Shown: positions 1-64,000 of the stretch, one piece after another | Numbering within the stretch: the stretch's first letter is position 1 | Layout: each line of letters starts with the position of its first letter | Origin: Escherichia phage sutha | DNA length: 64,000 bases | Sequence record: PV245934.1 | Strand: one strand, 5' to 3' | Notes under the pieces: generated by a model | The model's database searches: none | What the model was told of the DNA's origin: nothing | The model's input: the letters and a program-made list of their open reading frames with translations, nothing else | Translations under genes and position numbers: made by a program

Positions 1-393
1 TTCCTTCGTATCAGTTTGAGCATAGATATAAAACATACAACCAGTAATACCTACTACTTTCCACTTAATTTCTTTATCAGTTTTAATTTCAAATTTACTG
101 ATAGAGTCATCTTTTTGAACTTCTTCGAAAAAAGAATATTCTAACATATAAGCAATTGAAAATAACGGGCTAACTTTATAAGATTCGCCCATTACATCAA
201 CAGCTTTATACCAGCAATCGTCAATTTCGCGTTTAATGCTAATAACATTTTTCGCAGGATCTATTTTTACTTTAAATGAATTTTCCCCAATAAACTGAGC
301 AATTCGTTTATTAGCCCCGCAAGTTTCATTAAAAATATCTTTATATCCAGCTTTAAAGCGATAAACCTTATCTTCTTCAAACCATTTGCTCAT
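1..393 (-). CDS. hypothetical protein, partial (start codon at 391-393, 3' end beyond window start)
   Basis: Open minus-strand frame from ATG at 393 running off the window; early-promoter-like element just upstream. Confidence 0.4.
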   Translation of the reverse strand, partial: MSKWFEEDKVYRFKAGYKDIFNETCGANKRIAQFIGENSFKVKIDPAKNVISIKREIDDCWYKAVDVMGESYKVSPLFSIAYMLEYSFFEEVQKDDSISKFEIKTDKEIKWKVVGITGCMFYIYAQTDTKE

Positions 394-419
394 TTCAATT
401 TCCTCATTTGTTTTGGTAG

Positions 420-453
420 AGCTATAATATCACAACTCTACCGTAAAGTAAAC
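420..453 (-). promoter_or_regulatory. T4 early-type promoter (GTTTAC -35, extended -10)
   Basis: rc strand GTTTAC at 448-453 followed ~17 nt later by TGtgATATTAT. Confidence 0.45.
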
Positions 454-455
454 TG

Positions 456-737
456 TTAAATTGCCTTGAATTCTGATGTCTGTGATTCAAAACGAATATC
501 GCCTTTGATGACTAGCTCAGCATCAAGACCGAATACGACAATGATATGCGCAGAACCTGGATACAGCGTAATGGCAATAGAATCCACCTGGTCTGGAAGC
601 AAAGTATTCAATACATGAGTCACTTGAGCATGAATTCGAAGCTCAGCTGCATTATCAAACTTTTCAAACATATTATTAGCGATAATTTGGCTAAACACTA
701 CTTCTACGATTTTAGAATAAGTCGGAAACATATTCAC
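456..737 (-). CDS. hypothetical protein (93 aa)
   Basis: ORF track; packed in minus-strand early block upstream of pseT. Confidence 0.4.
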   Translation of the reverse strand: MNMFPTYSKIVEVVFSQIIANNMFEKFDNAAELRIHAQVTHVLNTLLPDQVDSIAITLYPGSAHIIVVFGLDAELVIKGDIRFESQTSEFKAI

Positions 738-926
738 CTCACATAATTTTCTTCAAGCCAATTAATAACATCCAACGCATTATCAAAAGTTGAACCATCT
801 ACTTTGTCTTCTGTTTCATAATCAAGAACATCTAAGCCTACTCTTCCATCAACAATAGGCCATAAACAAAATAGATATTTCTTTTCTTTTTCAATTTTAT
901 CACAAAGTCGATAAATCTTTTCTATG

Positions 927-934
<8 letters not shown>
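734..934 (-). CDS. hypothetical protein (66 aa)
   Basis: ORF track; 4-nt overlap with neighbours typical of T4 early operons. Confidence 0.4.
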
Positions 935-2349
<1,415 letters not shown>

Positions 2350-2352
2350 TTA

Positions 2353-2583
2353 TTATTTCTCAACCAATGATTGAATATAATCATGCAAGTCTTTAGATGC
2401 TTTACCCCACTTATTTTGGTATTCATTTTTAAGATTAGCCCGAGATTGAGCTAATAAAACATCATTAGTTGGAGGTAAAGATTCTAACCGTTGAATCTGG
2501 CGTCCATAAATCATTGCAGCCATCTCGGATTCATAAATCAATCCTTTGAGATGTTCAAATTGATGCCATGAAATCATTTGCAT
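2353..2583 (-). CDS. hypothetical protein (76 aa)
   Basis: ORF track. Confidence 0.4.
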   Translation of the reverse strand: MQMISWHQFEHLKGLIYESEMAAMIYGRQIQRLESLPPTNDVLLAQSRANLKNEYQNKWGKASKDLHDYIQSLVEK

Positions 2584-2873
2584 TTATCCTCTTTTAACTC
2601 TTGACGATAATAACATATCATAGTTTTCTGATCATGTACATATCGTTTTACATCATTAAGCCAAATGCGAAATTCCTGGGAATCTTCAAATGGCATACCG
2701 ACCCAAGCTTTACCATCAATAACTTTAACTTGCCAAGATAGTTTAGCTTCATCATATGACTTTATTTGTACAGGCCAATTAGGATGAACTGTTTCTTTCT
2801 TTACTTCTAGAGGCTTTGTCGAACAACCAACTAGAAGACCAATAGATAATATTACTGCTGATAGTTTAATCAT
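2574..2873 (-). CDS. outer-membrane lipoprotein, o-spanin candidate (T4 pseT.2 position)
   Basis: Signal peptide with lipobox LLVGC; adjacent to i-spanin-like gene; T4 spanins are pseT.3/pseT.2. Confidence 0.6.
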   Translation of the reverse strand: MIKLSAVILSIGLLVGCSTKPLEVKKETVHPNWPVQIKSYDEAKLSWQVKVIDGKAWVGMPFEDSQEFRIWLNDVKRYVHDQKTMICYYRQELKEDKCK

Positions 2874-3223
2874 TTAGAAAGGTCCTGGATGTCTTCTGCG
2901 AACTTGTTGAAGGAGTTGTTGATTTGTTTTTCAACCAATCCTGGCTTATGAGCCACCACATCCGCCTTCTTTGCGTCTTTGCGCAGTTTTTCATTTTCAC
3001 GCTCAATAGCAGCAATTGCCTCACGATTTTTATTATTCATCGCATCAATATAATTATACTGAATTCGCAAATTATTTAATGCTAAAGCGTTTTCATTGGC
3101 CGTTTTTGTAATTTCTACAACAGACGTTTCTAATCTTTCAATTTTATTTTTTAAAATTAAAGAAGTTCCGCCCAATGCAATTACAATTAATAGCAAGCCT
3201 GCTGTCGTATTACTTAATTGCAT
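2870..3223 (-). CDS. i-spanin candidate (T4 pseT.3 position): N-terminal TM helix plus coiled-coil
   Basis: Hydrophobic N-terminus LLLIVIALGG followed by charged helical region; 4-nt overlap with lipoprotein gene. Confidence 0.6.
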   Translation of the reverse strand: MQLSNTTAGLLLIVIALGGTSLILKNKIERLETSVVEITKTANENALALNNLRIQYNYIDAMNNKNREAIAAIERENEKLRKDAKKADVVAHKPGLVEKQINNSFNKFAEDIQDLSK

Positions 3224-3720
3224 AAAGTTTTAATAACCTCTATAATATCGTCTTGAGAAAGACCGTTAATTAAAATATGATGTTCAGCCGGAGATTTAGA
3301 AATTTTAAAGCATGCCTCAACATCTTCTGCCATATCTGATGCGCTACGATTTGGATTACTAATTCCAAGACGATGTTTTCCCGTCAAAGGATTAACGATG
3401 ATATAGCATTTACAGTTGTTAATATGAACATTAGGTTGAGTCTGATTAATGAACACATCACAATCATATTTCGCAAGCTGATTTTCTAAAAAGACTTTCA
3501 TCTCCTCAACTGCATCAGGAAGCATATCACGGGCTTGCTCAAGACGACGATTTCGATATTCTTTAATGGTCGTTTTCCGCTTGACTTGCTTAGCTAAATC
3601 TTTCTTAAGATCGGTGATATATCCAACTCGACGATTTCCTTTAAATACAGAAATCCCATCTGTAGTATCACCGTATGCTTCAACGACCATTTCAGTAGTA
3701 ATAAGCTGTAAATCCATCAT
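3214..3720 (-). CDS. alc: Alc-like protein (167-168 aa) by position and size
   Basis: Lies between spanin pair and rnlA as in T4; length matches T4 Alc; sequence identity not verified from memory. Confidence 0.5.
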   Translation of the reverse strand: MMDLQLITTEMVVEAYGDTTDGISVFKGNRRVGYITDLKKDLAKQVKRKTTIKEYRNRRLEQARDMLPDAVEEMKVFLENQLAKYDCDVFINQTQPNVHINNCKCYIIVNPLTGKHRLGISNPNRSASDMAEDVEACFKISKSPAEHHILINGLSQDDIIEVIKTLCN

Positions 3721-3781
3721 AAAGTCCTCATGTTATGTCAGTAAGACTACTGTAACACAACACGAGGGACTTGTAAACAGC

Positions 3782-5369
<1,588 letters not shown>

Positions 5370-5396
5370 AATAAAATGGGCCTTGCGGCCCACTCC

Positions 5397-6566
5397 TTAA
5401 AAATATTTTTTAAAACTCATCATAACTTTATCATCAACATCATTATCAATCTGTGCTACAAGGTAAGATGACAGTTCTACTTCTTGTGGCGCGGATTGAA
5501 CATTATCAGAATTAAGATATTCACGAATCCAAGGATACGGATGTTTAACCGGAGCATCAGTAATTGGGCATGGAAGACCACACTGTTTCATACGAGATAC
5601 AGTTAAGTAATCAATAAAGCTCCACATGCTATTTGTATTTAATCCAGGAACATCGCCATCTTTAAATAAATGAACTGCCCAGTCTTTTTCTTGACGGTTA
5701 ACTTCCATGAAAATATCAACTGCTTCTTGTTCACACTCTTGGGCGATTTTAACCCATTCATCACCATCAGTGCCAAGTTGAAGTTGACGAATAATATATT
5801 GGGTGCCTTTAAGGTGAAGCTGCTCATCACGTGCAATGAACTTCATAATCTTGGCATTACCTTCCATAATTTCCATGTTCTTATGGAAGTTAAAGGTACA
5901 TGCGAAAGATACATAAAAACGAATAGCTTCCAATGCGTTGATTACATGAAGGCAAAGATAAAGAGATTTCATTAGTGCCCGTTTAGTATATTCAACAACT
6001 TTGCCTAGCTCTTCTTTACGAAATCCTTCTGATAAAATTCCTTCATAATCTTCAACCGCATTCTGATATTCACGAGTCTTAACTAGAACATCATCATAAT
6101 AGCGACCAATAGATTCAGCACGTTTCATGATAGCTTTATCTAATACAATCTCATCAAATACCTTTGATGGATCAGTATAAAGATTTCGCATAATATGAGT
6201 ATATGAACGGCTGTGAATAGTTTCGCTAAAAGTCCATGTAGCAACCCATGTATCAAGACTTGGGTCTGAAATTAACGACATAAGTACAGCAGACGGCGCA
6301 CGACCCTGAATGCTATCCAAAAGTGATTGATACTTCAGGTTATTAGTAAAAATATCTTGCTGATATTGAGGAAGCTTGTTAAATTGTGCAGCATCCATCA
6401 TTAAGTTTACTTCTTCAGGACGCCAGAAAAATGATAACTGCTTTTCGGTTAAATCTTCAAAAACTTTATGGCGTTGAATATCATAACGCGCAATACCAAG
6501 ACCTGAACCGAAGAACATAGGTTCTTTTAAAACATCAACTGGATTTGTATTAAAAACTGTGCTCAT
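5397..6566 (-). CDS. nrdB: ribonucleotide reductase small subunit, uninterrupted
   Basis: 389-aa contiguous ORF with di-iron radical protein features; no intron. Confidence 0.9.
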   Translation of the reverse strand: MSTVFNTNPVDVLKEPMFFGSGLGIARYDIQRHKVFEDLTEKQLSFFWRPEEVNLMMDAAQFNKLPQYQQDIFTNNLKYQSLLDSIQGRAPSAVLMSLISDPSLDTWVATWTFSETIHSRSYTHIMRNLYTDPSKVFDEIVLDKAIMKRAESIGRYYDDVLVKTREYQNAVEDYEGILSEGFRKEELGKVVEYTKRALMKSLYLCLHVINALEAIRFYVSFACTFNFHKNMEIMEGNAKIMKFIARDEQLHLKGTQYIIRQLQLGTDGDEWVKIAQECEQEAVDIFMEVNRQEKDWAVHLFKDGDVPGLNTNSMWSFIDYLTVSRMKQCGLPCPITDAPVKHPYPWIREYLNSDNVQSAPQEVELSSYLVAQIDNDVDDKVMMSFKKYF

Positions 6567-6617
6567 AAATTTTCCGCTTAGTTAATAGATAGTGACTCGT
6601 CCGTGAGTCAAATTATA

Positions 6618-8882
6618 TCATAATTTACAGGATGAACAATCTTCAGCTTTTGGAGTTTCTATTTCATAATCATCAGTACCAGAACCATCGCGGGTATTAT
6701 GATAATAGAAATTTTTTCCGCCAAAATACCAAAAATACAAAAGGTCATCAATCATTATTGACATTGGAACCTTTCCTTTTGGAAAAATCTGCGGGTCATA
6801 ATATGTATTTGCTGAAGCTGATTGACATACCCATTTAAGCATAATAGCTACCTGCGTAAGATAAGGTTTATTACCTTTCTTAGCTAATTTCCACGTATAA
6901 TCATAGAGGTCTATGTTATGCTCAATATTGGGCACGACTTGATTAAAGGAACCCTCTTTTGATTCTTTAACAGAGACTGGTCCACGTGGAGGCTCGATAC
7001 CGTTTGTACTGTTAGAAACTTGGGAAGATGACTCACATGGCATAAGTGCTGATAATGTGCTATTACGGATGCCAAAGAGCTTAAGGTCTTCCCGCAGCGA
7101 CGACCAGTCACAAACGTATTTTGGAGCTGCGATTTGGTCAATCTTTTTATTGTACCAGTCGATAGGTAATTCGCCTCGAGACCAACGAGTGTCTGAATAA
7201 TATTCGCAAGGTCCTTTTTCTTTGGCGAGCTTAATGGATGCTTTAATGAGTCCATACTGCAATCTCTCAAATAGTTCATGTGTTAAATCGTTAGCATCTT
7301 CATAAGAAGCAAAGTTACTTGCCAGCCAAGCTGCATAGTTAGTAACACCTACGCCAAGGTTTCGACGCTTTTTAGCTTTTTCTGCTTCAGGAACTGGATA
7401 TCCTTGGTAATCCAAAAGATTATCAAGAGCGCGAACTTGAACTTCTGCTAATTCATTAATTTTATCTTGGTCTTGCCAATCGAAGTTATCCAACACGAAT
7501 GCAGATAACGTACACAATCCAATTTCAGCATCAGGACTATTCACATCATTTGTTGGAATAGCAATTTCACAGCACAAGTTACTCTGACGAATAGGTGCCT
7601 TTTCACGAATAAATGGAGTATAGTTATTCGTATTATCAATGAACTGCACATAAATCCTTGCTGTTCCTGAGCGTTCAGTCATTAGCAATTCAAACAGTTC
7701 ACGTGCTTTAATACGCTTTTTACGAATATTAGGGTCTTTTTCTGCGGCTTCATATAATTCACGGAAACGGTCTTGGTCTTTAAAATAAGAATAATAAAGC
7801 TCGCCACTCATTTCATGCGGACTGAACAAAGTAATGTAGTCGTTCTTTCCAAAACGTTCCATCATCAAATCATTCAGCTGAACGCCATAATCCATATGAC
7901 GGATACGGTTTTCTTCTACGCCTTTGTTATTTTTCAAAACGAGAAGATTTTCAACTTCCAAATGCCAAATAGGATAATAAGCAGTAGCAGCGCCGCCACG
8001 AATTCCACCCTGTGAGCATGATTTAACAGCAGTCTGAAAATGTTTCCAAAAAGGAATAACACCAGTATGGCGTACTTCACCTGTACCAATCTTAGAACCT
8101 TCGGCACGAATCATACCAACGTTAATACCAATTCCAGCGCGTTTGGAGATATATTCAACAATTGAAGCGGAAACCTTATTGATAGACTTCAGCGAATCAC
8201 CTGCCTCAATAACAACACATGAACTAAACTGTCGAGTCGGAGTACGACAACCAGCCATAATAGGAGTTGGTAATGAAATTTGTCGAGTAGATACTGCTTC
8301 ATAAAAACGAATAACATGTTTTAATCTATCAACAGGTTCATCTTGATGTAATGCCATTCCAATAGTCATAAATGCAAACTGTGGAGTTTCATAAATTTGA
8401 CCAGTGGTTTTATCTTTAACGAGATATTTTTCTTTTAATTGCATCGCCCCGGAATAAGTAAATTCCATATCCCGCTCGTGCTTAATTTTTGATTCTAAAA
8501 ATGTAATTTCTTCTGCTGAATATTTTGACAGCAGTTCAGGGTCATATTTACCTTCATTTACACAGTAAGAAATATGGTCAATAAATGAACGTGGTTCATA
8601 TTGCCCATAAACATGCTTACGAAGAGCAAACATTAAACAGCGAGCGGCTACATATTGATAATCAGGCTCTTCAACTGAAATAGAATTCGCAGCAGCCTTA
8701 ATTACAATGGTTTGAATGTCATCAGTGGTCATTCCATCACGGAGATATGATTTAATATTTTCATATAATTCATAAGGATCTACAGATGTTCCTTCGGCTG
8801 CCCAAGATAAAACTTTAATAATTTTTTGTGGATCAAAGCTCTGAGAAACACCACTACTTTTGATAACATTAATTAATTGCAT
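6618..8882 (-). CDS. nrdA: ribonucleotide reductase large subunit
   Basis: MQLINVIKSSGVSQSFDPQKI... 754 aa from internal Met as in T4; ORF track extends 32 codons upstream. Confidence 0.9.
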   Translation of the reverse strand: MQLINVIKSSGVSQSFDPQKIIKVLSWAAEGTSVDPYELYENIKSYLRDGMTTDDIQTIVIKAAANSISVEEPDYQYVAARCLMFALRKHVYGQYEPRSFIDHISYCVNEGKYDPELLSKYSAEEITFLESKIKHERDMEFTYSGAMQLKEKYLVKDKTTGQIYETPQFAFMTIGMALHQDEPVDRLKHVIRFYEAVSTRQISLPTPIMAGCRTPTRQFSSCVVIEAGDSLKSINKVSASIVEYISKRAGIGINVGMIRAEGSKIGTGEVRHTGVIPFWKHFQTAVKSCSQGGIRGGAATAYYPIWHLEVENLLVLKNNKGVEENRIRHMDYGVQLNDLMMERFGKNDYITLFSPHEMSGELYYSYFKDQDRFRELYEAAEKDPNIRKKRIKARELFELLMTERSGTARIYVQFIDNTNNYTPFIREKAPIRQSNLCCEIAIPTNDVNSPDAEIGLCTLSAFVLDNFDWQDQDKINELAEVQVRALDNLLDYQGYPVPEAEKAKKRRNLGVGVTNYAAWLASNFASYEDANDLTHELFERLQYGLIKASIKLAKEKGPCEYYSDTRWSRGELPIDWYNKKIDQIAAPKYVCDWSSLREDLKLFGIRNSTLSALMPCESSSQVSNSTNGIEPPRGPVSVKESKEGSFNQVVPNIEHNIDLYDYTWKLAKKGNKPYLTQVAIMLKWVCQSASANTYYDPQIFPKGKVPMSIMIDDLLYFWYFGGKNFYYHNTRDGSGTDDYEIETPKAEDCSSCKL

Positions 8883-8907
8883 AAGTCCTCTGTAGTAAGT
8901 TACTCCA

Positions 8908-8915
8908 TATAAATA
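8908..8915 (+). promoter_or_regulatory. T4 late promoter box TATAAATA
   Basis: TATAAATA about 22 nt upstream of the plus-strand GIY-YIG ORF, followed by GGAG Shine-Dalgarno. Confidence 0.5.
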
Positions 8916-8937
8916 TAATTTTATATAGGAGAATATA

Positions 8938-9669
8938 ATGAAATCTGGAATATATGCTATTATAAACACTAAAACCAATAAGCACTATATAGGAAGTGCA
9001 ATTAATTTTGAAGAACGATGGAAACGACACTTCAAAGATTTAGATAATGGAAATCATCATTCAATAAAGCTGCAACGTTCTTATAATAAGCATGGGAAAG
9101 ATGCTTTCGTATGTAAAATCATAGAAGAACTTCCATACGAAAAATCTATCATTATTGAACGTGAAAATTATTGGATACATGAATATGACTCAAAGGAAAA
9201 TGGGTATAATATAGCAGACGCATCGTTTGGGGATACCTTATCTCATCACCCAAGAAAGCAAGAAATCCTTAATAAAATTTCAAATGCAATTAAAAATAAT
9301 AATTCAAAATTATCACCAGAAGAACTTAAGCAAAAACATGGTAGACCTAAAGATATTAAAGGTAAAACTATAGAAGAACACTATGGGTTAGATCGTGCTA
9401 TAGAAATAAGCAAAAAGTTCCAAGAAAGAAACGCTGCACTTAATATGAAAGGCATCAATAATCCATATTATGGACAGACACATACCAATGAAGTTAGAAA
9501 ACGAATTTCTGACTCACAAAGAGGTAAAAAGAAACCCCATCTAAGAGTAAGTATAGATGGGGTAGAATATCCAACAATAGCAGAAGCTGTGCGTCAAACC
9601 GGAATAAGCAGAAAACTTATATCTAAAAGATGTGCTCTAGATTGTTGGGAATCATATTTATACTGCTAA
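8938..9669 (+). CDS. free-standing GIY-YIG homing endonuclease (I-TevI-like catalytic domain)
   Basis: N-terminus [35 protein letters not shown]...[12 protein letters not shown] closely parallels I-TevI; opposite strand to flanking nrdA and td. Confidence 0.75.
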
Positions 9670-9903
9670 AGTTCTACATTCGTCATATTGTTTTTCCGTT
9701 AAAACAGTAATATCATAATAACAATCTGAAGAAGTTTTAACTGTAGAAATTTTATTATCAAAATACTCACGAGTCATTTTATGAGTATAATATTTTTTGC
9801 CATAAATGACAATAGGCTGTTCTGGTCCTGGAACTTCTAACTCGCTTGGATTAGGAAGTGTAAAAAGAACTACACCAGAAGTATCTTTAAATCGTAAAAT
9901 CAT
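9658..9903 (-). CDS. hypothetical protein (81 aa)
   Basis: ORF track; between the endonuclease and td. Confidence 0.4.
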
Positions 9904-9926
9904 ATATCCTCACAATTAATAATTAA

Positions 9927-11815
9927 TTACACCGCCATTTTTCCTTTAATAGAAGGGTGTGATTCGTAACCTTTAAGAACGAAATCTTTAGGCCTGAGTT
10001 TAAGAATGTATTCCAATTGTTCTTTAGTAGAAAGATAGCGGAATTTATAAGGCAATCCGCCTATTACCAGTTCACAAAGCTCTTTAGGTTCACGACGCAA
10101 AATTTCTTTACATTGTTCTACGTGATTCATATAGATATGAGTATTACCGCCAGAAAATATCAAATCTCCTGGAATAAGATTACACATCTTAGCTACAATA
10201 TGAACTAACGCAGCATATGATGCAATGTTGAACGGTAGCATTATGTTCAGATAAGGTCGTTAATCTTATCCCGGAATTATATCCAGCTGCATGTCACCAT
10301 GCAGAGCAGACTATATCTCCAACTTGTTAAAGCAAGTTGTCTATCGTTTCGAGTCACTTGACCCTACTCCCTAAAGGGATAGTCGTTAGGCATTTATGTA
10401 GAACCAATTCCACTTATCAGATTTTACACGGTAAGTAACTAATCCTGATGAAATTTCAAAATGTCTAGCCGCATCGGCTGCACATTCAAAAATAATCCCA
10501 TCGCATGAAATCTTTTTGATGTTAGCTGGCTTTTTGCCTTTCATCTTTTCAGATAGTTTAGTTTTAGTTTTTTCTGAATGTTTGTGATTAAAGAACGGGT
10601 TATTTTCACCTGAACGTTTTCGGCACTTTCCACAAGTATCGGCCGAAGATGGTATGCGAACACCGCATTTACAAAACTTGTGGTTTTCTGGATTCCATCG
10701 GCCATTTTTACTTCCGTGTTTACCATAAAGAGCTTTCCGACCATCAGGACCAAGCTTAAGCATCTTAGCTTTAACAGTTTCAGCTCGTTTCTTAGCAATT
10801 TCTTCTTTTAATGGATGATTTGAAAGCACATCGCCAAAAGACGCATCAGCAATATTATATCCATTAATTTTAGAATTTAGCTCTTTAATCCAAAAATTTT
10901 CTCGTTCAATAATCAAATCTTTCTCATATGGAATTTCTTCCAGTACAGAGCATTCAAAAACATTACCATGTTTATTAAAAGACCTTTGAAATTTTATAGA
11001 AGAGTGAACACCGTTTTCAAGGTCTTTAAAATGTCTCTTCCATCTTTTCTCAAAATCTTTAGCACTTCCAACATACACTTTACCGTTTAAAGTGTTTTTA
11101 ATCTGATAAATTCCGCTTTTCATAAACACCTCTTTTTATATAGAAGTATTTATTAAAGGGTAGTCCTACAATTTAGCACGGGATTGTCTACTAGAGAGGT
11201 TCCCCGTTTAGATAGATTACAAGTATAAGTCACCTTATACTCAGGCCTAAATTAACCTAAGAAAACATCGACACTGCGTTGGTACCATTGTAAATCCAAA
11301 TATCCATTACGCACATTAAACTGATAAAACATATGACAAGGTGGTAATGCCATTTGCTTAAGTTCTGCCGGATTCCATGCTGAAACAATTTGACGTCTAT
11401 CATTTGGCAGTTTTTTAATACGTTCAACAACTTCTATAATTTGATCTACACCACCAAAATCGCGCCACTGTTTTCCATAAATTGGACCAAGTTCACCGCT
11501 ATGGTATCCTAAATCTTTTGCTTGATTTTCGTAATTTTCATCCCAGACTGTTTTGCCTTGAATTAATGAATCATGTTGAATTAATCGCAAATCATTGACA
11601 TTTGTGCTTCCCGATAAAAACCATATTAGCTCAGCAATACAGGCTTTCCACGCTAATTTTTTAGTTGTTACCGCAGGAAAACCTTTAGTTAAATCCCAGC
11701 GTAATTTAGTACCAAACAAAGCAATTGTTCCTGTGCCTGTTCGGTCATCGGTTTCGTAACCATTTTCCAGGATATCTTTAATTAAAAATTGGTATTGTTT
11801 CATTAGTTCATCCAA
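9927..11815 (-). CDS. td: thymidylate synthase, interrupted by group I intron (exon 1 11255-11815, exon 2 9927-10239)
   Basis: Exon 1 ends ...QRSVDVFLG, exon 2 resumes LPFNIASYA...; intron boundaries match the T4 td intron architecture. Confidence 0.85.
10240..11254 (-). mobile_element. td group I self-splicing intron (about 1015 nt) with embedded homing endonuclease ORF
   Basis: Intron 5' sequence TAATTTAGGCCTGAGTATAAGGTGAC... and 3' end ...CATTATGTTCAGATAAGG...AATG as in the T4 td intron. Confidence 0.85.
10386..11123 (-). CDS. I-TevI: intron-encoded GIY-YIG homing endonuclease I-TevI
   Basis: [36 protein letters not shown]..., 245 aa, ends ...KWNWFYINA. Confidence 0.85.
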   Translation of the reverse strand: MKSGIYQIKNTLNGKVYVGSAKDFEKRWKRHFKDLENGVHSSIKFQRSFNKHGNVFECSVLEEIPYEKDLIIERENFWIKELNSKINGYNIADASFGDVLSNHPLKEEIAKKRAETVKAKMLKLGPDGRKALYGKHGSKNGRWNPENHKFCKCGVRIPSSADTCGKCRKRSGENNPFFNHKHSEKTKTKLSEKMKGKKPANIKKISCDGIIFECAADAARHFEISSGLVTYRVKSDKWNWFYINA

Positions 11816-12005
11816 GAATATGTAGAAGGATATTTGGCAAAGTTAGGTTTATATCCTAATTTAACCATTTGTTTTGCTTTGCGAGTAAATCCTAAAGAAC
11901 GCTCACCTTTAAGATACTGTTTTGGTGTCATAGGCCCTTGATGCATCTGCCGACAAATAAAAAGGGCCATAGCATTAGGAACATCCTTAACTTTTAATTT
12001 ATTGC

Positions 12006-12835
<830 letters not shown>

Positions 12836-12845
12836 ATTATTTTCC

Positions 12846-13088
12846 TTAAACAGACTTTTTCACAATTTTCCAATCAGCTTTAAACTGTTCAACGTCAGAA
12901 TGGTAAATCCAGAATCCTGCGCTTTCTCCATCCTCATAAAGAGGGCATCCATCACATTCATCTTCCCATCCCATATCACGTAAAAGATGTTCAGCTTTTT
13001 CAACAAGTTCAGAATCTTTACCGATGATATTAAAATACCATTTACCTCTAACTTCTGAATCTTTGATGCTCTGGCGTTGTAATCTCAT
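12846..13088 (-). CDS. hypothetical protein (80 aa)
   Basis: ORF track. Confidence 0.4.
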   Translation of the reverse strand: MRLQRQSIKDSEVRGKWYFNIIGKDSELVEKAEHLLRDMGWEDECDGCPLYEDGESAGFWIYHSDVEQFKADWKIVKKSV

Positions 13089-13193
13089 TTTATTCTCCTT
13101 AGCAAGCTTTAATCAAAAGGTATAAACAAACTAACATAACTGCTGCCATAATATAAGGTGCGAACATTTTCTTTTCTCCATTAGTTTTGATAG

Positions 13194-13227
13194 GGTAATA
13201 GTATCACACTACTACCCTGCTGTAAAC
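13194..13227 (-). promoter_or_regulatory. T4 early-type promoter
   Basis: rc GTTTAC at 13222-13227 plus downstream TGATACTAT. Confidence 0.45.
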
Positions 13228-13613
13228 TACTTTTTGAAAGTTTTTCGCAAAAGTTCAATGATTTCATCTACATTGTTTTCGTCTACAATGCAGTGAATTT
13301 TTGTTACGCCAGAAACTGGATCTTCAACTCCAGCTTCATCTTCTTCAAGAGTCGGTTCTTTATACTCGCGAAAACAGTAAAATTCATCTTCACAAATTTC
13401 TGCAAGTCTATCACAAAGGTAAAAATGCTTTCCATTCGCGCATTTAATATGTTTTACCTCTTTAAATCCATCAGCAAAGAAAACTTCTTTAACTTCAAAC
13501 CATCCGCCATTTTCTTGGATAATTTTAACTATTGATGCATTGGATCGTGGGCTATGACTAATAAATGCGTCAATAAGGCTTGGAATAAGTTCATACTTTT
13601 CGCCGATATACAT
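13227..13613 (-). CDS. hypothetical protein (128 aa)
   Basis: ORF track. Confidence 0.4.
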   Translation of the reverse strand: MYIGEKYELIPSLIDAFISHSPRSNASIVKIIQENGGWFEVKEVFFADGFKEVKHIKCANGKHFYLCDRLAEICEDEFYCFREYKEPTLEEDEAGVEDPVSGVTKIHCIVDENNVDEIIELLRKTFKK

Positions 13614-13655
13614 TACGTTTTCCTCATTTTAATGTGGCTTGATGCCCCTTGATAA

Positions 13656-13949
13656 TTACTGTTCAATCAATCCCATGTAAAATTCTGCGTCTTCAGAATC
13701 CATACCATCGCAGTATTCATTAGCCATAAATCGTTCAAGAACTTCTAAAGGACCTTCAATAACAATAGAAAAATTGCAATAATTGGGATCATCATGAATA
13801 CTTGTGATACTAAGTTCAGGATAACGATTACGAATAATTTCTTCAATATATTCAAAATCAACGGTGTCAATATCAACTTTAGCCATATTATTTTCCTCTT
13901 TAATCATCAGCAGTATTGCCGATAGTTGTATAGTACCATGGAAGGACAA
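13656..13949 (-). CDS. hypothetical protein (97 aa)
   Basis: ORF track. Confidence 0.4.
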
Positions 13950-13959
13950 GGATGTAAAC
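13926..13959 (-). promoter_or_regulatory. T4 early-type promoter, member of conserved cassette family
   Basis: rc GTTTAC at 13954-13959, -10 block TGGTACTATACAACTATC shared with copies at 30.2, 33.5, 34.0 and 60.5 kb. Confidence 0.55.
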
Positions 13960-13981
13960 CGTTTTGTGAAAAAAATTTTGA

Positions 13982-14008
13982 AATAAAAAAGGGACCTCTA
14001 GGGTCCCC
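13982..14008 (-). terminator. rho-independent terminator downstream of gene 32
   Basis: rc GGGGACCCTAGAGGTCCC hairpin followed by TTTTTTATTT. Confidence 0.6.
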
Positions 14009-14030
14009 AATTAATTAGTAATATAATCTA

Positions 14031-14939
14031 TTAAAGGTCATTCAAAAGGTCATCCAAGTCCGTGTCATCAGCACTAGATGAACTGCCGGAGCTTGAGCTC
14101 ATAAAATCATCTTCAGTTTTTGTATTGAAGTCATCAACATTGAATGCATCCAAATCATCAGCAACTTTATCGGCTTTCTTAGCAGCAGTTGCAGCGGCAC
14201 CACCCATCACAGCAGTTCCCATAACTTGACTGAACTTAGTGCTCAGTTCTTCAAACGATTTGAACTTATCTTTAGAAGTCATTTCAGAAAGGTCAACCAT
14301 TTGTTCGAACAGTTCTTTCTGGAAAGATTCATCATCAATGTTTGGAATCGCAGATTGATTCAGGAATTTAGATTCATCGTAGTTACTAAAACCAGAAACT
14401 TGTTTAACTTTCAGTACAAAGTTAGCACCTTCCCACGGACAAGTTACATCAACTGGAGTTTCACCCATTTCAACATCAACCGCAATCATTGCATTGATTT
14501 TGTCCCAAATCTTTTTACCAAAACGGTATTTGAATACTTTACCTTCGTTTTCTGGAGCTTGTGGGTCTTTAACAACCAGGATATTAGCCCAATAAGAAGT
14601 TTTACGTTTCAGTTGAGAATATTCGGTTTTGTTTGTATTGTACAGGTCATTTTTACTAATGTACTGACACACCGGACAAGAGTCATAATCGCCGTGTGTA
14701 GATGAACAAGTTTCAATATACCATTTGCCATTTTTCTTGAACCCATGGTTAACAAGAATTGCAAACGGAAGTGCGTCATCTGTTTTTGCCGGCAGGAAAC
14801 GAATTACTGCTTGACCGTTACCCGCATTGTCGAGTTTCAGTTTCCACTCGCCTTTATCTTCAGAAGAAAAACCACCTTTATTGCCATTCAGTTTAGCCAT
14901 TTGTGCAGCGAGTTCAGCAGTAGATTTACGTTTAAACAT
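14031..14939 (-). CDS. 32: single-stranded DNA-binding protein gp32
   Basis: [22 protein letters not shown]..., Zn-binding Cys/His cluster, acidic C-terminus ...DLDDLLNDL. Confidence 0.9.
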
Positions 14940-15020
14940 TTTTATTTCCTTTTTAATTTAATTAACAGTTGGTGCTATGACGATGTATGACCTCATAGCT
15001 GGTCAGTGAGATAATTATAA
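14940..15020 (-). promoter_or_regulatory. gene 32 translational operator (UUAAA-rich unstructured tract upstream of start)
   Basis: rc sequence TTAATTAAATTAAAAAGGAAATAAAA immediately 5' of the ATG, as in the T4 gp32 autoregulatory site. Confidence 0.55.
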
Positions 15021-15038
15021 TCTATTTATAATAAGCAA

Positions 15039-15692
15039 TTAATACTTACAAGATTTCACAGTTTCAATGAAAACACTTTTAGCTTTCTGTGAATCAATAT
15101 TTAAAATTTTTCTATAAGCCTTTAACTTTATAGAATAATTATTCCAGACTAAATTATCAGTTTGTTCATCATGTTTATCAATTATATTTAAAAACGAATC
15201 AAGCAAGATAAACGTTTCAAACGAAATTATGTTCGATTGCAGAAGTTTAAAAATATAACTTGATTGAACTTTTGGATTATACTCAAAGATTTCTTTAAAA
15301 GCAGAAACTTCAACTTTCTTACTAAAATAATAAATGTTGCGAATATCTTCTTCAAACTTAAATTTAATTTGCTTTAAGCGTCCGATATATTCACGATAAA
15401 ACACAAGTGCATCAGCGTCCGATATCTCACCAATCCATGCGTCTTGGTTAGCAACTAAGTTGCTTATGAATATCAAGGTGAGTTCCTTCAATTTATATTT
15501 CTCTGCTAGTTTTTCAAAGAAATATTTATCTCGGCGTTTTTGATACGCATTATCCGAAACACGCATGCACCAGTTATATTTGATTACGTCATACCGACCA
15601 CCAAAATGGTTTTTGCACATCAAGTATAGTTTATATACCGATTTTCCGTTAATATAACGTTCTCCATCAGCAGGCATGCGGAGTTTAATCAT
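15039..15692 (-). CDS. 59: helicase loader gp59
   Basis: 217 aa, position between 32 and 33 as in T4. Confidence 0.8.
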   Translation of the reverse strand: MIKLRMPADGERYINGKSVYKLYLMCKNHFGGRYDVIKYNWCMRVSDNAYQKRRDKYFFEKLAEKYKLKELTLIFISNLVANQDAWIGEISDADALVFYREYIGRLKQIKFKFEEDIRNIYYFSKKVEVSAFKEIFEYNPKVQSSYIFKLLQSNIISFETFILLDSFLNIIDKHDEQTDNLVWNNYSIKLKAYRKILNIDSQKAKSVFIETVKSCKY

Positions 15693-16027
15693 AGTAGAAA
15701 ATCTAATGTATTAGTTTTTTCACAACGAACAACAGAAGGACGTAAAAGATTTTCGTCAATGGCTTCTGACTGAATTTTTTCAATTATACCTGAAGGAATA
15801 AATTTAGCAAATTGAGTTTCAGGAATAGAGTTTTCTTCCAAGAATGCTGTCGTAGCTTCAAGATAACTCATTCCAAACTCTTCTACCATTTTTTCAATAA
15901 TAAATCCGTTTTCTTGACGATCAAGAAGCTTTGCAATTTCATCCTTTTCTTTCTTAATTGAAAGTTCTTTTTCTGAAAGACCGGTCTCATCGACCGGACG
16001 AATATCATTTAGAGAAAACTGTGTCAT
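15689..16027 (-). CDS. 33: late transcription co-activator gp33
   Basis: MTQFSLNDIRPVDETGLSEKELSIKKEK... 112 aa from internal Met. Confidence 0.85.
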   Translation of the reverse strand: MTQFSLNDIRPVDETGLSEKELSIKKEKDEIAKLLDRQENGFIIEKMVEEFGMSYLEATTAFLEENSIPETQFAKFIPSGIIEKIQSEAIDENLLRPSVVRCEKTNTLDFLL

Positions 16028-16274
16028 AAAGTTCAACTACCTCTTCAGTTTCAGCTTCAAACACATCACGGTTATCTTTATGATACAAAGCTAACAGACG
16101 ATTAAACATCTTGCCATCAACACCAAGTTCATCTTTGGCACGAATTCGAATATCTTTAATCAATTCATTATAACCGGAAATTTTCAGTTTATGATCAGAT
16201 GCTTCTTTAATAAATTTAGCCAAGTCTTCGCCATGGATAGCTTCATCAAATTCAACCATTTCTTTTTTAGCCAT
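16005..16274 (-). CDS. dsbA: dsDNA-binding protein DsbA
   Basis: 89 aa ORF between rnh and 33 as in T4. Confidence 0.7.
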   Translation of the reverse strand: MAKKEMVEFDEAIHGEDLAKFIKEASDHKLKISGYNELIKDIRIRAKDELGVDGKMFNRLLALYHKDNRDVFEAETEEVVELYDTVFSK

Positions 16275-16282
16275 TATTCACC

Positions 16283-17200
16283 TCAAAATTCATTAATGTT
16301 ATTAGTTAATTTAGAAAGACCCGCTTTTACAAAATATGAATAAATTTTGCCACGCGGTGGTAATTTATATGAATTATAGTAATTCACAATGTTTGAAGCA
16401 ATATTATCAGGAATATAATCAAAATCAATTAGAACTAAATTTTCTTTATATCGATTATATTCAGATTCAGTGAGAAGCACCTTAGCTTGCTCACGGTCAT
16501 TAGCAATAGCTTCAACGATTGAAGTTTTCATTGAAGGAGTTCGTTCACCTTCAACTCTAGTAAACCAAAAGTCAGATCGTACTTTAACTGAAGCAACGTT
16601 ATCCTTTTTGTCACCTTTAAGGATTTTAGTCATACAGTCAATTTCAGCAGAACCGCTTTTAATTTTAACCCATTTCTTGTGCATCGGTGACCATTGCTTA
16701 ACATTTGGGTATTTGTGAAGTTGAGTAAAGTCACCATCCGACGAAATGATTAAAATCTTATGTCCTTCTAAAGAGAACTTTTTAACCAAAACAGCAATAT
16801 GGTCATCTGCTTCATACTTATCAATATCCATAACGATGTATGGCATATAAGCTTTCAATTCATCTATAACTTTATGACTGGATTCAAAATAACCTTCCCA
16901 GTCCCAAGTAGATTCTTCTCGTGCTTTTCCACGGTTTTTCTTATAATAATAAGCAAAATCACGACGCCAGTATCCAGATTTCGCGTTATCAATACACAAT
17001 ACAATTTTAGTGTATCCAAGAGTTTTTGCTTTTTTGACATTAAACTTAATTGAGTTCAATATCAAATGACGAACCATTGATAAATTAATTTTTTCTTTAT
17101 CTGGGAAGTTTACCAAAGCAGTTGAAAGCGCAATTTGACTAAAGTCAATTAAGCAGATTCCTTCTTTGTAATCTTCATCCAGCATCATTTCTAAATCCAT
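16283..17200 (-). CDS. rnh: RNase H (5'-3' exonuclease, FEN family)
   Basis: MDLEMMLDEDYKEGICLIDFSQIALSTALV... 305 aa from internal Met. Confidence 0.9.
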   Translation of the reverse strand: MDLEMMLDEDYKEGICLIDFSQIALSTALVNFPDKEKINLSMVRHLILNSIKFNVKKAKTLGYTKIVLCIDNAKSGYWRRDFAYYYKKNRGKAREESTWDWEGYFESSHKVIDELKAYMPYIVMDIDKYEADDHIAVLVKKFSLEGHKILIISSDGDFTQLHKYPNVKQWSPMHKKWVKIKSGSAEIDCMTKILKGDKKDNVASVKVRSDFWFTRVEGERTPSMKTSIVEAIANDREQAKVLLTESEYNRYKENLVLIDFDYIPDNIASNIVNYYNSYKLPPRGKIYSYFVKAGLSKLTNNINEF

Positions 17201-17225
17201 ATGAACCTCGTTCAATTAGTGAGAT

Positions 17226-17259
17226 TTCTATTATATACCATCCGAATCTTAAAGTAAAC
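17226..17259 (-). promoter_or_regulatory. T4 early-type promoter upstream of rnh
   Basis: rc GTTTAC at 17254-17259, 17-nt spacer, TGGTATATAAT. Confidence 0.55.
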
Positions 17260-17262
17260 AAG

Positions 17263-17270
17263 TATAAATA
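17263..17270 (+). promoter_or_regulatory. T4 late promoter box TATAAATA for gene 34
   Basis: TATAAATA about 35 nt upstream of gene 34 ATG, divergent from the rnh early promoter. Confidence 0.6.
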
Positions 17271-17304
17271 CTTATTATTGAAAACACAATAGGAGCCCGG
17301 GAGA

Positions 17305-20300
17305 ATGGCCGAGATTAAAAGAAAGTTCAGAGCAGAAGACGGTCTGGACGCAGGTGGCGATAAAATAATCAACGTAGCTTTAGCTGATCGTACCGTAGGA
17401 ACTGACGGTGTTAACGTTGATTACCTAATTCAAGAAAACACAGTTCAACAATACGATCCAACTCGTGGATATTTAAAAGATTTTGTAATCATTTATGATA
17501 ACCGCTTTTGGGCTGCTATAAATGATATTCCAAAACCGGCAGGAGCTTTTAATAGTGGACGCTGGAGAGCATTACGTACAGATGCTAACTGGATTACAGT
17601 CTCATCTGGTTCATATCAATTAAAATCTGGTGAAGCTATTTCGGTTAACACTGCAGCTGGTAATGATATTACATTTACTTTGCCATCTACCCCAATTGAT
17701 GGTGATACTATCGTTCTCCAAGACATTGGAGGAAAACCTGGGGTTAACCAAGTTTTAATTGCAGCTTCAGTACAAAGTATTGTAAACTTTAGAGGTGAAC
17801 AAGTACGTTCAGTACTAATGACTCATCCAAAGTCGCAGTTAGTTTTAATTTTTAGTAATCGTCTGTGGCAAATGTATGTAGCTGATTATAGTAGAGAAGC
17901 TGTAGTTGTAACACCAGCGAATACTTATCAAGCGCAATCCAACGATTTTATCGTACGTAGATTTACTTCTGCTGCACCAATTAATGTTAAACTTCCAAGA
18001 TTTGCTAATCATGGCGATATTATTAATTTCGTCGATTTAGATAAACTAAATCCGCTTTATCATACAATTGTTACTACATACGATGAAACGACTTCAATAC
18101 AAGAAGTTGGAACTCATTCCATTGAAGGCCGTACAACGATTGACGGTTTCTTGATGTTTGATGATAATGAGAAATTGTGGAGATTGTTTGACGGGGATAG
18201 TAAAGCGCGTTTACGCATTATAACGACTAATTCTAATATTCGTCCAAATGAAGAAGTTATGGTATTTGGTGCGAATAACGGAACAGCTCAGACAATTGAA
18301 CTTCAGCTTCCGACTGATATTTCTGTTGGTGATACTGTCAAAATTTCCATGAATTACATGCGAAAAGGACAAACAGTTAAAATCAAAGCTGCCGGTGAAG
18401 ATAAAATTGCTTCTTCAGTTCAATTGCTGCAATTCCCAAAACGTTCAGAATATCCGCCTGAAGCTGAATGGGTAACTGTTCAAGAATTAGTTTTTAACGG
18501 TGAAACTAATTATGTTCCAGTTTTACAACTTGCTTATATAGAAGATTCTGACGGAAAATACTGGGTTGTACAACAAAACGTTCCAACCGTAGAAAGAGTT
18601 GATTCTTTGAATGATTCTACTAGAGCAAGATTAGGCGTGATTGCTTTAGCTACACAAGCGCAAGCTAATGTCGATTTAGAAAATTCTCCACAAAAAGAAT
18701 TAGCAATTACTCCAGAAACATTAGCTAACCGTACTGCTACAGAAACTCGTAGAGGTATCGCAAGAATAGCAACTACTGCTCAAGTGAATCAGAACACTAC
18801 ATTCTCTTTTGCTGACGATATTATCATCACTCCTAAAAAGCTGAATGAAAGAACTGCTACAGAAACTCGCAGAGGTGTTGCTGAAATTGCGACACAGCAA
18901 GAAACTAATGCAGGTACTGATGATACTACAATCATCACTCCTAAAAAGCTTCAAGCTCGTCAAGGTTCTGAATCATTATCTGGTATCGTAACCTTTGTAT
19001 CTACCGCAGGAGCTACTCCAGCTTCTAGCCGTGAATTAAATGGTACAAATGTTTACAATAAAAACACTAATAATTTAGTCGTTTCGCCTAAAGCTCTGGA
19101 TCAGTATAAAGCTACTCCAACACAGCAAGGTGCAGTAATTTTAGCAGTTGAAAGTGAAGTAATTGCTGGACAAAGCCAAGAAGGATGGGCAAATGCGGTT
19201 GTAACACCAGAAACGTTACATAAAAAGACATCAACTGATGGAAGAATTGGTTTAATTGAAATTGCTACGCAAAGTGAAGTTAATACAGGAACTGATTATA
19301 CTCGTGCAGTCACTCCTAAAACTTTAAATGACCGTATAGCAACTGAAAGTTTAAGTGGTATAGCTGAAATTGCTGCACAAGTTGAATTCGACGCAGGCGT
19401 CGACGATACTCGTATCTCTACACCATTAAAAATTAAAACTAGATTTAATAGTACTGATCGTACTTCTGTTGTTGCTCTATCTGGATTAGTTGAATCAGGA
19501 ACTCTCTGGGACCATTATACCCTTAATATTCTTGAAGCAAATGAGACACAGCGTGGTACACTTCGTGTGGCTACACAAGTTGAAGCTGCTGCAGGAACAT
19601 TAGATAATGTTTTAATAACTCCTAAAAAGCTTTTAGGTACTAAATCTACTGAAGCACAGGAAGGTGTTATTAAAGTTGCAACTCAGTCTGAAACTGTGAC
19701 TGGAACGTCAGCAAATACTGCTGTATCTCCAAAAAATTTAAAATGGATTGTGCAGAGTGAACCTACTTGGGCAGCTACTACTGCGATAAGAGGCTTTGTT
19801 AAAACTTCATCTGGTTCAATTACATTCGTTGGTAATGATACAGTTGGTTCAACGCAGTCGTTAGAATTATACGAGAAAAATAGCTATGCAGTATCACCGT
19901 ATGAATTAAACCGTGTATTAGCAAATTATTTGCCATTAAAAGCAAAAGCTGCTGACGCAAATTTATTAGATGGCCTAGATTCATCTCAGTTCATTCGTAG
20001 GGACATTGCACAGACGGTTAATGGTTCACTAACCTTAACCCAACAAACGAATCTGAGTGCCCCTCTTGTATCATCTAGTACTGCTACGTTTGGTGGTTCA
20101 GTTTCGGTAAATAGTACATTAACTATTTCTAATACTGGAACGGCAACTCGTCTGATTTTTGAAAAAGGACCTCAAACTGGAACTAACCCAGCACAGACAA
20201 TGAGCATCCGTGTATGGGGTAACCAGTATGGTGGCGGTTCAGATACAACACGTTCTACCGTATTTGAAGTTGGTGATGAAACGTCTAATCACTTTTATTC

Positions 20301-21174
20301 TCAACGCAATAAAGCCGGGAATATAACGTTTAGTATCAATGGTACTGTAATGCCAATAAATGTTAATGCTTCAGGTTCTTTGAACGCGAACGGCGTTGCA
20401 ACATTTGGTAGTTCAGTTACTGCTAATGGTGAATTCATCAGCAAGTCTGCAAATGCTTTCAGAGCAATAAATGGAAATTACGGATTCTTTATTCGTAATG
20501 CTGGTAATGACACCTATTTTATGCTCACTGCAGCCGGTGATCAGAGCGGTGGATATAATGGATTACGTCCATTATCAATTAATAATCAATCCGGTCAGGT
20601 TACAATTGGTGAAAGCTTAATTATTGCTAAAGGTGTTACTATAAATTCAGGTGGTTTAACTGTTAACTCGAGAATTCGTTCTCAGGGTACTAAAACCGCT
20701 GATTTATACACCCGTGCACCGACATCTGATACTGTAGGATTCTGGTCAATTGACATTAATGATTCGGCCACTTATAACCAGTTCCCAGGTTATTTTAAAA
20801 TGGTTGAAAAAACTAATGAAGTGACTGGACTTCCATACTTAGAACGTGGCGAAGAAGTTAAATCTCCTGGTACTTTGACTCAGTTTGGTAACACACTTGA
20901 TTCTCTTTACCAAGATTGGATTACTTATCCAACAACTCCAGAAGCACGTACAACCCGTTGGACGCGTACATGGCAGAAAACTAAAAATTCTTGGTCGAGT
21001 TTTGTTCAGGTATTTGATGGAGGTAACCCTCCTCAGCCGTCTGATATCGGTGCTTTGCCATCTGATAATGCTACAATGGGGAATCTTACTATTCGTGATT
21101 TCTTACGAATTGGTAATGTTCGCATTATTCCTGACCCAGTGAATAAATCTGTTAAATTTGAATGGATTGAATAA
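17305..21174 (+). CDS. 34: long tail fibre proximal subunit gp34
   Basis: 1289 aa, MAEIKRKFRAEDGLDAGGDKIINVALADR..., internal repeated TATETRRG motifs. Confidence 0.9.
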   Translation: MAEIKRKFRAEDGLDAGGDKIINVALADRTVGTDGVNVDYLIQENTVQQYDPTRGYLKDFVIIYDNRFWAAINDIPKPAGAFNSGRWRALRTDANWITVSSGSYQLKSGEAISVNTAAGNDITFTLPSTPIDGDTIVLQDIGGKPGVNQVLIAASVQSIVNFRGEQVRSVLMTHPKSQLVLIFSNRLWQMYVADYSREAVVVTPANTYQAQSNDFIVRRFTSAAPINVKLPRFANHGDIINFVDLDKLNPLYHTIVTTYDETTSIQEVGTHSIEGRTTIDGFLMFDDNEKLWRLFDGDSKARLRIITTNSNIRPNEEVMVFGANNGTAQTIELQLPTDISVGDTVKISMNYMRKGQTVKIKAAGEDKIASSVQLLQFPKRSEYPPEAEWVTVQELVFNGETNYVPVLQLAYIEDSDGKYWVVQQNVPTVERVDSLNDSTRARLGVIALATQAQANVDLENSPQKELAITPETLANRTATETRRGIARIATTAQVNQNTTFSFADDIIITPKKLNERTATETRRGVAEIATQQETNAGTDDTTIITPKKLQARQGSESLSGIVTFVSTAGATPASSRELNGTNVYNKNTNNLVVSPKALDQYKATPTQQGAVILAVESEVIAGQSQEGWANAVVTPETLHKKTSTDGRIGLIEIATQSEVNTGTDYTRAVTPKTLNDRIATESLSGIAEIAAQVEFDAGVDDTRISTPLKIKTRFNSTDRTSVVALSGLVESGTLWDHYTLNILEANETQRGTLRVATQVEAAAGTLDNVLITPKKLLGTKSTEAQEGVIKVATQSETVTGTSANTAVSPKNLKWIVQSEPTWAATTAIRGFVKTSSGSITFVGNDTVGSTQSLELYEKNSYAVSPYELNRVLANYLPLKAKAADANLLDGLDSSQFIRRDIAQTVNGSLTLTQQTNLSAPLVSSSTATFGGSVSVNSTLTISNTGTATRLIFEKGPQTGTNPAQTMSIRVWGNQYGGGSDTTRSTVFEVGDETSNHFYSQRNKAGNITFSINGTVMPINVNASGSLNANGVATFGSSVTANGEFISKSANAFRAINGNYGFFIRNAGNDTYFMLTAAGDQSGGYNGLRPLSINNQSGQVTIGESLIIAKGVTINSGGLTVNSRIRSQGTKTADLYTRAPTSDTVGFWSIDINDSATYNQFPGYFKMVEKTNEVTGLPYLERGEEVKSPGTLTQFGNTLDSLYQDWITYPTTPEARTTRWTRTWQKTKNSWSSFVQVFDGGNPPQPSDIGALPSDNATMGNLTIRDFLRIGNVRIIPDPVNKSVKFEWIE

Positions 21175-21182
21175 GAGGTATT

Positions 21183-22298
21183 ATGGAAAAATTTATGGCA
21201 GAGTTTGGACAAGGATATGTCCAAACGCCATTTTTATCGGAAAGTAATTCAGTAAGATACAAAATAAGTATAGCGGGTTCTTGCCCGCTTTCTACTGCAG
21301 GACCATACGTTAAATTTCAAGATAATCCGGTTGGAAGTCAAACATTTAGCGCAGGTCTTCATCTAAGAGTTTTTGACCCTTCTACAGGAGCATTAGTTGA
21401 TAGTAAGTCATATGCTTTTTCGACTTCAAATGATACTACATCAGCTACTTTTGTTAGTTTCATGAATTCTTTGACGAATAATAGACTTGTTGCTATATTA
21501 ACTAGTGGAAAAGTTAATTTTCCTCCTGAAGTAGTATCTTGGCTAAGAACCACAGGAACGTCTGCTTTTCCATCTGATTCTGTATTGTCAAGATTCGACG
21601 TGTCATATGCTGCTTTTTACACTTCTTCTAAAAGAGCTATTGCATTAGAGCATGTTAAATTAAGTAATAGAAAAAGCACAGATGACTATCAAACTATTTT
21701 AGATGTTGTATTTGACAGTTTAGAAGATGTTGGAGCTACCGGATTTCCAAGAAGAACGTATGAAAGCATCGAGCAATTTATGTCAGCGGTTGGCGGAACT
21801 AATAACGAAATTGCGCGTTTGCCAACTTCAGCTGCTATAAGTAAACTCTCTGATTATAATTTAATTCCTGGCGATGTTCTTTATCTCAAAGCACAGTTAT
21901 ATGCTGATGCCGATTTACTTGCGCTTGGAACTACAAATATATCTATCCGTTTTTATAACGCATCGAATGGATATATTTCTTCAACACAAGCTGAGTTTAC
22001 CGGACAAGCTGGGTCTTGGGAATTAAAGGAAGATTATGTAGTTGTTCCAGAAAACGCTGTGGGATTTACGATATATGCACAAAGAACTGCGCAAGCTGGT
22101 CAAGGTGGCATGAGAAATTTAAGCTTTTCTGAAGTGTCAAGAAATGGAGGTATTTCGAAACCTGCTGAATTTGGCGTCAATGGCATTCGTGTTAATTATA
22201 TCTGTGAATCTGCTTCACCTCCGGATATAATGGTACTTCCTACGCAAGCATCGTCTAAAACTGGTAAAGTGTTTGGGCAAGAATTTAGAGAAGTATAA
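21183..22298 (+). CDS. 35: long tail fibre hinge protein gp35
   Basis: 371 aa, immediately downstream of gene 34. Confidence 0.85.
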   Translation: MEKFMAEFGQGYVQTPFLSESNSVRYKISIAGSCPLSTAGPYVKFQDNPVGSQTFSAGLHLRVFDPSTGALVDSKSYAFSTSNDTTSATFVSFMNSLTNNRLVAILTSGKVNFPPEVVSWLRTTGTSAFPSDSVLSRFDVSYAAFYTSSKRAIALEHVKLSNRKSTDDYQTILDVVFDSLEDVGATGFPRRTYESIEQFMSAVGGTNNEIARLPTSAAISKLSDYNLIPGDVLYLKAQLYADADLLALGTTNISIRFYNASNGYISSTQAEFTGQAGSWELKEDYVVVPENAVGFTIYAQRTAQAGQGGMRNLSFSEVSRNGGISKPAEFGVNGIRVNYICESASPPDIMVLPTQASSKTGKVFGQEFREV

Positions 22299-22303
22299 AT
22301 TGA

Positions 22304-22328
22304 GGGAGCCTTCGGGCTCCCTTTTTCT
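22304..22328 (+). terminator. rho-independent terminator after gene 35
   Basis: GGGAGCC-TTCG-GGCTCCC hairpin followed by TTTTTC. Confidence 0.6.
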
Positions 22329-22329
22329 T

Positions 22330-22337
22330 TATAAATA
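22330..22337 (+). promoter_or_regulatory. T4 late promoter box TATAAATA for gene 36
   Basis: TATAAATA about 24 nt upstream of gene 36 ATG. Confidence 0.55.
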
Positions 22338-22360
22338 CTATTAAAATAAAGGGGCATACA

Positions 22361-23023
22361 ATGGCTGATTTAAAAGTAGGTTCAACAACTGGAGGCTCTG
22401 TCATTTGGCATCAAGGAAATTTTCCATTGAATCCAGCCGGTGACGATGTACTCTATAAATCATTTAAAATATATTCAGAATATAATAAACCACAAGCTGC
22501 AGATAACGATTTCGTTTCTAAAGCTAATGGTGGTACTTATGCCGCGACTGTTCGATTTAATGGAGGAGTACATGTTCCTACTATAGGTAGTAGTCAACAG
22601 TGCGGCGTTTATCCAGGCAACGGTGATGCAGCTACTTTTGCTATGGCAAATATTGACATCGTTTCATGGAATGGTATTGGTTTTAAATCATCACAAGGTT
22701 CAGCAGACCGAACTGTTGTAATTAATGCACGTAATGGTGATATTAGTACAAAAGGCGTCGTGACAGCAGTAGGTCAAATAAGAAGTAATGCAGTTTCTCC
22801 TGTATCAGCAAATGACCTTACTAGAAAGGACTATGTTGATGGAGCAATAAATACTGTTACGGCAAATGCGAACTCTAGAGTGTTACGATCTGGTGACACT
22901 ATGACGGGTAACTTAACCGCACCAAACTTTTTCTCGCAGAATCCTGCATCTCAACCTTCACACGTTCCACGATTTGACCAAATCGTAATTAAGGATTCTG
23001 TTCAAGATTTCGGCTATTATTAA
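22361..23023 (+). CDS. 36: long tail fibre distal connector gp36
   Basis: 220 aa, [23 protein letters not shown]... Confidence 0.85.
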
Positions 23024-23031
23024 GAGGACTT

Positions 23032-26000
23032 ATGGCTACTTTAAAACAAATACAATTTAAAAGAAGCAAAACTGCAGGTGCACGTCCTGCTGCTTCAGTA
23101 TTAGCCGAAGGTGAATTGGCTATAAACTTAAAAGATAGAACAATTTTTACTAAAGATGATTCAGGAAATATCATTGATTTAAGCATTTCCGCTGGCGGTA
23201 ATATCAGTGGAAATATCACTCAAACTGGCGATTATTTACAAAATGGAACATATAATCTTAATGGAAACCAGTTTGTTTATGCAGGAAAATATATTGAATT
23301 TTTACCTAAAACTGCTGGCAATGGTGCTTGGGCAAATCAACACAAAAATAAAGCTCCTATCTTTACCGATTTGAGTTCAACGACTTCTACTTCAGAATAC
23401 CATCCGCTAATTAAACAACGCTATAAAGATGGAACTTTTTCTGTTGGTACGTTAGTAAACGAAGGTAGTTTTAAAATTCAATATATCAATGAATCTGGTG
23501 ATTCAAAATATTGGACTTTTAATCGTAACGGTAGTTTTATTGTAGATAATGGCAGTATTGAAGTCCGTGCAGGTAATATTTCTGCATCAGGCAATATTAA
23601 CTCGGCAACTGGATTTGTTTCTGCACCGCGCGTCAATACAAAAAATATTAACCTGAGTTCTAAAACCTTTATACCGAATAATGACACGGGTTATGACATT
23701 GTTTCTTTACCTACTTGGATTTATAATCCACCAGCAGATGGTTCTGACCGTGATACAAACGGATTGAACTACATGCGTAAAATGCGGGCTTCAAATACTT
23801 CTAGCATTTTCCATGAAGTAGTTGACTGTCGTTCGGGAAAACCACAAGAAATTTCTTGGTGGACCGGCGTAGGACCTTCATCTTTCCAGTGGGCGTTTGA
23901 TACCTCTGGACGTATTACCGCAGGTAAATCTATTTCAGTAGGTCTTCCTGATAGTGGTACAAATGGTCGTTATCCTTTAGATTCTGCAATTTCTATTGGT
24001 ATTGCGATTGGCGATAACGATACCGGTATTAAATGGGTCCGCGATGGCGTTTATGACCTGATGGCTAACGGTATTTCATCCGCTACCATTTTGAATAATG
24101 GTATTAATAGTACTAAAAAATTGATGGTTGGTTATAGCCGTGATTCCGGCTCTACTTGGGATTTCCCAAATAACAACCAAGCAATGTTTACTGCGCGTAC
24201 CGATATTGATGGTAATAATAACGGCGATGGTCAGACTCATATTGGTTATAGCAGCAATTCTAAAATGTATCACTATTTCCGTGGCACGGGTCGTATGGCT
24301 GTCGGAATGGCTGAAGGTTTAATTGTTGAGCCGGGTATTTTAGATATTAAAACTGGGTCCAATAGAGTTGCTATTAGAGCAGATGGCACATTTGACTCAA
24401 CCCAACGTATTTCAATGCGTACTGGATTATTTTTATCAGGTGATGATAATACCAATGCTTTGTCATTTAAAGCGCCTACAGGTGTTGACGGGACAAAAAC
24501 CATTAACTGGGATGCAGGCACTCGTAATGGTCAGAATAAAAATACTGTAACCATTAAAGCGTGGGGTAACTCATTTAACTCAACTCCAGGTAATAGAGAA
24601 ACTGTATTCGAAGTTTCAGATTCACAAGGTTATTATTTCTACGCTCAACGCACTAATCCTGCGTCAGGTCAAACAGTAGGTCCGGTTAACTTTAAATTTA
24701 ACGGAACTGTCGAAACAGGCCATATCATAGGCCTTGGAAATATAAGTGCCTCCGGTACAGGTTCTTTCGGTGGCAATGTTACCATGTCTAAAGGTTTGTT
24801 TGTCCAAGGTGGTTCTTCTATTACTGGACAAGTTAAAATCGGCGGAACTGCTGATGCATTAAGAATTTGGAATGCTGAATATGGTGCTATTTTCCGTCGC
24901 TCGGAAAGTAATCTTTATATTATCCCGACTCCTAAAGGTGCTGGTGAAAGTGGTGGAATAAGTAATCTCCGCCCATTAAGTATTAGTCTTAATAATGGTA
25001 TGGTACAAATGCGCCATTCTGTTACATTAGGTGATGATGGGTTAGGCGGCAATATGGTTACTGTTGATAATGATAGTAAACTTGTCGTGGTAACTTCTAA
25101 TACCAGATTAAGCCCTAATTTCCGCATGCAAATAGGCCACTCGTCTTATATTGATGTTGAATGCACTAACTCTGTTCGCCCGGCAGGTGCTGGTTCGTTT
25201 GCTTCACAGAATAACGAAAATATTCGTGCACCGTTCTATATGAATATCGACCGTGGTGATAATAGTACTTATATTCCAATTTTGAAGCAACGTTACGTTC
25301 AAGGAGATAGTACTTATTCTATTGGTACCTTGATTTCTCAGGGAGACTTCCGCGTCCATTATCACCAGGGAACTAGCACCAATGGCGTAGATTTGGGTTG
25401 GGAATTCCGTCGCACAGGCGATTTCCGCGCGGCAGGTAAAATTATTGCCGGCGCTGCCACTCTTGGCACTGATGGTAATATTACTGGTGGTTCTGGTAAT
25501 TTTGCTAACTTAAACAGTACAATTGAATCACTTAAAACTGATATTGTTTCAAGTTATCCTATTGGAGCTCCAATTCCATGGCCTACAGATACTCCTCCTA
25601 ACGGTTACGCTATTATGGAAGGTCAGACCTTTGATAAGTCTGCATATCCAAAGCTAGCTGTTGCATATCCTAGCGGTGTTATTCCAGATATGCGCGGGCA
25701 AACTATCAAAGGTAAACCAAGTGGTCGTGCTGTTTTGAGCACAGAAGAAGATGGTGTTAAGGCTCATAGCCATAGCGCATCTGCTTCAAGTACTGACTTA
25801 GGCACTAAAACCACATCAAGCTTTGACTATGGTACGAAGAACACTAATAGTACTGGTGCTCACACTCACTCTGTAAGTGGTACAACAAGTGCTGCTGGTA
25901 ACCACGCTCATCACTTAGGTCTACTATTAGTTAACGGCGGTGCTGCTTTGTACGGTTATACAACCATTGGTAACAGTCTACCTAGAACACTTGACTGGCT

Positions 26001-26232
26001 TGACAGAAGAGACAATAAGTTCCCTAACACTAACACAACTGGTAACCATACACACACATGGTCTGGTACTACAAGCGGTGCTGGTGACCATTCCCACTCT
26101 GTAGGTATTGGTGCTCATACCCACACGGTAGCGATTGGTTCGCATGGTCATACTATCACTGTAAATAGTACAGGTAATACAGAAAACACGGTTAAAAACA
26201 TTGCTTTTAACTATATCGTTCGTTTAGCATAA
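23032..26232 (+). CDS. 37: long tail fibre distal subunit / receptor-binding protein gp37 (T4-type tip with His-box repeats)
   Basis: [13 protein letters not shown]... N-terminus and C-terminal GxHxH repeats ...[11 protein letters not shown] as T4 gp37; 1066 aa with divergent central region. Confidence 0.9.
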
Positions 26233-26259
26233 GGAGAGGGGCTTCGGCCCCTTCTAAAT

Positions 26260-26811
26260 ATGAAAATCTATCATTATTATTTTGACACAAAAGAATTTTA
26301 CAAAGAAGAAAATTACAAACCGATTAAAGGTCTTGGTCTTCCTGCTCATTCAACAATTAAAAAACCTTTAGAACCTAAAGAAGGATACGCGGTTGTATTT
26401 GATGAACGTATTCAGGATTGGATTTATGAAGAAGACCATCGCGGCAAACGAGCATGGACTTTTAATAAAGAAGAAATTTTTATAAATGACATTGGAAGCC
26501 CAGTTGGTATAACTTTTGATGAACCCGGCGAATTTGACATATGGACTGATGATGGTTGGAAAGAAGATGAAACATATAAACGGGTTTTAATTCGTAATAG
26601 AAAAATTGAAGAATTATATAAAGAATTCCAAGTATTGAGTAATATGATCGAAGCTTCAGCTGCAAATAAAAAGGAAAAATTCTATCATCAAAACCTTAAA
26701 CGGTTCTTTGCTCTTTTAGAAAAGCATGAGCATTTAGGTGGTGAATTCCCTGCATGGCCTGAAAAAGAACGGAAGCCTTGGTATAAGCGTTTATTCAAGC
26801 ATTACGTATAA
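26260..26811 (+). CDS. 38: tail fibre assembly chaperone gp38 (T4 type)
   Basis: 183 aa, MKIYHYYFDTKEFYKEENYKP...KRLFKHYV. Confidence 0.9.
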   Translation: MKIYHYYFDTKEFYKEENYKPIKGLGLPAHSTIKKPLEPKEGYAVVFDERIQDWIYEEDHRGKRAWTFNKEEIFINDIGSPVGITFDEPGEFDIWTDDGWKEDETYKRVLIRNRKIEELYKEFQVLSNMIEASAANKKEKFYHQNLKRFFALLEKHEHLGGEFPAWPEKERKPWYKRLFKHYV

Positions 26812-26832
26812 ATATCTTAAAAAGGAGGGTCT

Positions 26833-27489
26833 ATGTCAGCACCTAGAATATCATTTTCGCCCTCTGATATTCTGTTGGGTGTTCTAGATCGCTTGTTCAA
26901 AGATAACGCTACCGGGAATGTTCTTGCTTCCCGGGTAGCTGTCGTAATTCTTTTATTTATGATGGCGATTGTTTGGTATAGGGGAGATAGTTTCTTTGAG
27001 TACTATAAGCAATCAAAGTATGAAACATACAGTGAAATTATTGAAAAGGAAAGAAATGCACGCTTTGAATCTGTCGCCCTGGAACAACTCCAGATAGTTC
27101 ATATATCATCTGAGGCAGACTTTAGTGCGGTGTATTCTTTCCGCCCTAAAAACTTAAACTATTTTGTTGATATTATAGCATATGAAGGAAGATTACCTTC
27201 AACAATAAGTGAAAAATCACTTGGAGGATATCCTGTTGATAAAACTATGGATGAATATACAGTTCATTTAAATGGACGTCATTATTATTCCAACTCAAAA
27301 TTTGCTTTTTTGCCAACTAAAAAGCCTACTCCCGAAATAAACTACATGTACAGTTGTCCATATTTTAATTTGGATAACATCTATGCTGGAACAATAACCA
27401 TGTACTGGTATAGAAATGATCATATAAGTAATGACCGCCTTGAATCAATATGTTCTCAGGCGGCCAGAATATTAGGAAGGGCTAAATAA
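26833..27489 (+). CDS. t: holin
   Basis: 218 aa, MSAPRISFSPSDILLGVLDRLFKDN..., single TM helix then large periplasmic domain. Confidence 0.9.
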   Translation: MSAPRISFSPSDILLGVLDRLFKDNATGNVLASRVAVVILLFMMAIVWYRGDSFFEYYKQSKYETYSEIIEKERNARFESVALEQLQIVHISSEADFSAVYSFRPKNLNYFVDIIAYEGRLPSTISEKSLGGYPVDKTMDEYTVHLNGRHYYSNSKFAFLPTKKPTPEINYMYSCPYFNLDNIYAGTITMYWYRNDHISNDRLESICSQAARILGRAK

Positions 27490-27762
27490 TTATTTGTTCG
27501 TATACATCTCTAGATATCGATATACACCCTCAAAACCCTCGTTGAATTCGTCGATGAGGGTTTTCTTATCTTCTTGAGTTAATTCAGAAACAATTTTACG
27601 GAATGAATTCTGATTCAACTTTCTACCTTCATGCGTTACTCCAATCTCATTCAGAAATGCAATAAAATTAGCGCGATTCTCAACAATATCTTCTCGGGAA
27701 AATTTAATCAAAATAGACGCAACAGTAATAATTTCACGAACTGTATCAATATTTTTATTCAT
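27490..27762 (-). CDS. asiA: anti-sigma-70 factor AsiA
   Basis: 90 aa, MNKNIDTVREIITVASILIKFSREDIVENRANFIAFLNEIG... Confidence 0.9.
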   Translation of the reverse strand: MNKNIDTVREIITVASILIKFSREDIVENRANFIAFLNEIGVTHEGRKLNQNSFRKIVSELTQEDKKTLIDEFNEGFEGVYRYLEMYTNK

Positions 27763-27774
27763 TAACTATACCAC

Positions 27775-27927
27775 TCAATTAGTTGACTTTATTATAATAT
27801 CATCAGACACTTGATTTGTAAACTGGTCTGTGTTATTTTCTTCAAAAATTTTTTCTACGAATTCTTTGAACGACTCACGTTCCTGAGCTACATTATGCTC
27901 GATTACCTTTTCAAGATTATGACTCAT
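27775..27927 (-). CDS. small hypothetical protein (50 aa), below ORF-track cutoff
   Basis: ATG overlaps arn stop (ATGA); open frame MSHNLEKVIEHNVAQERESFKEF... Confidence 0.35.
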   Translation of the reverse strand: MSHNLEKVIEHNVAQERESFKEFVEKIFEENNTDQFTNQVSDDIIIKSTN

Positions 27928-28202
27928 TCGAAATAATCTTCAATTTCGTAATCATGGACGTAAATCATTATAGTTTTTAATACGTCATCAATACTTTTTC
28001 CTGGAGCTGGAATTACGTAAAAATATCCCGCCTTTGAGTTATCTTTATAAGTTCCAACCAAGAAATCATTATTTTCAAGATGTAGTTCTTCAACTAATTC
28101 ATTAACAATTGAGTGGTATAAATTTGGTAGAAACTTATATAGCTTTTCTAGAATATCAATTTTGATTGTATATTGAACTACAGATTGAGAATCAATAATC
28201 AT
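27924..28202 (-). CDS. arn: anti-restriction nuclease Arn (McrBC inhibitor)
   Basis: 92 aa, MIIDSQSVVQYTIKIDILEKLYKFLPNLYHSIVNELVEELH... Confidence 0.85.
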   Translation of the reverse strand: MIIDSQSVVQYTIKIDILEKLYKFLPNLYHSIVNELVEELHLENNDFLVGTYKDNSKAGYFYVIPAPGKSIDDVLKTIMIYVHDYEIEDYFE

Positions 28203-28285
28203 AGACCTTCCCCTTATGTTTCTGTTTGCGATTAGATTCTTTAAACGCTTTCTTTTTATCTTTATGGACAGAAGCTTTATTAAAA

Positions 28286-28504
28286 TTATGTTTTGCGACT
28301 AAATTGTTCATAGTGCTGAATTACCTCTCTTAAGCATTTGCATGTGAATGAAAACTTTTTAGCTACACCACATTCAAATATATGTTCTCTTAAATCGCGT
28401 GTATCGGTATATCCCATCTCAACAATAAAATGCCGTATTAGATTTTTATCTTTATCATTGAGAGAATTAAAATAATCAGATTTTGAATTAATTTCCCTGG
28501 CCAA
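28286..28504 (-). CDS. hypothetical protein (72 aa), CxxC-containing
   Basis: ORF track. Confidence 0.4.
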   Translation of the reverse strand: MAREINSKSDYFNSLNDKDKNLIRHFIVEMGYTDTRDLREHIFECGVAKKFSFTCKCLREVIQHYEQFSRKT

Positions 28505-28784
28505 ATTGAATCACCTTCAGTTGACGTTTTAACTCTTTTATCATTTCTTCGTTCATCGCAATATAAAGATCGCGTAAAGCAGGTTTTAGCGTTCCATTTA
28601 CTGGAGAACTAAATGGACATACATAATCTTTTCCTACAAGCTTTTTGGTGAATTCCATATCACAGAACTTAAATCCCGGCTCATTGGTATAAATTCCCCA
28701 ATTAGTTGACATCATTTTATTAGCATATTCCAGTGCCTGGATTTGATTCATAATTCCATCAATTTGAAACTTTTTAATATTCAT
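28488..28784 (-). CDS. hypothetical protein (98 aa)
   Basis: ORF track. Confidence 0.4.
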   Translation of the reverse strand: MNIKKFQIDGIMNQIQALEYANKMMSTNWGIYTNEPGFKFCDMEFTKKLVGKDYVCPFSSPVNGTLKPALRDLYIAMNEEMIKELKRQLKVIQFGQGN

Positions 28785-29246
28785 TAGTAAAGGTCCTCAG
28801 AGTAAAGTTCTTTTTCACTACCACCACGTTCAATACGTACTTGTCCAGCGTAAGTTGCAATAATCATTGCTTCTTCACGTGTCCAATAATTACTATATTG
28901 GTCAATAAACCCTTGGTCATCATCACAAACTTGCTGAGTAACTAATTGAGGTTTAACTACATCTAAAACTTCTGCCATATCTTTAGAATAATGACGAGCA
29001 CCTGGAATAATAAGAGTTCGTCCATCTTTTAATTTAAAACGGTTGGCTGCGCAAACAATTCGTCGTTGATACTTTTGATTTTCATCCCAATATGCAGTCT
29101 GCCAACAGATTTCAGGAACTTCATCTAAACATTTTGTTCTGTATATTCACCACCGTAAGAAGCTAATTTAGCAGCCAGACTTTCCGGAGTCTCACGAGAT
29201 AAAGCTTTATCTAACAGAGCTAAACGTTCTTTAAAAGTTTTCATTT
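28784..29246 (-). pseudogene. hypothetical gene apparently split by a 1-nt frameshift (39-aa N-terminal ORF plus start-less downstream frame ending at 28784)
   Basis: ATG at 29244-29246 opens frame that stops at 29127-29129; the -1 frame is open from 29148 through the track ORF 28784-28978 with no start codon for about 50 codons. Confidence 0.4.
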
Positions 29247-29570
29247 AAACCATCCTTTAATACGCTGCCACAAAGTTTTCTGTTGAGCTTTGTTGACGCC
29301 AATTGAGCGAATAACTGGTTGAGATTCCTGGAATTCTTTATAATCAGCAAGGTAAATTTCGTAAGCTGCATCTGTAAATGAACTTATTGCTGCCATAAAA
29401 TTATTGCGAATACCTACTGGAGCATCTTTACTTTCACGAATAATCATGTATTTACCAGTCTTAATCTTTACAATAGTTCCAAGATAAGCTCCATGGTACC
29501 AAATATCCCAACCCTCTTGAGTAGGTTCTGCGCAACGACGAAGTTCATTAACAATTTCTAACTTGTTCAT
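29241..29570 (-). CDS. hypothetical protein (109 aa), motA.1 position
   Basis: ORF track; directly downstream of motA. Confidence 0.45.
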   Translation of the reverse strand: MNKLEIVNELRRCAEPTQEGWDIWYHGAYLGTIVKIKTGKYMIIRESKDAPVGIRNNFMAAISSFTDAAYEIYLADYKEFQESQPVIRSIGVNKAQQKTLWQRIKGWFK

Positions 29571-29580
29571 TATTTATTCC

Positions 29581-30216
29581 TCACAGTTCAGATGCTACAG
29601 TGATTACAGCTTCAATGTTTTCTGCCGAGCGTTTAATGTCAAGATACACATTACCGTTTTTAGCGATTTTACATGACATTCCGATATCAGTAAATTTCTG
29701 AATATGATGTTCCATCATTTTGTATCCAAAAATTCGCATATTTCCATTGTTGTTAATTTCAAAATTACGAATTCCGTGAGTGCGTTTTTCTAAAATAGCG
29801 AGATAGTTACTGCGATAAGTTTCAACCTTTTTAAGAACAAATCCATTTTCATCTAAAAGTTTTAACATGAAGTCTTTATCTTCTTCCATATCAGAAGTAA
29901 TCTCACGAGCTTTACGAGTTGCTCGTTTTTTCAGCAGTTCAGGAGCATTTTCCTGTGCGTATAAAGTTGCTGCATTTGAAATAATATCCTGAGCTTCACC
30001 AGTAATGATTAATCCATCACCAGATTTCTCCACCAGGCCTTTTTTAATCAATACCCCAATATTACTATTAACTACTGCGTTACCTAAATCTGGATGCACC
30101 TCACGAACTTCTGCAGCTGTAATGAAATCTTTCTTAGCAATAGTAATTAAAATCGCAGCAGTTTTTTCATTCAGAACACCGTTAGAAGCTTTGATGATGT
30201 AAGTTACTTTAGACAT
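29581..30216 (-). CDS. motA: middle-transcription activator MotA
   Basis: 211 aa, MSKVTYIIKASNGVLNEKTAAILITIAKKDFITAAEVREVHPDLG... Confidence 0.9.
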   Translation of the reverse strand: MSKVTYIIKASNGVLNEKTAAILITIAKKDFITAAEVREVHPDLGNAVVNSNIGVLIKKGLVEKSGDGLIITGEAQDIISNAATLYAQENAPELLKKRATRKAREITSDMEEDKDFMLKLLDENGFVLKKVETYRSNYLAILEKRTHGIRNFEINNNGNMRIFGYKMMEHHIQKFTDIGMSCKIAKNGNVYLDIKRSAENIEAVITVASEL

Positions 30217-30253
30217 TTTCTAATCTCCGTAATTCTGTATCAGTAGTTGATAG

Positions 30254-30287
30254 TTGTATAGTACCACAGTATGCTTTGGTTGTAAAC
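30254..30287 (-). promoter_or_regulatory. T4 early-type promoter (conserved cassette) upstream of motA
   Basis: rc GTTTAC at 30282-30287; conserved CAGTAGTTGATAGTTGTATAGTACCA block. Confidence 0.55.
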
Positions 30288-30317
30288 CGTTTTGTGAAAA
30301 AATTTTTGAAATAAAAA

Positions 30318-30340
30318 AGGGAGAGCCGAGGCTCTCCCTA
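30318..30340 (-). terminator. rho-independent terminator
   Basis: rc GGGAGAGCC-TCG-GCTCTCCC hairpin followed by TTTTTTATTT. Confidence 0.55.
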
Positions 30341-30343
30341 AAA

Positions 30344-30493
30344 TTACTGCATGAATGTGATAACTATCATGATAACACGTTGAATTCCGAACGCAAGAAG
30401 ACCTCCTGCTACGGCTGGAACAACGCCTAAACCCGCCAGTAAAATGCTACCAGATACTAATGCAGCGCTTGTAATACCTATGAATGGACTCAT
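30344..30493 (-). CDS. small hydrophobic membrane protein (49 aa), T4 52.1 position
   Basis: MSPFIGITSAALVSGSILLAGLGVVPAVAGGLLAFGIQRVIMIVITFMQ; start overlaps gene 52 stop. Confidence 0.45.
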   Translation of the reverse strand: MSPFIGITSAALVSGSILLAGLGVVPAVAGGLLAFGIQRVIMIVITFMQ

Positions 30494-31818
30494 TTGATTT
30501 CCTCTAAATCTTTGGTGTATTCAGTAACTACATCAGTAGTTTTCCAATATTCGTTTTCTTCTTTTTTAGCTTTAGCTTCTTCAGCAAGTTTCTTCGCTTC
30601 ATCGGAAGTCATATGAAAAATATTCATTCCAACTAGTTTATCAACATAAGAAGAATACATATCGATTTTCGAAAGTTCTTCGGTCAGTTCTTTACGAGTT
30701 TTACCTTGTACAACAATTTCACCTGAAATTACTTTCTTAATGAAATGTGCCTTGGCAAAGGCTAAACGAAAAGCTGATTCAGTTTCTTTAATTTTGTTAT
30801 CAATTCGTTTTTGAACATAAGTTTTACGAACTTCAACAAAGTCTTTAATTAAATCAACTACGTTATCGTAAACTTGTAGTTTTCCTTTCTCATTAATAAC
30901 GGTAATATTCTGAGAACGACGCTCAATCAACCCGAAGTCTTTCATAATTTTTGCATGACGTTCTTCTTCATTATCGCTCAAAGAATATTCTTTGCGGAAT
31001 TTAGCTTTGAATCCAAAACCATGCTCACCGCAAGCATCATCCCATGTAATGAAGCCTTTATCTTCAAGCGGGTCTAAGATTTTACTCACATAAGTTTCAC
31101 GATCATACTTATACGGAATCTCAGTGATATGCATTTGAGTTCGTGAAGTAAACTTATATGTTCCACGAATTTCATATTGCCCATCAATTTCAACGACTTC
31201 ACCACGAAATTCTGGGAATTCTACCTTCGGTTTAGTTACTTTCTTTCCTTGAAGAGCTTGCAGTACAGCTTTCTTAACAGAAGAAACACTATGAGGAAGA
31301 ATGTAAGTTGCATAACCAGTTGCAATACCGGAAACGCCATTAAGAAGAACAGTAGGAATAACAGGCAAATAGAAAGCAGGCGGAATGTGTTCTTTATCTT
31401 GATGTACCGGAGCATATTCAGTATCTTTATATACGTTATAGAAATTTTTACTTACACGAGCAAAAATATAACGACTTGCTGCTGCTTTTTGGACAGTACG
31501 AGAACCAAAGTTTCCTTGACCATCTAACAGAGGAAAGTTATTATTCCAAGTGTTAGCCATCAAAGCACCTGCGTCTTGCGCAGAGTTTTCACCATGATGA
31601 TATCCAAGGTCCGCTACACCACCTGCAATAGAAGCGAGTTTGTGAAACTTATCTTTATTTCCTCGTGCCAAATCAAGAGCTCGAGCAATAACAAATCGTT
31701 GAACTGGCTTAAATCCATCAATCATATTTGGAATAGCACGATTTTCAACCGTGTACATAGCATAAGCCAATGCTTCATTATCAATGATACTTTTTAAATC
31801 GCGATTATTCAGTTGCAT
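30490..31818 (-). CDS. 52: DNA topoisomerase II medium subunit gp52 (GyrA-like)
   Basis: 442 aa, MQLNNRDLKSIIDNEALAYAMYTVENRAIPNMIDGFKPVQRF... Confidence 0.9.
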   Translation of the reverse strand: MQLNNRDLKSIIDNEALAYAMYTVENRAIPNMIDGFKPVQRFVIARALDLARGNKDKFHKLASIAGGVADLGYHHGENSAQDAGALMANTWNNNFPLLDGQGNFGSRTVQKAAASRYIFARVSKNFYNVYKDTEYAPVHQDKEHIPPAFYLPVIPTVLLNGVSGIATGYATYILPHSVSSVKKAVLQALQGKKVTKPKVEFPEFRGEVVEIDGQYEIRGTYKFTSRTQMHITEIPYKYDRETYVSKILDPLEDKGFITWDDACGEHGFGFKAKFRKEYSLSDNEEERHAKIMKDFGLIERRSQNITVINEKGKLQVYDNVVDLIKDFVEVRKTYVQKRIDNKIKETESAFRLAFAKAHFIKKVISGEIVVQGKTRKELTEELSKIDMYSSYVDKLVGMNIFHMTSDEAKKLAEEAKAKKEENEYWKTTDVVTEYTKDLEEIK

Positions 31819-31955
31819 AAATTTACCATACTAGTGAATGTAGTGCCATAATAACATCAGAAATGAAAAGCACGACTTGAATTAATCCGAACATTATTCC
31901 GTAATATAATGCTACCAATAAAGTAGCAAGGGCTAATGAATAGCCCAAGATTTTC

Positions 31956-32114
31956 TTAATCATTAGTAGATAACAACACAAATGTTAAATATGCACACAT
32001 ACCCTGAGCTAAAGCTTGCGAAAACACACTGCTGGCATCAATACAGATAGTTAAAACACATGCTACTATCCAACAAATAAATGAAATAACTCCTAATAAT
32101 TTTGCGATATTCAT
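31956..32114 (-). CDS. ac: small membrane protein (51 aa from internal Met), T4 ac position
   Basis: MNIAKLLGVISFICWIVACVLTICIDASSVFSQALAQGMC...; size and position as T4 ac; identity not verified. Confidence 0.45.
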   Translation of the reverse strand: MNIAKLLGVISFICWIVACVLTICIDASSVFSQALAQGMCAYLTFVLLSTND

Positions 32115-32124
32115 AATATTCTCC

Positions 32125-32280
32125 TCAACTATTTTTAGAACCAATGTACGCGAATAATGATAAAATCGCTAATACGCCCTGAGCTGATGCTTGCAAAAAT
32201 ACTGAAGTTTCTCCAGTTATTACTGTTCCGATACATAAAAAGAACCAACAGAAAAAGGCTATACCGTGAACAAATTTCAT
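32125..32280 (-). CDS. small membrane protein (51 aa), paralogue of the ac-like protein
   Basis: MKFVHGIAFFCWFFLCIGTVITGETSVFLQASAQGVLAILSLFAYIGSKNS; shared CW..C..SVF.QA.AQG pattern; below ORF-track cutoff. Confidence 0.45.
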   Translation of the reverse strand: MKFVHGIAFFCWFFLCIGTVITGETSVFLQASAQGVLAILSLFAYIGSKNS

Positions 32281-32287
32281 ATTTTCC

Positions 32288-32368
32288 TCACTGGCGTCCG
32301 AAGACGCCTTTGGTTTTAAGATTGTTACGATAGAACTGCATCACGTGTTCGTTGTGGAAATTACTCAT
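32288..32368 (-). CDS. stp: Stp peptide (26 aa; anticodon-nuclease PrrC activator / restriction inhibitor)
   Basis: Translates to [26 protein letters not shown], matching T4 Stp as I recall it; ATG overlaps ndd stop (TAATG). Confidence 0.8.
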
Positions 32369-32826
32369 TAATATGCCTGCAAAACAAATTTAAAGTTATC
32401 AGCCAACATACGGTTCATTTCTTCAAGTGTTTGATACTCAGAATGATGATTACGAGTAAACGCTAAAGCTAACTGACCTTTACCAAATCCTGTCGTCAGA
32501 GGTTTCATCTTAGAAGCAGGCAGATAAAACACTGTGTATGGAACATTGTTATTTGCAATAGTACGCGCAAGTTGAGACCGACGTTGACGAATATGACTTA
32601 GAACTGCACTGAATCCTTGCTTAGAACGCTGATTACCTACATAAAATCGTGCAGACACACATGGATTACTAAATGGACGACCATCTAATTTACTTACTAA
32701 AAAGTAAAATCCAGGTTTAGATAAAATATCTTTATGCGGAGTTCCTAAAAACCACTCACCGCCCTTGATTGTACCAATAACAGTAGCGCCTGCGTTGTTC
32801 AGATCAGTAACAGTCATGTATTTCAT
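32368..32826 (-). CDS. ndd: nucleoid disruption protein Ndd
   Basis: [35 protein letters not shown]... about 152 aa from internal Met; ORF track extends upstream. Confidence 0.85.
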
Positions 32827-32884
32827 ATTAATTTCCTCTAAATTATTTTCTACTCCATGGCCGCATGAATACGCGGCCATTAAA

Positions 32885-33100
32885 TTAATCGTCGCAGTCG
32901 ACGCTCAATTCCCAAAACTCTTCTACAGTATAAGTTTCAGTATCATTTTCAATACAGAAACGTTCATTACTGTTATTTGCTAAAGTAGCATTAACTGTCG
33001 GTTTCTCGTTAGTGCTCTTAAGAGGTGAAATACGAATTAACTGATCACCGTTATCTAAACAAAAAATTTCACCAACTTTTACATCTTTAAAACTTTTCAT
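32885..33100 (-). CDS. hypothetical protein (71 aa)
   Basis: ORF track. Confidence 0.4.
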
Positions 33101-33215
33101 AATTCACCTCAAGGAGTATAAAATCCAAACGCAGTTGTTGACCATCCCATCCAATATGGGAAATTTGCACCAATGTAAAACATAAGAATATAAAACCAAA
33201 TGCTTAGTAAATTCA

Positions 33216-33434
33216 TCATTTTACACCATTCCAAATTGTTTCAACCACAGATTTTAAACCATTTTGATGAATATCAATTCCGACTACTGTCATCAAATAG
33301 ATTCCAACTACAACTGAACCTAAGGCAAAAATCAGCATGAAAATGAATAAAGCCGGAAAAATATTATCGAAAAACCACTCAATAAATGTAAAAGCACTGC
33401 GTTTACGCTTCATATTTTCCTCACATAAATCCAA
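33216..33434 (-). CDS. hypothetical membrane protein (72 aa)
   Basis: ORF track; two hydrophobic segments. Confidence 0.4.
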   Translation of the reverse strand: MDLCEENMKRKRSAFTFIEWFFDNIFPALFIFMLIFALGSVVVGIYLMTVVGIDIHQNGLKSVVETIWNGVK

Positions 33435-33669
33435 AGTAAACGTTTAATACATCAATCATTAAAACGATTGGGAATATACTCAAAACTATTAGTATTATAA
33501 CTACATTCCATATAGCTTTAACAATCTTTTTCATTTTCTGTTCCTCCGTAGTTGATAGTTGTATAGTACCACGGAAGAACAGTCTTGTAAACAACTTTTT
33601 TAAAAATATTCGTAATAAATGTGAATACCAACTACTACCGCTGAAACCTGTGCAACCCACCACGCACAA
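33421..33669 (-). CDS. hypothetical membrane protein (82 aa)
   Basis: ORF track; C-terminal hydrophobic segment. Confidence 0.35.
   Translation of the reverse strand: MCVVGCTGFSGSSWYSHLLRIFLKKLFTRLFFRGTIQLSTTEEQKMKKIVKAIWNVVIILIVLSIFPIVLMIDVLNVYFGFM
33559..33592 (-). promoter_or_regulatory. T4 early-type promoter (conserved cassette)
   Basis: rc GTTTAC at 33587-33592; conserved block GTAGTTGATAGTTGTATAGTACCA. Confidence 0.5.
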
Positions 33670-33777
33670 GCAATACGTACAGAATTCAAAATTTTCATAA
33701 TAACCTCATCACAAAAGTAAATGTTAAACAAATTACTGGAATACTAATTAACCAAACAAAACACCACCATAATGAAC

Positions 33778-34041
33778 TCATAGTTCAATCTCAATAATTT
33801 CAAGATTATTTTCTTTAATAGCTTTCTTTAAATCATCGTAAATAAGAACTTCCCAAGAATTGTTTAAATCACCATTCAACAAACGCTCTTGTTGCAATTT
33901 ATCAGTAAGATATGGTTGGTTTGATTCATATTTAGACAATCCCAATGAAATAAATGATGTTGCATCGTCAATTTCAGAATATTGTACATAAACAAATTCA
34001 CCTGTGATTTTATGTTTAACATAAAAGAATTTAAATTTCAT
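33778..34041 (-). CDS. hypothetical protein (87 aa)
   Basis: ORF track. Confidence 0.4.
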   Translation of the reverse strand: MKFKFFYVKHKITGEFVYVQYSEIDDATSFISLGLSKYESNQPYLTDKLQQERLLNGDLNNSWEVLIYDDLKKAIKENNLEIIEIEL

Positions 34042-34064
34042 TTTTGTTCCTCTGTAGTTGATAG

Positions 34065-34098
34065 TTGTATAGTACCATGGTCCTTGTAGTATGTAAAC
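34065..34098 (-). promoter_or_regulatory. T4 early-type promoter (conserved cassette)
   Basis: rc GTTTAC at 34093-34098; conserved -10 block. Confidence 0.5.
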
Positions 34099-34114
34099 TA
34101 GTTTATGAAATTTT

Positions 34115-34672
34115 TTAGATGGAAAGATACCATCCGTTGTAGTTGCTTTTTCGCACTACCTTACGAAGGTCTTCTCTATCACCAATGAACTTCGGAGTGT
34201 ACTGGATGACACCTGGATGAATTTCTTTAGTGTTGAATATAATTATACAGTCCGCGACTTGATGATTTAGAATGGGCCCTAGATTTATTCCAGAACCATA
34301 TGGATACTCTCCGCTGCATCCTGTTGTTACCGAAATCCAACGTGAGTCAGTTTGATGTGTCTTAACTTCTACACGGAGCCCACAGTATTTTGGATGTGCT
34401 AAAACATCCCATGCATATGTGTACGGATCATCGACATCTTCTTGACCTTTGTTAACATACCCGCTTAGCCAATCTGCTACAAAAAACTCTGCGTACACAG
34501 CGATACGGCATCTTTCGATAACTTCTGCCTTATCCTGATTCGGATTTTGTTTTAAAGAGTATCTTGCTGTATCAGAAATTTTGACCTTCATTTCACTAGT
34601 CAAGTCACCGTTCGATAGGGTAAATGCCGGAATCTGAAATAGTCTCTGTAAACCCGGATTCGTTTTCTGCAT
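34115..34672 (-). CDS. denB: endonuclease IV
   Basis: 185 aa, MQKTNPGLQRLFQIPAFTLSNGDLTSEMKVK... Confidence 0.85.
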   Translation of the reverse strand: MQKTNPGLQRLFQIPAFTLSNGDLTSEMKVKISDTARYSLKQNPNQDKAEVIERCRIAVYAEFFVADWLSGYVNKGQEDVDDPYTYAWDVLAHPKYCGLRVEVKTHQTDSRWISVTTGCSGEYPYGSGINLGPILNHQVADCIIIFNTKEIHPGVIQYTPKFIGDREDLRKVVRKSNYNGWYLSI

Positions 34673-34934
34673 TTAGACTTTCCTTTTTACCACTGAGATA
34701 AGCGTTATATACTTTAAGAGCGCCGTAATAAATTCGGTCATTTTCATCTAAAGACTCGCGGTCAAGTTCATCGAGCTCCTTTTTATCCATGACTATAACA
34801 TCATTACAGTAAAGAAACCCAAGTTTTTCGTGACCAAACTCAAATTTATTACAGTACACAATATTAGCGTGATGATTTCCGTGCAGTTTAATCTCTTTTA
34901 TGTCGGAATCACCGATATTCATACAATAAATCAT
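34605..34934 (-). CDS. hypothetical protein (109 aa), 3' end overlaps denB start by 68 nt
   Basis: ORF track. Confidence 0.35.
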   Translation of the reverse strand: MIYCMNIGDSDIKEIKLHGNHHANIVYCNKFEFGHEKLGFLYCNDVIVMDKKELDELDRESLDENDRIYYGALKVYNAYLSGKKESLNAENESGFTETISDSGIYPIER

Positions 34935-34972
34935 AATTTTTCCTTAAAACAAAAGGGCCGAAGCCCTTTATT

Positions 34973-35167
34973 TTACTTGAATTGTGCAATTCTTTTCTCT
35001 AGACATTCAGCATAAGATTTCATTGAGATAAACTGCGAAAGTAGCAGTTCTTGCTCAACTGTGCTAACTGTTAGAAACTTTGCGCTTTCTAAAAATTTGC
35101 TCAGTGCATTAATTTTGAGCATTAATTGATCGTATTCTTCTTTTACTCGTGCTTGATAACCTAACAT
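34973..35167 (-). CDS. hypothetical protein (64 aa)
   Basis: ORF track; flanked by GC hairpins. Confidence 0.4.
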   Translation of the reverse strand: MLGYQARVKEEYDQLMLKINALSKFLESAKFLTVSTVEQELLLSQFISMKSYAECLEKRIAQFK

Positions 35168-35199
35168 AATTTTCCTTAATGTGATAAGGGCCGAAGCCC

Positions 35200-36138
35200 T
35201 TATTTAAATTGTTCAGTAACGTCTTCAACTACTTCGTATTGGCAGGTACGCATTTTAGCATCGTTGTAATCAATCGGAATTGATACTACATCACGCGGAT
35301 GTACTTTAACTTTTACAACTCGGCTGGTTGAACTGCCAAAGTGACGAATATAAGATTTAGAACACACATGCAGACCATGAGAACAAGTTTGTGTATCATC
35401 GTCATTCACACGAGTACGTGGCATTTTAACTACTTTACCCGGACTGTTATCAAAGGTGTTTGAGTGACAGTCAAAGTAATTGCTACGAACTACTTTCCAA
35501 GCATAGAAGTAACCATCTTCTGTAATTTCAATATCGTTTGCTACCAAGAAATCAAAGAGTCGAGATACCGCTTTTTGGCTTGGGTTTTCCAACAGATTTT
35601 CCAAGAACGGAAAATAAAATTCAAAGTTTTCGCCTTTTTCCATCGAGTCAAGAATACGATCAACCAAACCAGACCGCAATTCAATATTTTGATAGAACAA
35701 GCTTCCACCTTCAATTCGAACATCGCCGGAAATATATTTTTCAACAGCGCGACGAACATTAATTTTTTGTGCCGCTTCTTCCAACTTATCCGCTACAAGC
35801 AGATTAAGAATTTCCTGGAAGTTTGAATGAGTATTAGGAGTTGCGTTATAAGTTACACCGTCAACAGTAATTGAAATGAATTTTTTAGATGCATTCCAAA
35901 TAATGTCAGATTTAGCAACTGGAGCAATAACTGCATCGCTATTAACTTTAACTGTAATATCACCGCTAATAGTAACTTTAGGGCGTTTAGCTTCTTCAGC
36001 ATTTTTCAAAACACGACGGATTGTGTCAACCGATACATCCTTCCAATAAGCTAATTCCTGCTGAGTGTAATTACCACTTGAATACAGTTTAACAATTTCA
36101 GCTTGTTCGTTTTTGGTCAGGCATTTAATATTGTACAT
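35200..36138 (-). CDS. rIIB: rIIB protein
   Basis: 312 aa, MYNIKCLTKNEQAEIVKLYSSGNYTQQELAYWKD... Confidence 0.9.
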   Translation of the reverse strand: MYNIKCLTKNEQAEIVKLYSSGNYTQQELAYWKDVSVDTIRRVLKNAEEAKRPKVTISGDITVKVNSDAVIAPVAKSDIIWNASKKFISITVDGVTYNATPNTHSNFQEILNLLVADKLEEAAQKINVRRAVEKYISGDVRIEGGSLFYQNIELRSGLVDRILDSMEKGENFEFYFPFLENLLENPSQKAVSRLFDFLVANDIEITEDGYFYAWKVVRSNYFDCHSNTFDNSPGKVVKMPRTRVNDDDTQTCSHGLHVCSKSYIRHFGSSTSRVVKVKVHPRDVVSIPIDYNDAKMRTCQYEVVEDVTEQFK

Positions 36139-36149
36139 AATTTTCCTTA

Positions 36150-38327
36150 TTAGGCCGCAAGGGCCTTCATAGTTTTAGCGATTTGAGAAACTTCATCATC
36201 ACTTAAAGAGTTGCGATATCCGATGAAGTCGGAAACAATACGGAATTTCTTGGTAAACTCAGCAACCATTTTATCACTGTTTTTTGAAGCATTATTTGAT
36301 AATACATCAAAAAGATTAGTTACTGTCCAGATGTCATGACCGATGGTATCTCTTCCACCATTAAAATATACACCCTGTAATGAACTAACCATATTAGCAA
36401 GTCGTGTATATTCTTCAGAAACTTCATCTACACTGAAGTACTTCATCATAAAATCTAACTCAGGATACTTGATAATTTTATCAATATATCGTTTAGCTGA
36501 ACTTGAATAACCTACATACTTATCATAATCTACATCATCAAAAGCATCTACATATAAATCACGCAAAGCTTCAAAAATACATTGGCACTGACCGAGTTCT
36601 TTTACCTTTTTCTGTAAAAGCGGACGAATAACATAAAATTCATTAATGCCAATAAGATTAGCCATACGAATCAAAATATTCATAGATGGATGACAGAGAG
36701 ATGTAGTACCATCCATAGAGAAAATATCAGAACGATGCATATACGCTACATAACCAGTAATTTCATCTGCTTCTGATGTGAGCGTAAATAATTCCTCTTT
36801 TTCCCACCGCCCGTCTTTAATTTCAAACTTAAATGCTGTAGCAGCTTTAGGACGAGGAGCTTTACTTTTAATTACCTTTGGAATATAGCTTTTAACTAAA
36901 GCTTCAATTTCTGACAAATAATGAATGTTAACTTCATCACTTTCAAACATTGCCATAATATCAGGAAGTAAATCAATCTGTGATTCTACTTCTGGATTAA
37001 TAAACAGAAGACGTTCGTTATGATGAATATTCAGAGTGTTATTAAATTCACTATCATCTAATGCACGTGCTAATCCACGGACAATATTAACACGATTTTT
37101 AATATTATCAATAACGATATTAATTTTTGTTGTATTAATACCAAACAGACGATAACTTGATGCAATGGCTGAAGTTTCATGACTTTGCTTAATGCGCTTC
37201 AGTCGAGGGTCAAGATTTACTTCATACACAACCCCTGCATTACATAACTTACTATCAGGTTCAAACATGCTCTGCATCTTTTTATATGACAGATTTTTAG
37301 TCGTGAATTTGACTGAATTACTAATCATATAATCTCGAGCAGAATATCCCATCTTCATTAATTCGCGATATGTATGACGAGGAGATGTAGATTCTTTAAA
37401 TCGTTTTACATCTTCATTAAATGCTTTCTCACTGAGTTCTTTAACTCGTTCAATAATATTTTTACGAGTACGATCATCCAATGAAAGAGCCTCACGAGAT
37501 GGAGCAATATCAAGTGAACCCATTGGAAACTTAATGTAATTCACTTCATTACGGATGCTTAGCCAGTTACGGTCTCTAATAACACCATCGATAGGATAAA
37601 CAATACCGCCATAGATAGCATATAATCCACCGCGATCAGGCCAGTATCTTTCTGGATTTACACCGTAATAGTCATCAAAATCCGGAAAATAATCAATTTC
37701 GCGGTCAAGACCATTAATGATAGCCAAATCTTTAAATGGTCGCATGATATAAGAAACTTCATAAGCAAAGTTTCTAAAGTCTTTTTCTTCAACTGGAACT
37801 ACGATTTCAATACCAGTTTTATCATTTGGACCCATTTCTTTTACGAATGTAGGTTTAATCTGCGGACCGTCACCATCCATGTAAGCTACATAACCACGAA
37901 TTTCACCTTTATGATACGAAGTAATACTAAACGTATCAGTATAACTAAATGGAGATTTAGAACCTAAACCAAATCCACCAATGAAATCATTAGATTCAGC
38001 CTTAGATGAACTGAAGTATGAATTATACAAACCAGGAGAATTATCATCACCCTGAATATCAAAATCACTCATACCGGGACCAAAATCTCGGCAAACAAAT
38101 CGTGGATCTAAACGTCCAGGAACTTGAATGATAAATTTTTCAGGATTTCCATTAAGAGCATGGGCATCAATCATGTTAGTAATCAATTCACGGACTACTG
38201 CGCGAATCTTGTTTGTATACAAATCAGATGACAGAATTTTAAATACTTTAGGATTTGCTGCGATGCTAAATGCTTTTGATTTAGAACCATTACCAAGAAT
38301 TGTTTCTTTTTCAGTGGTGATAATCAT
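36150..38327 (-). CDS. rIIA: rIIA protein (GHKL-type ATPase fold)
   Basis: 725 aa, [56 protein letters not shown]... Confidence 0.9.
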
Positions 38328-38337
38328 AATTTCCTCA

Positions 38338-38541
38338 TTAATTCATATTACGCTTAATAACTTCAGCAACTTCTAGTAGTTCATCTTTAGTTGCAGTGTC
38401 GGATTGAATTTTATCTCTAATATCTTTAAAGCGGTTTTTAAACTCTTCGGCTTCTCCCATATCGAAAAAGCGTTGAATGATTCTATATTCTCGATGAACT
38501 GCTTTATCAAAAAGTTCTAAATTTACTTTATATGATTTCAT
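38338..38541 (-). CDS. hypothetical protein (67 aa), rIIA.1 position
   Basis: ORF track. Confidence 0.45.
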
Positions 38542-38562
38542 TTCAATATCCTCATTTGCCCA

Positions 38563-38596
38563 ATTAATTATACCACATCCTTGTGGTAAAGTAAAC
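38563..38596 (-). promoter_or_regulatory. T4 early-type promoter
   Basis: rc GTTTAC at 38591-38596, TGGTATAAT -10. Confidence 0.55.
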
Positions 38597-40416
38597 TACT
38601 GGCTCATCCATTCTTTGCGAAGGTCAGCATTATCTCCCATGAGCATTTCAAAAAGCTCTTTCCAGTTCTCAGGAAGTTTAACAACATCATATACTGGATT
38701 TTGAATCATCTCACGATATTCAGATTTTTCCAACGAGCCAAGTCCCTTAATATAGCGGATGCTATGTTTAGGTAGAGCATCTTTGGCACTCTCATATTCA
38801 GCGACTGTATAAAACCATTCTTGTTTTTTACCGACCTGAGCGATGATTACAGGAGTTTTGACAAAGCGAATTCGTCCTTGCTCAAACAATTCTGGCCAAT
38901 TACTAAAAAATCCGAGCAGAGAAGGATAAATGCTTCCTAGACCATCATGGTCAGCATCAGTCATAATAGCAATATTATGATAATTCAAGTTTTCAGCTTT
39001 TTCACCAAGAACTAATCCAGTGATTGCGCAAATATCAAATAGTTCTTTGTTTTTAAGCATATCTGCATAAGACATACCCCAACTATTGAGAACTTTACCG
39101 CGTAATGGATAACCACCGTGAAGTTCTTTATCACGAACATCAATAAGATATCCGATAGCAGAATCACCCTCAGTCAAGAAAAGAGTAGTGTCAGCATCTT
39201 TACCACAAAGATTCGCTTTGATATGTTTATGAACCTTAGCTTTAGAAGCCTTTTTAGCTGCTTTAGTTTCTGCTGCTTTTTCTGCCGCCAATTTACGAGC
39301 CAAAGCAGCTTCAATAATCGGCATTAGAATTGCTTCATTATTTAGAATAGCACGTGAAATCTTTTTAGCATCAAGTTGAATATGACTACGAATTTCACCA
39401 AAAGGAGAAGTAAGTCGTTCTTTAGTTTGAGAATCAAATCGCATGTTTTTCATATCACGAACAAACATAACGATAGTCAAACATTCTTTAACGCGTGCTT
39501 TAGTTACATCAATTTTGAACTTACGTTTGATTTGTGGAATAAGGTCTTCACAAATATCATCCATCACACAGTCAATGTGATGGCCACCATTCTTAGTGTG
39601 AATGTTATTGACGTATGTTAATTGACGAAATCCATCCGGTGAACGACCAACCGCAATAGAACAATTTTCTTGTTCTTGAACAATAGCATGCTCATCATAT
39701 TGGCGTGCATATTTCTTAAAATTGCCCTGAACCTTTTTACCATTAAAGGTAAATTGAATATCAGGATAAACAACAGCAAGTGTCTGGAGACGATCTAGTG
39801 TAATGTCAAGATAAACCTGAGATAGCTCATTAGTTTCAAATGACATAAAATCAGGAATGAAAGTAACACGGGTTCCTTTCCATTTTCCAGGAATATCTTC
39901 CCATGATTTATTTTCCATGCCATTTGAACAACGAACTACAATATTATTTTGACCATCGCCAGTTTCACCGACAAACATCACAGAAAAAATGTTTGTCAAA
40001 CTAGAACCAACACCATTCATACCGCCAGTGACGCGTTCTTTATCATCACCGAAGTTACCACCTGCTTTTGGAATAGTCCATGCAGCAACAGGACCAGGAA
40101 TTTCTTCACCGGTAGGTGTTTTAACCATCGCCTGTGGAATACCGCGACCGTTATCTTCAACTGTTACTTGATTGTTTTTAATAGTAACATTAATTTTATT
40201 TGCGAATTTAAACTTAGTACGAATACCTTCATCTACTGAGTTATCGATAATTTCATCAATAAGCTTAACAAGACCAGGTACATACTGAACACTTTCCCAT
40301 TTACCAAACAGAAAGCGCTCATGCATTTCATTAGCTGAAGAGCCAATGTACATGCCGCTACGCTTTTTGATATGTTCAATATCGCTCAGAATTTTAATTT
40401 CATTCTTAATCATCAC
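38596..40416 (-). CDS. 39: DNA topoisomerase II large subunit gp39 (GyrB-like ATPase), unsplit
   Basis: 606 aa contiguous ORF; GHKL ATPase and TOPRIM motifs. Confidence 0.9.
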   Translation of the reverse strand: MMIKNEIKILSDIEHIKKRSGMYIGSSANEMHERFLFGKWESVQYVPGLVKLIDEIIDNSVDEGIRTKFKFANKINVTIKNNQVTVEDNGRGIPQAMVKTPTGEEIPGPVAAWTIPKAGGNFGDDKERVTGGMNGVGSSLTNIFSVMFVGETGDGQNNIVVRCSNGMENKSWEDIPGKWKGTRVTFIPDFMSFETNELSQVYLDITLDRLQTLAVVYPDIQFTFNGKKVQGNFKKYARQYDEHAIVQEQENCSIAVGRSPDGFRQLTYVNNIHTKNGGHHIDCVMDDICEDLIPQIKRKFKIDVTKARVKECLTIVMFVRDMKNMRFDSQTKERLTSPFGEIRSHIQLDAKKISRAILNNEAILMPIIEAALARKLAAEKAAETKAAKKASKAKVHKHIKANLCGKDADTTLFLTEGDSAIGYLIDVRDKELHGGYPLRGKVLNSWGMSYADMLKNKELFDICAITGLVLGEKAENLNYHNIAIMTDADHDGLGSIYPSLLGFFSNWPELFEQGRIRFVKTPVIIAQVGKKQEWFYTVAEYESAKDALPKHSIRYIKGLGSLEKSEYREMIQNPVYDVVKLPENWKELFEMLMGDNADLRKEWMSQ

Positions 40417-40482
40417 TTATCCTCGTTTGGTTTCGGGAATATTATACTCCGGTAATCATAAAGCTAAAGGCCCGAAGGCCTT

Positions 40483-40743
40483 TTATTTAAAACGGATAGT
40501 CGAATCCTTGAAGAATAGACCAGAACATACTGTTCCTTCTACTTTCTGCCCAGTAGGTCCAATAGCACGAAATCCAGTATGCTGGAAATCATTTTCAGAG
40601 CAACCGAACCAATTATATCCAGTGATTTCAATATTAGTAAAACCACTTGAAGACAAAACTTTAGTTGCATTATCAGCATCAGTACATCCTACTAAAGACA
40701 CTGCTAATACTAATGCTGCGATAGAACGATTAATATATTTCAT
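40483..40743 (-). CDS. putative lipoprotein (86 aa)
   Basis: Signal peptide with lipobox SLVGC. Confidence 0.5.
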   Translation of the reverse strand: MKYINRSIAALVLAVSLVGCTDADNATKVLSSSGFTNIEITGYNWFGCSENDFQHTGFRAIGPTGQKVEGTVCSGLFFKDSTIRFK

Positions 40744-40745
40744 AA

Positions 40746-40922
40746 TTACCCTTTAAGCAAGTCGTAAAATCCACCATTCACATGCTTAGGAGCGGAAACT
40801 AACCGAATAGCAATCCGATGACAATCAGGACATACATCAGTATCCCTTTCAGAAATTTTCTTGATTTTTTCGTATTCTTTTGCACAGTCTTTGGATTGAC
40901 ATTTATAATCATAAAGAGGCAT
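40746..40922 (-). CDS. small Zn-ribbon protein (58 aa), FmdB-like
   Basis: MPLYDYKCQSKDCAKEYE...DVCPDCHRIAIRLVSAPKH: CxxxC...CxxC pattern; below ORF-track cutoff. Confidence 0.45.
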   Translation of the reverse strand: MPLYDYKCQSKDCAKEYEKIKKISERDTDVCPDCHRIAIRLVSAPKHVNGGFYDLLKG

Positions 40923-40924
40923 AA

Positions 40925-41344
40925 TTATTCCTTAAAGTGAGCTTTCAACATCTGATACAAGGACCATGCTTGTTCATTATTTTCAATAGTAACTTTCATT
41001 ACCGGGAATTCTGTGAAATCTTCTATTTGTTCTTGCTCTTCCTGCTCTTGTTCTTCAGCAGCCTGATATGGATTTTCAACTTCATCAAAGAACCCAGCTT
41101 CGTTAGTAGAAAGCCAGATAAAGTTTTCGCCAAGGATATCACCATATGTTGAATATCCAACTGTGCCAGTAGATGTCACAATTTTAGTAGGACGCCCGTA
41201 ATAGTCAACATCTAAAATTTTAAAAGGTTCCATACCTAAACGGCGTGCATAGATTCCGTTATAAGTATGGTCTTTAATAAAAGCTTCTTGGGCTTGTTTA
41301 TTTTTAAATTGATACCATTTATTAACTTCAAATTTAATAGCCAT
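40925..41344 (-). CDS. hypothetical protein (139 aa) with acidic Glu/Gln-rich segment
   Basis: ORF track; could correspond to T4 goF by position, unverified. Confidence 0.4.
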
Positions 41345-41559
41345 TAATAAATTTCCTTCCAGTAAGTTGTGCCGTCTTCAGTAATTTCACGAAATACACC
41401 GTAAATTGGCTGTTTATCACCGACTTTCTCATACACATAAACAGAAGTCAAGTGAGTAAACTTGCTAGTATGTTCCTTTTGAACTACTACCAAATTTGGA
41501 TCAAATAATACATCTTCAAATTCATCATTAGTGCAATTCTGAACAATTTTACGTTTCAT
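41344..41559 (-). CDS. hypothetical protein (71 aa)
   Basis: ORF track; size and position resemble T4 cef, unverified. Confidence 0.4.
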
Positions 41560-41572
41560 TACAATTTCCTCA

Positions 41573-41854
41573 TTAATTGAACAGTGTAGCGATGCGTTTC
41601 AGAAGAGTGGCAGCACCTTTGGCGAATTTTACATCATGAAAAACAGTTTCTTCTTCCGTTACAGCACGAGCTTTAATGTTTTCACAACCCCAATTTTTAC
41701 GAACAATCTTCAAAAGCTGCAGTAAATCTTTACATTCTGCAATATCGATAACACATCCACGAGAATCTTCCATTATCGCACGATAACCGTAAGCCATACC
41801 ATAATCGTTGAAAGATTGTTCGATGATAATTAAGTTTTCCATTTTATTCTCCAA
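41573..41854 (-). CDS. hypothetical protein (93 aa)
   Basis: ORF track. Confidence 0.4.
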   Translation of the reverse strand: MENKMENLIIIEQSFNDYGMAYGYRAIMEDSRGCVIDIAECKDLLQLLKIVRKNWGCENIKARAVTEEETVFHDVKFAKGAATLLKRIATLFN

Positions 41855-41879
41855 GTTGTTTTCTGTATCAGTAGTTGAT

Positions 41880-41925
41880 ATTGATATAGTACCATAATCA
41901 ACTACCGATGTATATAGTTTTATGA
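41880..41925 (-). promoter_or_regulatory. early-promoter-like cassette (variant copy of the conserved family)
   Basis: rc TGGTACTATATCAATATCAACTACTGATACAG shares the -10/leader block but -35 region differs. Confidence 0.4.
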
Positions 41926-41939
41926 AAAAATTTTAAACT

Positions 41940-42437
41940 TTATGCATAGCGGGCTTTGCTATAGTGTTTAATCCAACTTTCAGGAATGACTTTGTATGTT
42001 CCTAAAAATACCGCGTTGTACAACTTAACGCCATCTTCTACCCACTGATCGGTAATGTATGCACACATAGCGCGAGTACGGTGTTTTTGAACAACCCCTT
42101 CCTCATCTTCAGTAAATTCGAATTCATAAGGAGCAACGAACTTAATAGCTTGACCGAGTTTCCACTTAAAGTCTACGCCTACGTGCGAAGTATCAATCGT
42201 TTCAATTCCTTTAGCAGGAACAGCTTTCAAAAACGCAGACTCAAGAAATTTCGCACGAACATAGCCAAACTGAGGTTTAGACTTTCCATCTTTAGGAATG
42301 ATACGCACTTTTACTTCAGAATCTTCATCTTTAACGCCGTGTTTAAGCTGAATGCTTACAATTTCGACCAATTTTCCTGCTGCTTTAGAACGGGATTTAT
42401 CAGATACACGAGCAATTTCACCAATATTAATAATCAT
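41940..42437 (-). CDS. hypothetical protein (165 aa); motB-region protein, paralogous C-terminal domain
   Basis: C-terminus CAYITDQWVEDGVKLYNAVFLGTYKVIPESW similar to next ORF. Confidence 0.45.
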   Translation of the reverse strand: MIINIGEIARVSDKSRSKAAGKLVEIVSIQLKHGVKDEDSEVKVRIIPKDGKSKPQFGYVRAKFLESAFLKAVPAKGIETIDTSHVGVDFKWKLGQAIKFVAPYEFEFTEDEEGVVQKHRTRAMCAYITDQWVEDGVKLYNAVFLGTYKVIPESWIKHYSKARYA

Positions 42438-42477
42438 AGTTATCTCTCACTTGTTAAAAAGATTTTATACTCCACAG

Positions 42478-42511
42478 GACCATTATACTCTGGTCCCAAG
42501 AGTTTGTAAAC
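42478..42511 (-). promoter_or_regulatory. T4 early-type promoter
   Basis: rc GTTTAC at 42506-42511 then GAGTATAATGG. Confidence 0.5.
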
Positions 42512-42513
42512 TA

Positions 42514-43053
42514 TTAATTCAAAATAGCTACCACTGCACTACGAGGTACTACACTAAAATCACCTGCATGAACAACGTTCAGAAGTTCAACACCATCTTC
42601 AATCCACTGGTCTGTTACCCAACCACAGACCGAAATAAATGGGGTCTTGATAGCTACAGCACGAGTTAGAAGGTCAGTAGGATCGCATTCTTGGAAGAGG
42701 ATAAGCTCTGCTTCAAAGACTATAGTTTTAATTACTTCATCATTATCTAAGCGTTGTGCTCGAATCACATAAGCTTTATTCTTATCATGCCAATTACTTT
42801 TTGAAAAACTTTTAACCACAAACTCGCCTTCACCCAAAACACTGGTCAATGCTTTATAACCCAAACTTAGTTCAGTAGTTTTAATTTCAGTTTCAACCAG
42901 TTTGTAGGTTTTGCCGATTTCAATAGCGGTAGTCATAGTAGGTTCCTTAATTTCCAGTGGTTTAACAGGGCATACATAAGTGCTTACAACATCAAAATCA
43001 ATCAGTTTAGCTACCGGATTTGGAGTGTATTCAGGATTATAATTAAATTTCAT
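42514..43053 (-). CDS. hypothetical protein (179 aa), paralogue of preceding gene in C-terminal domain
   Basis: C-terminus CGWVTDQWIEDGVELLNVVHAGDFSVVPRSA. Confidence 0.45.
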   Translation of the reverse strand: MKFNYNPEYTPNPVAKLIDFDVVSTYVCPVKPLEIKEPTMTTAIEIGKTYKLVETEIKTTELSLGYKALTSVLGEGEFVVKSFSKSNWHDKNKAYVIRAQRLDNDEVIKTIVFEAELILFQECDPTDLLTRAVAIKTPFISVCGWVTDQWIEDGVELLNVVHAGDFSVVPRSAVVAILN

Positions 43054-43055
43054 AA

Positions 43056-43595
43056 TTATCTCATTTCAATAAAATCTATAAGTTCAGCATGGGATTTACG
43101 GAACATTACTTGATGTCCGCCAATGATAACTTGGTCATCTGGCACTTCGTATACAGCAAGATAAAATCCTTTAGAAGATAATTCTTCACGCTCTTCTCGT
43201 GTGAACCATCTCATCATATCATATTCACTAGCGAAAGCAAAATGATAAAGAGCTATAAACCATCCTGGAATATGATATTCTACTCCAACATAATCTTTCT
43301 TGAACTTAGTATTAATTACTATATTAGCGTTTTTAACTAATAGTTTATCTTCATGTGGTACAGGAATTCTTTTATTATCATCGCTATGATGCATAAAATT
43401 AGGTCTACTATAACCTACACGTAATAGCCACTCTTCGCTCCATGAATCTATTATACTCCTGTACGGCGTTATTTGAACACAAAGATTTCGACGTATTGTT
43501 ATAGCATCTTCATAATCAAGAATACTAAACGATGATTCAACACGATAAATTTTCATTTTATTATCCTCAGTAGCTATGGTGTTATAATACCACAA
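43056..43595 (-). CDS. hypothetical protein (179 aa)
   Basis: ORF track. Confidence 0.4.
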   Translation of the reverse strand: MWYYNTIATEDNKMKIYRVESSFSILDYEDAITIRRNLCVQITPYRSIIDSWSEEWLLRVGYSRPNFMHHSDDNKRIPVPHEDKLLVKNANIVINTKFKKDYVGVEYHIPGWFIALYHFAFASEYDMMRWFTREEREELSSKGFYLAVYEVPDDQVIIGGHQVMFRKSHAELIDFIEMR

Positions 43596-43613
43596 CTAAC
43601 CGAGGAAGTAAAC
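43580..43613 (-). promoter_or_regulatory. T4 early-type promoter
   Basis: rc GTTTAC at 43608-43613, TGTGGTATTATAAC. Confidence 0.45.
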
Positions 43614-43619
43614 AACTTT

Positions 43620-44303
43620 TTATCGTTTTGTTGGAAGAGATAGAGGATCGCAATCTTCCTCTGATGGAGCATCTTCAAGACCCATAGCGTATCGCAAAGC
43701 ATACTTCATCATCAGGATGTCTTTCGCACAGTCATGAATAGAATTATGCGCAACAAATCCATCTAAAGTTCCCTTTGGAAGGGGACACGTTGTCATATCA
43801 CGAACAAGTAGAAGTGCTTCAATTCTGGTACGAATATCACGCTGATTCCAGAATTTACATGGTTCTAACTTAAATGTGTCAAGTTCATTCTCAGAAACAC
43901 CATTAAGACGTTGAATATCACGAATGAGATCGACTAAAATTGGAAAATCAAACGACATTCCACGGCACCAGCCTTGAGATTTCCAAGGATCGATATTATG
44001 TGCATTGATGTAATCATTAAATTTCGCAATACCGTCGATAGTGCTTACATCTTCATCGGACGGTGCAATATTTTTTCGAGCTTCAGGAGACTGATTTTTC
44101 CACCATTCGATAGTGCTTTTAGTAAAAAGACGATGTCCTTTTTGACTTTTTAAATCAAATTTGATTTTAATGCCGCGTGAAACTAATTCATCAAACGTTT
44201 CAACTACTTCTGGATTAGGGTCAAAGGCAATAACAGCCAAATCAATAACAGCTGCCTTTTCACCACTTCCCATTGTTTCAAAATCTATAATAAAATCAAA
44301 CAT
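43620..44303 (-). CDS. dexA: exonuclease A (DnaQ-like 3'-5' exonuclease)
   Basis: 227 aa, MFDFIIDFETMGSGEKAAVIDLAVIAF... Confidence 0.85.
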   Translation of the reverse strand: MFDFIIDFETMGSGEKAAVIDLAVIAFDPNPEVVETFDELVSRGIKIKFDLKSQKGHRLFTKSTIEWWKNQSPEARKNIAPSDEDVSTIDGIAKFNDYINAHNIDPWKSQGWCRGMSFDFPILVDLIRDIQRLNGVSENELDTFKLEPCKFWNQRDIRTRIEALLLVRDMTTCPLPKGTLDGFVAHNSIHDCAKDILMMKYALRYAMGLEDAPSEEDCDPLSLPTKR

Positions 44304-44545
44304 TAAATTTTCCTTGCTAAATCGCGAATTTGACCTACAGTATAATCTTGAATATAAACTTTATTAATAGGTTCATCAATAAATTTTGCCATAGATTCAA
44401 TATCTTTTTGTATTTCTTCAAGACTGTATACTATCTTTAAAGCTTTTTCGCGAATAGTAATATTTTCAGGACCCTGATTTTCTTCAATGACAGCTTTAAC
44501 ATTTGTCATAAGAGATTTAAACTGGTACCAACTCAATTCAATCAT
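44303..44545 (-). CDS. hypothetical protein (80 aa)
   Basis: ORF track. Confidence 0.4.
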   Translation of the reverse strand: MIELSWYQFKSLMTNVKAVIEENQGPENITIREKALKIVYSLEEIQKDIESMAKFIDEPINKVYIQDYTVGQIRDLARKI

Positions 44546-44798
44546 TAATAATCGCCTTATAAAGATAGCTAATTTCGCCTAAAACGTAATCATTGATTGT
44601 AACAGTTTTCACTTCACCACAAAAGAATTCTAACGCAATTAAATCTCGTTCAATTTCTTCTAATTGAAGCCTCAACTTACTAGATTCTATTTTTACAGTT
44701 TCACGATTTTTGCTATAAGCAATTTCATAAATTTCGCTTACTTTATCTTGAAGAAGATAAAACTGATCTTTAGTTATTTCCACGAATAGCTTCCTCAA
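44538..44798 (-). CDS. hypothetical protein (86 aa)
   Basis: ORF track. Confidence 0.4.
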   Translation of the reverse strand: MRKLFVEITKDQFYLLQDKVSEIYEIAYSKNRETVKIESSKLRLQLEEIERDLIALEFFCGEVKTVTINDYVLGEISYLYKAIIND

Positions 44799-44804
44799 AT
44801 TTAA

Positions 44805-46124
44805 TCATACATAAAACACATCATAACGACCACGGGTAACACCAACATAAAGAAGTTGTTGAGCCAATTCAGCATCTGCATAATGAATACAAGGCGTATA
44901 GATGAAAGCACGGTCTACAGACATGCCCTGAGCTTTGTGGAATGTTGATGCAGGAAGTGCTTTCACTTTACTGAACTGTGATTTAGCATCCCAAAAATCA
45001 CTCCATGGAGCTTTTCCACCTTTATTCCAATTTTTATAAGTTTCTGCCGTTTTACCTAAAAATAGGTTAAACTTATATAGCTCTTCATCAGATGAAATTA
45101 TTTTAATCTTTTCACGATAATATTCATCATCGCCGTAAGTTTCTACTGTTAAATCCCAATGACGAATTAGATATTCTCCAGAAACACCACGAGCTTTAAC
45201 AAACGTCGATGTATACTCTGCTTCTATAATACGAACTAATTGTCCGTTATTAAAAATAATTTCTGACACAGGCTTTCCATCAATTTTATATGTTTTAATT
45301 AATGGTTCCTGCATTACAATAATTTCACCGACAATAAAATCTTTATCAGTTTCAAAAATCTTTTTACGAATAATGCTATTTAACTTGTCAACAGATTTAT
45401 TCGTAAATGCCATTACGCGATTTTCAAACAAATCATCTAGAGATTTGACGATTGAAAAATAATTTACCATAAAATCGCGTAAAGCGGTATCACCAGTAAA
45501 TCCACGTACTCCATGCCCGTCAACAACTTTATCATAAATCCACTTACCGTTGCGAACATCAGTAGCTACATCAATAATAGGAGCATTACTGCGTTTAACT
45601 TCAGTAAGTTCACACTGATAAAAATCTTTGTGTGTAAAGAATGGACTGATATAAGCAGTATTTTCTCCTGGGTCAACAGGTCTAATTTGCTTATTATCGC
45701 CTATTCCAATTATAGTACACCATGGTGGAATAGTTGAAAGCAGAATTTTAAATAGCTTTCTATCATACATTGACACTTCGTCGCAGATTAATACCCTGCA
45801 TTTAGCTAAATCCGGTACTTCTTTTTGTTCAAAAAGAACGTTTTCTTCGTATGTTACTGGGTTAATTTTGAGAATACTGTGAATAGTACTCGCTTCTTTC
45901 CCTGATAGTTTTGAAAGAATCTTTTTAGCTGCATGTGTAGGAGCTGCTAAAATAATGCCAGTTTCGCCCGTAGATATTAAGGCTTCAATGATGAACTTAG
46001 TAAGAGTAGTCTTACCGGTACCAGCAGGTCCATTAATAGTTACATGATGTTTCTTTTCTTTAATAGCCCTCATAACGATGTTAAAGGCATTTTTCTGGCC
46101 TTCTGTCAAATCATCAAATGTCAT
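44805..46124 (-). CDS. dda: Dda DNA helicase (SF1B)
   Basis: 439 aa, MTFDDLTEGQKNAFNIVMRAIKEKKHHVTINGPAGTGKTT... Confidence 0.9.
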   Translation of the reverse strand: MTFDDLTEGQKNAFNIVMRAIKEKKHHVTINGPAGTGKTTLTKFIIEALISTGETGIILAAPTHAAKKILSKLSGKEASTIHSILKINPVTYEENVLFEQKEVPDLAKCRVLICDEVSMYDRKLFKILLSTIPPWCTIIGIGDNKQIRPVDPGENTAYISPFFTHKDFYQCELTEVKRSNAPIIDVATDVRNGKWIYDKVVDGHGVRGFTGDTALRDFMVNYFSIVKSLDDLFENRVMAFTNKSVDKLNSIIRKKIFETDKDFIVGEIIVMQEPLIKTYKIDGKPVSEIIFNNGQLVRIIEAEYTSTFVKARGVSGEYLIRHWDLTVETYGDDEYYREKIKIISSDEELYKFNLFLGKTAETYKNWNKGGKAPWSDFWDAKSQFSKVKALPASTFHKAQGMSVDRAFIYTPCIHYADAELAQQLLYVGVTRGRYDVFYV

Positions 46125-46432
46125 CGTAAATTCCCTGCAATTGGTATACTAACAATACGCCCAGTATCTAAAATTCGCCGATATAATCTTTGTGTGTCTA
46201 CATCAGGCTTAACATGTTTAACTTCTATTTTATTAAACCAAAACTTGCGTGGAGTCTCAACTAATCTCGGAATTCCCATACCTAAAGCTAGTCGATACTG
46301 CTCTTTAAGAGTAGTAAATACTTTATCAGCAATCTCCCTTTCAAAAAATACAGCAGGACGATGTTCATCAAGAGGAACAGGCACCGCAAATCCATCTTTA
46401 TCTCTATACACTATCGCATATACATAAAACAT
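46121..46432 (-). CDS. hypothetical protein (103 aa), dda.1 position
   Basis: ORF track. Confidence 0.4.
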   Translation of the reverse strand: MFYVYAIVYRDKDGFAVPVPLDEHRPAVFFEREIADKVFTTLKEQYRLALGMGIPRLVETPRKFWFNKIEVKHVKPDVDTQRLYRRILDTGRIVSIPIAGNLR

Positions 46433-46433
46433 A

Positions 46434-47180
46434 TTATCCTCGGATAAGTTTAAAAATTGAACAATTTAGCGGGTATCCTCTTTTCAGTTTAAGTTTATCA
46501 ATAAAAGACAAGTTTTGATACCGCTCTACACCTTGAATAATTTTATCACACATATCATATTGCATTTCTGCTTCTGACAACTTTTTCACAGTTTTCCAAT
46601 CCGAGCCTTTAAGAAGAACGTTCAATTTAACAACTTCAGCGCCTTCTGCTATACGAGAACCATCAATACGAGCTTTGAGTGCTATAATCGTTAGCTTAAC
46701 GTCAGAAGTTTGTTTTGATTTAGAAAGCTGAGAAATGTGTTCAATTCGGTTTTCACGTTTTTTCTGTATAGCTTTAATTTGATTATAAGTCTTTTTGATT
46801 TTAGCCCATTTCTTTTCATCTAAATTTAGTTTATGAACTTTTTTCGCAGATGAACGACCAATTCGTAAAGCAAACAAATCACGCTTTTCAATCAACTCTT
46901 CTAAAGTATAATCAGAACGAAATGTATTATACTTTTTCTTTACTGCAATAACATTCCCTTTAATGTATCCAACGTTATTATCAAAACGTTCTAATGATAA
47001 TTTCTCTCCTTCAATACGATTATCAAAAGGTTCTCCCGAGTAAGCGCAAACTTTCTGATCTAAAATGTTCTTAATGTAATTGAAGTCTAAGTTAAAATCT
47101 TTAGAGCGTCTTTTAGCAGATGCCTGAGTGTGCTCTAGACGACGTGTAATTTTACGAATTTGATTTTTAGACAGTTTCAT
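46434..47180 (-). CDS. srd: hypothetical protein (248 aa), Srd-like by position and size
   Basis: Between dda and modA as T4 srd; identity unverified. Confidence 0.45.
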   Translation of the reverse strand: MKLSKNQIRKITRRLEHTQASAKRRSKDFNLDFNYIKNILDQKVCAYSGEPFDNRIEGEKLSLERFDNNVGYIKGNVIAVKKKYNTFRSDYTLEELIEKRDLFALRIGRSSAKKVHKLNLDEKKWAKIKKTYNQIKAIQKKRENRIEHISQLSKSKQTSDVKLTIIALKARIDGSRIAEGAEVVKLNVLLKGSDWKTVKKLSEAEMQYDMCDKIIQGVERYQNLSFIDKLKLKRGYPLNCSIFKLIRG

Positions 47181-47206
47181 ATTTTTCTCACGGACGGGTT
47201 AACTAC

Positions 47207-47240
47207 TTATACTATAACATTTTTACTTCAGCTTGTAAAC
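47207..47240 (-). promoter_or_regulatory. T4 early-type promoter
   Basis: rc GTTTAC at 47235-47240. Confidence 0.45.
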
Positions 47241-47296
47241 AACTTTATGAAAAATGCTTTAAAACTTTCATGGTATAATGAATCTAAGTCCTTCCA

Positions 47297-47899
47297 TTAT
47301 AGATTAAATCCTTCAAAATCAAGAGTATAGATAGTGTATGTTGAATACTTTTTATACTCATATCTATCCGCAATTCTAAATACACTTCCAGCTGGTATCA
47401 TTACTTCTTGTTCATCTGAAACTAATTCCATATTACGATAACGATGGCTATCCGGAAATTTAAAACTCGGACTATATTCTTTACAACGTAGAGCTTTTAT
47501 AGCATACTCCTGAAAATTAAATACCATAGGAGCTTTGAATTCAAAAATAACTTGCGTGTTGTATTCTAATCCAGAAGCAAAATGCAGAGCTATATTTTTA
47601 TCATATGAAGCTGATACTACTTTATCAAATGTAATAATATCAATTCCTTGATTTAACACCTGCTTAGTCTCAACTGGAACACCTCTCCAAAGAGGTTTAT
47701 CGTTTGGAACCAAACGAGATTTGATTATTTCATTTAACCAAGAATGATCGTCTGGCTTATTAGTAATACAATGAATTAAAAGTTCAATTTCGGATAAATT
47801 AAATCCTTCAGAAAGTAATTCTTCACGAATAGAAGCACGCACCGATGCATCCATTGATTTGATTTTAAAATCTTTTAATTGCATTGCTGAATATTTCAT
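47297..47899 (-). CDS. modA: ADP-ribosyltransferase ModA
   Basis: 200 aa; R (LWRG), STS-like (SAS) and EQE motifs. Confidence 0.8.
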   Translation of the reverse strand: MKYSAMQLKDFKIKSMDASVRASIREELLSEGFNLSEIELLIHCITNKPDDHSWLNEIIKSRLVPNDKPLWRGVPVETKQVLNQGIDIITFDKVVSASYDKNIALHFASGLEYNTQVIFEFKAPMVFNFQEYAIKALRCKEYSPSFKFPDSHRYRNMELVSDEQEVMIPAGSVFRIADRYEYKKYSTYTIYTLDFEGFNL

Positions 47900-48531
47900 T
47901 CAACTACCTCAATATCATACACTTTAAATGTTCCAAATGAATCGTGTAATTTTTCTTTTGAAATAGAAGTTATTTTATACTTTCCAATTGGAATCATCCA
48001 TTCTTGTTCACGCACAATCATCATTAAGTTATCAGTACGTTCTGAATCTAATCCATCAGTATCTTCATATGTATACTTAAATTCAGTATTAGGAGAAGAA
48101 AGTATAATATCGCTGATATGGTCAGAGTAATTAAAAGCTTTATCAGTTTTTAAGCGAAGTACTATTTCAGTGGAATATTCAACATAAGAAAAACCGCATG
48201 CTGTGTGCAAACTAGTAGTAAATGAATCTACTCTATTCGTTGAAAACACTTCTCCAACTTGTAAATCTTTAATGAGCTCTTTTGTCGATTTTGATATACC
48301 ACGATATAACTGATGAGGTGATTCAGTTAAATGCTTTTTAATGATTTTATTCAACTGCCGATGAAGAGCTTCATTCTTTTTGGCTTCCATACATTGCCAA
48401 AGAACTGACTGTTCAAAGTCAGTAAATTTTTCACAGACCTTTTTATACATATCATATTGAAAATCAACGCTTTCAGCTTTTATAGATAACTGTTCAACAT
48501 CTGCAAGATTAATAATCATGATAGCCTCCAT
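47896..48531 (-). CDS. modB: ADP-ribosyltransferase ModB
   Basis: 211 aa; LYRG ... STN ... EQEWMIP motifs; tandem to modA. Confidence 0.8.
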   Translation of the reverse strand: MEAIMIINLADVEQLSIKAESVDFQYDMYKKVCEKFTDFEQSVLWQCMEAKKNEALHRQLNKIIKKHLTESPHQLYRGISKSTKELIKDLQVGEVFSTNRVDSFTTSLHTACGFSYVEYSTEIVLRLKTDKAFNYSDHISDIILSSPNTEFKYTYEDTDGLDSERTDNLMMIVREQEWMIPIGKYKITSISKEKLHDSFGTFKVYDIEVVE

Positions 48532-48541
48532 ATACTTCAGA

Positions 48542-48575
48542 AGCTATCATATCATTGTTAGGAAGGAAAGTAAAC
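48542..48575 (-). promoter_or_regulatory. T4 early-type promoter
   Basis: rc GTTTAC at 48570-48575. Confidence 0.45.
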
Positions 48576-48586
48576 AACTTTTTGAA

Positions 48587-48769
48587 TTATTTTGCCCAGG
48601 GAGCCCAGGGCGGAGGGTCAAGATGGTATGAAGCTAGTTCTTCTAGAAGAGCATCTGGGGCTTCAATTCCATAATTCTGTAATACTATACGGTACTCTTT
48701 CTTATAATCACTAGAATCATTCTGGATATTCGTAGAATGATTATCTTCTAACATCTCAAATAAATCCAT
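48587..48769 (-). CDS. hypothetical protein (60 aa)
   Basis: ORF track. Confidence 0.35.
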   Translation of the reverse strand: MDLFEMLEDNHSTNIQNDSSDYKKEYRIVLQNYGIEAPDALLEELASYHLDPPPWAPWAK

Positions 48770-48777
48770 ATTAATTC

Positions 48778-49248
48778 CTAGCGATAAAAACCAAATTGAC
48801 GATTAGCTTCAATAATCTTTCTTTCTTCTTCGGACATTCTCCAGCGTAGTCCAACATCAAAATGAGCCCAGACCATCTTAACGAATGCATTTATATCTTT
48901 AATATCTTCAATAATGAATGTTTTACTTTTAGAAGGTTGACTCGCTAATTTAACTTTATCGTCTTCAAACAGGTCAAAAAGACCATATTCATGAGCTCTT
49001 TTATAGCCTTTAATAGTTAAAGCTTCAGAAGAAGAAAATGGTGAATCAGTATTCTGCAAAATATCTTCAGTATGCTTTATAATTAGAATAACATTTTCTG
49101 GATATTTTCTTTCTTTTATATCTTTAATTAAAATATCCGGATTTTCTGCTAAAGGAATAATTAATGAGCACTCTTTATCAAGTGTATTTACTGATTTACC
49201 TTCTTTAGACATAAATTCTATTGAATAATGTTTTGCTACTTCAATCAT
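48778..49248 (-). CDS. hypothetical protein (156 aa)
   Basis: ORF track. Confidence 0.4.
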
Positions 49249-49401
49249 GTGATTTCCTCTTGCCTACTAATGGGCCGTCAGGAATTTTGTTTTCCTGGAT
49301 ATATTTCTCATTTTCTTCCATCATTTTACTGCCAATTTTAAGAAGCAAATCCAATGCTTCATTTGCTTTAGCCTTGGCCTCTTCTAGCGTCATATCTCTG
49401 T

Positions 49402-49605
49402 TCACGATTTATCCCCATAGATGTCTCTCATCAATTTAAGCGCTGAGCGTTCTAATTTCTTTTCTTTCTCAGCACTAATCATTGATTTCATCCATTCTTC
49501 TGATTCGTTCTGCATTTCTTTATTTGCTTGTTCAACCCAACCATCGTCAATATACATTGAGTTTGGTCTATTGAACCATTCAAACATTTTCTTCAGAACT
49601 TTCAT
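49402..49605 (-). CDS. hypothetical protein (67 aa)
   Basis: ORF track. Confidence 0.4.
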
Positions 49606-50077
49606 TTGTTTTACCTAAAACAACAGTAGGAGCATCGTCAAATTTATGAATTTTGAGTAAATTTGGATTTAAATTATTCCATAAAGATGTAATAAAATAT
49701 GATAGTGCATTTTCTTCTGTAATTATAAATTTATTTCCCTTATCTATTTTCCAGTCATATATTGAATCATATGAATATAATGGTAATGGTTTATTGTTAT
49801 AATATGATTCAGCAACATCAATATAGTTAGATTTAGTAAATGCTTCAATTGCTCTAAACGGACTATTTGGCACAGTTTCAATAATTCCGATCTTTTTAAG
49901 TTTTATTTCAACATCTTCTGGAACTGGCATTGAAATAAAATCTTCTACTAGATACATGCTATTATCATATCTTTTATCAATCATTACTGCTACAGTAATT
50001 GGAACGTCTTTAGCAAACGACATACTATTACTGCTAATATACATTTCAAACAAAATCGCTTCCATAATTTTCCTCAA
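49580..50077 (-). CDS. hypothetical protein (165 aa)
   Basis: ORF track. Confidence 0.4.
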
Positions 50078-50415
50078 TCACAAGATGTAGATGAACAACT
50101 AGAATCACAAGAACTTCCACATGAATCGCCCGTCCATACATGAACAGGAACATTAGTGTCATATGAATCAGAACTAGACTGTGTATTCTGCGTATTAGAT
50201 GATGTAGTAGGTGTTGACCAACGCCAAGGATTTTTATAATATTCTTGGGCTTCTTCATAAGTCATAGTAACTGCTTCTACTGTTCCATCTCCCATATAAA
50301 CATATTCAACTACAGTTAAAGGAAGGTAGTCGTTTGAAATAGGAACTACACCTTCTCCAGGAGCTGTAGAGAAAAAATCCGTAAAGAAATTTTTAAACCA
50401 GTTAAAGATAAACAT
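50074..50415 (-). CDS. hypothetical protein (113 aa) with Ser/Cys-rich C-terminal tail
   Basis: C-terminus ...[21 protein letters not shown]. Confidence 0.45.
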
Positions 50416-50627
50416 TACAAAAAGCCTCTTTGAAATTCGATTCTTTGAAATCCACCCCAGTCAGTGTATCGCATTTCAGCATTGAACTCGACTGAACCAT
50501 CTGCATGCATCATGAATGAATGCGTGACGATATCACAATCCCAGCTTTTCATGCCCCATTTATCAGAGATAGCTTTATCAAGAACCTTCTGGAGGTCTTC
50601 ATTTGGTTTAATCCAGCGATTTAACAT
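50415..50627 (-). CDS. hypothetical protein (70 aa)
   Basis: ORF track. Confidence 0.4.
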   Translation of the reverse strand: MLNRWIKPNEDLQKVLDKAISDKWGMKSWDCDIVTHSFMMHADGSVEFNAEMRYTDWGGFQRIEFQRGFL

Positions 50628-50649
50628 AGTGCTCTCCTCTATAAGATAA

Positions 50650-50683
50650 TTCTATTATACCATACTCATTTTGGAAAGTAAAC
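50650..50683 (-). promoter_or_regulatory. T4 early-type promoter
   Basis: rc GTTTAC at 50678-50683, TGGTATAAT -10. Confidence 0.5.
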
Positions 50684-50691
50684 TGGCAAAA

Positions 50692-50720
50692 TGAAAAAAG
50701 GACTCCCGAAGGAGTCCTTG
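50692..50720 (-). terminator. rho-independent terminator downstream of soc
   Basis: rc AAGGACTCC-TTCG-GGAGTCCTT hairpin followed by TTTTTT. Confidence 0.6.
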
Positions 50721-50725
50721 AATTA

Positions 50726-50971
50726 TTAACCACCAGTTACTTTCCACATATCTTCGTTTGCAGCAATCCATGCATCACGTTGATTTTCTTCGTATACAGT
50801 AGTATATGCTGCTTTTTCTGAAGGGAATATCTGGTAATGAGCACCAGAAATTTTGTGAACGTCAGAATAAAGAGGGAAAGCTACAGAAATTTCTTTTCCT
50901 TCAATTTTCTTATTTCCATCTAATTTCTGCTCAAACGTTTTGATATTAACATAACCGCGAGTACTAGCCAT
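50726..50971 (-). CDS. soc: small outer capsid protein Soc
   Basis: MASTRGYVNIKTFEQKLDGNKKIEGKEISVAFPLYSDVHKISGAHYQ... Confidence 0.9.
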   Translation of the reverse strand: MASTRGYVNIKTFEQKLDGNKKIEGKEISVAFPLYSDVHKISGAHYQIFPSEKAAYTTVYEENQRDAWIAANEDMWKVTGG

Positions 50972-51003
50972 GTAATTCTCCTTTTATTTAAATTACATGA
51001 TTA

Positions 51004-51011
51004 TTTATATC
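51004..51011 (-). promoter_or_regulatory. T4 late promoter box (rc TATAAATA) for soc
   Basis: rc GATATAAATAATC about 30 nt upstream of soc ATG. Confidence 0.55.
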
Positions 51012-51179
51012 AGTCTTCAACGAAAACTTGTGCCAGGAATTCATGTTCATCTTGAATTTGTTTATATAAAGCCATTACAGCATTTATATTAGAGCTATCT
51101 ACTTTAAGCTGATAAGCATACCACTCGTATAAATTAATTAAAGCTTTTTGACGTCTAATAAATTCTTCTTTGGATATTT

Positions 51180-51380
51180 TCATTTTGAATGTTCTATAAT
51201 TAATTTTAAGGCTTCTTCGCTGACAAAAATTTCATCAGGACCTTCTTCTACAACCCAATCAACCACACGAAGCTGATTAGATAAGAGCTCGCATACGAGC
51301 TCTTTGTCATAATTTTTAAATAGCTGGTCAATACGTTTCTTGCGGGCTTTCTTAAGCTGGCGTTTATTTAAACGAGCCAT
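51180..51380 (-). CDS. hypothetical protein (66 aa)
   Basis: ORF track. Confidence 0.4.
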   Translation of the reverse strand: MARLNKRQLKKARKKRIDQLFKNYDKELVCELLSNQLRVVDWVVEEGPDEIFVSEEALKLIIEHSK

Positions 51381-51898
51381 TAATAACCTCGATCTTGACG
51401 AGCGAAGTTTTCAGCATTCTTCAAATAATAAAGTTTAAAGATTTCTTCAGCCGTAAGACCGAGACCTTGGAACATGTTCAGAACGAAATGAAGAATATCA
51501 ATCATTTCAAATTTAATTTCCAACTGGTCTTGAGGAGACAAATCAGTAATTAGAGTTTCACGACGTTCACCATGCTGCGACTTCCAAGGCTTCCATACAG
51601 CAGATGCATCTTTTTCACCATTGCTCATACCACCAAGAGAAGTCAGAAGTTCACGGAATTCATCATCAATGTAATCTTTCTGATTACGCAGCCAATCAAC
51701 AACTTCGCCTGCAGTAGCCAAATCATCAGGATGACGGTTATATTCAGGTTTATCTTTAGCTAAACGAACCTGCAAAGATTTCTGCATATCAAGCATAACC
51801 TGCAGCGGGTCTTTTTCATCACCGAGAATATCCCAATATTCGTTTTGAGCTTTATCAGCGCCTTCGATCAGTTGTGAACATTCATTAAAGTATGCCAT
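51380..51898 (-). CDS. 56: dCTPase / dCTP pyrophosphatase gp56
   Basis: About 172 aa from internal Met MAYFNECSQLIEGADKAQNEYW...; MazG-like; ORF track extends 31 codons upstream. Confidence 0.8.
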   Translation of the reverse strand: MAYFNECSQLIEGADKAQNEYWDILGDEKDPLQVMLDMQKSLQVRLAKDKPEYNRHPDDLATAGEVVDWLRNQKDYIDDEFRELLTSLGGMSNGEKDASAVWKPWKSQHGERRETLITDLSPQDQLEIKFEMIDILHFVLNMFQGLGLTAEEIFKLYYLKNAENFARQDRGY

Positions 51899-51929
51899 TA
51901 TTTTTCCTTTCAATTCATGGATTAGTAGA

Positions 51930-51960
51930 TTAATTATACAATAAATATATAAAGCAATAA
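51930..51960 (-). promoter_or_regulatory. T4 middle promoter (MotA box plus -10) for gene 56
   Basis: rc TTGCTTTA (MotA box) then 12 nt then TATAAT. Confidence 0.5.
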
Positions 51961-51969
51961 GGAGGACAT

Positions 51970-52170
51970 ATGGTACAAAAATTAATGGCACTTGTTAATG
52001 CCATCAAAGGTAATAAAAAACGTATAGCTTTTACTATTTCTGCTATGATAGGAATTTTACTTTGGAATTTTGTTTTATCGCCAGTTGCTCTTGCTCATGG
52101 CGTTAGTATTCCAGTAATTACTCTTGATACATTCGTAGATTTAGCATTTGCTTTAGTTGGGTTAATTTAA
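51970..52170 (+). CDS. small hydrophobic protein (66 aa) on opposite strand, between 56 and 61
   Basis: Strong SD AAGGAGGA 7 nt upstream of ATG; two predicted TM helices; convergent with gene 61 stop. Confidence 0.4.
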   Translation: MVQKLMALVNAIKGNKKRIAFTISAMIGILLWNFVLSPVALAHGVSIPVITLDTFVDLAFALVGLI

Positions 52171-53195
52171 ATCTTAGCATATTTAGATAGACGCATTTTA
52201 GCCATCAACCCCTGAGCAATATTATTTTTCATATATTCCATAATTTGTTCAGGGGTTGCACCTTCCTTTCTAATCATATCATTAACATCTTTTGATTTCC
52301 AGGGAGATTTGTCCCAAAACATAACCCTTTCTCCTGCATCAACCAATTTAGTCATTCGTTTAATAGTGTCAGGATGACGAGGTTCATTATCTAAAACCCA
52401 TACACGTCTATCTTTAAATGGAACAATTTCTAGGTCTAATTGACCACCTGTAATAGCTATACCATTTTCAATAAAAAGTGAATCTATAGGTCCTTCTAGA
52501 ACATATACATCACCATCTTTGACTCGTTCGACTCCATATATTTTTGTTGCCTCAGGATAAGCTTTGATGGTGATATATTTTTGAGGAGCATCTTTCTTTA
52601 ATGCACGTCCTTGAAAAGACTCAGCTTTTCCATTAGCATTATAAATTGGAATAACAAGACGAGGCTCAGGTATTTCCTTTTTGTATGTTCCTGGTGCTAT
52701 GCTATTAACTAATTTAGGCCATTCGGTTGTAAACCAAAGATATTTCCATTTGTCCTTTGGAATACAACGAGCTTTTACGTATTTTATAATTGGATGGTCT
52801 TCCGCCAGTTTATCTAATCTAATACATGATGGAAGAGATTTAATTATTTTCTTCTCGGGTTGTTTAGGAAGTTCTTTAGGTTTTTCTACTGAACGACTTT
52901 TACCTTTTTCTTTTCTTATTTCAAAGATATACTCACGATATAAATCGGGTTCAAACTCCTTTAAATATATTCCGATTGGTGCATGATAGTTACAGTTATA
53001 ACAATGAATATTTCCTTCATTATTATCACCATAATACCATCCACGGGCTTTATTTTGGTCGGTTTTTGAATCTCCACAAACAGGGCATCTAAACCGCAAT
53101 TTAAAAGTTGAACTATTATTTACTTGTGTGAATTTAGGTAAATGAGCTAATGCACGGTATGCAAACTCATTATCAATCCAAGGTATTGATGACAT
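52167..53195 (-). CDS. 61: DNA primase gp61
   Basis: 342 aa, N-terminal zinc-ribbon CPVCGDS...CYNC, TOPRIM region. Confidence 0.9.
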   Translation of the reverse strand: MSSIPWIDNEFAYRALAHLPKFTQVNNSSTFKLRFRCPVCGDSKTDQNKARGWYYGDNNEGNIHCYNCNYHAPIGIYLKEFEPDLYREYIFEIRKEKGKSRSVEKPKELPKQPEKKIIKSLPSCIRLDKLAEDHPIIKYVKARCIPKDKWKYLWFTTEWPKLVNSIAPGTYKKEIPEPRLVIPIYNANGKAESFQGRALKKDAPQKYITIKAYPEATKIYGVERVKDGDVYVLEGPIDSLFIENGIAITGGQLDLEIVPFKDRRVWVLDNEPRHPDTIKRMTKLVDAGERVMFWDKSPWKSKDVNDMIRKEGATPEQIMEYMKNNIAQGLMAKMRLSKYAKI

Positions 53196-53363
53196 TTTTA
53201 CTCTTCTTTTTCTTTAGATTCCTCTTTTTTCTTTTTAGGAATCTGTTCAGGACCTTTATTTACTACAGCGCCTGACGTTGTTCCAGTAGAGATATTTTCA
53301 GGATTACCACCTGAATCTCCAGCGACCATATCTTCTTTAATAAATTCTTTATATGTTTTCATA

Positions 53364-53990
53364 TTAACCTCTATTCATAAAAGCATTAAAAATTTGATCG
53401 TCAATAGAAACTTTTACTTTAGACTGTTTTTCTGATGGCAATTCATATCCGCATATTACAATTTTGTGATCAATATCAAAATACACAGAAGCAATATGAT
53501 TAATGATGTTTTCAGTAAAGTCTAAATCAACATCAATATCTTTTTGACCACAACCTAAAGGATAAATAATGCGAGTAATTCGATTATCTTTAACAAAGAT
53601 TCCACCGACATACTCTGTGCTGCGTTTAAAGTCTACACGCCGACGAAATGAAAAATATTCAGGCTCTTTATGAGCTCTGCTCATAGGACATAACGAGTAA
53701 CTAGAATAAGAGATGTCAAATCCTACGCCTTCAATATGAGCCAAATTATCATGATTAAACCAATTATAATCGTACGCCAAGTCCATTAGATTATAATATG
53801 TAAAAGGCACCGGATTAACGTCATTAGTCACAAGCATGTAATTAGCAACTGCTATAATTTCATTGTTTTTAACGAATACAAACCGTGATTGATGCGAATG
53901 ACCTGGACCCGCGTTTTCACGATTAATGATATAACACTGGGCACCTTTATATTTGTATGTATCTTTGCACTTGTGCATTTGATAGAGCAT
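53364..53990 (-). CDS. hypothetical protein (208 aa), 61.2 position
   Basis: ORF track; between gene 61 and sp. Confidence 0.45.
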   Translation of the reverse strand: MLYQMHKCKDTYKYKGAQCYIINRENAGPGHSHQSRFVFVKNNEIIAVANYMLVTNDVNPVPFTYYNLMDLAYDYNWFNHDNLAHIEGVGFDISYSSYSLCPMSRAHKEPEYFSFRRRVDFKRSTEYVGGIFVKDNRITRIIYPLGCGQKDIDVDLDFTENIINHIASVYFDIDHKIVICGYELPSEKQSKVKVSIDDQIFNAFMNRG

Positions 53991-54283
53991 TATTCACCTA
54001 CCACTTCAGCGATGATATTTTTATTATTGAAGTTTTTATCACAATACAGAACGTAATTATACTGCATTACACCACCAGACTTAAGCTGTTTTTGTACTTC
54101 AGCTTTCATTTCAGGGCGATCACGCTCAACGATATTCATAATATCTGCTTCAATCTGAGTTTCAACCTCAGTCTGATCTGCGGTCATAGACCATTCACAC
54201 AAATCTTTATCATAACCTGCCATAGCAGGCTGAGCAGCACAAGAAGCCAAAGCAAAAATTGCAGCAAAAACAAATTTTTTCAT
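53990..54283 (-). CDS. sp: spackle periplasmic protein (superinfection exclusion)
   Basis: 97 aa with signal peptide MKKFVFAAIFALASCAAQPAMA. Confidence 0.8.
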   Translation of the reverse strand: MKKFVFAAIFALASCAAQPAMAGYDKDLCEWSMTADQTEVETQIEADIMNIVERDRPEMKAEVQKQLKSGGVMQYNYVLYCDKNFNNKNIIAEVVGE

Positions 54284-54307
54284 GATAATCTCCTCAGTAG
54301 TTTATGT

Positions 54308-54341
54308 TTATATAGTATCTCAATTTTCAACAAAAGTAAAC
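54308..54341 (-). promoter_or_regulatory. T4 early-type promoter
   Basis: rc GTTTAC at 54336-54341. Confidence 0.45.
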
Positions 54342-54343
54342 AC

Positions 54344-54601
54344 TTATTTTAAAACTTCTGCATAATCACATGTTACAAACTGTTTCTCTAACTTGACGAT
54401 TTTACGAAAGTATCTTTTGCATTGACGAATCTGTCGCTTCGTAGGGCGCACAGCAAACTTAATAAATTCCACTCGACCAAATGGAGGACTTTCTTCTGCT
54501 GGAATATCTAACACCAATTCCCACGTATCTGCAACAAGTGCTTTGAATTGAGTATTTTTCCTGACATTATACGGGGTAGGTTTAAATAAAACAATATGCA
54601 T
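54344..54601 (-). CDS. hypothetical protein (about 85 aa from internal Met), 61.4 position
   Basis: SD GAGGA before ATG at 54599-54601 just downstream of dmd stop. Confidence 0.4.
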   Translation of the reverse strand: MHIVLFKPTPYNVRKNTQFKALVADTWELVLDIPAEESPPFGRVEFIKFAVRPTKRQIRQCKRYFRKIVKLEKQFVTCDYAEVLK

Positions 54602-54602
54602 A

Positions 54603-54785
54603 TTATCCTCGACAATCAACTTCACATACTTTCTTGTCATCAATGAAAGCTTTAACTAATGCTTTATTAACTTCAGCATATTGAGTAGTAGCCCATTGAA
54701 CGTCATCTTTCATCATTGTGATTTCTTTAGTAAACATGCTTTCATTCTTAAACCACCCCATAAAAACTACCTTTACTAATTCCAT
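54603..54785 (-). CDS. dmd: Dmd antitoxin (discrimination of mRNA degradation)
   Basis: 60 aa, MELVKVVFMGWFKNESMFTKEITMMKDDVQWATTQYAEVNKALVKAFIDDKKVCEVDCRG. Confidence 0.85.
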   Translation of the reverse strand: MELVKVVFMGWFKNESMFTKEITMMKDDVQWATTQYAEVNKALVKAFIDDKKVCEVDCRG

Positions 54786-54810
54786 AAAAATCTCCTCATT
54801 TAACCAACAA

Positions 54811-54844
54811 GACTACTATACCATAGTCTTGTCAGCTTGTAAAC
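54811..54844 (-). promoter_or_regulatory. T4 early-type promoter
   Basis: rc GTTTAC at 54839-54844, TGGTATAGT -10. Confidence 0.45.
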
Positions 54845-56271
54845 TAAAATTTTAATTCATTTGCCAAAGCATCTAACTGAGCTCGAGCCGATTCATTTCT
54901 TTGATAGCGGTTCTGTTCAGCCTGAATCTGCTGTGAACCTGCTACTTCGTTCACTTCAGTTGGAGTAGAATCTTGTTCAATTTCTACCCATTTCTGATTT
55001 CCTTTTTGAACACCCATCAAAAACTTATTCCATTTATTCTTATCACCATATCGTGATTTGATTTGCTTAATGAGTTGTTGTTCAGCAGCTGCTAACTCCT
55101 CGGTTTCAATGACCGCAAGCATAAAATCGGCTGTTGCTGGAAGACCGGCGGATTCTGCAATATCGCTCATGTTAACATCAGAAGAATCCCAAGCTTGCTT
55201 ACCAACCTGCGCTGCAGTCCAAAGAACAGTTTCGGTTTCAACAGCCAGAGCACGCAATTCTTCTGCGATGGCTTTAACAGTTGTGTAACTATTTTCTGAA
55301 TAAACTCTGATGCGACAAGATTTACAAATACCCAAATAGTCAACAATAATGATTGTTGGAACAAAATTCTTCTTGAGCTTTAATTCGTTTAAAAGCGATC
55401 GAAATGTATTAGCGTCTGCTCCACCAGTAGGATACTGTTTAACGATTAAACGTCCAAGGGTAGATTTCTCACGCCATTTTTCCATTTTTCCTTTATATTC
55501 AGCGTAAGAAATATGCCCATCATCAATGTCATCAAGAGAAACATCGAGCATATTAGCGTCAATACGCTTAGCACAGACTTCTTCTGCCATTTCCATGGAA
55601 ATGTAAAGAACATTATGTCCAAGCTGTAAATAATCTGCTGCCAATGAACACAGACCTAATGACTTACCGACGTTAACACCAGCCATTAAAACGTTCAGTG
55701 TTCCAGTCTCAGCTCCGCCTTTAGTAATTTTGTTTAGAATTTTGAGTTTAAATGGAACCTTACGAGCTTTATTCATATAAGATAGCCAACGTGCTTCGTA
55801 GTCATCCATCCAATCATGACCAACGTAGCTATCAAATGAAATTGATAATGCTTGACGCATGATGTCAGGAATAGCACCTACATCTGGCATTTTCTTATTT
55901 CGTTTTTCCGGAGGAAGCTCAGCATTAGTTTGAATTTCAATTATTTTAGACGTAGCATTAAACATCGCCCTTTGCTGAACATATTTTTCTGTTTCTTTTA
56001 CTAACCAGCTGTGGTCTTCTGGCGAATCGGCCAGTTTTGAAATAAGTGTTTTTACACCAGAATATTCTGTTTCAGTAAATGAACTATTTTCTAATGCAAC
56101 ATTTAACGCATTAATAGATGGAACGCTATGGTACTCATTGACATGAGATTTAATTAATTTGAATGTATTTTTAGCTGGACCACTTTCAAAATATTCTGAA
56201 TCCATATATGGCCAAACTTTTGAAAAATAAGCTTGATCAAATATGAGATGAGAAAGAATAATTTCTACCAC
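54844..56271 (-). CDS. 41: replicative DNA helicase gp41 (DnaB-like)
   Basis: 475 aa, Walker A AGVNVGKS. Confidence 0.9.
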   Translation of the reverse strand: MVEIILSHLIFDQAYFSKVWPYMDSEYFESGPAKNTFKLIKSHVNEYHSVPSINALNVALENSSFTETEYSGVKTLISKLADSPEDHSWLVKETEKYVQQRAMFNATSKIIEIQTNAELPPEKRNKKMPDVGAIPDIMRQALSISFDSYVGHDWMDDYEARWLSYMNKARKVPFKLKILNKITKGGAETGTLNVLMAGVNVGKSLGLCSLAADYLQLGHNVLYISMEMAEEVCAKRIDANMLDVSLDDIDDGHISYAEYKGKMEKWREKSTLGRLIVKQYPTGGADANTFRSLLNELKLKKNFVPTIIIVDYLGICKSCRIRVYSENSYTTVKAIAEELRALAVETETVLWTAAQVGKQAWDSSDVNMSDIAESAGLPATADFMLAVIETEELAAAEQQLIKQIKSRYGDKNKWNKFLMGVQKGNQKWVEIEQDSTPTEVNEVAGSQQIQAEQNRYQRNESARAQLDALANELKF

Positions 56272-56280
56272 ACTTACTCC

Positions 56281-56643
56281 TTAAAAGAATTTAAATTTTT
56301 TCTTTGACCTTTTATTAAATGCATCTTGTAGTTGCATTGTAATACATTTTTCTACATGAGGAGCTAACTCAGCTTTTCTTTCTTGGTCAAGAACAGCAAA
56401 GTCCATTACGACTTTTCCATCAACCCAATCTAATTTTGTCACATACACAATGTGTGTAGAACCGTCTTCTAGTTTAATGACAATCTCCTGGATAACATTT
56501 TCCATAGCAGATTTAATTATCTTAAGAGATTCATTAAAAAGACGTTCTTTTCTTTCTTCTTCCCCCTCCGAAGAGGGGGATTCATCGATAATTTCTAGAT
56601 CTAAATCTAAATCATCTTTATTCATTAAATTCTTCCATATCAC
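56281..56643 (-). CDS. 40: gp40 head assembly protein (by position)
   Basis: 120-aa ORF between uvsX and 41; acidic region ESPSSEGEEE. Confidence 0.6.
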   Translation of the reverse strand: MIWKNLMNKDDLDLDLEIIDESPSSEGEEERKERLFNESLKIIKSAMENVIQEIVIKLEDGSTHIVYVTKLDWVDGKVVMDFAVLDQERKAELAPHVEKCITMQLQDAFNKRSKKKFKFF

Positions 56644-56687
56644 TTAACTGATCTAGGTCAGTTTCTAAATCAGCTGCTGATTTACTT

Positions 56688-57800
56688 TTACTTTCTGGAG
56701 ATTTTAAATTTTTCAACCTTTGAGTTAATCAATTCATCAACTTCAGCTTCAACAATTTCATTACTATCAATAGCACCTAACTGATAAGCACGTTTAATAG
56801 CATCTCGGAATGGTTGATGCTTAAATAAAGGACCCCAGAATGTAGTGCAATTGGTATCTTTTGCACGCCAAGATTTTTCTTCGCGAATCATCTCACCGGT
56901 TTCTTCATCAAGAAATTCACGAGCATACCAACCATTTTTAGGTTTTACTACAAATCCTAATTCAAGAGCCATATCTAACAATCCAGAATAAGGATCGATA
57001 CCACCGTCAAATTTAACATCAATAAAGAATTTACTTTTTTCTTTGACGGTACGAGATTTTTCTACATTTAGAACAAATTGATACCCCTGAAGATCAGAAC
57101 CATCTTTAATCTGGCGCTTACCGATAATGAATACAGTATCAGCCGAATACATTACGCCTGTACCACCTGTCATCACGGTTTTACTAAACATTTCAATTGT
57201 TTCAATTGTATGGTTAACCGCAACACATGGAATGTTTTTAATACTAAAATAAGGAGTAACAATACGGAATAATGACTTCAGTGATTTAGCACGAGTCATA
57301 TCTGCCACAGATTTTTCATTCAAGGCATCTTCCGTTTCTTTCTTAGAAGCCATATTACCAATTGAGTCGATGAATACAATAACCTTTTCACCACGCTCAA
57401 TAGCTTCAAGCTGATTCACCATATCAATTTTCAGCTGTTCAACTGACTGAATTGGCGTATGAATTACTCGTTCCGGGTCAACCCCCATGGATCGCAAATA
57501 AGCTGGAGTAATACCAAATTCGCTATCATAGAATAGACAAACTGCATCAGGATATTTGTTCAAATATGCCGCAACCATAGTCAAAGACATATTTGATTTA
57601 AAGTGTTTAGAAGGCCCTGCGAAAATAGTTAAACCAGACTGCATACCGCCATTAATCGCACCAGAAATAGCAATATTAAGCATTGGAATTTTTGTACGAA
57701 TTACATCCTTTTCATTAAAGAATTTAGATGTAGTCAGTTCAGCAGTCATTTTAGAAGTGGAAGCTTTAATCAAACGGGATTTTAAATCTGCAATAGACAT
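56688..57800 (-). CDS. uvsX: UvsX recombinase (RecA homologue), C-terminally truncated by apparent frameshift
   Basis: MSIADLKSRLIKASTSK..., 370 aa ending ...KVEKFKISRK; shifted frame continues to a stop at about 56622. Confidence 0.85.
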   Translation of the reverse strand: MSIADLKSRLIKASTSKMTAELTTSKFFNEKDVIRTKIPMLNIAISGAINGGMQSGLTIFAGPSKHFKSNMSLTMVAAYLNKYPDAVCLFYDSEFGITPAYLRSMGVDPERVIHTPIQSVEQLKIDMVNQLEAIERGEKVIVFIDSIGNMASKKETEDALNEKSVADMTRAKSLKSLFRIVTPYFSIKNIPCVAVNHTIETIEMFSKTVMTGGTGVMYSADTVFIIGKRQIKDGSDLQGYQFVLNVEKSRTVKEKSKFFIDVKFDGGIDPYSGLLDMALELGFVVKPKNGWYAREFLDEETGEMIREEKSWRAKDTNCTTFWGPLFKHQPFRDAIKRAYQLGAIDSNEIVEAEVDELINSKVEKFKISRK

Positions 57801-57878
57801 TCATTTTTTTCCATAGGCATCATTATATTTTCCTCACTGGTTAAAGATAGAGTAATTATAACACAATAAATTTAGGCA

Positions 57879-58727
57879 TTAATCAACTGCTATTGGATGA
57901 ATAGCATTAAACTTATGAAATGCTTCTGATTTTTCTTTACGCGAAACACACATGCGAAGAACCTTTAGTGGTTCATCTTCTTCACCCAACGATTTTCGTT
58001 TTTCAATATTCGATGTTTTCCAACGAGCTTGCTCTGGAAACTCTCTATTGATTTGTTCAAGCGCTCTATTATGTTTAGAATTACTACGAATTGAACTACA
58101 CCCGCCAGGAGCTTGTGCTTTTCCAGATACAACTAGATATTTGAACAAGGCCAAATGCGGATAACCTTGATTAATTAAATTGAGAAATGCATACATATCT
58201 TCGCATAAATCAATTTTTCCATACCCAATTTGTTCTGTAGTAAGTTTTCCAAGGTCATACCATGTATTCGTGAATCCATATGAGTTTTCACGATAATTAC
58301 CCCAAGATGAAGTAATTTTAAAAATTGGTAGACGAGCATGGCCATGATAATACCCGCAATCCATGGCATCCTCAACGTATTGAATCAATTCATAGAACTG
58401 TTCACGAGTTAATTGATTAATTTTATCTACACATCGGCGATCATCTCTTTTTCGCATTGAACTCATACGAATAGTAGTATCATCGTCAATCATCCAGATT
58501 CGTTGACCTGCATACATATCAGTAATTGCTTTACGAGTACCGGCAATTCCATTAACATCATCAGGAATAGTTACAATTTTAGCTTTAGACCCGTAAGCGT
58601 CATAATAAGCTTTTTCTTCATGTTCACGTACTACAATATGGGGTTCATAATCAGTCGGAAACATATCAAGGGCAGAAACTGCCCCTACGCGTTGATAACT
58701 TGGAATTACGAATTGAATCATTTCCAC
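57879..58727 (-). CDS. glycosyltransferase (DXD-motif), at the locus of T4 beta-glucosyltransferase
   Basis: 282 aa with IWMIDDDTTI motif; does not match T4 beta-gt sequence or length (351 aa). Confidence 0.55.
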   Translation of the reverse strand: MEMIQFVIPSYQRVGAVSALDMFPTDYEPHIVVREHEEKAYYDAYGSKAKIVTIPDDVNGIAGTRKAITDMYAGQRIWMIDDDTTIRMSSMRKRDDRRCVDKINQLTREQFYELIQYVEDAMDCGYYHGHARLPIFKITSSWGNYRENSYGFTNTWYDLGKLTTEQIGYGKIDLCEDMYAFLNLINQGYPHLALFKYLVVSGKAQAPGGCSSIRSNSKHNRALEQINREFPEQARWKTSNIEKRKSLGEEDEPLKVLRMCVSRKEKSEAFHKFNAIHPIAVD

Positions 58728-59458
58728 TCACCATTATAATCTTTTTTCGCAATATGAGTTTCGCCAGTTTTCCACCAATGGTCAACCAAATAAAAATGAC
58801 GGGAATACACATGAAGACTTCCGACATTCCATATAATGGAACCTGCTTTATACTGACGAGTTGAATCGCCTGCATTCAAATCAGATACTAATTTATCTAA
58901 TACGTATTTTTGCCATGCATAATCATTACGGAATCCGAAGACCACGTCATTTGAGCGCATGCTTACTACTGCATTGACTTTCTTATCACGAATCAGGTAC
59001 TGTACTGTATTCGTACACATGAAATCTGACATACCATTTTTATTGTAGTCAAATTGCATGGATGGACGAGTATAAATCATGATACCACGTCGAGAATCAG
59101 GATTTTGACCAAGTTCAGCTAAACACATGTCATATTGAGCATAGTTATCTTCTGACCAGATAGCCCAACCATAATTCGAGTTAATTTCACCTTTAGAAGA
59201 TGCTACCTGCTGCCAAATCTTTGGTGTTTCACCTGGAATATCTTTAACAAACAGACTTTGAGACTTGTACCATTCAAGTTCACGCTGAATGTATTCATCA
59301 TTAAGAGCGCCAAAAATAAACGGTTCATCTGCTACAAATGATGCGCCAATAATTTCAATAGTTTTAACACCAGTTTTATCAACTACGAAATCTTTTTCTT
59401 TTAATGCAAGCCCCAAATGAAGACGGATTTCTTCAACTGTCAAAGAGTCACTAATCAT
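58718..59458 (-). CDS. 42: dCMP hydroxymethylase gp42
   Basis: 246 aa, thymidylate-synthase-like fold signature. Confidence 0.85.
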   Translation of the reverse strand: MISDSLTVEEIRLHLGLALKEKDFVVDKTGVKTIEIIGASFVADEPFIFGALNDEYIQRELEWYKSQSLFVKDIPGETPKIWQQVASSKGEINSNYGWAIWSEDNYAQYDMCLAELGQNPDSRRGIMIYTRPSMQFDYNKNGMSDFMCTNTVQYLIRDKKVNAVVSMRSNDVVFGFRNDYAWQKYVLDKLVSDLNAGDSTRQYKAGSIIWNVGSLHVYSRHFYLVDHWWKTGETHIAKKDYNGEWK

Positions 59459-59465
59459 TTAAACC

Positions 59466-59615
59466 TCAATTGATACATTCATATTTAACTTGTAACAGTA
59501 ATAAACCCCAACCTAAAATAATAGTTGGAATCATAAGAGGAACCGTTACACTATAGTATATACTTATTATAACCATCAAGATTAAAAGCAATGCTGTTAT
59601 AATTTTGCTTTTCAT
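59466..59615 (-). CDS. small hydrophobic membrane protein (49 aa), below ORF-track cutoff
   Basis: MKSKIITALLLILMVIISIYYSVTVPLMIPTIILGWGLLLLQVKYECIN; ATG overlaps imm stop. Confidence 0.35.
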   Translation of the reverse strand: MKSKIITALLLILMVIISIYYSVTVPLMIPTIILGWGLLLLQVKYECIN

Positions 59616-59863
59616 TCCTTCTCTCTGATGATAATTACCTGATTTGGCTGCGCAGACTTTTTAGTTTCACCTGCAATTGACCAAATAAATGTAATAAACC
59701 AACCAATAATTGACCAGTTAAACAGTAAAGATGTGAAAAAGATTCCTACTGTCGATTTTGACCCACGCATCAAGGCGATAAACCATGGAAGCATGTATAT
59801 AATAATAGCCAACACGCCTGAAACTAAAACCATAAAAATTGAACCTGCTACTAAAGTTTCCAT
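59612..59863 (-). CDS. imm: immunity protein Imm (superinfection exclusion membrane protein)
   Basis: 83 aa, two TM helices; position between 42 and 43. Confidence 0.75.
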   Translation of the reverse strand: METLVAGSIFMVLVSGVLAIIIYMLPWFIALMRGSKSTVGIFFTSLLFNWSIIGWFITFIWSIAGETKKSAQPNQVIIIREKE

Positions 59864-59870
59864 GTTTTCC

Positions 59871-60251
59871 TCACTTAGTCAAATTTTTTACACATGAATT
59901 ATAAGAATTCACTACATACTCCATCGGAGCGTTTTTACCAGTACGCCATTGGTAATTATTAGCCCAATTAGCCCAAAGCTCGGCGCAGTAGTTTTCAATT
60001 TTTTCTTCGTGTGTAATTACATCCGAATTACGATATGCTTGAGCAGATTCATCTGGACGAATAGCTTCGTCAAAATTCGCCTGCATTTGTTCTACTGTCT
60101 GTTTTGGAGCTTCTTTATAGCACTTGACATTAGGATTATAAAATTTGCTTGAACAGTTTACAATTTTTCCTACATCAGACTGATTTACTACCGGTCCTTG
60201 AGCTACACAACCAGTAAGACCTAATGCAATAACCAAAATAGCGATTTTCAT
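59871..60251 (-). CDS. putative lipoprotein (126 aa)
   Basis: Signal peptide with lipobox LTGC. Confidence 0.45.
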   Translation of the reverse strand: MKIAILVIALGLTGCVAQGPVVNQSDVGKIVNCSSKFYNPNVKCYKEAPKQTVEQMQANFDEAIRPDESAQAYRNSDVITHEEKIENYCAELWANWANNYQWRTGKNAPMEYVVNSYNSCVKNLTK

Positions 60252-60261
60252 AATAATTTCC

Positions 60262-60510
60262 TCAAATACAAGTAGTAATTACTCCAGTAGTGCTTACACA
60301 GATATTACCTAATTGAACACCCAGCGTTCCATTAGTATTCATATGAAGATTATCATCAATTTTTGTTGATACTTTACCATTCATGTGAATAACAGTATTA
60401 GATTCAATCACATTCTGAGTATCATTTTCAATATCAATAAATGGAACAGCTGCTAATGCAACTAAACACACTGCTAAGCAACCATAAACAATTTTCATTT
60501 TATTCTCCAA
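60262..60510 (-). CDS. hypothetical secreted protein (82 aa)
   Basis: N-terminal signal-like hydrophobic segment. Confidence 0.4.
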   Translation of the reverse strand: MENKMKIVYGCLAVCLVALAAVPFIDIENDTQNVIESNTVIHMNGKVSTKIDDNLHMNTNGTLGVQLGNICVSTTGVITTCI

Positions 60511-60531
60511 ATCCGTATCAGTAGTTGATAG

Positions 60532-60565
60532 TTGTATAGTACCATAGAAGAACAGGGATGTAAAC
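60532..60565 (-). promoter_or_regulatory. T4 early-type promoter (conserved cassette)
   Basis: rc GTTTAC at 60560-60565, conserved -10/leader block. Confidence 0.5.
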
Positions 60566-60644
60566 AGTTTTGTGAAAAAATTTTTAGGGAATCCAAAGGG
60601 TCCAGAATCATCTCTTTTTCATAAGTATAGATTTATATTACTTG

Positions 60645-60670
60645 TATGAAAAAGGGACCTGGAGGTCCCT
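60645..60670 (-). terminator. rho-independent terminator downstream of gene 43
   Basis: rc GGGACC-TCCA-GGTCCC hairpin followed by TTTTTCAT. Confidence 0.55.
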
Positions 60671-60682
60671 AGATTTATTCTA

Positions 60683-63379
60683 TCAGCCAAACAGGAAGTC
60701 TAACGAAGCTTTTTCTTCATAGTCCATGCCAGCCGATTCACACATACCCGCAAGCGGTTTAACAAACGATTTTTGGAACAAAGTTGAGTGGTCAATCCAA
60801 GATAGCACATCAGAACGAATTTCTTTTGGAAGTTCTGTACCCGATGGCCAAGCAATGCACTTGTCACCAAATGGATTTCCTTCACGTAATGGAAGAACCA
60901 TTACTTTATTTCCATCCAAAATTGGAGCTACACCCAGACCACTAACAGCTCGACGATAAGTTAGCACACCGCGAATATGGAACGGGCATTTAAATCCTGG
61001 CCAACCTTTATCATCATATTTCGCTATATCGTTCGCAGTTTTTACTTCAGCAATAACTTTATAGTCAAGTTGACGATATTCTTTCTCGAAGTTCTTGTAG
61101 TATTCTTGGACAGACTCTTCACCTTCCTGAAGAATACGACGAATACTTTCTTCGAGAGCTTCTTGCACTGCTTTTGGTGTTGAACTCTGCTGAGTTTCCA
61201 TACCCATGATTTTTAGATGCGGTTCAGCAAATCGCTTATCTTCCATATCATAAACGTTCAGAGCATAACGCTTTTTCGCTTTCCAAAATCCACCAACGCC
61301 CTTTGAACCAAGTGGAGGGCAAGAAATAGCTTCACGGTCCATATGCATCAGATGCTCGCGGTTATTCATATAATCACATAACTCACGATATGCAACATCA
61401 ATCATAGGTTCCATCTTTTTCTTACCGAACTGATTCATGAATTCAACTAAATCGTTCTGCTCTTTGAATCGGTCAAGACCAACTTTTTCAATAACTTTAT
61501 CTACACAGACATATACCGAATCAGTATCACCTGCTGCGATAAAATCTTCATCATTAGTTCCACATACTTTATTCAGATATTCATTAATTTTACGAGCAAT
61601 CCACTGAATACCAACTTGGCCGAAAATTGTGATAGCAGTAGCATTTCGCAAATCATAGTAACGGAAATGAATATTACCAAGAGCACCATAAAGACTGTTA
61701 ATAAGAATTTTACGGTTCAGCTGATTTGTATTAGCAAGTGTAGCAGCTTTTTCACATTCTTCAATCAGACTATTGAGAACAGATTCAGTATAATTCGATA
61801 GTTCATTTAAGAAATCATCACTGAACTTAACATATCGTTCAACTTCTGGTTTAGTTGAACAAGACCCTGCGCCTTTCATAATAATCTTTTTAATAGCTTC
61901 GGCATTCATTTCTTCAGCGAACATTTTCTTTTTCCAGTCTTTACGCTGGAAAAATACTTTAGCGATTTCCTTTGGAATGATACCTTCTTGATGCTTATCA
62001 TACATCCATCCATTCGGAGAACAAGAATATTCATCACTCGGTTTAGGAGCTGTTCCTGCGATATATTCATGAATTGGATGAACTTTAAACTGCCCACGAA
62101 TAGTCTCAGGACTAATGTTAACCTGACGAATAATGCTCGGATACAGAGACGTCAAGTCAAAACTCATAATATATCGACGAGCAATTGGTTTAGGTTCAAA
62201 CACAAATGCACCCGGAAAACTCTGTTTAACGTGCGAACCCTGTTGAGGAATAACCTTATGTTCACCTTTCAATGAGTTAAAAATAATAGCATCCCAAGTT
62301 TTAATAGGACTCATTACACCGGAAAAAGGCATTTTAGCGTAATAAGACATACTTAAAACTAGATCGATAAACCCGCGAATTTTATCAATTGCTTGAACTG
62401 ATTCTACGTCAATGATGTTATAACTAATGTATCGTTGATGATTAGTCTCACGAAGTTTATTAATAGGACCATCGTACGGTAATTTACCTTTTTTGGTTTC
62501 ATGTTGAGCAACTGATTCCAAAGAGAATGACGGCAAATTAGTAAATGCGAATTTCTTATACAAATCTAAATAATCAAGAATAGATACGCCATCAATAGAA
62601 TAAATTTCTTTGCTACCGTACACATTTTGAATTAGTTTAGATTTTACTCGACCGATTGGAGAGAAACGTTTCATACTACGTTCACCGAGAACCATTTTAA
62701 CGCGATTCATGATATACGGAACGTCAAACCCCTCAATATTCCAACCAGTAAAAATGGCAGGTCGTTTCTGTTCCCAGAGATTGATATATTCCATGAGCAT
62801 ATCACGCTCATTATCAAATGGCATATAAATTACTCGGTCAAGAATTTCTTGAGGAACTTCATCACCACCTTCACAGTCAAGCTTAGCAGCTAACTTTGCA
62901 TCCCATTTTGATACTGAACCGTACATTGAATTCAACAAATCAAAGACGTAAAAACGATCGTCAATTGAATCATAATGAGTGATAGCATCAATTTCATATT
63001 CTGCTTTCATTGGGTCAGGAAATTTATCACCAGTAACCTCAATGTCACAGTTAGCTACACGAACAAATTTTCGGTCATAAACAATTTCTGAACCATATGT
63101 ATCACTGATATAAGCGAGTTTAAAATCGTTCATACCGAGAGCTTCGAGACCGATGTCTTCCATTCGCTTCATCCAGTCTCGTGCATCTTTCATTGATGGA
63201 AATTTTTGAGGAGCGCAATTTTTACCATAAATGTCTTTGTATTTTGACTCTTCCTTACAATGCCTAAACATAGTCGGAAGATATTCTACTTCACGAGTAC
63301 GTTCCTTTCCGTTTTCATCAATATAACGCTCAACAATATTATTTCCGACTGTTTCGATAGAGATATAAAATTCTTTCAT
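60683..63379 (-). CDS. 43: DNA polymerase gp43 (family B)
   Basis: 898 aa, MKEFYISIETVGNNIVERYIDENGKERTREVEYLPTMFRHC..., exonuclease and polymerase motifs. Confidence 0.95.
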   Translation of the reverse strand: MKEFYISIETVGNNIVERYIDENGKERTREVEYLPTMFRHCKEESKYKDIYGKNCAPQKFPSMKDARDWMKRMEDIGLEALGMNDFKLAYISDTYGSEIVYDRKFVRVANCDIEVTGDKFPDPMKAEYEIDAITHYDSIDDRFYVFDLLNSMYGSVSKWDAKLAAKLDCEGGDEVPQEILDRVIYMPFDNERDMLMEYINLWEQKRPAIFTGWNIEGFDVPYIMNRVKMVLGERSMKRFSPIGRVKSKLIQNVYGSKEIYSIDGVSILDYLDLYKKFAFTNLPSFSLESVAQHETKKGKLPYDGPINKLRETNHQRYISYNIIDVESVQAIDKIRGFIDLVLSMSYYAKMPFSGVMSPIKTWDAIIFNSLKGEHKVIPQQGSHVKQSFPGAFVFEPKPIARRYIMSFDLTSLYPSIIRQVNISPETIRGQFKVHPIHEYIAGTAPKPSDEYSCSPNGWMYDKHQEGIIPKEIAKVFFQRKDWKKKMFAEEMNAEAIKKIIMKGAGSCSTKPEVERYVKFSDDFLNELSNYTESVLNSLIEECEKAATLANTNQLNRKILINSLYGALGNIHFRYYDLRNATAITIFGQVGIQWIARKINEYLNKVCGTNDEDFIAAGDTDSVYVCVDKVIEKVGLDRFKEQNDLVEFMNQFGKKKMEPMIDVAYRELCDYMNNREHLMHMDREAISCPPLGSKGVGGFWKAKKRYALNVYDMEDKRFAEPHLKIMGMETQQSSTPKAVQEALEESIRRILQEGEESVQEYYKNFEKEYRQLDYKVIAEVKTANDIAKYDDKGWPGFKCPFHIRGVLTYRRAVSGLGVAPILDGNKVMVLPLREGNPFGDKCIAWPSGTELPKEIRSDVLSWIDHSTLFQKSFVKPLAGMCESAGMDYEEKASLDFLFG

Positions 63380-63382
63380 AGA

Positions 63383-63425
63383 TATTCCTTAGTTTATAGC
63401 CCGAGTTATTAGGCTCTTGATATAT
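63383..63425 (-). promoter_or_regulatory. gene 43 translational operator hairpin upstream of start codon
   Basis: rc AGAGCCTAATAACTCGGGCTATAAACTAAGGAATATCTATG: hairpin plus SD, as in the T4 gp43 autoregulatory site. Confidence 0.5.
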
Positions 63426-63436
63426 TATACTCCAAA

Positions 63437-63454
63437 TAAGGGGCCGAAGCCCCT
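63437..63454 (-). terminator. GC-rich hairpin downstream of regA (weak U-tract)
   Basis: rc AAGGGGC-TTCG-GCCCCTT followed by ATTTGG. Confidence 0.4.
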
Positions 63455-63457
63455 TGC

Positions 63458-63826
63458 TTAATTACCAATCGTATATTTAGGAACGAGTTTCCATTCATGT
63501 TTTTGTTTAAAAGAAATAACTCGGAAGTTATTAGTTAAATCTTTCATAAAAGTTCTTTGACCAGGGACGATTTCAATCAGTCCCCAATCTTCTAATAGCC
63601 ATGCAATCGAATCACGACGAACTTCATCTTCTTCTGTCATTTCAACTTGGCGACCATCCATACGAAGCATTTCTTTAAAATGAACGATATAGTATAGTCC
63701 TTTTTTCTGAAGAATATGACAGGACTGATACAGAACTTTATCTTTATTATTAGCAATTCCCATACGAGTCAAAGTTTCTTTTACTTTCAGAAAATCTTCA
63801 GGTTTTTTAAGAGTAATTTCAATCAT
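63458..63826 (-). CDS. regA: translational repressor RegA
   Basis: 122 aa, MIEITLKKPEDFLKVKETLTRMGIANNKDKVLYQSCHILQKKGLYYIVHFKEM... Confidence 0.9.
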   Translation of the reverse strand: MIEITLKKPEDFLKVKETLTRMGIANNKDKVLYQSCHILQKKGLYYIVHFKEMLRMDGRQVEMTEEDEVRRDSIAWLLEDWGLIEIVPGQRTFMKDLTNNFRVISFKQKHEWKLVPKYTIGN

Positions 63827-63827
63827 T

Positions 63828-64000
63828 TTACCATTTCAATGCTAGTTTTTTGAGTTGTTTCTGTTCTTTTACGTTCTTAGTCACTTCTTTCAAAAAATCA
63901 TCCGTGACTAAACCTTTTAGTTCTTTTAATACTAAAGGAAGTTTTCCATTTTTAGTAAGAATTGATTTATAGTTAATTGCATCATTTGTATTAACTTGAT
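63828..64000 (-). CDS. 62: clamp-loader subunit gp62, C-terminal fragment (partial; start beyond window end)
   Basis: Open minus-strand frame entering window and stopping at 63828 with stop overlapping regA ATG; assignment by T4 synteny only. Confidence 0.45.

Follow-up and report, generated by a model that had tools for sequence, protein, structure and literature searches.

A predicted free-standing, zinc-finger-less relative of I-TevI takes the place of nrdA.1 between nrdA and td in T4-like phages

Why does one gene run against all of its neighbors between nrdA and td in Escherichia phage sutha, and what kind of element is it? An earlier note on this DNA had proposed that a 243-aa plus-strand ORF is the sole plus-strand gene in a 17-kb minus-strand block, and had interpreted it as an extra GIY-YIG endonuclease gene of the seg type, free-standing and in antisense orientation between nrdA and td. 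We examined the locus in the window, the whole 64,000-nucleotide stretch of record PV245934.1, and in related phages. The evidence favors an active free-standing GIY-YIG homing endonuclease gene, predicted to encode a relative of I-TevI that lacks the zinc finger, a reading to which we give a probability of a little under 0.8. The ORF is indeed the only real plus-strand gene of the block: from 1 to 17.2 kb, all other plus-strand ORFs of at least 75 aa wholly or largely overlap longer minus-strand ORFs. The features of the locus are as follows.

6618..8882, minus strand: nrdA, the left neighbor, uninterrupted
8879..8890, minus strand: left junction, with the nrdA start codon and ribosome-binding site (GAGGACTTATGC on the minus strand)
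8891..9678, plus strand: mobile cassette of 788 bp (promoter, Shine-Dalgarno sequence, ORF and 9 bp), delimited by anchor-to-anchor alignment
8908..8915, plus strand: T4-type late-promoter-like TATAAATA, a predicted promoter
8927..8931, plus strand: Shine-Dalgarno sequence AGGAG, 6 nt ahead of the ATG, read from the sequence and conserved in the Jiaodavirus copies
8938..9669, plus strand: endonuclease ORF, 243 aa and stop, ATG start, intact
9658..9903, minus strand: nrdA.2 homologue (Pfam DUF5496, 4e-53), 81 aa compared to the usual 87 aa
~9927-10238, ~10239-11254 and ~11255-11803, minus strand: td exon 2, intron and exon 1, with exon ends read from the sequence
10386..11123, minus strand: I-TevI in the td intron, given for context

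The boundaries of the cassette can be placed by comparing alleles. Those with and without it have a common sequence as far as GCATAAGTCCTC, where nrdA has its start codon and ribosome-binding site, and are alike again from TTCGTCATATTG onward; the distance between these anchors is 788 bp in all eight carrier Tequatroviruses and 301 bp in all seven non-carriers. The 301-bp segment that the cassette supplants consists of nrdA.1, which encodes a DUF4326 protein, and the last codons of nrdA.2. Within the cassette, the ORF is preceded by 47 nt, which carry the promoter-like sequence and the Shine-Dalgarno sequence, and followed by 9 nt. Since these are its only non-coding nucleotides, there is no room for a ribozyme, which argues against residence in an intron; an Rfam scan of 8000-12500 gave no match, and the same scan also missed the known td intron. 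On the left, the nrdA ATG occupies 8880-8882 on the minus strand, so that 8883, where the earlier note let the region begin, is the first base past nrdA. In Tequatrovirus, and in the majority of the Jiaodavirus copies, the cassette adjoins the junction sequence GAGGACTTATGC. On the right, the ORF overlaps the convergent 81-aa nrdA.2 ORF by 12 bp, an overlap that the earlier note had already seen. The C-terminus of nrdA.2 is rewritten by the right end of the cassette, and the DUF5496 match spans profile positions 1-76 of 87. T4 has nrdA, nrdA.1 (108 aa), nrdA.2 (87 aa) and td in this order, all on the minus strand. The statement of the earlier note that T4 has no endonuclease gene at this position is thus correct, nrdA.1 and nrdA.2 being found there instead, and the T4 endonuclease table of a 2010 review likewise has none at the nrdA-td site (PMC2988022). 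Elsewhere in the minus-strand block, a plus-strand ORF at 3566..3994 straddles the junction of two minus-strand ORFs.

The encoded protein can be divided into three parts, all on the plus strand.

8938..9231, plus strand: GIY-YIG catalytic domain, aa 1-98, with Y6, Y17, R27, H31, H40, E76 and N91
9232..9447, plus strand: linker, aa 99-170, its N-terminal part conserved with I-TevI and the zinc finger (four Cys) replaced by predicted helices
9448..9666, plus strand: NUMOD3 helix and C-terminal helix-turn-helix DNA-binding module, aa 171-243

Pfam finds the GIY-YIG domain (PF01541, 1.1e-15) and NUMOD3 (2e-6) above their gathering scores and I-TevI_DNA-bd (2.3e-4) below it. The catalytic domain matches the I-TevI structures 1MK0/1LN0 with a phmmer E-value of 4e-40, Foldseek TM scores of 0.88-0.90 and 69% identity. 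The GIY-YIG match and the phmmer match to 1MK0 rule out a chance ORF. An alignment of 31 homologues shows Y17, G19, R27, H31, H40, E76 (E75 in I-TevI) and N91 (N90 in I-TevI) to be invariant and G4-I5-Y6 to be at least 90% conserved, which means that the full GIY-YIG catalytic set is present, including the Arg (R27) and Glu (E76) that had been singled out for checking. The AlphaFold2 model (mean pLDDT 82) has helices at 107-123, 127-134 and 145-167 in the linker and at 184-194, 214-221 and 225-234 in the C-terminal part. The latter matches the I-TevI structure 1I3J over residues 156-239 in phmmer (2.8e-7) and, at 30% identity, in Foldseek (E 5e-4). The zinc-finger profile PF22635 has no match in the 243-aa protein, compared to 1.8e-17 in the resident I-TevI, and in the 31-homologue alignment the stretch of the protein aligned with the zinc finger holds no Cys. 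The C-terminus is predicted to be the same kind of module as in I-TevI, a NUMOD3 helix followed by a helix-turn-helix, strongly diverged and without the zinc finger. The earlier description of the C-terminal portion as different from I-TevI is therefore right as regards the divergence to about 30% and the missing zinc finger, but not as regards architecture, as the NUMOD3 and helix-turn-helix modules are the same.

How is the gene related to the I-TevI gene that lies in the td intron of the same window? BLASTP aligns the two proteins over 242 aa with 45% identity, three gaps and an E-value of 3e-70, and in T4 itself I-TevI is the sole match at E≤1e-5 (one place in AF158101.6). Both proteins are collinear over their full length and share the start of the linker, the NUMOD3 helix, the C-terminal helix-turn-helix and every catalytic residue; both genes also carry a late-promoter-type signal. 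The proposed parallel between the N-terminal ~100 residues and the I-TevI catalytic domain is confirmed by the 69% identity over the first 98 residues, whereas the DNA-binding end is about 30% identical, so the target is presumably different. Each domain has its own pattern of similarity. Catalytic domains are 55-84% identical between any two members, free-standing or intronic. Linkers are 38-50% identical between the window protein and other free-standing homologues, compared to 26-29% against I-TevI, and DNA-binding domains 45-55% among the free-standing members of enterobacterial type, compared to ~29% against I-TevI. We considered recent duplication of, or gene conversion from, the resident I-TevI gene and rejected it, since the two genes of the window are 67% identical over their first 300 nt and the longest identical run is 11 nt. 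The same values speak against the suggestion that the gene was derived from I-TevI by domain shuffling, at least as a local or recent event, and so do the sharing of the whole cassette with Klebsiella phages and the sharing of its linker type with same-locus homologues elsewhere. By sequence comparison, the endonuclease gene and the resident I-TevI gene are old relatives, and the former arrived as a complete cassette. The differences are equally distinct: I-TevI is intron-encoded whereas the present gene is free-standing and antisense, and the zinc finger of the I-TevI linker, with its four Cys a distance determinant, is absent from the window protein. Lacking both residence in the td intron and the zinc finger, the protein should be called a free-standing I-TevI-like GIY-YIG endonuclease and not I-TevI.

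The gene is sporadic in its distribution. Records matching the flanks of a carrier were collected for three groups of phages and scored for the gene:

Mostly Tequatrovirus (flanks of the window as query): 534 flank-matching records, 8 with the gene
Mostly Jiaodavirus (flanks of KP182 as query): 154 flank-matching records, 18 with the gene
Acinetobacter phages (flanks of AbTZA1 as query): 14 flank-matching records, 4 with the gene

A presence/absence comparison of the nrdA-td region had been suggested for T-even genomes, and the first of these groups answers it: the gene is not universal. A tblastn search of 50,697 phage records returned 26 copies at ≥80% protein identity, 8 in Tequatrovirus and 18 in Klebsiella phages, and the next-best match was at 51%. 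One database protein, ULA51776.1 from phage RPN226, is 100% identical. Scans of IMG/VR with the protein and of JGI metagenomes for the left end of the cassette gave no match.

In Jiaodavirus the gene sits between nrdA and an intronless td, overlapping the td 3' end; non-carriers of this genus have a NrdA.1-like gene and a 68-aa ORF in the same place (494 bp, compared to ~780 bp in carriers). AbTZA1, an Acinetobacter phage of the Twarogvirinae, has a 51%-identical homologue that is likewise antisense between nrdA and td, and its closest non-carrier relative, with flanks 99.6% identical, encodes at this position a 109-aa protein that is 62% identical to T4 NrdA.1. Homologues of 51-78% identity occupy the same antisense slot between nrdA and td in six metagenomic phage contigs, from which nrdA.1 is absent. 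Altogether, the gene lies antisense upstream of the nrdA start, with nrdA.1 absent, in all 21 loci examined (the window, 7 further Tequatrovirus, 6 Jiaodavirus, AbTZA1 and the 6 metagenomic contigs). The spacer to the nrdA start measures 52-82 nt in 19 of the 21; KP179 and PKO111 have ~250 extra bp. The gene adjoins the td 3' end in all lineages except Tequatrovirus and AbTZA1, which have a small ORF in between. Cassette and nrdA.1 are mutually exclusive in the three named T4-like genera. These observations show one gene family in the same slot in all lineages examined, namely the three named T4-like genera and the six metagenomic contigs.

Has the cassette moved between these lineages? In 100-bp bins, its identity to the Jiaodavirus copies is 82-98%, except in the last bin, which holds the right junction; the identity of flanking nrdA, nrdB and td is mostly 60-80%. 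The edges of the region of high identity are sharp, at ~8890 and ~9670, so that the common part is 8891-9670. The endonucleases of the window and KP182 are 91% identical, their NrdA proteins (N-terminal 250 residues) 73%, and the better conservation of the endonuclease compared to its essential neighbor implies horizontal transfer. In neighbor-joining trees, which carry no support values, the eight Tequatrovirus copies form a tight cluster inside the more diverse Jiaodavirus copies. Synonymous divergence does not exceed 0.08 among the former and reaches 0.67 among the latter. This nesting, together with the low synonymous divergence, is consistent with the cassette having entered once, fairly recently, from a donor of the Jiaodavirus type. 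Judged from the sequences, the comparison shows that the cassette recently crossed between Klebsiella phages (Jiaodavirus) and E. coli phages (Tequatrovirus). The flanks of carriers are mosaic in both genera, with no carrier haplotype, which suggests that the cassette has recombined into varied backgrounds. Its nucleotide diversity in π is 0.010, compared to ~0.04 in the flanks; this low value is by itself no proof of a selective sweep, since the nrdA.1 segment of non-carriers is just as uniform (0.012).

All 14 copies examined retain the full 243-codon frame, and dN/dS is 0.04-0.16 even between copies at dS 0.3-0.67, a pattern that places the endonuclease protein under purifying selection. 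This bears on two alternatives to an active homing endonuclease gene. Phage homing endonuclease genes are reportedly often defunct, T4 I-TevIII being an example, and the present one could be a dead, passively carried relic heading for decay. The intact frames and low dN/dS argue against this, as do catalytic residues that are invariant or nearly so and the conservation of the promoter-like TATAAATA and the Shine-Dalgarno sequence, and we regard a relic as highly improbable. The same selection, with no decayed copy among the 14, would instead suit a nuclease that has been domesticated, its homing lost, and is kept for the benefit of the phage. It might degrade co-infecting relatives, keep them out, or act as a regulator that binds DNA, much as I-TevI represses its own promoter. 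Domestication would also explain why a single locus has been kept across lineages down to 51% identity, longer than the classic cycle of invasion and decay predicts. However, ongoing mobility predicts just what is seen, a gene that is sporadic within each genus, mosaic carrier flanks and a recent crossing between genera, and a beneficial fixed gene should be common whereas this one is present in 1.5% of the matching records. Domestication is therefore an unlikely explanation, and an active homing endonuclease gene remains the preferred one.

If the gene homes, where would its product cut? We compared carriers and non-carriers within Tequatrovirus (8 and 7 genomes) and within Jiaodavirus (6 and 5). 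Neither 1.3 kb of nrdA nor the right flank (0.57 kb in Tequatrovirus; 1 kb in Jiaodavirus, taking in all of td) has a base that consistently separates carriers from non-carriers, and these comparisons do not reveal a co-conversion haplotype either. An enzyme that spares its own genome must find a difference between the two alleles, and with no carrier-specific base in the flanks, the discriminating sequence should lie in the replaced segment or across a junction. The discriminating target is thus probably in or at the edge of nrdA.1, and we infer that nrdA.1 or the nrdA.1/nrdA junction is the best candidate. nrdA.1 is favored because it is replaced in all three named genera and, at the nucleotide level, keeps long stretches in common between Tequatrovirus and Jiaodavirus, of up to ~24 nt (ATCTTTACCGACGTAATTTCCCCA). 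As nothing tells the ATCTTTACCGACGTAATTTCCCCA block and the left junction apart, we do not name an exact site. The target could also be further out, more than 1.3 kb away on the nrdA side or 0.6-1 kb on the td side, or both alleles could be cut. In I-TevI, the preference for the cleavage motif is set by the first helix and the next loop, including positions 30, 33 and 36-39 (PMC12774661). Over residues 24-39 the window protein differs from I-TevI at positions 26, 36, 37 and 39 only, and with this region almost unchanged a CNNNG-like cleavage motif can reasonably be supposed. In the Acinetobacter-phage homologue the DNA-binding module is different, at 29% identity, which makes one target common to all lineages unlikely; the exact site probably differs between lineages.

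A different target would follow if the enzyme had retained specificity of the I-TevI kind for td, cutting intronless td near the intron insertion site and cooperating with the td intron in collaborative homing. The protein is the closest relative of the td-intron endonucleases, and beyond this kinship such a reading could draw on the proximity of the gene to the td 3' end in every lineage but Tequatrovirus and AbTZA1, the presence of a td-intron endonuclease as well in the window, L019 and L033, and divergent patches of td 3' sequence in some carriers. But the state of td varies among carriers: the window, RPN226 and LH2 have the td intron with I-TevI, N2 has an intron without ORF, and ECO07P5, Ozark and all Jiaodavirus carriers have an intronless td. 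With no carrier-specific base in 1 kb of Jiaodavirus td, an enzyme of this specificity would cut its own genome. Its DNA-binding module is, moreover, just ~30% identical to that of I-TevI, and comparison of the replaced segment with the I-TevI td homing site gives no significant match, equal scores being reached by 218 of 300 and 88 of 300 shuffles. Specificity for td is thus very unlikely, and a target in or at the edge of nrdA.1 is preferred. An 8-mer, CGTCATAT, at the right junction was dropped as a chance match, as it lies outside the known I-TevI binding region.

On the preferred reading, the proposed homing would proceed as follows. Late in a mixed infection, the C-terminal NUMOD3 helix and helix-turn-helix would anchor the enzyme on a long recognition site. 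The I-TevI-like catalytic domain would then cleave the partner genome, which has no copy of the gene, at a distance from that site and probably at a CNNNG-like motif. With the carrier genome as template for repair of the break, the cassette would supplant nrdA.1.

The arrangement resembles that of known free-standing elements of T-even phages. Like the Seg, SegH and Hef genes, the GIY-YIG gene described here lies between conserved genes, is sporadic among close relatives and excludes an alternative gene, here nrdA.1. In the same way, segH replaces mobC and hef replaces mobE. The nucleotide-metabolism cluster of T4 also hosts mobE, I-TevIII and I-TevI (PMC2988022). Its own predicted expression signals, a position outside any intron or intein, sporadic presence, sharp boundaries and signs of horizontal transfer are all seg-like features, and with the catalytic residues, the purifying selection and the transfer between genera they uphold the original proposal of an extra free-standing seg-type gene antisense to nrdA and td. 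However, it is none of the named T4 seg genes (SegA-SegG), and its sequence is much closer to I-TevI; by analogy, its mode of function would be like that of the T-even Seg, SegH and Hef elements, whereas its nearest relative in sequence is I-TevI. Several free-standing endonuclease ORFs of T4 overlap the ORF upstream of them (PMC2988022), but the present gene differs from these in lying on the strand opposite to its neighbors.

Two further systems offer partial parallels. I-BmoI is a GIY-YIG endonuclease encoded in the thyA intron of Bacillus mojavensis that targets thymidylate synthase. It, too, is an I-TevI relative without a zinc finger and with NUMOD3-type helices and a helix-turn-helix, as seen in part from a published schematic (PMC12774661). 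I-BmoI differs in being intron-encoded, and we liken it to the window gene by description only. F-CphI, encoded beside psbA in cyanophage S-PM2, takes part in collaborative homing. The likeness here is one of position, a free-standing endonuclease gene beside a gene that has a group I intron in some relatives, and the evidence at the present locus speaks against td as the target.

GenBank already labels copies of the gene as "GIY-YIG nuclease family protein", "homing endonuclease", "endonuclease I-TevI" or "hypothetical protein", and in a literature search we found no paper describing or testing it. It is thus an uncharacterized addition to a well-known type of element, already auto-annotated, and changes no concept. 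It nevertheless enlarges the best-studied group of GIY-YIG homing endonucleases by a predicted and apparently active enzyme, encoded at a site in the T4-like nucleotide-metabolism cluster that is a classic hotspot for such elements. The points of note are its fidelity to one locus in every lineage examined, the mutual exclusion with nrdA.1 and the recent passage between Klebsiella and E. coli phages, which makes it a case of an endonuclease cassette that has moved between phages whose hosts belong to different genera. The protein is a naturally occurring variant of I-TevI: its nuclease domain is 69% identical, its DNA-binding module is different and it has no zinc finger. It is thereby relevant to genome-editing nucleases based on I-TevI and to how an enzyme sets its cleavage distance when it has no zinc finger. 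The clean alternation of cassette and nrdA.1 in cultured, closely related phages also suits the measurement of homing and marker exclusion.

A more far-reaching interpretation is tentative, and we consider it rather doubtful. The gene may represent a locus-faithful free-standing lineage of I-TevI relatives, resident at the nrdA-td junction in every T4-like lineage examined (two Straboviridae subfamilies), that homes on and deletes the DUF4326 gene nrdA.1 and still crosses genus and host borders, most recently from Klebsiella to E. coli phages. This lineage would be the free-standing sister, or possibly the ancestral state, of the td-intron endonucleases. If so, the window would hold a "before and after" pair for the move of an endonuclease gene from a free-standing position into an intron.

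How the gene might be expressed follows from its orientation. The nrd/td transcription unit runs the other way, so that read-through from the neighboring genes cannot serve the endonuclease gene, which would rely on TATAAATA. Both signals proposed in the earlier note, the late-promoter-like TATAAATA and the Shine-Dalgarno sequence, are present ahead of the ORF. In each of the seven lineages checked, TATAAATA stands 28-36 nt ahead of the start codon, even where the homologue is only ~51-56% identical, and AGGAG is conserved in these lineages as well. TATAAATA is not enriched in the window, with 8 sites compared to 9.3 expected, so its significance derives from position and conservation, not from its frequency in the window. 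Low or late expression is a general theme for T4-type endonuclease genes (PMC2988022), and late expression from its own predicted TATAAATA promoter would fit this theme; we infer that dependence on this promoter, imposed by the antisense orientation, would limit expression. Elsewhere in the window, further plus-strand copies of TATAAATA at 17263 and 22330 precede plus-strand ORFs at 17305 and 22361, respectively.

The td 3′ region that adjoins the cassette carrying the free-standing GIY-YIG endonuclease ORF contains strongly divergent patches in several carriers, at the following positions.

Nispero (L024) and PKO111 (L025): about 40–130 bp into the td 3′ end
LH2 (L012) and Ozark (L013): td exon 2

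The patch in Nispero and PKO111 includes a 15-bp length difference, and that of Nispero has no match among the other loci compared with it. Apart from some differences in T4, such patches are absent from all the sampled non-carriers, the phages with nrdA.1 in the same slot. The sample is small, and the Nispero patch could be a remnant left by co-conversion with unknown donors. On the opposite side of the cassette, about 250 additional bp separate it from nrdA in two Jiaodavirus phages, in KP179 (L003, about 3208..3455) and in the equivalent stretch of PKO111 (L025), so the nrdA ribosome-binding site is not always the left neighbor of the cassette. Within this extra DNA lies an unannotated 76-aa minus-strand ORF, beginning MNKDITAVRGL..., that matches no Pfam family and does not resemble NrdA.1.

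The late-promoter-like 8-mer found upstream of the endonuclease ORF occurs a second time at the 3′ end of that ORF.

9655..9662, minus strand: second copy of TATAAATA, within the final few codons of that ORF and directed towards nrdA

As a late promoter, this copy could give rise to antisense RNA over the endonuclease gene and to a late nrdA transcript. The site falls on the codons for YLY, and it could instead result incidentally from what these codons encode. The Jiaodavirus copies conserve the DNA at this site, TATTTATAC.

The window nrdA (6618..8882) is unbroken, unlike that of two close relatives, 236Ecol005PP (L001 594..1304) and RPN226 (L002 594..1304), whose nrdA is in two ORFs, divided by an HNH endonuclease gene. 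Their arrangement is that of a genes-in-pieces reductase as in Aeromonas phage Aeh1, for which such an enzyme is on record. The nrdA of a metagenomic locus (L019) is likewise split by an HNH endonuclease gene. Downstream of nrdA in the window come the following two ORFs.

5397..6617: nrdB, a single 389-aa ORF without an intron
4959..5393, minus strand: 144-aa ORF immediately 3′ of nrdB, with a weak GIY-YIG match (Pfam, 5.4e-6)

Because nrdB is intronless and the gap between nrdB and nrdA is only 51 bp, the window phage lacks both mobE and the I-TevIII intron, which T4 has at the nrdB/nrdA site. In other relatives this junction is occupied by mobE-like, Hef-like or NUMOD-containing genes. The 144-aa ORF looks like denA by position and size. 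The denA product, T4 endonuclease II, is a known GIY-YIG enzyme; if the ORF is denA, it would be an ordinary gene rather than another mobile endonuclease.

An Rfam search over the td intron (window 10239..11254; E ≤ 0.1, permissive filters) found no group I intron family, despite the plain presence there of the intron and I-TevI. The 738-nt ORF that interrupts the ribozyme model is the likely cause of this miss, which implies that Rfam negatives say little about ORF-carrying introns.

In T4, frd and td overlap directly, whereas in the window phage a small ORF lies between them.

11803..12009, minus strand: 68-aa ORF between frd and td

Relatives have instead a 69-aa (LH2) or an about 115-aa hypothetical gene in this position, and the frd–td gap looks like a further small variable slot of the same cluster.

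Follow-up and report, generated by a model that had tools for sequence, protein, structure and literature searches.

The 64,000-nucleotide stretch of Escherichia phage sutha DNA considered here (sequence record PV245934.1; hereafter the window) is a Tequatrovirus, or T4-like, segment. The best identity to phage records over a 25-kb portion of it is approximately 95%; with a 951-nt query around the site described below, 644 phage records are found, with identities of up to 98.2%. The sequence at 28784-29244 on the minus strand is an ortholog of T4 arn.3 and lies between arn.4 and arn.2. The T4 gene order, asiA - asiA.1 - arn - arn.1 - arn.2 - arn.3 - arn.4 - motA, is identical in the window. 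Synteny with T4 and four relatives is complete over motA - arn.4 - arn.3 - arn.2 - arn.1 - arn - asiA.1 - asiA, all on one strand. The upstream landmark is motA (29581-30216, minus strand, 211 aa), and the downstream landmark is arn (27924-28202, minus strand, 92 aa), the McrBC inhibitor. The arn.4 ortholog (29241-29570, minus strand, 109 aa) belongs to PHROG 1594, and PF26821 is assigned to an identical gene call in contigs of relatives; its stop codon overlaps the arn.3 start (ATGA). The arn.2 ortholog (28488-28784, minus strand, 98 aa; PHROG 1844) has an ATG that overlaps the arn.3 stop (TAATG) and its own GAGGA Shine-Dalgarno sequence 9 nt upstream. The window copy of arn.3 thus resembles that of T4 (T4p260, NP_049871, UniProt Y16D_BPT4; 152 aa) in that it lies downstream of motA, flanked by arn.4 and arn.2, and in its overlapping start/stop junctions, and T4-type Arn.3 is approximately 82-84% identical to the window protein. 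It differs in that one base is missing, which leaves a 39-codon open reading frame and a start-less remainder of 114 codons.

The 5′ fragment of arn.3 (29125-29244, minus strand) begins with the ATG at 29244-29242 and runs for 39 codons to a premature TAG at 29127-29125. It encodes a variable N-terminal module and is 100% identical to amino acids 1-39 of Arn.3 from the relative AV122. The 3′ part (28784-29148, minus strand) is in the -1 frame. This frame opens just after a TGA at 29151-29149, closes with the TAA at 28786-28784 and encodes the core, amino acids 40-153 of the intact protein. The only remnant of the core with a start codon is a 64-aa open reading frame at 28784-28978 (minus strand). 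It starts at Met90 and is without A66, A67, R84 and H85, four of the 10 residues that are invariant in the family. A 31-aa open reading frame that is out of frame (29029-29124, minus strand) begins directly after the premature TAG (TAG ATG); it arises from the frameshift and does not represent a gene. The interval 28979-29230 is the only intragenic hole of at least 120 nt in the window that has no open reading frame of at least 45 aa.

A preliminary description of this DNA had reported the 39-codon frame and the start-less -1 frame, and both are present. The triplets given for the ends of the 39-codon frame were two bases off, the offsets having been counted upward, not downward, from the first base of the codon. 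The -1 frame is open from 29148 to 28784 as described, with 56 rather than about 50 codons devoid of ATG, GTG or TTG before 28978. It had been proposed that the two parts are one gene split by a one-base homopolymer indel, and the relatives examined do carry one contiguous homologue. In JLBYU22, KMB39, PE37, AV122 and ESh25, a single 462-nt coding sequence is found at the position of the split open reading frame. Its product of 153 aa is longer than the fused protein of about 140 aa that had been predicted. The tblastn search of T4-like phages recommended in the preliminary description finds the contiguous homologue, the 153-aa Arn.3, in relatives, and the arrangement it had named as contrary evidence, two small genes with separate starts, occurs in none of those examined.

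By tblastn, Arn.3 of AV122 matches the window in two frames, with 100% identity over amino acids 1-39 and 99% over amino acids 40-153 (E = 1e-83; 3′ HSP at 29128-28787). The match of both pieces to one 153-aa protein is far beyond chance. An intact homologue with 100% identity to the window protein after repair matches PHROG 839 at E = 2e-73, and arn.3 homologues, among them an identical 64-aa open reading frame, are recorded with PF26092 (T4_Y16D). An uninterrupted, start-bearing open reading frame for the whole arn.3 core is absent from the window. The window arn.3 is a member of the family by descent and is not an intact gene as written.

The site of the lesion was located by DNA alignment with three relatives, in which the single gap falls in a T-run of the minus strand that corresponds to the plus-strand A-run at 29127-29129. 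This run is AAA on the plus strand of the window (TTT on the minus strand) and AAAA (TTTT) in relatives, as is also seen in blastn gaps; AAAA is present in JLBYU22, KMB39, PE37, AV122 and ESh25. Where the relatives have AATGTTTTAGATGAA, encoding N V L D E, AATGTTTAGATGAA is found in the window; in codons, AAT GTT TTA GAT (N V L D) in relatives is replaced by AAT GTT TAG. The preliminary description had assigned the indel to the TTTT run at 29132-29135. That run is unchanged in all relatives and lies 3-8 nt from the A-run in which the base is missing. The fused junction derived from it, EQKCLDEV, was likewise mistaken, as relatives read N V L D E across the site. The loss of one base from the four-base run brings a TAG into frame after codon 39 and leaves the conserved 114-aa core in the -1 frame without a start codon. 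The gene as written would be incapable of making functional Arn.3.

The family to which the gene belongs has a modular organization. In the family alignment, residues 1 to about 40 differ between lineages and make up an N-terminal module; PEICWQ marks the start of the conserved domain. Invariant core residues are A66, A67, R84, H85, Q111, G112, F113, D115, R123 and Q135, and the conserved motifs of the core read ...RHYS...DQGFIDQ...TREEA..IA..AGQ...LYSEDLY. The N-terminal module (..RLALLDKALSRETPESLAAKL.AYG.., approximately 40-45 aa) is separable: it is duplicated in tandem in a 203-aa homologue (P0007) and absent from the 113-aa protein of EcS1 (P0035), which starts MSIPEICWQ. In addition, amino acids 1-35 of Arn.3, without the rest of the protein, have a 69% match in a protein of Klebsiella phage Geezett, a siphovirus. 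A profile search yields 3471 family clusters at 50% identity; among the matches listed, the minimal domain is approximately 95 aa, is C-terminal and carries variable N-terminal extensions. No Pfam domain was found in ten long multi-domain members of the family. The AlphaFold2 model of Arn.3 has a mean pLDDT of 87, with values above 90 from residue 45, such that the core is predicted with confidence.

Searches for a function with Arn.3 gave little. The fold has no match among solved structures, and a sequence profile search of the PDB returned only noise. A local copy of Pfam gave only a sub-threshold match to Prok-E2_B (E = 0.06), and a search of NCBIfam gave no match. In BFVD, only uncharacterised phage proteins and weak matches inside 'large polyvalent protein' open reading frames were found. 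PHROG 839 is annotated as 'unknown function'. A faint likeness of the window Arn.3 N-terminus, MKTFKE..., to the capsid-targeting sequence of T4 internal proteins, MKTYQEF..., is not conserved, as T4 Arn.3 begins MNPFIN. The preliminary description spoke of an anti-restriction neighbourhood. This holds as geography, with arn approximately 600 bp away, and does not extend to the labels 'anti-restriction nuclease' on arn.3 homologues, which are an annotation carry-over. A counter-defence role of Arn.3 is a reasonable guess from the gene neighbourhood. According to a 2026 preprint on phage T2 (bioRxiv 10.64898/2026.06.19.733364), the five genes from arn.4 to arn share a single middle transcript, in the order arn.4-arn.3-arn.2-arn.1-arn, and arn.1 to arn.4 have no known functions.

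The deletion is unique to the window sequence. An 80-nt query centred on the site is covered over at least 80% of its length by 103 phage records, and all 25 of the matches listed span 81 nt, i.e. they have the extra base. A full-length match of 100% to this deletion query, which would rank first, was not found in the phage collection. With intact Arn.3, tblastn detects 1556 phage records, and each of 60 rows drawn from the whole ranking is matched in a single piece. The exact deletion 25-mer has no match in viral (IMG/VR), metagenome or genome contigs. The corresponding intact 25-mer is matched exactly by three metagenome contigs and is also missing from the viral and genome contigs, and these two collections are therefore uninformative on the deletion allele. 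The exact 39-aa peptide has as its sole match a copy truncated by a contig end that finishes in TTTT, i.e. is intact.

Frame integrity was assessed throughout the window by translation of every AV122 open reading frame of at least 60 aa over the syntenic 68 kb and comparison with the window. Only arn.3 and uvsX show a frame change within a real gene; a third frame-changing hit is an unannotated antisense open reading frame. Apart from these frameshifts, the window has no nonsense codons in real genes, and it has no Ns. When the window was compared by blastn with AV122, JLBYU22 and ESh25, 18 clean single-base indel sites were found in well-aligned sequence, and 15 of these are shared between the window and one or more relatives. 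The three private sites are in arn.3 (29127), in uvsX (56702) and in a T7-versus-T6 run by the uvsX ATG. Shared indels that could be placed on AV122 gene coordinates (415, 13994, 26823, 30303 and 41931) are all intergenic, and two of the three private ones are coding; the pattern is that of events not yet filtered by selection.

The preliminary description had raised the possibility of systematic homopolymer errors. The window contains 845 runs of four bases, 358 of five, 65 of six and three of seven, and none of the 426 runs of at least five bases carries a coding frameshift. The arn.3 indel is private and lies in a homopolymer, as expected of a homopolymer error, but the marks of a systematic form, many private indels and an enrichment in long runs, are not seen. 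Since only two coding frameshifts are present in 64 kb, both in runs of 3-4 bases, and the other 15 clean indels are shared, any errors are sporadic, not systematic.

The companion frameshift in uvsX (gene at 56688-57800, minus strand) is an extra base at 56702-56705, where the plus strand reads TTTT in the window and TTT in relatives (AAA to AAAA on the minus strand). It lies near the 3′ end of the gene. The conserved acidic C-terminal 27 aa are replaced by ISRK*, and the protein ends ...KVEKFKISRK*. The added base is shared by none of 498 phage records, all at least 95% identical over an 80-nt query, and the truncated UvsX of the window has no exact protein on record, nor has its gp37. A real truncation of uvsX would be expected to cost fitness. 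A third private run-length difference is also at uvsX: a T7 run at 57804-57810, 4 nt upstream of the start codon, is T6 in AV122 and JLBYU22, the only two of the relatives compared that cover the site, and it shifts the spacing between the Shine-Dalgarno sequence and the ATG by one.

Disrupted copies of arn.3 are also present in other assemblies. A metagenome contig of 5x coverage (L015) has a +1 change in a TTTTAAA run. In a human gut metagenome contig (L009:255-730; ERR2019986 k127_93275), two in-frame stops interrupt the N-terminal module. The same copy displays substitutions at conserved core positions (RRIDCAANRF); it possibly represents a true pseudogene, or else the 901-bp contig is of low quality. 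A further type of disruption is found in another T4-like lineage, in two contigs (L013:2400-2780, from ERZ24909966 NODE_4 of 168 kb, and L014) and five more. Here the 5′ 214 nt of arn.3 lie in reverse orientation, with arn.4 on one side and the remaining 3′ part of the gene on the other, and the rearrangement recurs across samples. Short inverted repeats, AAATGAAAAC.TT.AAA and CCGCTTTAAG, flank the inverted segment, from which a chimeric open reading frame of 104 aa results on the opposite strand. An old 99-aa T4 protein in nr, 'unknown [Tequatrovirus T4]' (P0022), begins with the wrong-frame peptide and continues in the Arn.3 frame, and looks like a historical sequencing frameshift in arn.3. 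The 31-aa wrong-frame peptide of the window heads this mis-called protein and another (P0023) as well. All these copies (L015/P0023, L009, L013/P0101 and P0022) are like the window in that arn.3 is interrupted, in two of them where a short A/T run has changed by one base. They differ from it in position and mechanism (+1, nonsense, inversion), and none has the deletion found in the window. On the strength of such assemblies, arn.3 is evidently dispensable in T4-like phages.

Several explanations of the split frame may be weighed. Programmed recoding would join the 39-aa module to the core by a -1 shift near GUU UAG, or would yield the core by termination and reinitiation. The required shift is indeed -1, and the break is almost exactly at the boundary between the variable module and the core, which is where the EcS1 protein starts. 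Likeness to programmed -1 frameshifting in dnaX and in the phage tail chaperone G/GT consists in two overlapping frames, -1 apart, that make up one functional gene. The arn.3 site differs from these and is not a member of the class. The 22-nt frame overlap, ATATACAGAACAAAATGTTTAG, contains no X XXY YYZ heptamer, and a shift at GUU UAG would confront the P-site tRNA-Val with UGU as the -1 codon, to which it could not pair. The 131-nt stretch that spans the site (29030-29160) has a minimum free energy of -19.8 against a shuffle mean of -24.0 (z = +1.28) and is thus less stable than its shuffles. All relatives examined have a plain single open reading frame, and the two-frame layout is not conserved. 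The ATG that follows the TAG is in the wrong frame for reinitiation, the core frame is devoid of start codons over its first 56 codons, and transcriptional slippage would need much longer A/T runs. A programmed frameshift was rejected, being without a heptamer, a stimulatory structure or a conserved arrangement, and recoding of any kind is highly improbable here. The existence of two genuine small genes of 39 and 64 aa, each separately expressed, is even harder to credit. Both frames have an ATG, and gene calls for the 64-aa frame exist in two metagenome contigs, but one of these owes its split to Ns that fill a scaffold gap (L008) and the other to nonsense codons (L009), and neither has the deletion. 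Moreover, the 168 nt between the two open reading frames encode, in the core frame and with 99% protein identity, the most conserved part of the family (...RHYS), which contradicts the two-gene reading, and a two-piece match is shown by none of the 60 records sampled across the 1556.

There remain an error in the consensus sequence and a real, very recent loss of function. The repaired Arn.3 of the window is identical in protein sequence to those of JLBYU22 and ESh25, with no nonsynonymous and 5-7 synonymous codon differences, and shows one nonsynonymous difference each to KMB39, PE37 and AV122. Of the features of a decaying pseudogene, a disabling mutation is present in the form of the one-base deletion, but relaxed selection is not apparent and the gene bears no further lesion. 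The frameshift must thus be an artefact or else of very recent origin. Under the first of these, a sporadic sequencing or assembly error at a short homopolymer would have entered the consensus, and the real phage would carry an intact arn.3. In favour of this, the deletion is private, the coding sequence is otherwise untouched, and uvsX has a private run change of the same kind. Against it, there are only two to three private indels in 64 kb, in runs of 3-4 bases and one of seven, and the private branch of the window is long (at most 98.2% identity to any relative), which allows time for real mutations. So few private indels, with none in coding runs of at least five bases, are unlike the output of a platform with a strong homopolymer bias. 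A real loss would have arisen when replication slippage removed one base, such that a 39-aa peptide is made without the Arn.3 core. It would represent an accessory gene at the first step of loss, for example on hosts that make its presumed counter-defence role superfluous. Frameshifts classically arise by slippage at short runs (the Streisinger model). The assembly is otherwise clean, and the different breaks of arn.3 in other assemblies (L015, L009, L013/L014 and others) make a real knockout quite plausible. On the other hand, relaxed constraint is not seen, the allele is absent from the phage records and contig collections searched, and the no less private frameshift that accompanies it, in the strongly conserved tail of uvsX, is more difficult to regard as a natural mutation that the phage tolerates. 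Because of that twin lesion in a universally conserved tail, and because neither gene shows decay, we lean to error. A sporadic consensus error is considered the most likely cause of the arn.3 deletion, at slightly better than even chances, and the probability of a real loss is put somewhat below one half. It is improbable that a real deletion has set free an N-terminal peptide without the core and thereby offers a snapshot of the modular loss of a widespread accessory domain with no structural match, possibly together with a tail-less UvsX.

Whether the cause is a sequencing slip or a very recent knockout, the locus is an ordinary broken copy of a known gene, one that is small and widely conserved in T4-type phages. 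For annotation, the 39- and 64-aa open reading frames should not be labelled as separate genes; the locus is arn.3, to be corrected or flagged as a frameshifted pseudogene. The existence of a large uncharacterised Arn.3 family with a confidently predicted structure is a property of the family and not of the frameshift in the window. Were the sequence correct, nothing of Arn.3 beyond its first 39 residues would be made; arn.2 keeps its own Shine-Dalgarno sequence, and polarity on it should therefore be limited. A real deletion would add one more case of arn.3 dispensability and would be mildly useful for assigning functions to arn.1-arn.4.

Follow-up and report, generated by a model that had tools for sequence, protein, structure and literature searches.

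A small, probably protein-coding late gene beside the primase gene of enterobacterial Tevenvirinae, including phage T4

Imm, Sp (gene 61.3), and RI of the T-even phages are small, non-enzymatic, envelope-targeted products of accessory genes of the dispensable type (PMC6832632), and the three genes lie on the early strand and are expressed early. The small open reading frame (ORF) described here is located in the same gene 61 cluster as sp, three genes away from it. Unlike imm, sp, and rI, it is carried by the opposite strand and has a late-type promoter upstream, and its product has no sequence similarity to Imm, Sp, or RI. The rapid-lysis locus rIV also maps in the gene 61 cluster; rIV has been equated with sp (PMC6832632), which rules it out as a candidate for the small ORF. 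Outside the T-even phages, the class II holins or pinholins, represented by S21-68 of phage 21, resemble the predicted protein in their length of about 65 to 70 aa and in the polar residues within their hydrophobic segments, and both are presumably late-expressed and plausibly oligomeric membrane proteins. A small hydrophobic membrane peptide is likewise the product of type I toxin-antitoxin systems such as Hok/Sok and TisB/IstR. For late transcription in T4, the promoter is TATAAATA, with 32 of 50 listed sites being perfect and 9 of 50 carrying an A at position -13 (Geiduschek and Kassavetis review, PMC2988020).

The DNA analyzed is a stretch of 64,000 nucleotides of Escherichia phage sutha (PV245934.1), referred to below as the window. 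It is part of a Tequatrovirus genome with about 96% identity to phage REP4 and its relatives. Genes 56 and 61 are separated by 268 bp (51899..52166), in agreement with the roughly 270 bp given in an earlier note on this sequence, and the 66-aa plus-strand ORF, its near-consensus Shine-Dalgarno (SD) sequence, and its overlap with the gene 61 stop codon were all found where that note had placed them (Table 1). The GGAGG core of the SD sequence spans positions 51961 to 51965 and ends 4 nt 5' of the ATG. In REP4 (OQ174503.1), the closest complete relative, the ORF is located at 75928..76128. There, it is the sole annotated plus-strand coding sequence in approximately 84 kb of minus-strand early and middle genes (50,827-134,342).

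Table 1 Features of the gene 56-gene 61 region in the window
Feature	Position	Strand	Basis and remarks
Gene 56 (dCTPase), divergent neighbor of the small ORF	51380..51898	-	ORF list
MotA-type middle promoter of gene 56	51933..51958	-	Pattern scan; ATTGCTTTA 51958-51950, N11, -10 TATAAT 51938-51933
Junction replacing about 900 bp of T4 (dam coding sequence and upstream region, T4 L001 2327-3225)	51939..51958 (20 bp)		blastn of the T4 locus against the window
Late-promoter-like AATAAATA, A(-13) variant of TATAAATA	51940..51947	+	Ends 22 nt 5' of the ATG
Shine-Dalgarno AAGGAGGA	51959..51966	+	Sequence; ends 3 nt 5' of the ATG
Small ORF, 66 aa and stop, MVQKLMALVNAIKGNKKRIAFTISAMIGILLWNFVLSPVALAHGVSIPVITLDTFVDLAFALVGLI	51970..52170	+	ORF list; PHROG 2024 member, subfamily A
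Terminator-like hairpin, 11 pairs, stem 52007..51982, then TTTTTGT	51972..52007	-	Scan; within ORF codons 5-13
Gene 61 (DNA primase), convergent neighbor of the small ORF	52167..53195	-	ORF list
Convergent 4-nt overlap of small-ORF TAA (52168-52170) and gene 61 stop (52169..52167, -)	52167..52170	Both	

The earlier note had expected dam between genes 56 and 61, as on the T4 map, and had read the small ORF as occupying its place. This position of dam is confirmed by the T4 annotation, in which dam spans 16846-17625 between the two genes. The second part of the claim does not hold. In T4, dam and gene 61 are separated by an unannotated gap of 309 bp, which contains the same ORF at 17738..17938 (+) of NC_000866 (3239..3439 of the T4 locus, L001), with the same SD sequence and 91% amino acid identity. 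T4 thus has both dam and the small ORF, which rules out a replacement of one by the other. The ORF is unannotated in the T4 records NC_000866, AF158101, K03113, and X01416.

As the note had indicated, dam is missing from the sutha locus, and no Dam homologue was found elsewhere by tblastn with T4 Dam, either in the 64-kb window (best E value, 1.6) or in the whole REP4 genome (E≤1). In the phage collection, T4-type Dam (≥90% identity) is present in 182 records, in comparison to about 502 records with the Tequatrovirus-type ORF (≥80% identity), and about a third of the Tequatrovirus records have T4-type Dam. Other genera also show the compact layout without dam. The absence of dam is the common state in Tequatrovirus and a separate matter from the small ORF. 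Most simply, dam can be read as an accessory insertion carried by a minority of the Tequatroviruses, and the small ORF as the conserved resident.

The junction between gene 56 and the small ORF (L001 2327-3225 and L013 1780-2430 in the compared loci, 51939-51958 in the window) is an insertion hotspot. In T4 and T2 it is occupied by dam, in Yersinia phage fPS-2 by a homing endonuclease gene, and in RPN226 by an HNH endonuclease; it is empty in the sutha window and in most Tequatroviruses.

The small ORF was identified in 695 phage records by tblastn, 685 of which cover at least 80% of its length. Its placement between a divergent gene 56 and a convergent gene 61 is shared by T4, fPS-2, ZX14, ESCO47, VR20, Pu-Krd-SF4, and JD18, and this synteny extends over at least five genera of the Tevenvirinae (Tequatrovirus, Mosigvirus, Gaprivervirus, Kanagawavirus, and Jiaodavirus). 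The 4-nt overlap of stop codons is identical in T4, in Mosigvirus-type loci, and at the second cistron of Gaprivervirus loci. The suggestion that the ORF is specific to one lineage is contradicted by this synteny in five genera including T4: comparison of the interval among T4-like phages shows the ORF to be conserved and not confined to close kin.

Selection was assessed on 26 unique nucleotide sequences from four genera. The median pairwise dN/dS equals 0.21, and the pooled pN/pS within Tequatrovirus is 0.18 in frame +0; the remaining five frames give 0.30 to 1.55. Because the counts pool related sequences, they are descriptive and do not amount to a formal likelihood test, but their signal is consistent. 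Frame +0 is the only frame that is free of stop codons in all 26 sequences. Between genera, synonymous sites are saturated and the proteins are approximately 50% identical, and one phage carries an in-frame deletion of three codons. The substitution pattern indicates that the ORF is under purifying selection. In Tequatrovirus, the terminator hairpin of the minus strand could also account for part of the conservation at the 5' end of the coding sequence.

An ORF that had arisen by accident in an AT-rich intergenic spacer, as the earlier note had considered, might be short and missing from the T4 reference annotation, as this one is. That reading is refuted by the comparative data, including the frame-specific selection: the pN/pS of 0.18 and the uniquely open frame speak against it, as do the open, full-length state in 685 of 695 records, the purifying selection, the conserved SD sequence and promoter motif, the paralogues, and the synteny across genera. 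It is almost certainly wrong. In our view, the small ORF is fairly likely to be a genuine late gene that encodes a protein and is conserved beside the primase gene across the enterobacterial Tevenvirinae, including T4. T4 is among the most thoroughly annotated phage genomes, and yet its map is blank over the 309 bp where the gene appears to sit; annotating the ORF would correct the T4 reference (NC_000866 and AF158101).

The product matches the profile of PHROG 2024 (E = 2e-30; residues 2 to 66 on profile positions 1 to 65 of 65). The genes of this PHROG that lie between genes 56 and 61 (fPS-2 g031, VR20 gp029, JD18 gp010, ZX14 orf00083, and "RB32ORF030w") are of the same family, length, position, orientation, and signature. 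No difference from the small ORF was seen, and the small ORF belongs to the family, which databases already list under hypothetical proteins. What the present analysis corrects is that the ORF goes unannotated in T4, that it does not replace dam, and that a missing dam is ordinary. The small protein gave no match in Pfam, NCBIfam, or PADLOC, and Foldseek returned only its own family in BFVD and nothing in the PDB at E≤0.001. A literature search covering T4 Ribo-seq, mapping of transcription start sites and 5' ends, proteomics, unannotated ORFs, and locus names found no report on the ORF.

Profile searches divide the family into three subfamilies, A, B, and C, of 63 to 69 aa, all located between gene 56 and the primase gene and convergent with the latter. 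Subfamily A, to which the sutha protein belongs, has the pattern AIKGNKKR...LLWNF..P.A.AHG..P...D..VD...GLI. Subfamily B follows MGTxFYQIWKL...WNLLVVPIAATQG.LPQVT.EH..., and its members also match PHROG 2024 (3e-27, 2e-24, and 8e-20). Subfamily C is that of Jiaodavirus. The family signature is W-N-x4-P-x5-G-x3-P-x4-[D/E], in which W32, N33, and P38 are invariant, G44 and P48 nearly so, and D/E53 is present in nearly all full-length members. A hidden Markov model search of 1.84 billion representative proteins yielded only 15 matches, all of 33 to 70 aa with the same motif, so the family is confined. Of these matches, 12 measure 57 to 70 aa, and the other three look like fragments.

Some lineages carry two members in tandem. 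The order is A then B in Gaprivervirus (L008 2495-2692 and 2701-2901) and B then A in Mosigvirus ESCO47 (L028 2299-2502 and 2495-2692). Only B is present in Kanagawavirus ZX14; Jiaodavirus carries the third type. The paralogues keep only protein-level motifs, at 18 to 31% identity. In VR20, the B copy (L029 2701-2899) is unannotated and shows a GGA-to-TGA change at codon 2 together with a 2-nt deletion, and the A copy is intact; the B copy is apparently a pseudogene or reflects a sequencing error.

Upstream of the small ORF, two promoters of different temporal classes lie back to back. On the minus strand, the earlier note had proposed a middle promoter for gene 56. This is borne out by a match to the middle-promoter pattern, a MotA box (a/t)(a/t)TGCTT(t/c)A located 11 to 13 bp upstream of a TAnnnT -10 element, and by a base-for-base alignment with T4 P(M)16.53, annotated in X01416. 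The pattern has six matches in the window, against 1.1 expected from shuffled sequences. The late-type motif of the small ORF sits in the spacer of this opposite-strand promoter, giving a 26-bp overlap of two temporal classes, and 71 bp therefore serve two divergent genes that belong to different classes. In Gaprivervirus, the late motif overlaps the MotA box itself.

In every lineage examined, the first plus-strand cistron is preceded, at a distance of 15 to 23 nt, by a NATAAATA element, and a GGAG-type SD sequence is retained in all lineages, although the upstream DNA is otherwise unalignable. The element takes the form GATAAATA in T4 (17709-17716) and other insert-bearing Tequatroviruses, CATAAATA in Gaprivervirus and ESCO47, AATAAATA in the window and in Mosigvirus-type loci, and perfect TATAAATA in Kanagawavirus ZX14. 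None of the Escherichia phage versions is perfect, and a G or C at position -13 is among the rarer deviations. In the tandem pairs, the second cistron lacks a motif of this type upstream. The plus strand of the window has only eight NATAAATA-type motifs, and at least four of the other seven, among them that of the holin gene t, lie directly before an SD sequence and ATG; the chance of a motif at the right spacing is about 0.001 per start codon. Two sites in the window serve as internal controls, with perfect TATAAATA at 26807 (+) before the holin gene t (MSAPRISFSP...), in the same layout, and at 51002 (-) before soc.

The small ORF therefore has the sequence hallmark of a late gene, a TATAAATA-type -10 element shortly 5' of the start with no -35 element being required, and a scan for plus-strand sigma-70 promoters found no convincing candidate 5' of it. 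We infer that it is transcribed late by gp55-RNA polymerase, which would produce a late mRNA with a short leader. A scan for plus-strand terminator-like sites found none for 4.2 kb downstream, that is, none before position 56358. Consequently, unless it is halted by Rho, a late transcript must continue into gene 61 in antisense, and the predicted mRNA would lack an intrinsic terminator. If this holds, the locus would combine, in little space, middle and late promoters placed back to back with a late transcript antisense to the primase gene.

On the minus strand, the terminator-like hairpin within the 5' part of the ORF has folding energies of -8.9 to -12.4 kcal/mol in Tequatrovirus loci. A terminator was annotated independently at this hairpin in Yersinia phage fPS-2, and the other genera examined show no equivalent. 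The hairpin is likely the end point of gene 61 transcripts in Tequatrovirus. The earlier note had also raised the option of an origin-associated transcript region. According to the T4 annotation, the oriA primer is a minus-strand RNA that starts at the middle promoter and extends into gene 56, leading away from the small ORF, which shares with it only the 71-bp divergent control region. The origin reading was rejected because the primer runs in the opposite direction.

The predicted protein is basic over residues 1 to 18 (net charge, +5) and has no basic residue after R18. Digestion with trypsin would give essentially a single usable peptide, LMALVNAIK. Residues 19 to 42, approximately, form a clear transmembrane (TM) segment with a Kyte-Doolittle value of about 2.0, which supports the earlier description of a membrane peptide. 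The 24 C-terminal residues contain D53 and D57, and the protein ends in ...AFALVGLI. Within this part, residues 48 to 66 score 1.87 here and 1.6 to 2.0 across subfamily A, in contrast to 0.4 to 1.2 in B and C, so that the hydrophobicity suffices for a TM span in A only, and the C-terminal segment is amphipathic in all subfamilies. AlphaFold2 models place helices at residues 2-11, 15-42, and 52-63 in subfamily A (pLDDT, 78) and at 2-11, 14-41, and 51-62 in subfamily B (pLDDT, 74), and both contain a 9-residue loop with the conserved G and P. Of two TM helices, as predicted previously, a first at residues 19 to 42 is clear; a second at residues 48 to 66 is doubtful, since this segment is hydrophobic here but modeled with only a 12-residue helix, and it is not hydrophobic in B and C. 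As modeled, the conserved architecture consists of a single 28-residue TM helix and an amphipathic C-terminal helix of 12 residues, in place of two conserved TM helices.

The N-terminal net charge ranges from +2 to +5 in subfamilies A and B. In subfamily C it is 0 overall, with a membrane-proximal KTNKGK stretch of +3. The charge on the C-terminal side is 0 to -2. By the positive-inside rule, the N terminus would face the cytoplasm, and the C-terminal helix would be interfacial or reentrant. The product would be pictured as a 66-residue inner membrane microprotein. From its N to its C terminus, it would comprise a basic cytoplasmic helix, a TM helix of approximately 28 residues, a short loop in the periplasm, and an acidic, amphipathic helix of 12 residues lying at the outer leaflet or within it. 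The periplasm-proximal half of the protein would contain the family signature.

With low confidence, we propose that the ORF encodes a late-made inner membrane microprotein with an accessory role in the envelope, an assignment drawn from location, size, timing, and evolutionary pattern. The protein has no room for an enzymatic activity and hence would act by binding or oligomerizing in the cytoplasmic membrane late in infection, making protein-protein or protein-lipid contacts at the periplasmic face. It may assist, as an accessory factor, in a process of the envelope, for instance in membrane permeability and the timing of lysis, or in exclusion. The fast divergence into subfamilies and the lineage-specific tandem paralogues suggest a variable partner. 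To our knowledge, saturating classical screens mapped no T4 lysis (r) mutant locus to this site. If the proposal is correct, T4 geneticists would gain another small envelope protein for assays of lysis timing, lysis inhibition, and exclusion.

Other functions have to be weighed against this proposal. The selected function might be that of an RNA, acting as a late antisense transcript to the 3' part of the primase mRNA or as the 3' untranslated region (UTR) or terminator of gene 61, the ORF being incidental or secondary. The ORF is convergent with gene 61 in all cases and overlaps it in most, the 4.2 kb downstream are devoid of plus-strand terminator-like sites, and in Tequatrovirus, where the gene 61 terminator lies inside the ORF, the two mRNAs would be fully complementary over about 190 nt. 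This complementarity of the predicted mRNA to the convergent gene 61 3' UTR, up to the terminator, recalls type I toxin-antitoxin systems. It differs from them in that the complementary RNA is an mRNA tail and not a dedicated small RNA, there is no homology, and the minus-strand terminator that sets the overlap exists only in Tequatrovirus. That same lack of a conserved hairpin outside Tequatrovirus argues against a function at the RNA level. Moreover, a function of this kind alone does not predict a pN/pS of 0.18 in one frame, an open frame maintained across saturated synonymous divergence with a strong SD sequence and in-frame indels, or paralogues that share protein motifs alone at 18 to 31% identity. 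We regard it as unlikely. An antisense role could exist besides coding, and an effect of the ORF transcript on the primase mRNA is possible as a second layer.

A holin- or pinholin-like lysis protein that oligomerizes and permeabilizes the inner membrane would suit the small size, the late-type promoter, and the two hydrophobic segments of subfamily A, with their polar residues, the invariant N33, and the conserved D/E53; UniProt names one member "Holin," apparently automatically. Against this, the second segment is not conserved as a TM helix, being nonhydrophobic in B and C (Kyte-Doolittle, 0.4 to 1.2) with 12 helical residues modeled, and the highly charged, hydrophilic, cytoplasmic C-terminal tail of class II holins such as S21-68 is absent, the protein ending in ...VGLI. 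Linkage to an endolysin or other lysis genes is missing as well (in REP4, the ORF lies at 75,928, the endolysin gene at 122,418, and the spanin genes at 26,318-26,967), T4 already has the holin T, whose gene is found in the window behind the late motif at 26807, and the protein has no sequence, fold, or profile match to holin families. This makes a holin quite improbable. The protein could instead be a precursor cut by signal peptidase I after residue 42 (..P-V-A-L-A / H-G..), releasing a hydrophobic acidic periplasmic peptide of about 24 residues. The basic N-region, the invariant proline at -5 (P38), and small residues at -3 and -1 in every subfamily (A-x-A, L-x-A, A-x-T, and A-x-S, judged by eye) would fit such a site. 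The hydrophobic run of about 19 to 24 residues, modeled as one continuous 28-residue helix, fits a TM anchor and contrasts with a Sec h-region of about 7 to 15 residues, and the N-terminal half (AIKGNKKR and LLWNF) shows no less conservation than the C-terminal half, which is unusual for a disposable signal peptide. We hold cleavage to be highly improbable. Also very unlikely is a combined scheme in which signal peptidase I cuts behind the conserved P-x-A-x-[A/T/S] site and releases the amphipathic acidic peptide of about 24 residues, HGVSIPVITLDTFVDLAFALVGLI, into the periplasm late in infection, and the terminator-less mRNA also silences the primase mRNA through antisense pairing. If true, the phage would secrete a peptide that targets the envelope or affects interactions with neighboring or superinfecting phages.

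The surroundings of the locus also differ from T4. Gene 61 of the window has 96.6% nucleotide identity to its T4 counterpart. Gene 56 has only 76%, in contrast to 89 to 97% in the flanks. Next to it, two small ORFs of 57 and 66 aa, one of them annotated as soc.2 in related phages, are found where T4 has the homing endonuclease gene segF (listed with window positions 51010..51380, -). The combination of a low-identity gene 56 and a changed segF site resembles SegF-associated marker exclusion around gene 56.

Follow-up and report, generated by a model that had tools for sequence, protein, structure and literature searches.

Introduction

UvsX is the core enzyme of recombinase polymerase amplification, and its gene is dispensable for plaque formation in T4. 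The T4 protein has 391 amino acids, and the T4 gene lies in a cluster with the order 42, glucosyltransferase, uvsX, 40, 41. T4 is also the phage in whose rII and lysozyme genes Streisinger-type slippage was classically described, and a short A run lengthened by one base is the classic mark of strand slippage. The crystal structure of T4 UvsX (3IO5) covers residues 30-358 (PMC3016280). The acidic, disordered C-terminus of the protein modulates DNA binding and phase separation, and in vitro the truncated forms CΔ49 and CΔ54 abolish condensates and are strongly impaired in strand exchange (PMC11951158).

Here we analyze uvsX in a stretch of 64,000 nucleotides from Escherichia phage sutha (PV245934.1), part of a T4-like (Tequatrovirus) genome and referred to below as the window. 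As in the Streisinger-type frameshifts, an A run at this locus is one base longer than in its ancestral state; unlike them, the case involves an ancestral run of no more than three bases, which makes a weak hotspot, and the change is known here from a consensus sequence.

A one-base insertion places the 3′ end of uvsX out of frame

In the ORF list of the window, uvsX is an ORF of 370 amino acids on the minus strand (56688..57800) that ends in KFKISRK*. Residues 1-366 are collinear with full-length UvsX and are followed by four frameshift-derived residues, ISRK, giving a C-terminal end of NSKVEKFKISRK and a TAA stop at 56690..56688. Alignment against relatives resolved the lesion as a one-base insertion at codon 366/367, by which a run of three A's (A3) has become a run of four (A4). 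The lengthened run, which reads AAAA in coding direction and TTTT on the plus strand, is located at 56702..56705 and extends over codon 366 (Lys) and into the next one. Translation in the next frame from 56704 gave KSPESKSKSAADLETDLDQLSDMEEFNE and reached the ancestral TAA stop at 56620..56618; the out-of-frame 3′ remnant of uvsX on the minus strand (56618..56701) consists of 27 codons, SPESKSKSAADLETDLDQLSDMEEFNE, and this ancestral stop. Dropping one A from the AAAA run restored a UvsX of 393 amino acids ending in SPESKSKSAADLETDLDQLSDMEEFNE. This is two residues longer than T4 UvsX because the window allele begins MSIADLK, compared to MSDLK in T4. The k-mers for the A-run site are AAATTTAAAATCTCCAG and AAATTTAAATCTCCAG.

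The frame layout, the translation and the alignments with relatives thus agree with the claim of an earlier, sequence-only reading that a single-base frameshift in a run of four nucleotides cuts uvsX. That reading had further placed the stop of the restored frame near 56622 and the length of the restored protein at about 391 amino acids: both the frame and the stop were correctly identified, with the exact coordinates of the stop being those given above and the actual length being 393 amino acids.

The ancestral run and the acidic tail are conserved in relatives

Each of the 36 fetched relatives that span the site has three A's there (36/36), and the 24 nt on each side of the A run are essentially invariant among them. 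A 101-base query centered on the site matched 501 phage records, the best of which aligned at 100 of 101 bases with a gap required, and the AAAA allele was absent from all 501. The exact AAAA allele had no match in the IMG/VR viral contigs, in which the wild-type allele, used as a control, had four matches, and it had no match in the JGI metagenome contigs. In species-representative genomes, the exact allele was found only in three unrelated Anaerococcus chromosomes, as chance matches, and the uvsX region had no match at all among E. coli RefSeq genomes. At the protein level, the 370-aa truncated product was not on record in the searched protein collections, and neither was the 32-aa leftover ORF in the collections searched for it. 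Relatives with a UvsX ending in KFKISRK, which the earlier reading had named as the finding that would speak against it, were looked for, and no relative had that end.

The tail that lies out of frame in the window was found intact and in frame elsewhere, as had been proposed from the sequence. It is thus no chance ORF: the exact 27-residue tail is encoded in frame in 21 of the 36 relatives; the other 15 differ by D to E at one position only, and the variation at two other tail codons is all synonymous. One entry of the protein collection, P0016, is identical to the repaired 393-aa protein, and two independent Logan contigs, L025 and L026, encode it. The uvsX DNA of these contigs differs from that of the window at approximately 25-30 nucleotides, all of them necessarily synonymous. 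With only two tail protein forms in the relatives and synonymous changes only in L025 and L026, purifying selection would normally remove alleles of this kind, and the acidic tail is, as judged by these alignments, a selected feature in Tequatrovirus UvsX.

The best phage records are 96-98.8% identical to the window. Contigs that carry the exact gp41, primase, rIIB, glucosyltransferase or gp40 are 92-98% identical to it and have an intact uvsX. Shigella phage vB_SboM_Phaginator, approximately 96% identical, likewise has an intact uvsX and has a 120-aa form of gp40 in common with the window.

The truncated ORF keeps both folded domains

The translated uvsX ORF contains the RecA ATPase core (PF00154, residues 40-268; 44.5 bits against a cut-off of 27) with the Walker A motif GPSKHFKS, and the T4_UVSX_C domain (PF21134, residues 271-335; 132.7 bits) with the full profile, 1-65, covered. 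Residues 31-360 matched the T4 UvsX chain 3io5_A with E = 1.5e-203; the T4 sequence and that of the window protein are identical beyond approximately residue 230. Where T4 UvsX continues with its last 27 residues, the corresponding codons are out of frame in the window and ISRK stands instead. On the domain matches, the truncation falls beyond both folded domains, and the loss is limited to the distal part of the disordered acidic C-terminus, 27 residues in length. Past the last helix, the window protein has a basic stub of 12 residues (NSKVEKFKISRK, net charge +4), which replaces a tail of 35 residues with a net charge of -5.

To place this product among UvsX proteins, a homology search was followed by the alignment of 22 diverse sequences. 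Long forms extend 25-44 residues past the last helix, with a net charge of -3 to -17, and short forms of 356-358 amino acids, which make up 8 of the 22 sampled, end 0-1 residues past it. The short forms (P0143, P0163, P0165, P0174, P0183, P0185, P0194 and P0200; 60-72% identical) are without the acidic tail, P0185 being UvsX of Cronobacter phage S13; the helix after which they stop has the motif EVxxLI, corresponding to residue 358 here. The window product fits neither of these natural classes: the short forms are lineage-wide and have no stub, whereas the window has 12 extra, mostly basic residues in a single private allele. The UvsX proteins of Aeromonas phages (409-411 amino acids) have very long and highly acidic tails, with a net charge of -13 to -17.

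Since whole lineages encode UvsX of 356-358 amino acids, a tail-less UvsX is a viable natural design, and since 8 of the 22 distant homologues are without it, an in-frame acidic tail does not define the family. The tail is typical of Tequatrovirus UvsX (36/36 relatives), and is absent from the window ORF. The description of the restored tail as canonical in the sequence-only reading therefore holds for the Tequatrovirus relatives but not family-wide, given the natural forms that end without it. Because the tail is not universal, its loss is less dramatic than had been implied.

C-terminal deletions of E. coli RecA likewise remove acidic disordered residues. Compared to CΔ49 and CΔ54 of T4 UvsX, the window allele has lost only 27 residues, and the disordered residues 338-366 are retained. 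Given that uvsX can be dispensed with in T4, and that some lineages have proteins ending at the last helix, the 370-aa UvsX predicted from the window has probably kept its recombinase activity. The phenotypic effects that we infer are probable changes in DNA binding, regulation and condensate behavior.

The extra A is the only private single-base indel found in the window

To assess the assembly, all ORFs of UGKSEcP1, a relative collinear with the whole window, were mapped onto the 64 kb by tblastn. Among real genes, uvsX alone switched frame; the remaining flags were antisense ORFs and the thymidylate synthase gene, interrupted by approximately 1 kb of inserted DNA. Private indels were screened with all fetched loci as the panel, at positions where at least three relatives were aligned. 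Two single-base indels at first looked private to the window: the A4 in uvsX and an A7 run lying 3 nt ahead of the uvsX ATG (57804..57810, minus strand), which is A6 in most relatives. The region of this A7 run is 100% identical over 101 bases to RB32, RB33, G4498, OMNI12 and others. A7 is therefore a natural allele and no part of the defect, and the A4 in uvsX is the sole private single-base indel at positions with at least three relatives aligned. A7 was also seen in UAB_60 and 303Ecol101PP, the run being polymorphic (A6/A7) among T4-like phages. A systematic homopolymer error, which had been considered on account of two extra A's bracketing uvsX, was rejected on the grounds that A7 is natural and that no other gene is broken.

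Longer runs were also in agreement with the relatives: between 52 and 62 kb there are 83 A/T runs of at least five bases, none of which is discordant. The DNA polymerase, gp41, Dda, primase, rIIB, glucosyltransferase, gp38 and gp40 all have exact full-length matches in independent assemblies. With its genes clean and its longer runs concordant, the window shows no signature of a homopolymer-prone platform. An independent Logan contig, L019 (SRR32352025 contig 129), matches positions 13199-14964 (1,766 bp) at 100% identity; it covers gene 32 and its neighbors and is the only place where the exact gp32 allele of the window was found. The run SRR32352025 may hold the window phage or a near-clone of it; L019 stops short of uvsX, and no Logan contig of this run extends across the gene.

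Where 10 or more relatives give coverage (7,628 positions), the window has 10 private substitutions (approximately 1.3/kb), two of which are synonymous changes in uvsX. At this rate, the 81-nt tail should have gathered approximately 0.1 private substitution, even with a frameshift as old as the private branch, and the intact tail is therefore without dating power. The sequence-only reading had taken the preserved downstream frame as an argument for one of three origins: a very recent mutation, a homopolymer error of sequencing or assembly, or a real C-terminally truncated UvsX. At an expectation of about 0.1 change, the preserved frame has next to no power to tell a very recent event or an artefact from an older real mutation, and dating by the preserved tail was rejected for this reason.

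Origin of the extra base

What is observed at this locus and in its homologues is that a base has been inserted, that the insertion is unique, that the folded domains are intact and that short forms occur naturally. Our preferred reading, to which we give a probability of about 0.5, is that the insertion is a genuine slippage mutation in the uvsX gene of the phage, with a truncated 370-aa product as predicted by the ORF; the extra A would then be present in the phage DNA, and not in the consensus alone. Strand slippage during replication would have extended A3 to A4 in the short A run of uvsX, on the private branch of the window phage and possibly during isolation or propagation. The shift of frame at codon 366/367 would add ISRK ahead of the stop, and the resulting 370-aa UvsX would retain the ATPase core in full, along with the helical C-terminal domain, while losing the last 27 residues of the acidic tail. 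In a lineage with 10 private substitutions in 7,628 bp, a single private indel is not out of proportion. Few coding positions could tolerate a frameshift as well as this one, which is beyond the Pfam domains, beyond the crystallized residues 30-358, and past the last helix, after which 8 of the 22 sampled homologues end within 0-1 residues. Three points stand against the slippage mutation: the tail is strictly conserved in all sampled Tequatrovirus UvsX sequences, a second independent occurrence was found in no searched collection, and a run as short as three is a poor hotspot for slippage. In addition, the defects of CΔ49 and CΔ54 (PMC11951158) mean that the truncation could be costly.

The main rival is an error of sequencing, base-calling or assembly, such that the phage has AAA and a 393-aa UvsX and the extra A exists in the consensus only; we consider this a serious contender that falls somewhat short of an even chance. 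A gain of one base in a mononucleotide run is the commonest type of consensus error, and none of more than 530 related genomes and contigs carries the extra A. Clear purifying selection otherwise acts on the tail that it breaks, the repaired protein exactly matches proteins from two independent read assemblies, and no searched collection has a record of the 370-aa product or of the 32-aa leftover ORF. The A run also adjoins TCTCC, and the glucosyl-hydroxymethylcytosine DNA of T-even phages disturbs some base-callers, which we count in favor of an error. However, the mapping of UGKSEcP1 ORFs revealed no other broken gene in 64 kb, no other private single-base indel was seen where the panel is deep, the A7 suspect being a real allele, and many proteins are identical to those of independent assemblies. 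A homopolymer-prone platform should miscall the 83 longer A/T runs in 52-62 kb first, and these are concordant. Moreover, the insertion sits past the folded domains, in the last 7% of a gene that is not essential, whereas a random coding error would be more likely to strike an essential position. Two further readings accept AAAA as real. In the least probable of all, AAAA is a site of +1 ribosomal frameshifting, at which tRNA-Lys moves from AAA to the overlapping AAA and both the 370-aa and the full-length proteins are made. The sequence AAA_A does permit perfect +1 re-pairing of P-site tRNA-Lys, and a modest hairpin (z = -2.1) is located downstream; yet the A-site codon, ATC, is neither slow nor a stop, there is no Shine-Dalgarno-like element close upstream, and the hairpin begins approximately 26 nt downstream, in ordinary coding sequence, with one arm over the codon that varies between D and E. 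The shift site is present in 0/36 relatives, in 0/501 phage records and in no viral or metagenome contig, and thus has no evolutionary history as a signal. Four A's are also too few for efficient transcriptional slippage, which we count against recoding. Highly unlikely as well is that AAAA has been selected, either as a basic-stub recombinase of altered function or as an allele that escapes a host defense. The former could have, for example, tighter binding of ssDNA or lower dependence on UvsY, and the latter could evade a defense that senses the activity of the phage recombinase or its DNA intermediates. Escaper mutations in UvsX-like genes of staphylococcal phages have been described in a 2026 preprint (10.64898/2026.06.25.731849).

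Under the slippage reading or that of a consensus error, the 3′ end of this familiar gene carries something ordinary: in the one case a single-base frameshift allele that is private to this phage, in the other a mistaken base. Either outcome leaves the current understanding of UvsX and of T4-like genomes unchanged. If the slippage mutation is real, the phage provides a natural CΔ27 variant of UvsX, with which the contribution of the distal acidic tail can be set against that of the proximal disordered linker, and it would leave gene 40 uncoupled from uvsX translation. If the extra A is an artefact, the annotation should be fixed, with uvsX either repaired to 393 amino acids or flagged as frameshifted.

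Gene 40 and the neighborhood of uvsX

The order of genes on the minus strand of the window is 42 (dCMP hydroxymethylase), a T2/T6-type glucosyltransferase, uvsX, 40 and 41, the same neighborhood as in T4. The position of uvsX between the glucosyltransferase and gene 42 on one side and genes 40 and 41 on the other is the same in the annotated RB32, UGKSEcP1, fPS-2 and others. The glucosyltransferase gene (57879-58721, minus strand) encodes a beta-glucosyl-HMC-alpha-glucosyltransferase of the T2/T6 type, and not the T4 beta-glucosyltransferase, as assigned by PF20691 (TAGT) on the exact protein in relatives; this points to DNA glucosylation of the T2/T6-like kind.

Gene 40 encodes a head vertex assembly chaperone of 114 amino acids (56281..56625, minus strand), and the exact protein is widespread. 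In relatives, the gene 40 ATG overlaps the uvsX stop by 8 nt, as where uvsX occupies 1473-2654 and gp40 2647-2991. Translation of uvsX in the window ends 62 nt upstream of gene 40, so that any coupling between the two would be lost, and translation of gene 40 may be weakly reduced as a consequence. On the minus strand at 56701-56728, the extra A makes a TAAAAT hexamer, with TTAACT 16 nt upstream, and the two form a weak sigma-70-like match approximately 75 nt ahead of gene 40. A new gene 40 promoter formed by TAAAAT was considered and rejected, given that three promoter-like matches were found against a shuffle expectation of 7.2. Gene 40 has an alternative reading of 120 amino acids from an upstream GTG (56281-56643, minus strand), which is annotated in vB_SboM_Phaginator and called on three metagenome contigs. 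All of these have an intact uvsX, and the longer call is therefore a choice of the gene caller and not a marker of the frameshift.

Two inserted elements were seen in the course of this work. The thymidylate synthase gene (td; 9930-11803, minus strand) is split in the window by an insert of approximately 1,016 bp (approximately 10239-11254) that is absent in UGKSEcP1. No intron was reported there by Rfam at the gathering score; the insert contains an ORF of 247 amino acids (10386-11129) with GIY-YIG, I-TevI zinc-finger and I-TevI DNA-binding domains, and on these domains it looks like a T4-type td group I intron with an I-TevI homing endonuclease. In a relative that carries the exact gp41 (L015, OL770073.2), uvsX itself is interrupted (282-2654): its gene calls are a 309-aa protein (RecA_N), a 237-aa NUMOD3 endonuclease ORF and a 215-aa protein (T4_UVSX_C), which suggests the insertion of a homing endonuclease or an intron within uvsX.

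Follow-up and report, generated by a model that had tools for sequence, protein, structure and literature searches.

The ggt reading frame between gene 42 and uvsX

The window, i.e. the whole stretch of 64,000 nucleotides analysed, contains an uninterrupted open reading frame at 57879..58727 on the minus strand, encoding 282 aa from a GTG codon according to the ORF list. It is flanked by its downstream neighbour uvsX (56688..57800, minus strand; placed by the ORF list, comparison of the C-terminus and DNA alignment) and by gene 42 (58718..59458, minus strand; ORF list), with imm and gene 43 lying further on. An earlier note on this DNA had described a 282-aa protein carrying the sequence IWMIDDDTTI between uvsX and gene 42, and both the frame and the motif are found there. 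The length has to be revised: a frame starting at the GTG does exist, but the ATG at 58721..58719 is most likely the true start, resulting in a coding sequence for ggt (beta-alpha-gt, TAGT) at 57879..58721 on the minus strand, ending in a TAA stop codon (57881..57879) and encoding 280 instead of 282 aa. We favour this start because the ATG shares the tetranucleotide ATGA with the TGA stop codon of gene 42 (58720..58718) and is preceded by GGTGAG, and because the orthologues of T2, JLBYU24, EH2 and TB37 are annotated in the 280-aa ATG form; the in-frame GTG at 58727, two codons upstream of the ATG, shows no Shine-Dalgarno-like sequence. The arrangement indicates ggt being translationally coupled to gene 42.

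A terminator scan of 57600..59700 yielded one hairpin, located within the 5' end of ggt (58667..58687, minus strand, about codons 12-18), with a 9-bp stem GGGGCAGTTTCTGCCCT followed by a T-rich run. The hairpin is also kept in T2 and T6, and the fPS-65 record has a 'terminator' annotated somewhere beneath its ggt match; such a structure might attenuate read-through from gene 42. Promoter-like sites are not in excess in the same interval, with 11 sites compared to 10.8 in shuffled sequence. Just past the ggt stop codon, at 57855..57878 (minus strand) and inside the cassette differing from T4, the sequence reads AATGCCTAA, 11 nt and TG-T-TATAAT. This may represent a middle promoter of the T4 MotA-box type, its -10 element being extended, and could serve uvsX.

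The DDD residues (D79-D80-D81) are encoded by GAC GAT GAT at 58487..58479 (58479..58487, minus strand) and form a DxD-type motif with a predicted role in binding of the metal and the nucleotide sugar. In the family alignment they are invariant among homologues down to about 30% identity. A sequence search against solved structures gave no meaningful match (best E = 1.2; no relative with a solved structure), and we therefore took the evidence on the fold from a structure model. Confidence in the model is moderate, as pLDDT values drop below 50 at residues 126-151 and in several stretches of the C-terminal part. It predicts a GT-A fold with the DDD motif at the end of a core beta strand (predicted strand 74-77), as is the case in GT-A enzymes, and shows no two-Rossmann-domain GT-B architecture. 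By analogy with inverting GT2 enzymes, the invariant D175 within the sequence CEDMY might serve as catalytic base.

A 947-bp segment without counterpart in T4

In blastn comparisons, the window matches T2 and T6 collinearly from gene 41 through imm.1, at about 96.7% identity. Homology to T4 ends at window position 57788 and restarts at 58736, as seen by blastn and junction alignments. Comparison with T4, T2 and T6, together with a map of the whole window, thus delimits a segment of 947 bp (57789..58735) lacking a T4 counterpart and replacing 1941 bp of T4 (23556..25496), i.e. segA and beta-gt. One edge lies upstream of uvsX, 6 nt from the T4 start codon, and the other within gene 42, 18 nt ahead of its stop codon. 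As T4 homology restarts only there, the last residues of gp42 differ, the C-terminus reading ...DYNGEWK in the window vs ...DYVGKYA in T4. In tblastn searches neither alpha-gt, beta-gt nor segA was detected within the 64-kb window (E > 1; for alpha-gt E > 4).

The uvsX frame yields 370 aa rather than 391-393, since the A-run at about 56702..56705 holds one A too many (AAATTTAAAATCTCC in the window vs AAATTTAAATCTCC in T2, T4, T6 and JLBYU24), removing the acidic C-terminal tail SPESKSKSAADLETDLEQLSDMEEFNE; either uvsX is truly truncated or the homopolymer was sequenced wrongly. A second additional A is located in the spacer between ggt and uvsX at about 57804..57810, just upstream of the uvsX start (GGAAAAAAATGAATG vs GGAAAAAATGAATG in T2 and T6). 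The presence of two homopolymer insertions within 1.1 kb suggests errors of homopolymer sequencing, assembly or base-calling. The assembly may thus contain errors; the ggt protein is nonetheless reproduced exactly in the independent isolate Tequatrovirus NIC06P2 (280 of 280 residues identical).

Further differences from T4 are spread over the window. T4 dam (T4 16846..17625) has no counterpart, tblastn with T4 Dam finding nothing in the window, and this segment therefore encodes no Dam adenine methyltransferase; the dam site corresponds to 51938..51959 between gene 56 and gene 61, where about 900 bp are missing relative to T4. The dam gene of T4 is found in only some other phages of Tequatrovirus (PMC13390438). 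Also missing compared to T4 are the nrdB intron with I-TevIII, nrdB.1 with mobE, segG, the gene 60/60.1/mobA insertion and segF, the deficits having their junctions at 5899/5902, 6566-6622, 15002-15038, 38931-38996 and 51009-51380. Since the gene 60/60.1/mobA insertion is absent, the topoisomerase subunit is probably encoded by one fused gene, as annotated in JLBYU24. Gene 56, beside the segF site, shows 76% DNA identity to T4. The td region (9678..11804; 91% identity) has the same length as in T4, so that td probably contains its group I intron with I-TevI. Across the whole window, a scan at Rfam gathering thresholds returned no family and a tRNA scan returned nothing. We also observed a 49-aa membrane-like ORF (59466..59615, minus strand) between gene 42 and imm, where T4 DNA is about 97% identical and has no annotated gene, while relatives have it annotated (JLBYU24_47; PF26865 in the relatives L011 and L012), and an 82-aa membrane-like ORF (60262..60510, minus strand) between imm.1 and gene 43, the DNA of which is absent from T4. 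The distal part of the tail fibre gene 37 (23181..26025) shows 72-78% identity to T4 or no match, with flanks at about 94-96%, a host-range mosaic as is usual for T-even phages.

Family assignment, hmC pathway and distribution among relatives

The earlier note had proposed a profile search against glycosyltransferase families, and this search assigns the protein to PF20691 (TET-associated glycosyltransferase, TAGT) with 37.5 bits at a gathering cut-off of 27.5 bits, covering profile positions 2-205 of 205. It also matches PHROG 842, 'beta-glucosyl-HMC-alpha-glucosyltransferase', with E = 1e-89. The protein is identical to the T2 ggt product in 275 of 280 residues (98%), to the annotated product of T6 record MH550421 in 255 of 261 (98%) and to the TAGT enzymes of EH2 and TB37 in 277 of 280, both phages being among the DNA matches (H13 and H35). 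Near-identity and position at the same locus identify it as the orthologue of the T2/T6 enzyme. The family match, the invariant DDD motif and the GT-A fold model all agree with the suggestion of a DXD-type nucleotide-sugar transferase. We therefore assign the gene, at a probability of about 0.95, as the T2/T6-type beta-glucosyl-HMC-alpha-glucosyltransferase (ggt, beta-alpha-GT, TAGT; PF20691), which adds a second glucose to glucosylated hmC. None of the evidence found contradicts this assignment. Of the two example enzymes named in the note, the T2/T6-type second-sugar transferase fits, whereas the arabinosyl-type enzyme does not.

The genomic position equals that of T4 beta-gt, and many database records carry the label 'beta glucosyl transferase', which could be read as pointing to a diverged T4-type beta-glucosyltransferase placing a single beta-glucose directly onto hmC. 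However, similarity to T4 beta-gt is not detectable (BLASTP E = 3.4), confirming the lack of resemblance noted from the sequence, and there is no match to PF09198 at E up to 1, while the genuine beta-gt of relative L011 scores 214 bits for this profile. Moreover, the GT-A model differs from the GT-B fold of T4 beta-gt (PMC13216743), beta-glucosyl-hmC is absent from phages with a TAGT gene (PMC13390438), and L011 and L012 carry TAGT and beta-gt adjacent to each other as separate families. Tests of both sequence and fold refute this explanation, and we assign it practically no probability. Both outcomes that would have spoken against the note, a protein outside the sugar transferases or a standard T4 beta-gt, thus came out negative.

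The genes for supplying hmC are in place. Gene 42 encodes a dCMP hydroxymethylase of 246 aa, making the hmC precursor, and is intact, with 96.3% protein identity to T4 gp42 over 245 aa. Gene 56 (51383..51991, minus strand) encodes a dCTPase/dUTPase, being 73% identical to T4 gp56 and 75% to the JLBYU24 homologue in tblastn. Both gp42 (96%) and gp56 (73%) align to their T4 counterparts over the full length. With gene 42 and gene 56 present, the DNA should therefore be built with hmC.

These data also bear on the proposal that the enzyme transfers a different sugar, e.g. arabinose as in RB69-like Mosigvirus, or forms a different linkage, so that the DNA would be modified in another way than in T2, T6 or T4. 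DxD-containing GT-A enzymes use many donors, the fold does not reveal donor specificity, and K46, V50 and I101 differ from the chemically characterised enzymes of EH2 and TB37. These three differences are, however, conservative and lie outside the invariant positions, and gp42 matches the hmC synthase of T4 at 96% identity, while Mosigvirus arabinosylation starts from 5-hydroxy-dC, using a distinct synthase, other transferases and a sugar-precursor cluster (PMC13390438). We consider a different sugar or linkage highly improbable. The arabinosyl-type pathway of Mosigvirus, as described in PMC13390438, is rejected: instead of a 5-hodCMP synthase the window encodes a T4-like gp42, and the gene order is that of T2/T6.

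In JLBYU24, T2 and T6, alpha-gt is located about 12.2 kb beyond ggt, which places the equivalent position at about 70,100, roughly 6 kb outside the window, which ends at 64,000. We found alpha-gt at the expected place in every relative examined, i.e. JLBYU24, T2, T6, NIC06P2 and all four contigs with an identical gp43 (about 96-98% DNA identity), these four encoding a 400-aa PF11440 alpha-gt; in NIC06P2, carrying the identical TAGT allele, alpha-gt is 99% identical to that of T2. This suggests alpha-gt also being present in the phage's own genome. It could be argued that ggt is non-functional, either decaying or deprived of alpha-gt, resulting in DNA with only hmC or only alpha-glucosyl-hmC, as both public T6 records carry ggt lesions (MH550421, AP018814), the adjoining uvsX is frameshifted in the window and alpha-gt is not visible in it. 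The intact ORF retaining every invariant family residue and the coupled start, the identity of the protein to that of an independent isolate, and the position of alpha-gt just beyond the window end in the relatives make a loss of function highly improbable. We likewise see only a slim chance that the phage lacks alpha-gt or that the K46/V50/I101 allele has a changed acceptor or donor, in which case TAGT might act alone or form an unusual glycan or, in a milder form, produce mono- and di-glucosylated hmC in unusual proportions; acting alone was suggested for distant TAGTs in phages without alpha- or beta-GT (PMC13216743).

A second-glucose transferase of the T2/T6 type, flanked by uvsX and gene 42, is a well-known and ordinary feature. 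In the phage collection, ggt is found over at least 80% of its length in 478 phage records, of which 474 reach at least 90% DNA identity; this presence and the PHROG match exclude a chance ORF. T4-type beta-gt occurs in 29 records, mostly T4 stocks. For alpha-gt there are 503 records, nearly the sum of 478 and 29. In a published set of 753 phages with T-even-type glycosyltransferases, only six pair alpha-GT with beta-GT, while most pair one of these with TAGT (PMC13216743). The combination of alpha-gt and TAGT hence is the majority arrangement in Tequatrovirus and T4 the unusual genome. The earlier note had described a glycosyltransferase swap at the beta-gt locus: a non-T4 enzyme is indeed encoded there, but the T4-centric framing does not hold at 478 vs 29 records. 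Database labels for ggt include 'hypothetical protein', 'beta glucosyl transferase' and 'alpha-glucosyl-transferase'.

The locus varies among relatives. L011 (14405..16967), which has an identical DNA polymerase protein, carries a 213-aa ORF, a 283-aa TAGT and a T4-type beta-gt in tandem and also has alpha-gt, i.e. three glycosyltransferases. L012 (14412..16335), also with an identical DNA polymerase protein, carries TAGT plus a split beta-gt, and NIC06P2 (L014, 9363..10004) the 213-aa ORF and TAGT. The 213-aa ORF of L011 and NIC06P2, located between gene 42 and TAGT, shows a sub-threshold NUMOD3 match and perhaps encodes a homing endonuclease. Judged from these relatives, the interval from gene 42 to uvsX is a hot spot for cassettes. 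The present analysis establishes the identity of ggt, its family and fold class, the conservation of its motif, the boundaries of the cassette and the distribution of the gene.

Expected DNA modification and comparison with known phages

We propose a model according to which gp56 would keep dCTP out of the nucleotide pool and gp42 would supply the hmC precursor, resulting in hmC DNA. Alpha-gt, expected beyond the window, would place an alpha-linked glucose onto part of the hmC residues, and TAGT would transfer glucose from UDP-glucose in a beta-1,6-linkage onto this first glucose, forming gentiobiosyl-hmC. The DDD motif would hold the divalent metal, with D175 probably acting as general base. 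The virion DNA would thus contain a mixture of bare hmC, alpha-glucosyl-hmC and gentiobiosyl-hmC but no beta-glucosyl-hmC, differing from T4 in the presence of the disaccharide and the absence of beta-monoglucosyl-hmC. For the glucose transfer chemistry and the link from gene to product, the model relies on published work on enzymes being 98-99% identical (PMC13390438, PMC11078745). The T2/T6 enzyme glucosylates hmC that is already alpha-glucosylated, yielding gentiobiosyl-hmC (PMC13216743), and deletion of the T6 gene results in DNA with only alpha-glucosyl-hmC and in a more Brig1-sensitive phage (PMC11078745); the same deletion was employed in PMC13160076. For seven Durham Tequatrovirus phages, EH2 and TB37 among them, HPLC/MS revealed about one third 5-hmdC and about two thirds alpha-5-gentiobiosylmethyl-dC, the alpha-monoglucosyl form being present in traces and the beta-glucosyl form absent, and the authors named the TAGT gene as syntenic with T4 beta-GT (PMC13390438).

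Gentiobiosyl-hmC amounts to about 5% in T2 and about 72% in T6 (PMC13390438, PMC11078745, PMC13160076). The enzymes of T2 and T6 are about 97-98% identical to each other and each 98% identical to the window enzyme, and as near-identical enzymes result in 5% vs 72%, the proportion cannot be read from the sequence. All three T2 records examined (L004, L018, L019) carry R11H and P251S (ggt codons 11 and 251), and in the TAGT family alignment R11 is invariant and P251 nearly invariant. These substitutions may explain the low gentiobiosyl fraction of T2 compared to T6. Since the window allele retains R11 and P251, like EH2 and TB37, we lean towards a high gentiobiosyl fraction, EH2- or T6-like rather than T2-like. 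In T6 record MH550421 (L003, 4924..4980), ggt codon 10 is changed from CAG to TAG, the product being annotated from M20 with 261 aa, and in T6 record AP018814 (L009, 1635..2474) an in-frame deletion of 3 nt drops one Asp of the DDD motif, leaving 279 aa. Both public T6 genomes thus have differing ggt lesions, which is odd for a phage cited as 72% gentiobiosylated.

The host defences to which a T-even phage is vulnerable depend on the sugar pattern of its hmC. DNA containing gentiobiosyl-hmC resists the Brig1 glycosylase in vitro (PMC11078745), and the deglucosylase BapA leaves the glucose of gentiobiosyl-hmC in place (PMC13160076), while GmrSD-type enzymes still target gentiobiosyl-hmC (PMC13216743). 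Phages of the T2/T6-TAGT type keep about one quarter to one third of the sites as bare hmC, a target for hmC-specific enzymes (PMC13390438, PMC13160076). The practical value of the ggt finding lies in correct annotation and in predicting the modification type for host range or phage therapy; it opens no new biological question.

Compared with known systems, T4 beta-gt (PF09198) shares with ggt the genomic slot, the donor UDP-glucose according to the literature, and the decoration of hmC against host nucleases. It differs in having an unrelated sequence, a GT-B instead of the GT-A fold modelled for ggt, and bare hmC instead of alpha-glucosyl-hmC as acceptor; segA, a homing endonuclease gene, is furthermore part of the T4 cassette and missing from the window. 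With T2/T6 ggt the gene shares 98% protein identity, the length of 280 aa, the slot between gene 42 and uvsX, the ATGA coupling to gene 42, the DDD motif, the family and the fold class. From window to T2 the enzymes differ by R11H, K46R, V50I, I101V and P251S, for which the sequence supports no functional difference. The TAGT enzymes of the Durham-collection phages EH2 and TB37 agree in 277 of 280 residues and in synteny, their characterised genomes having no beta-gt, and differ by the three conservative substitutions K46R, V50I and I101V, the DNA chemistry determined by HPLC/MS being that of EH2 and TB37.
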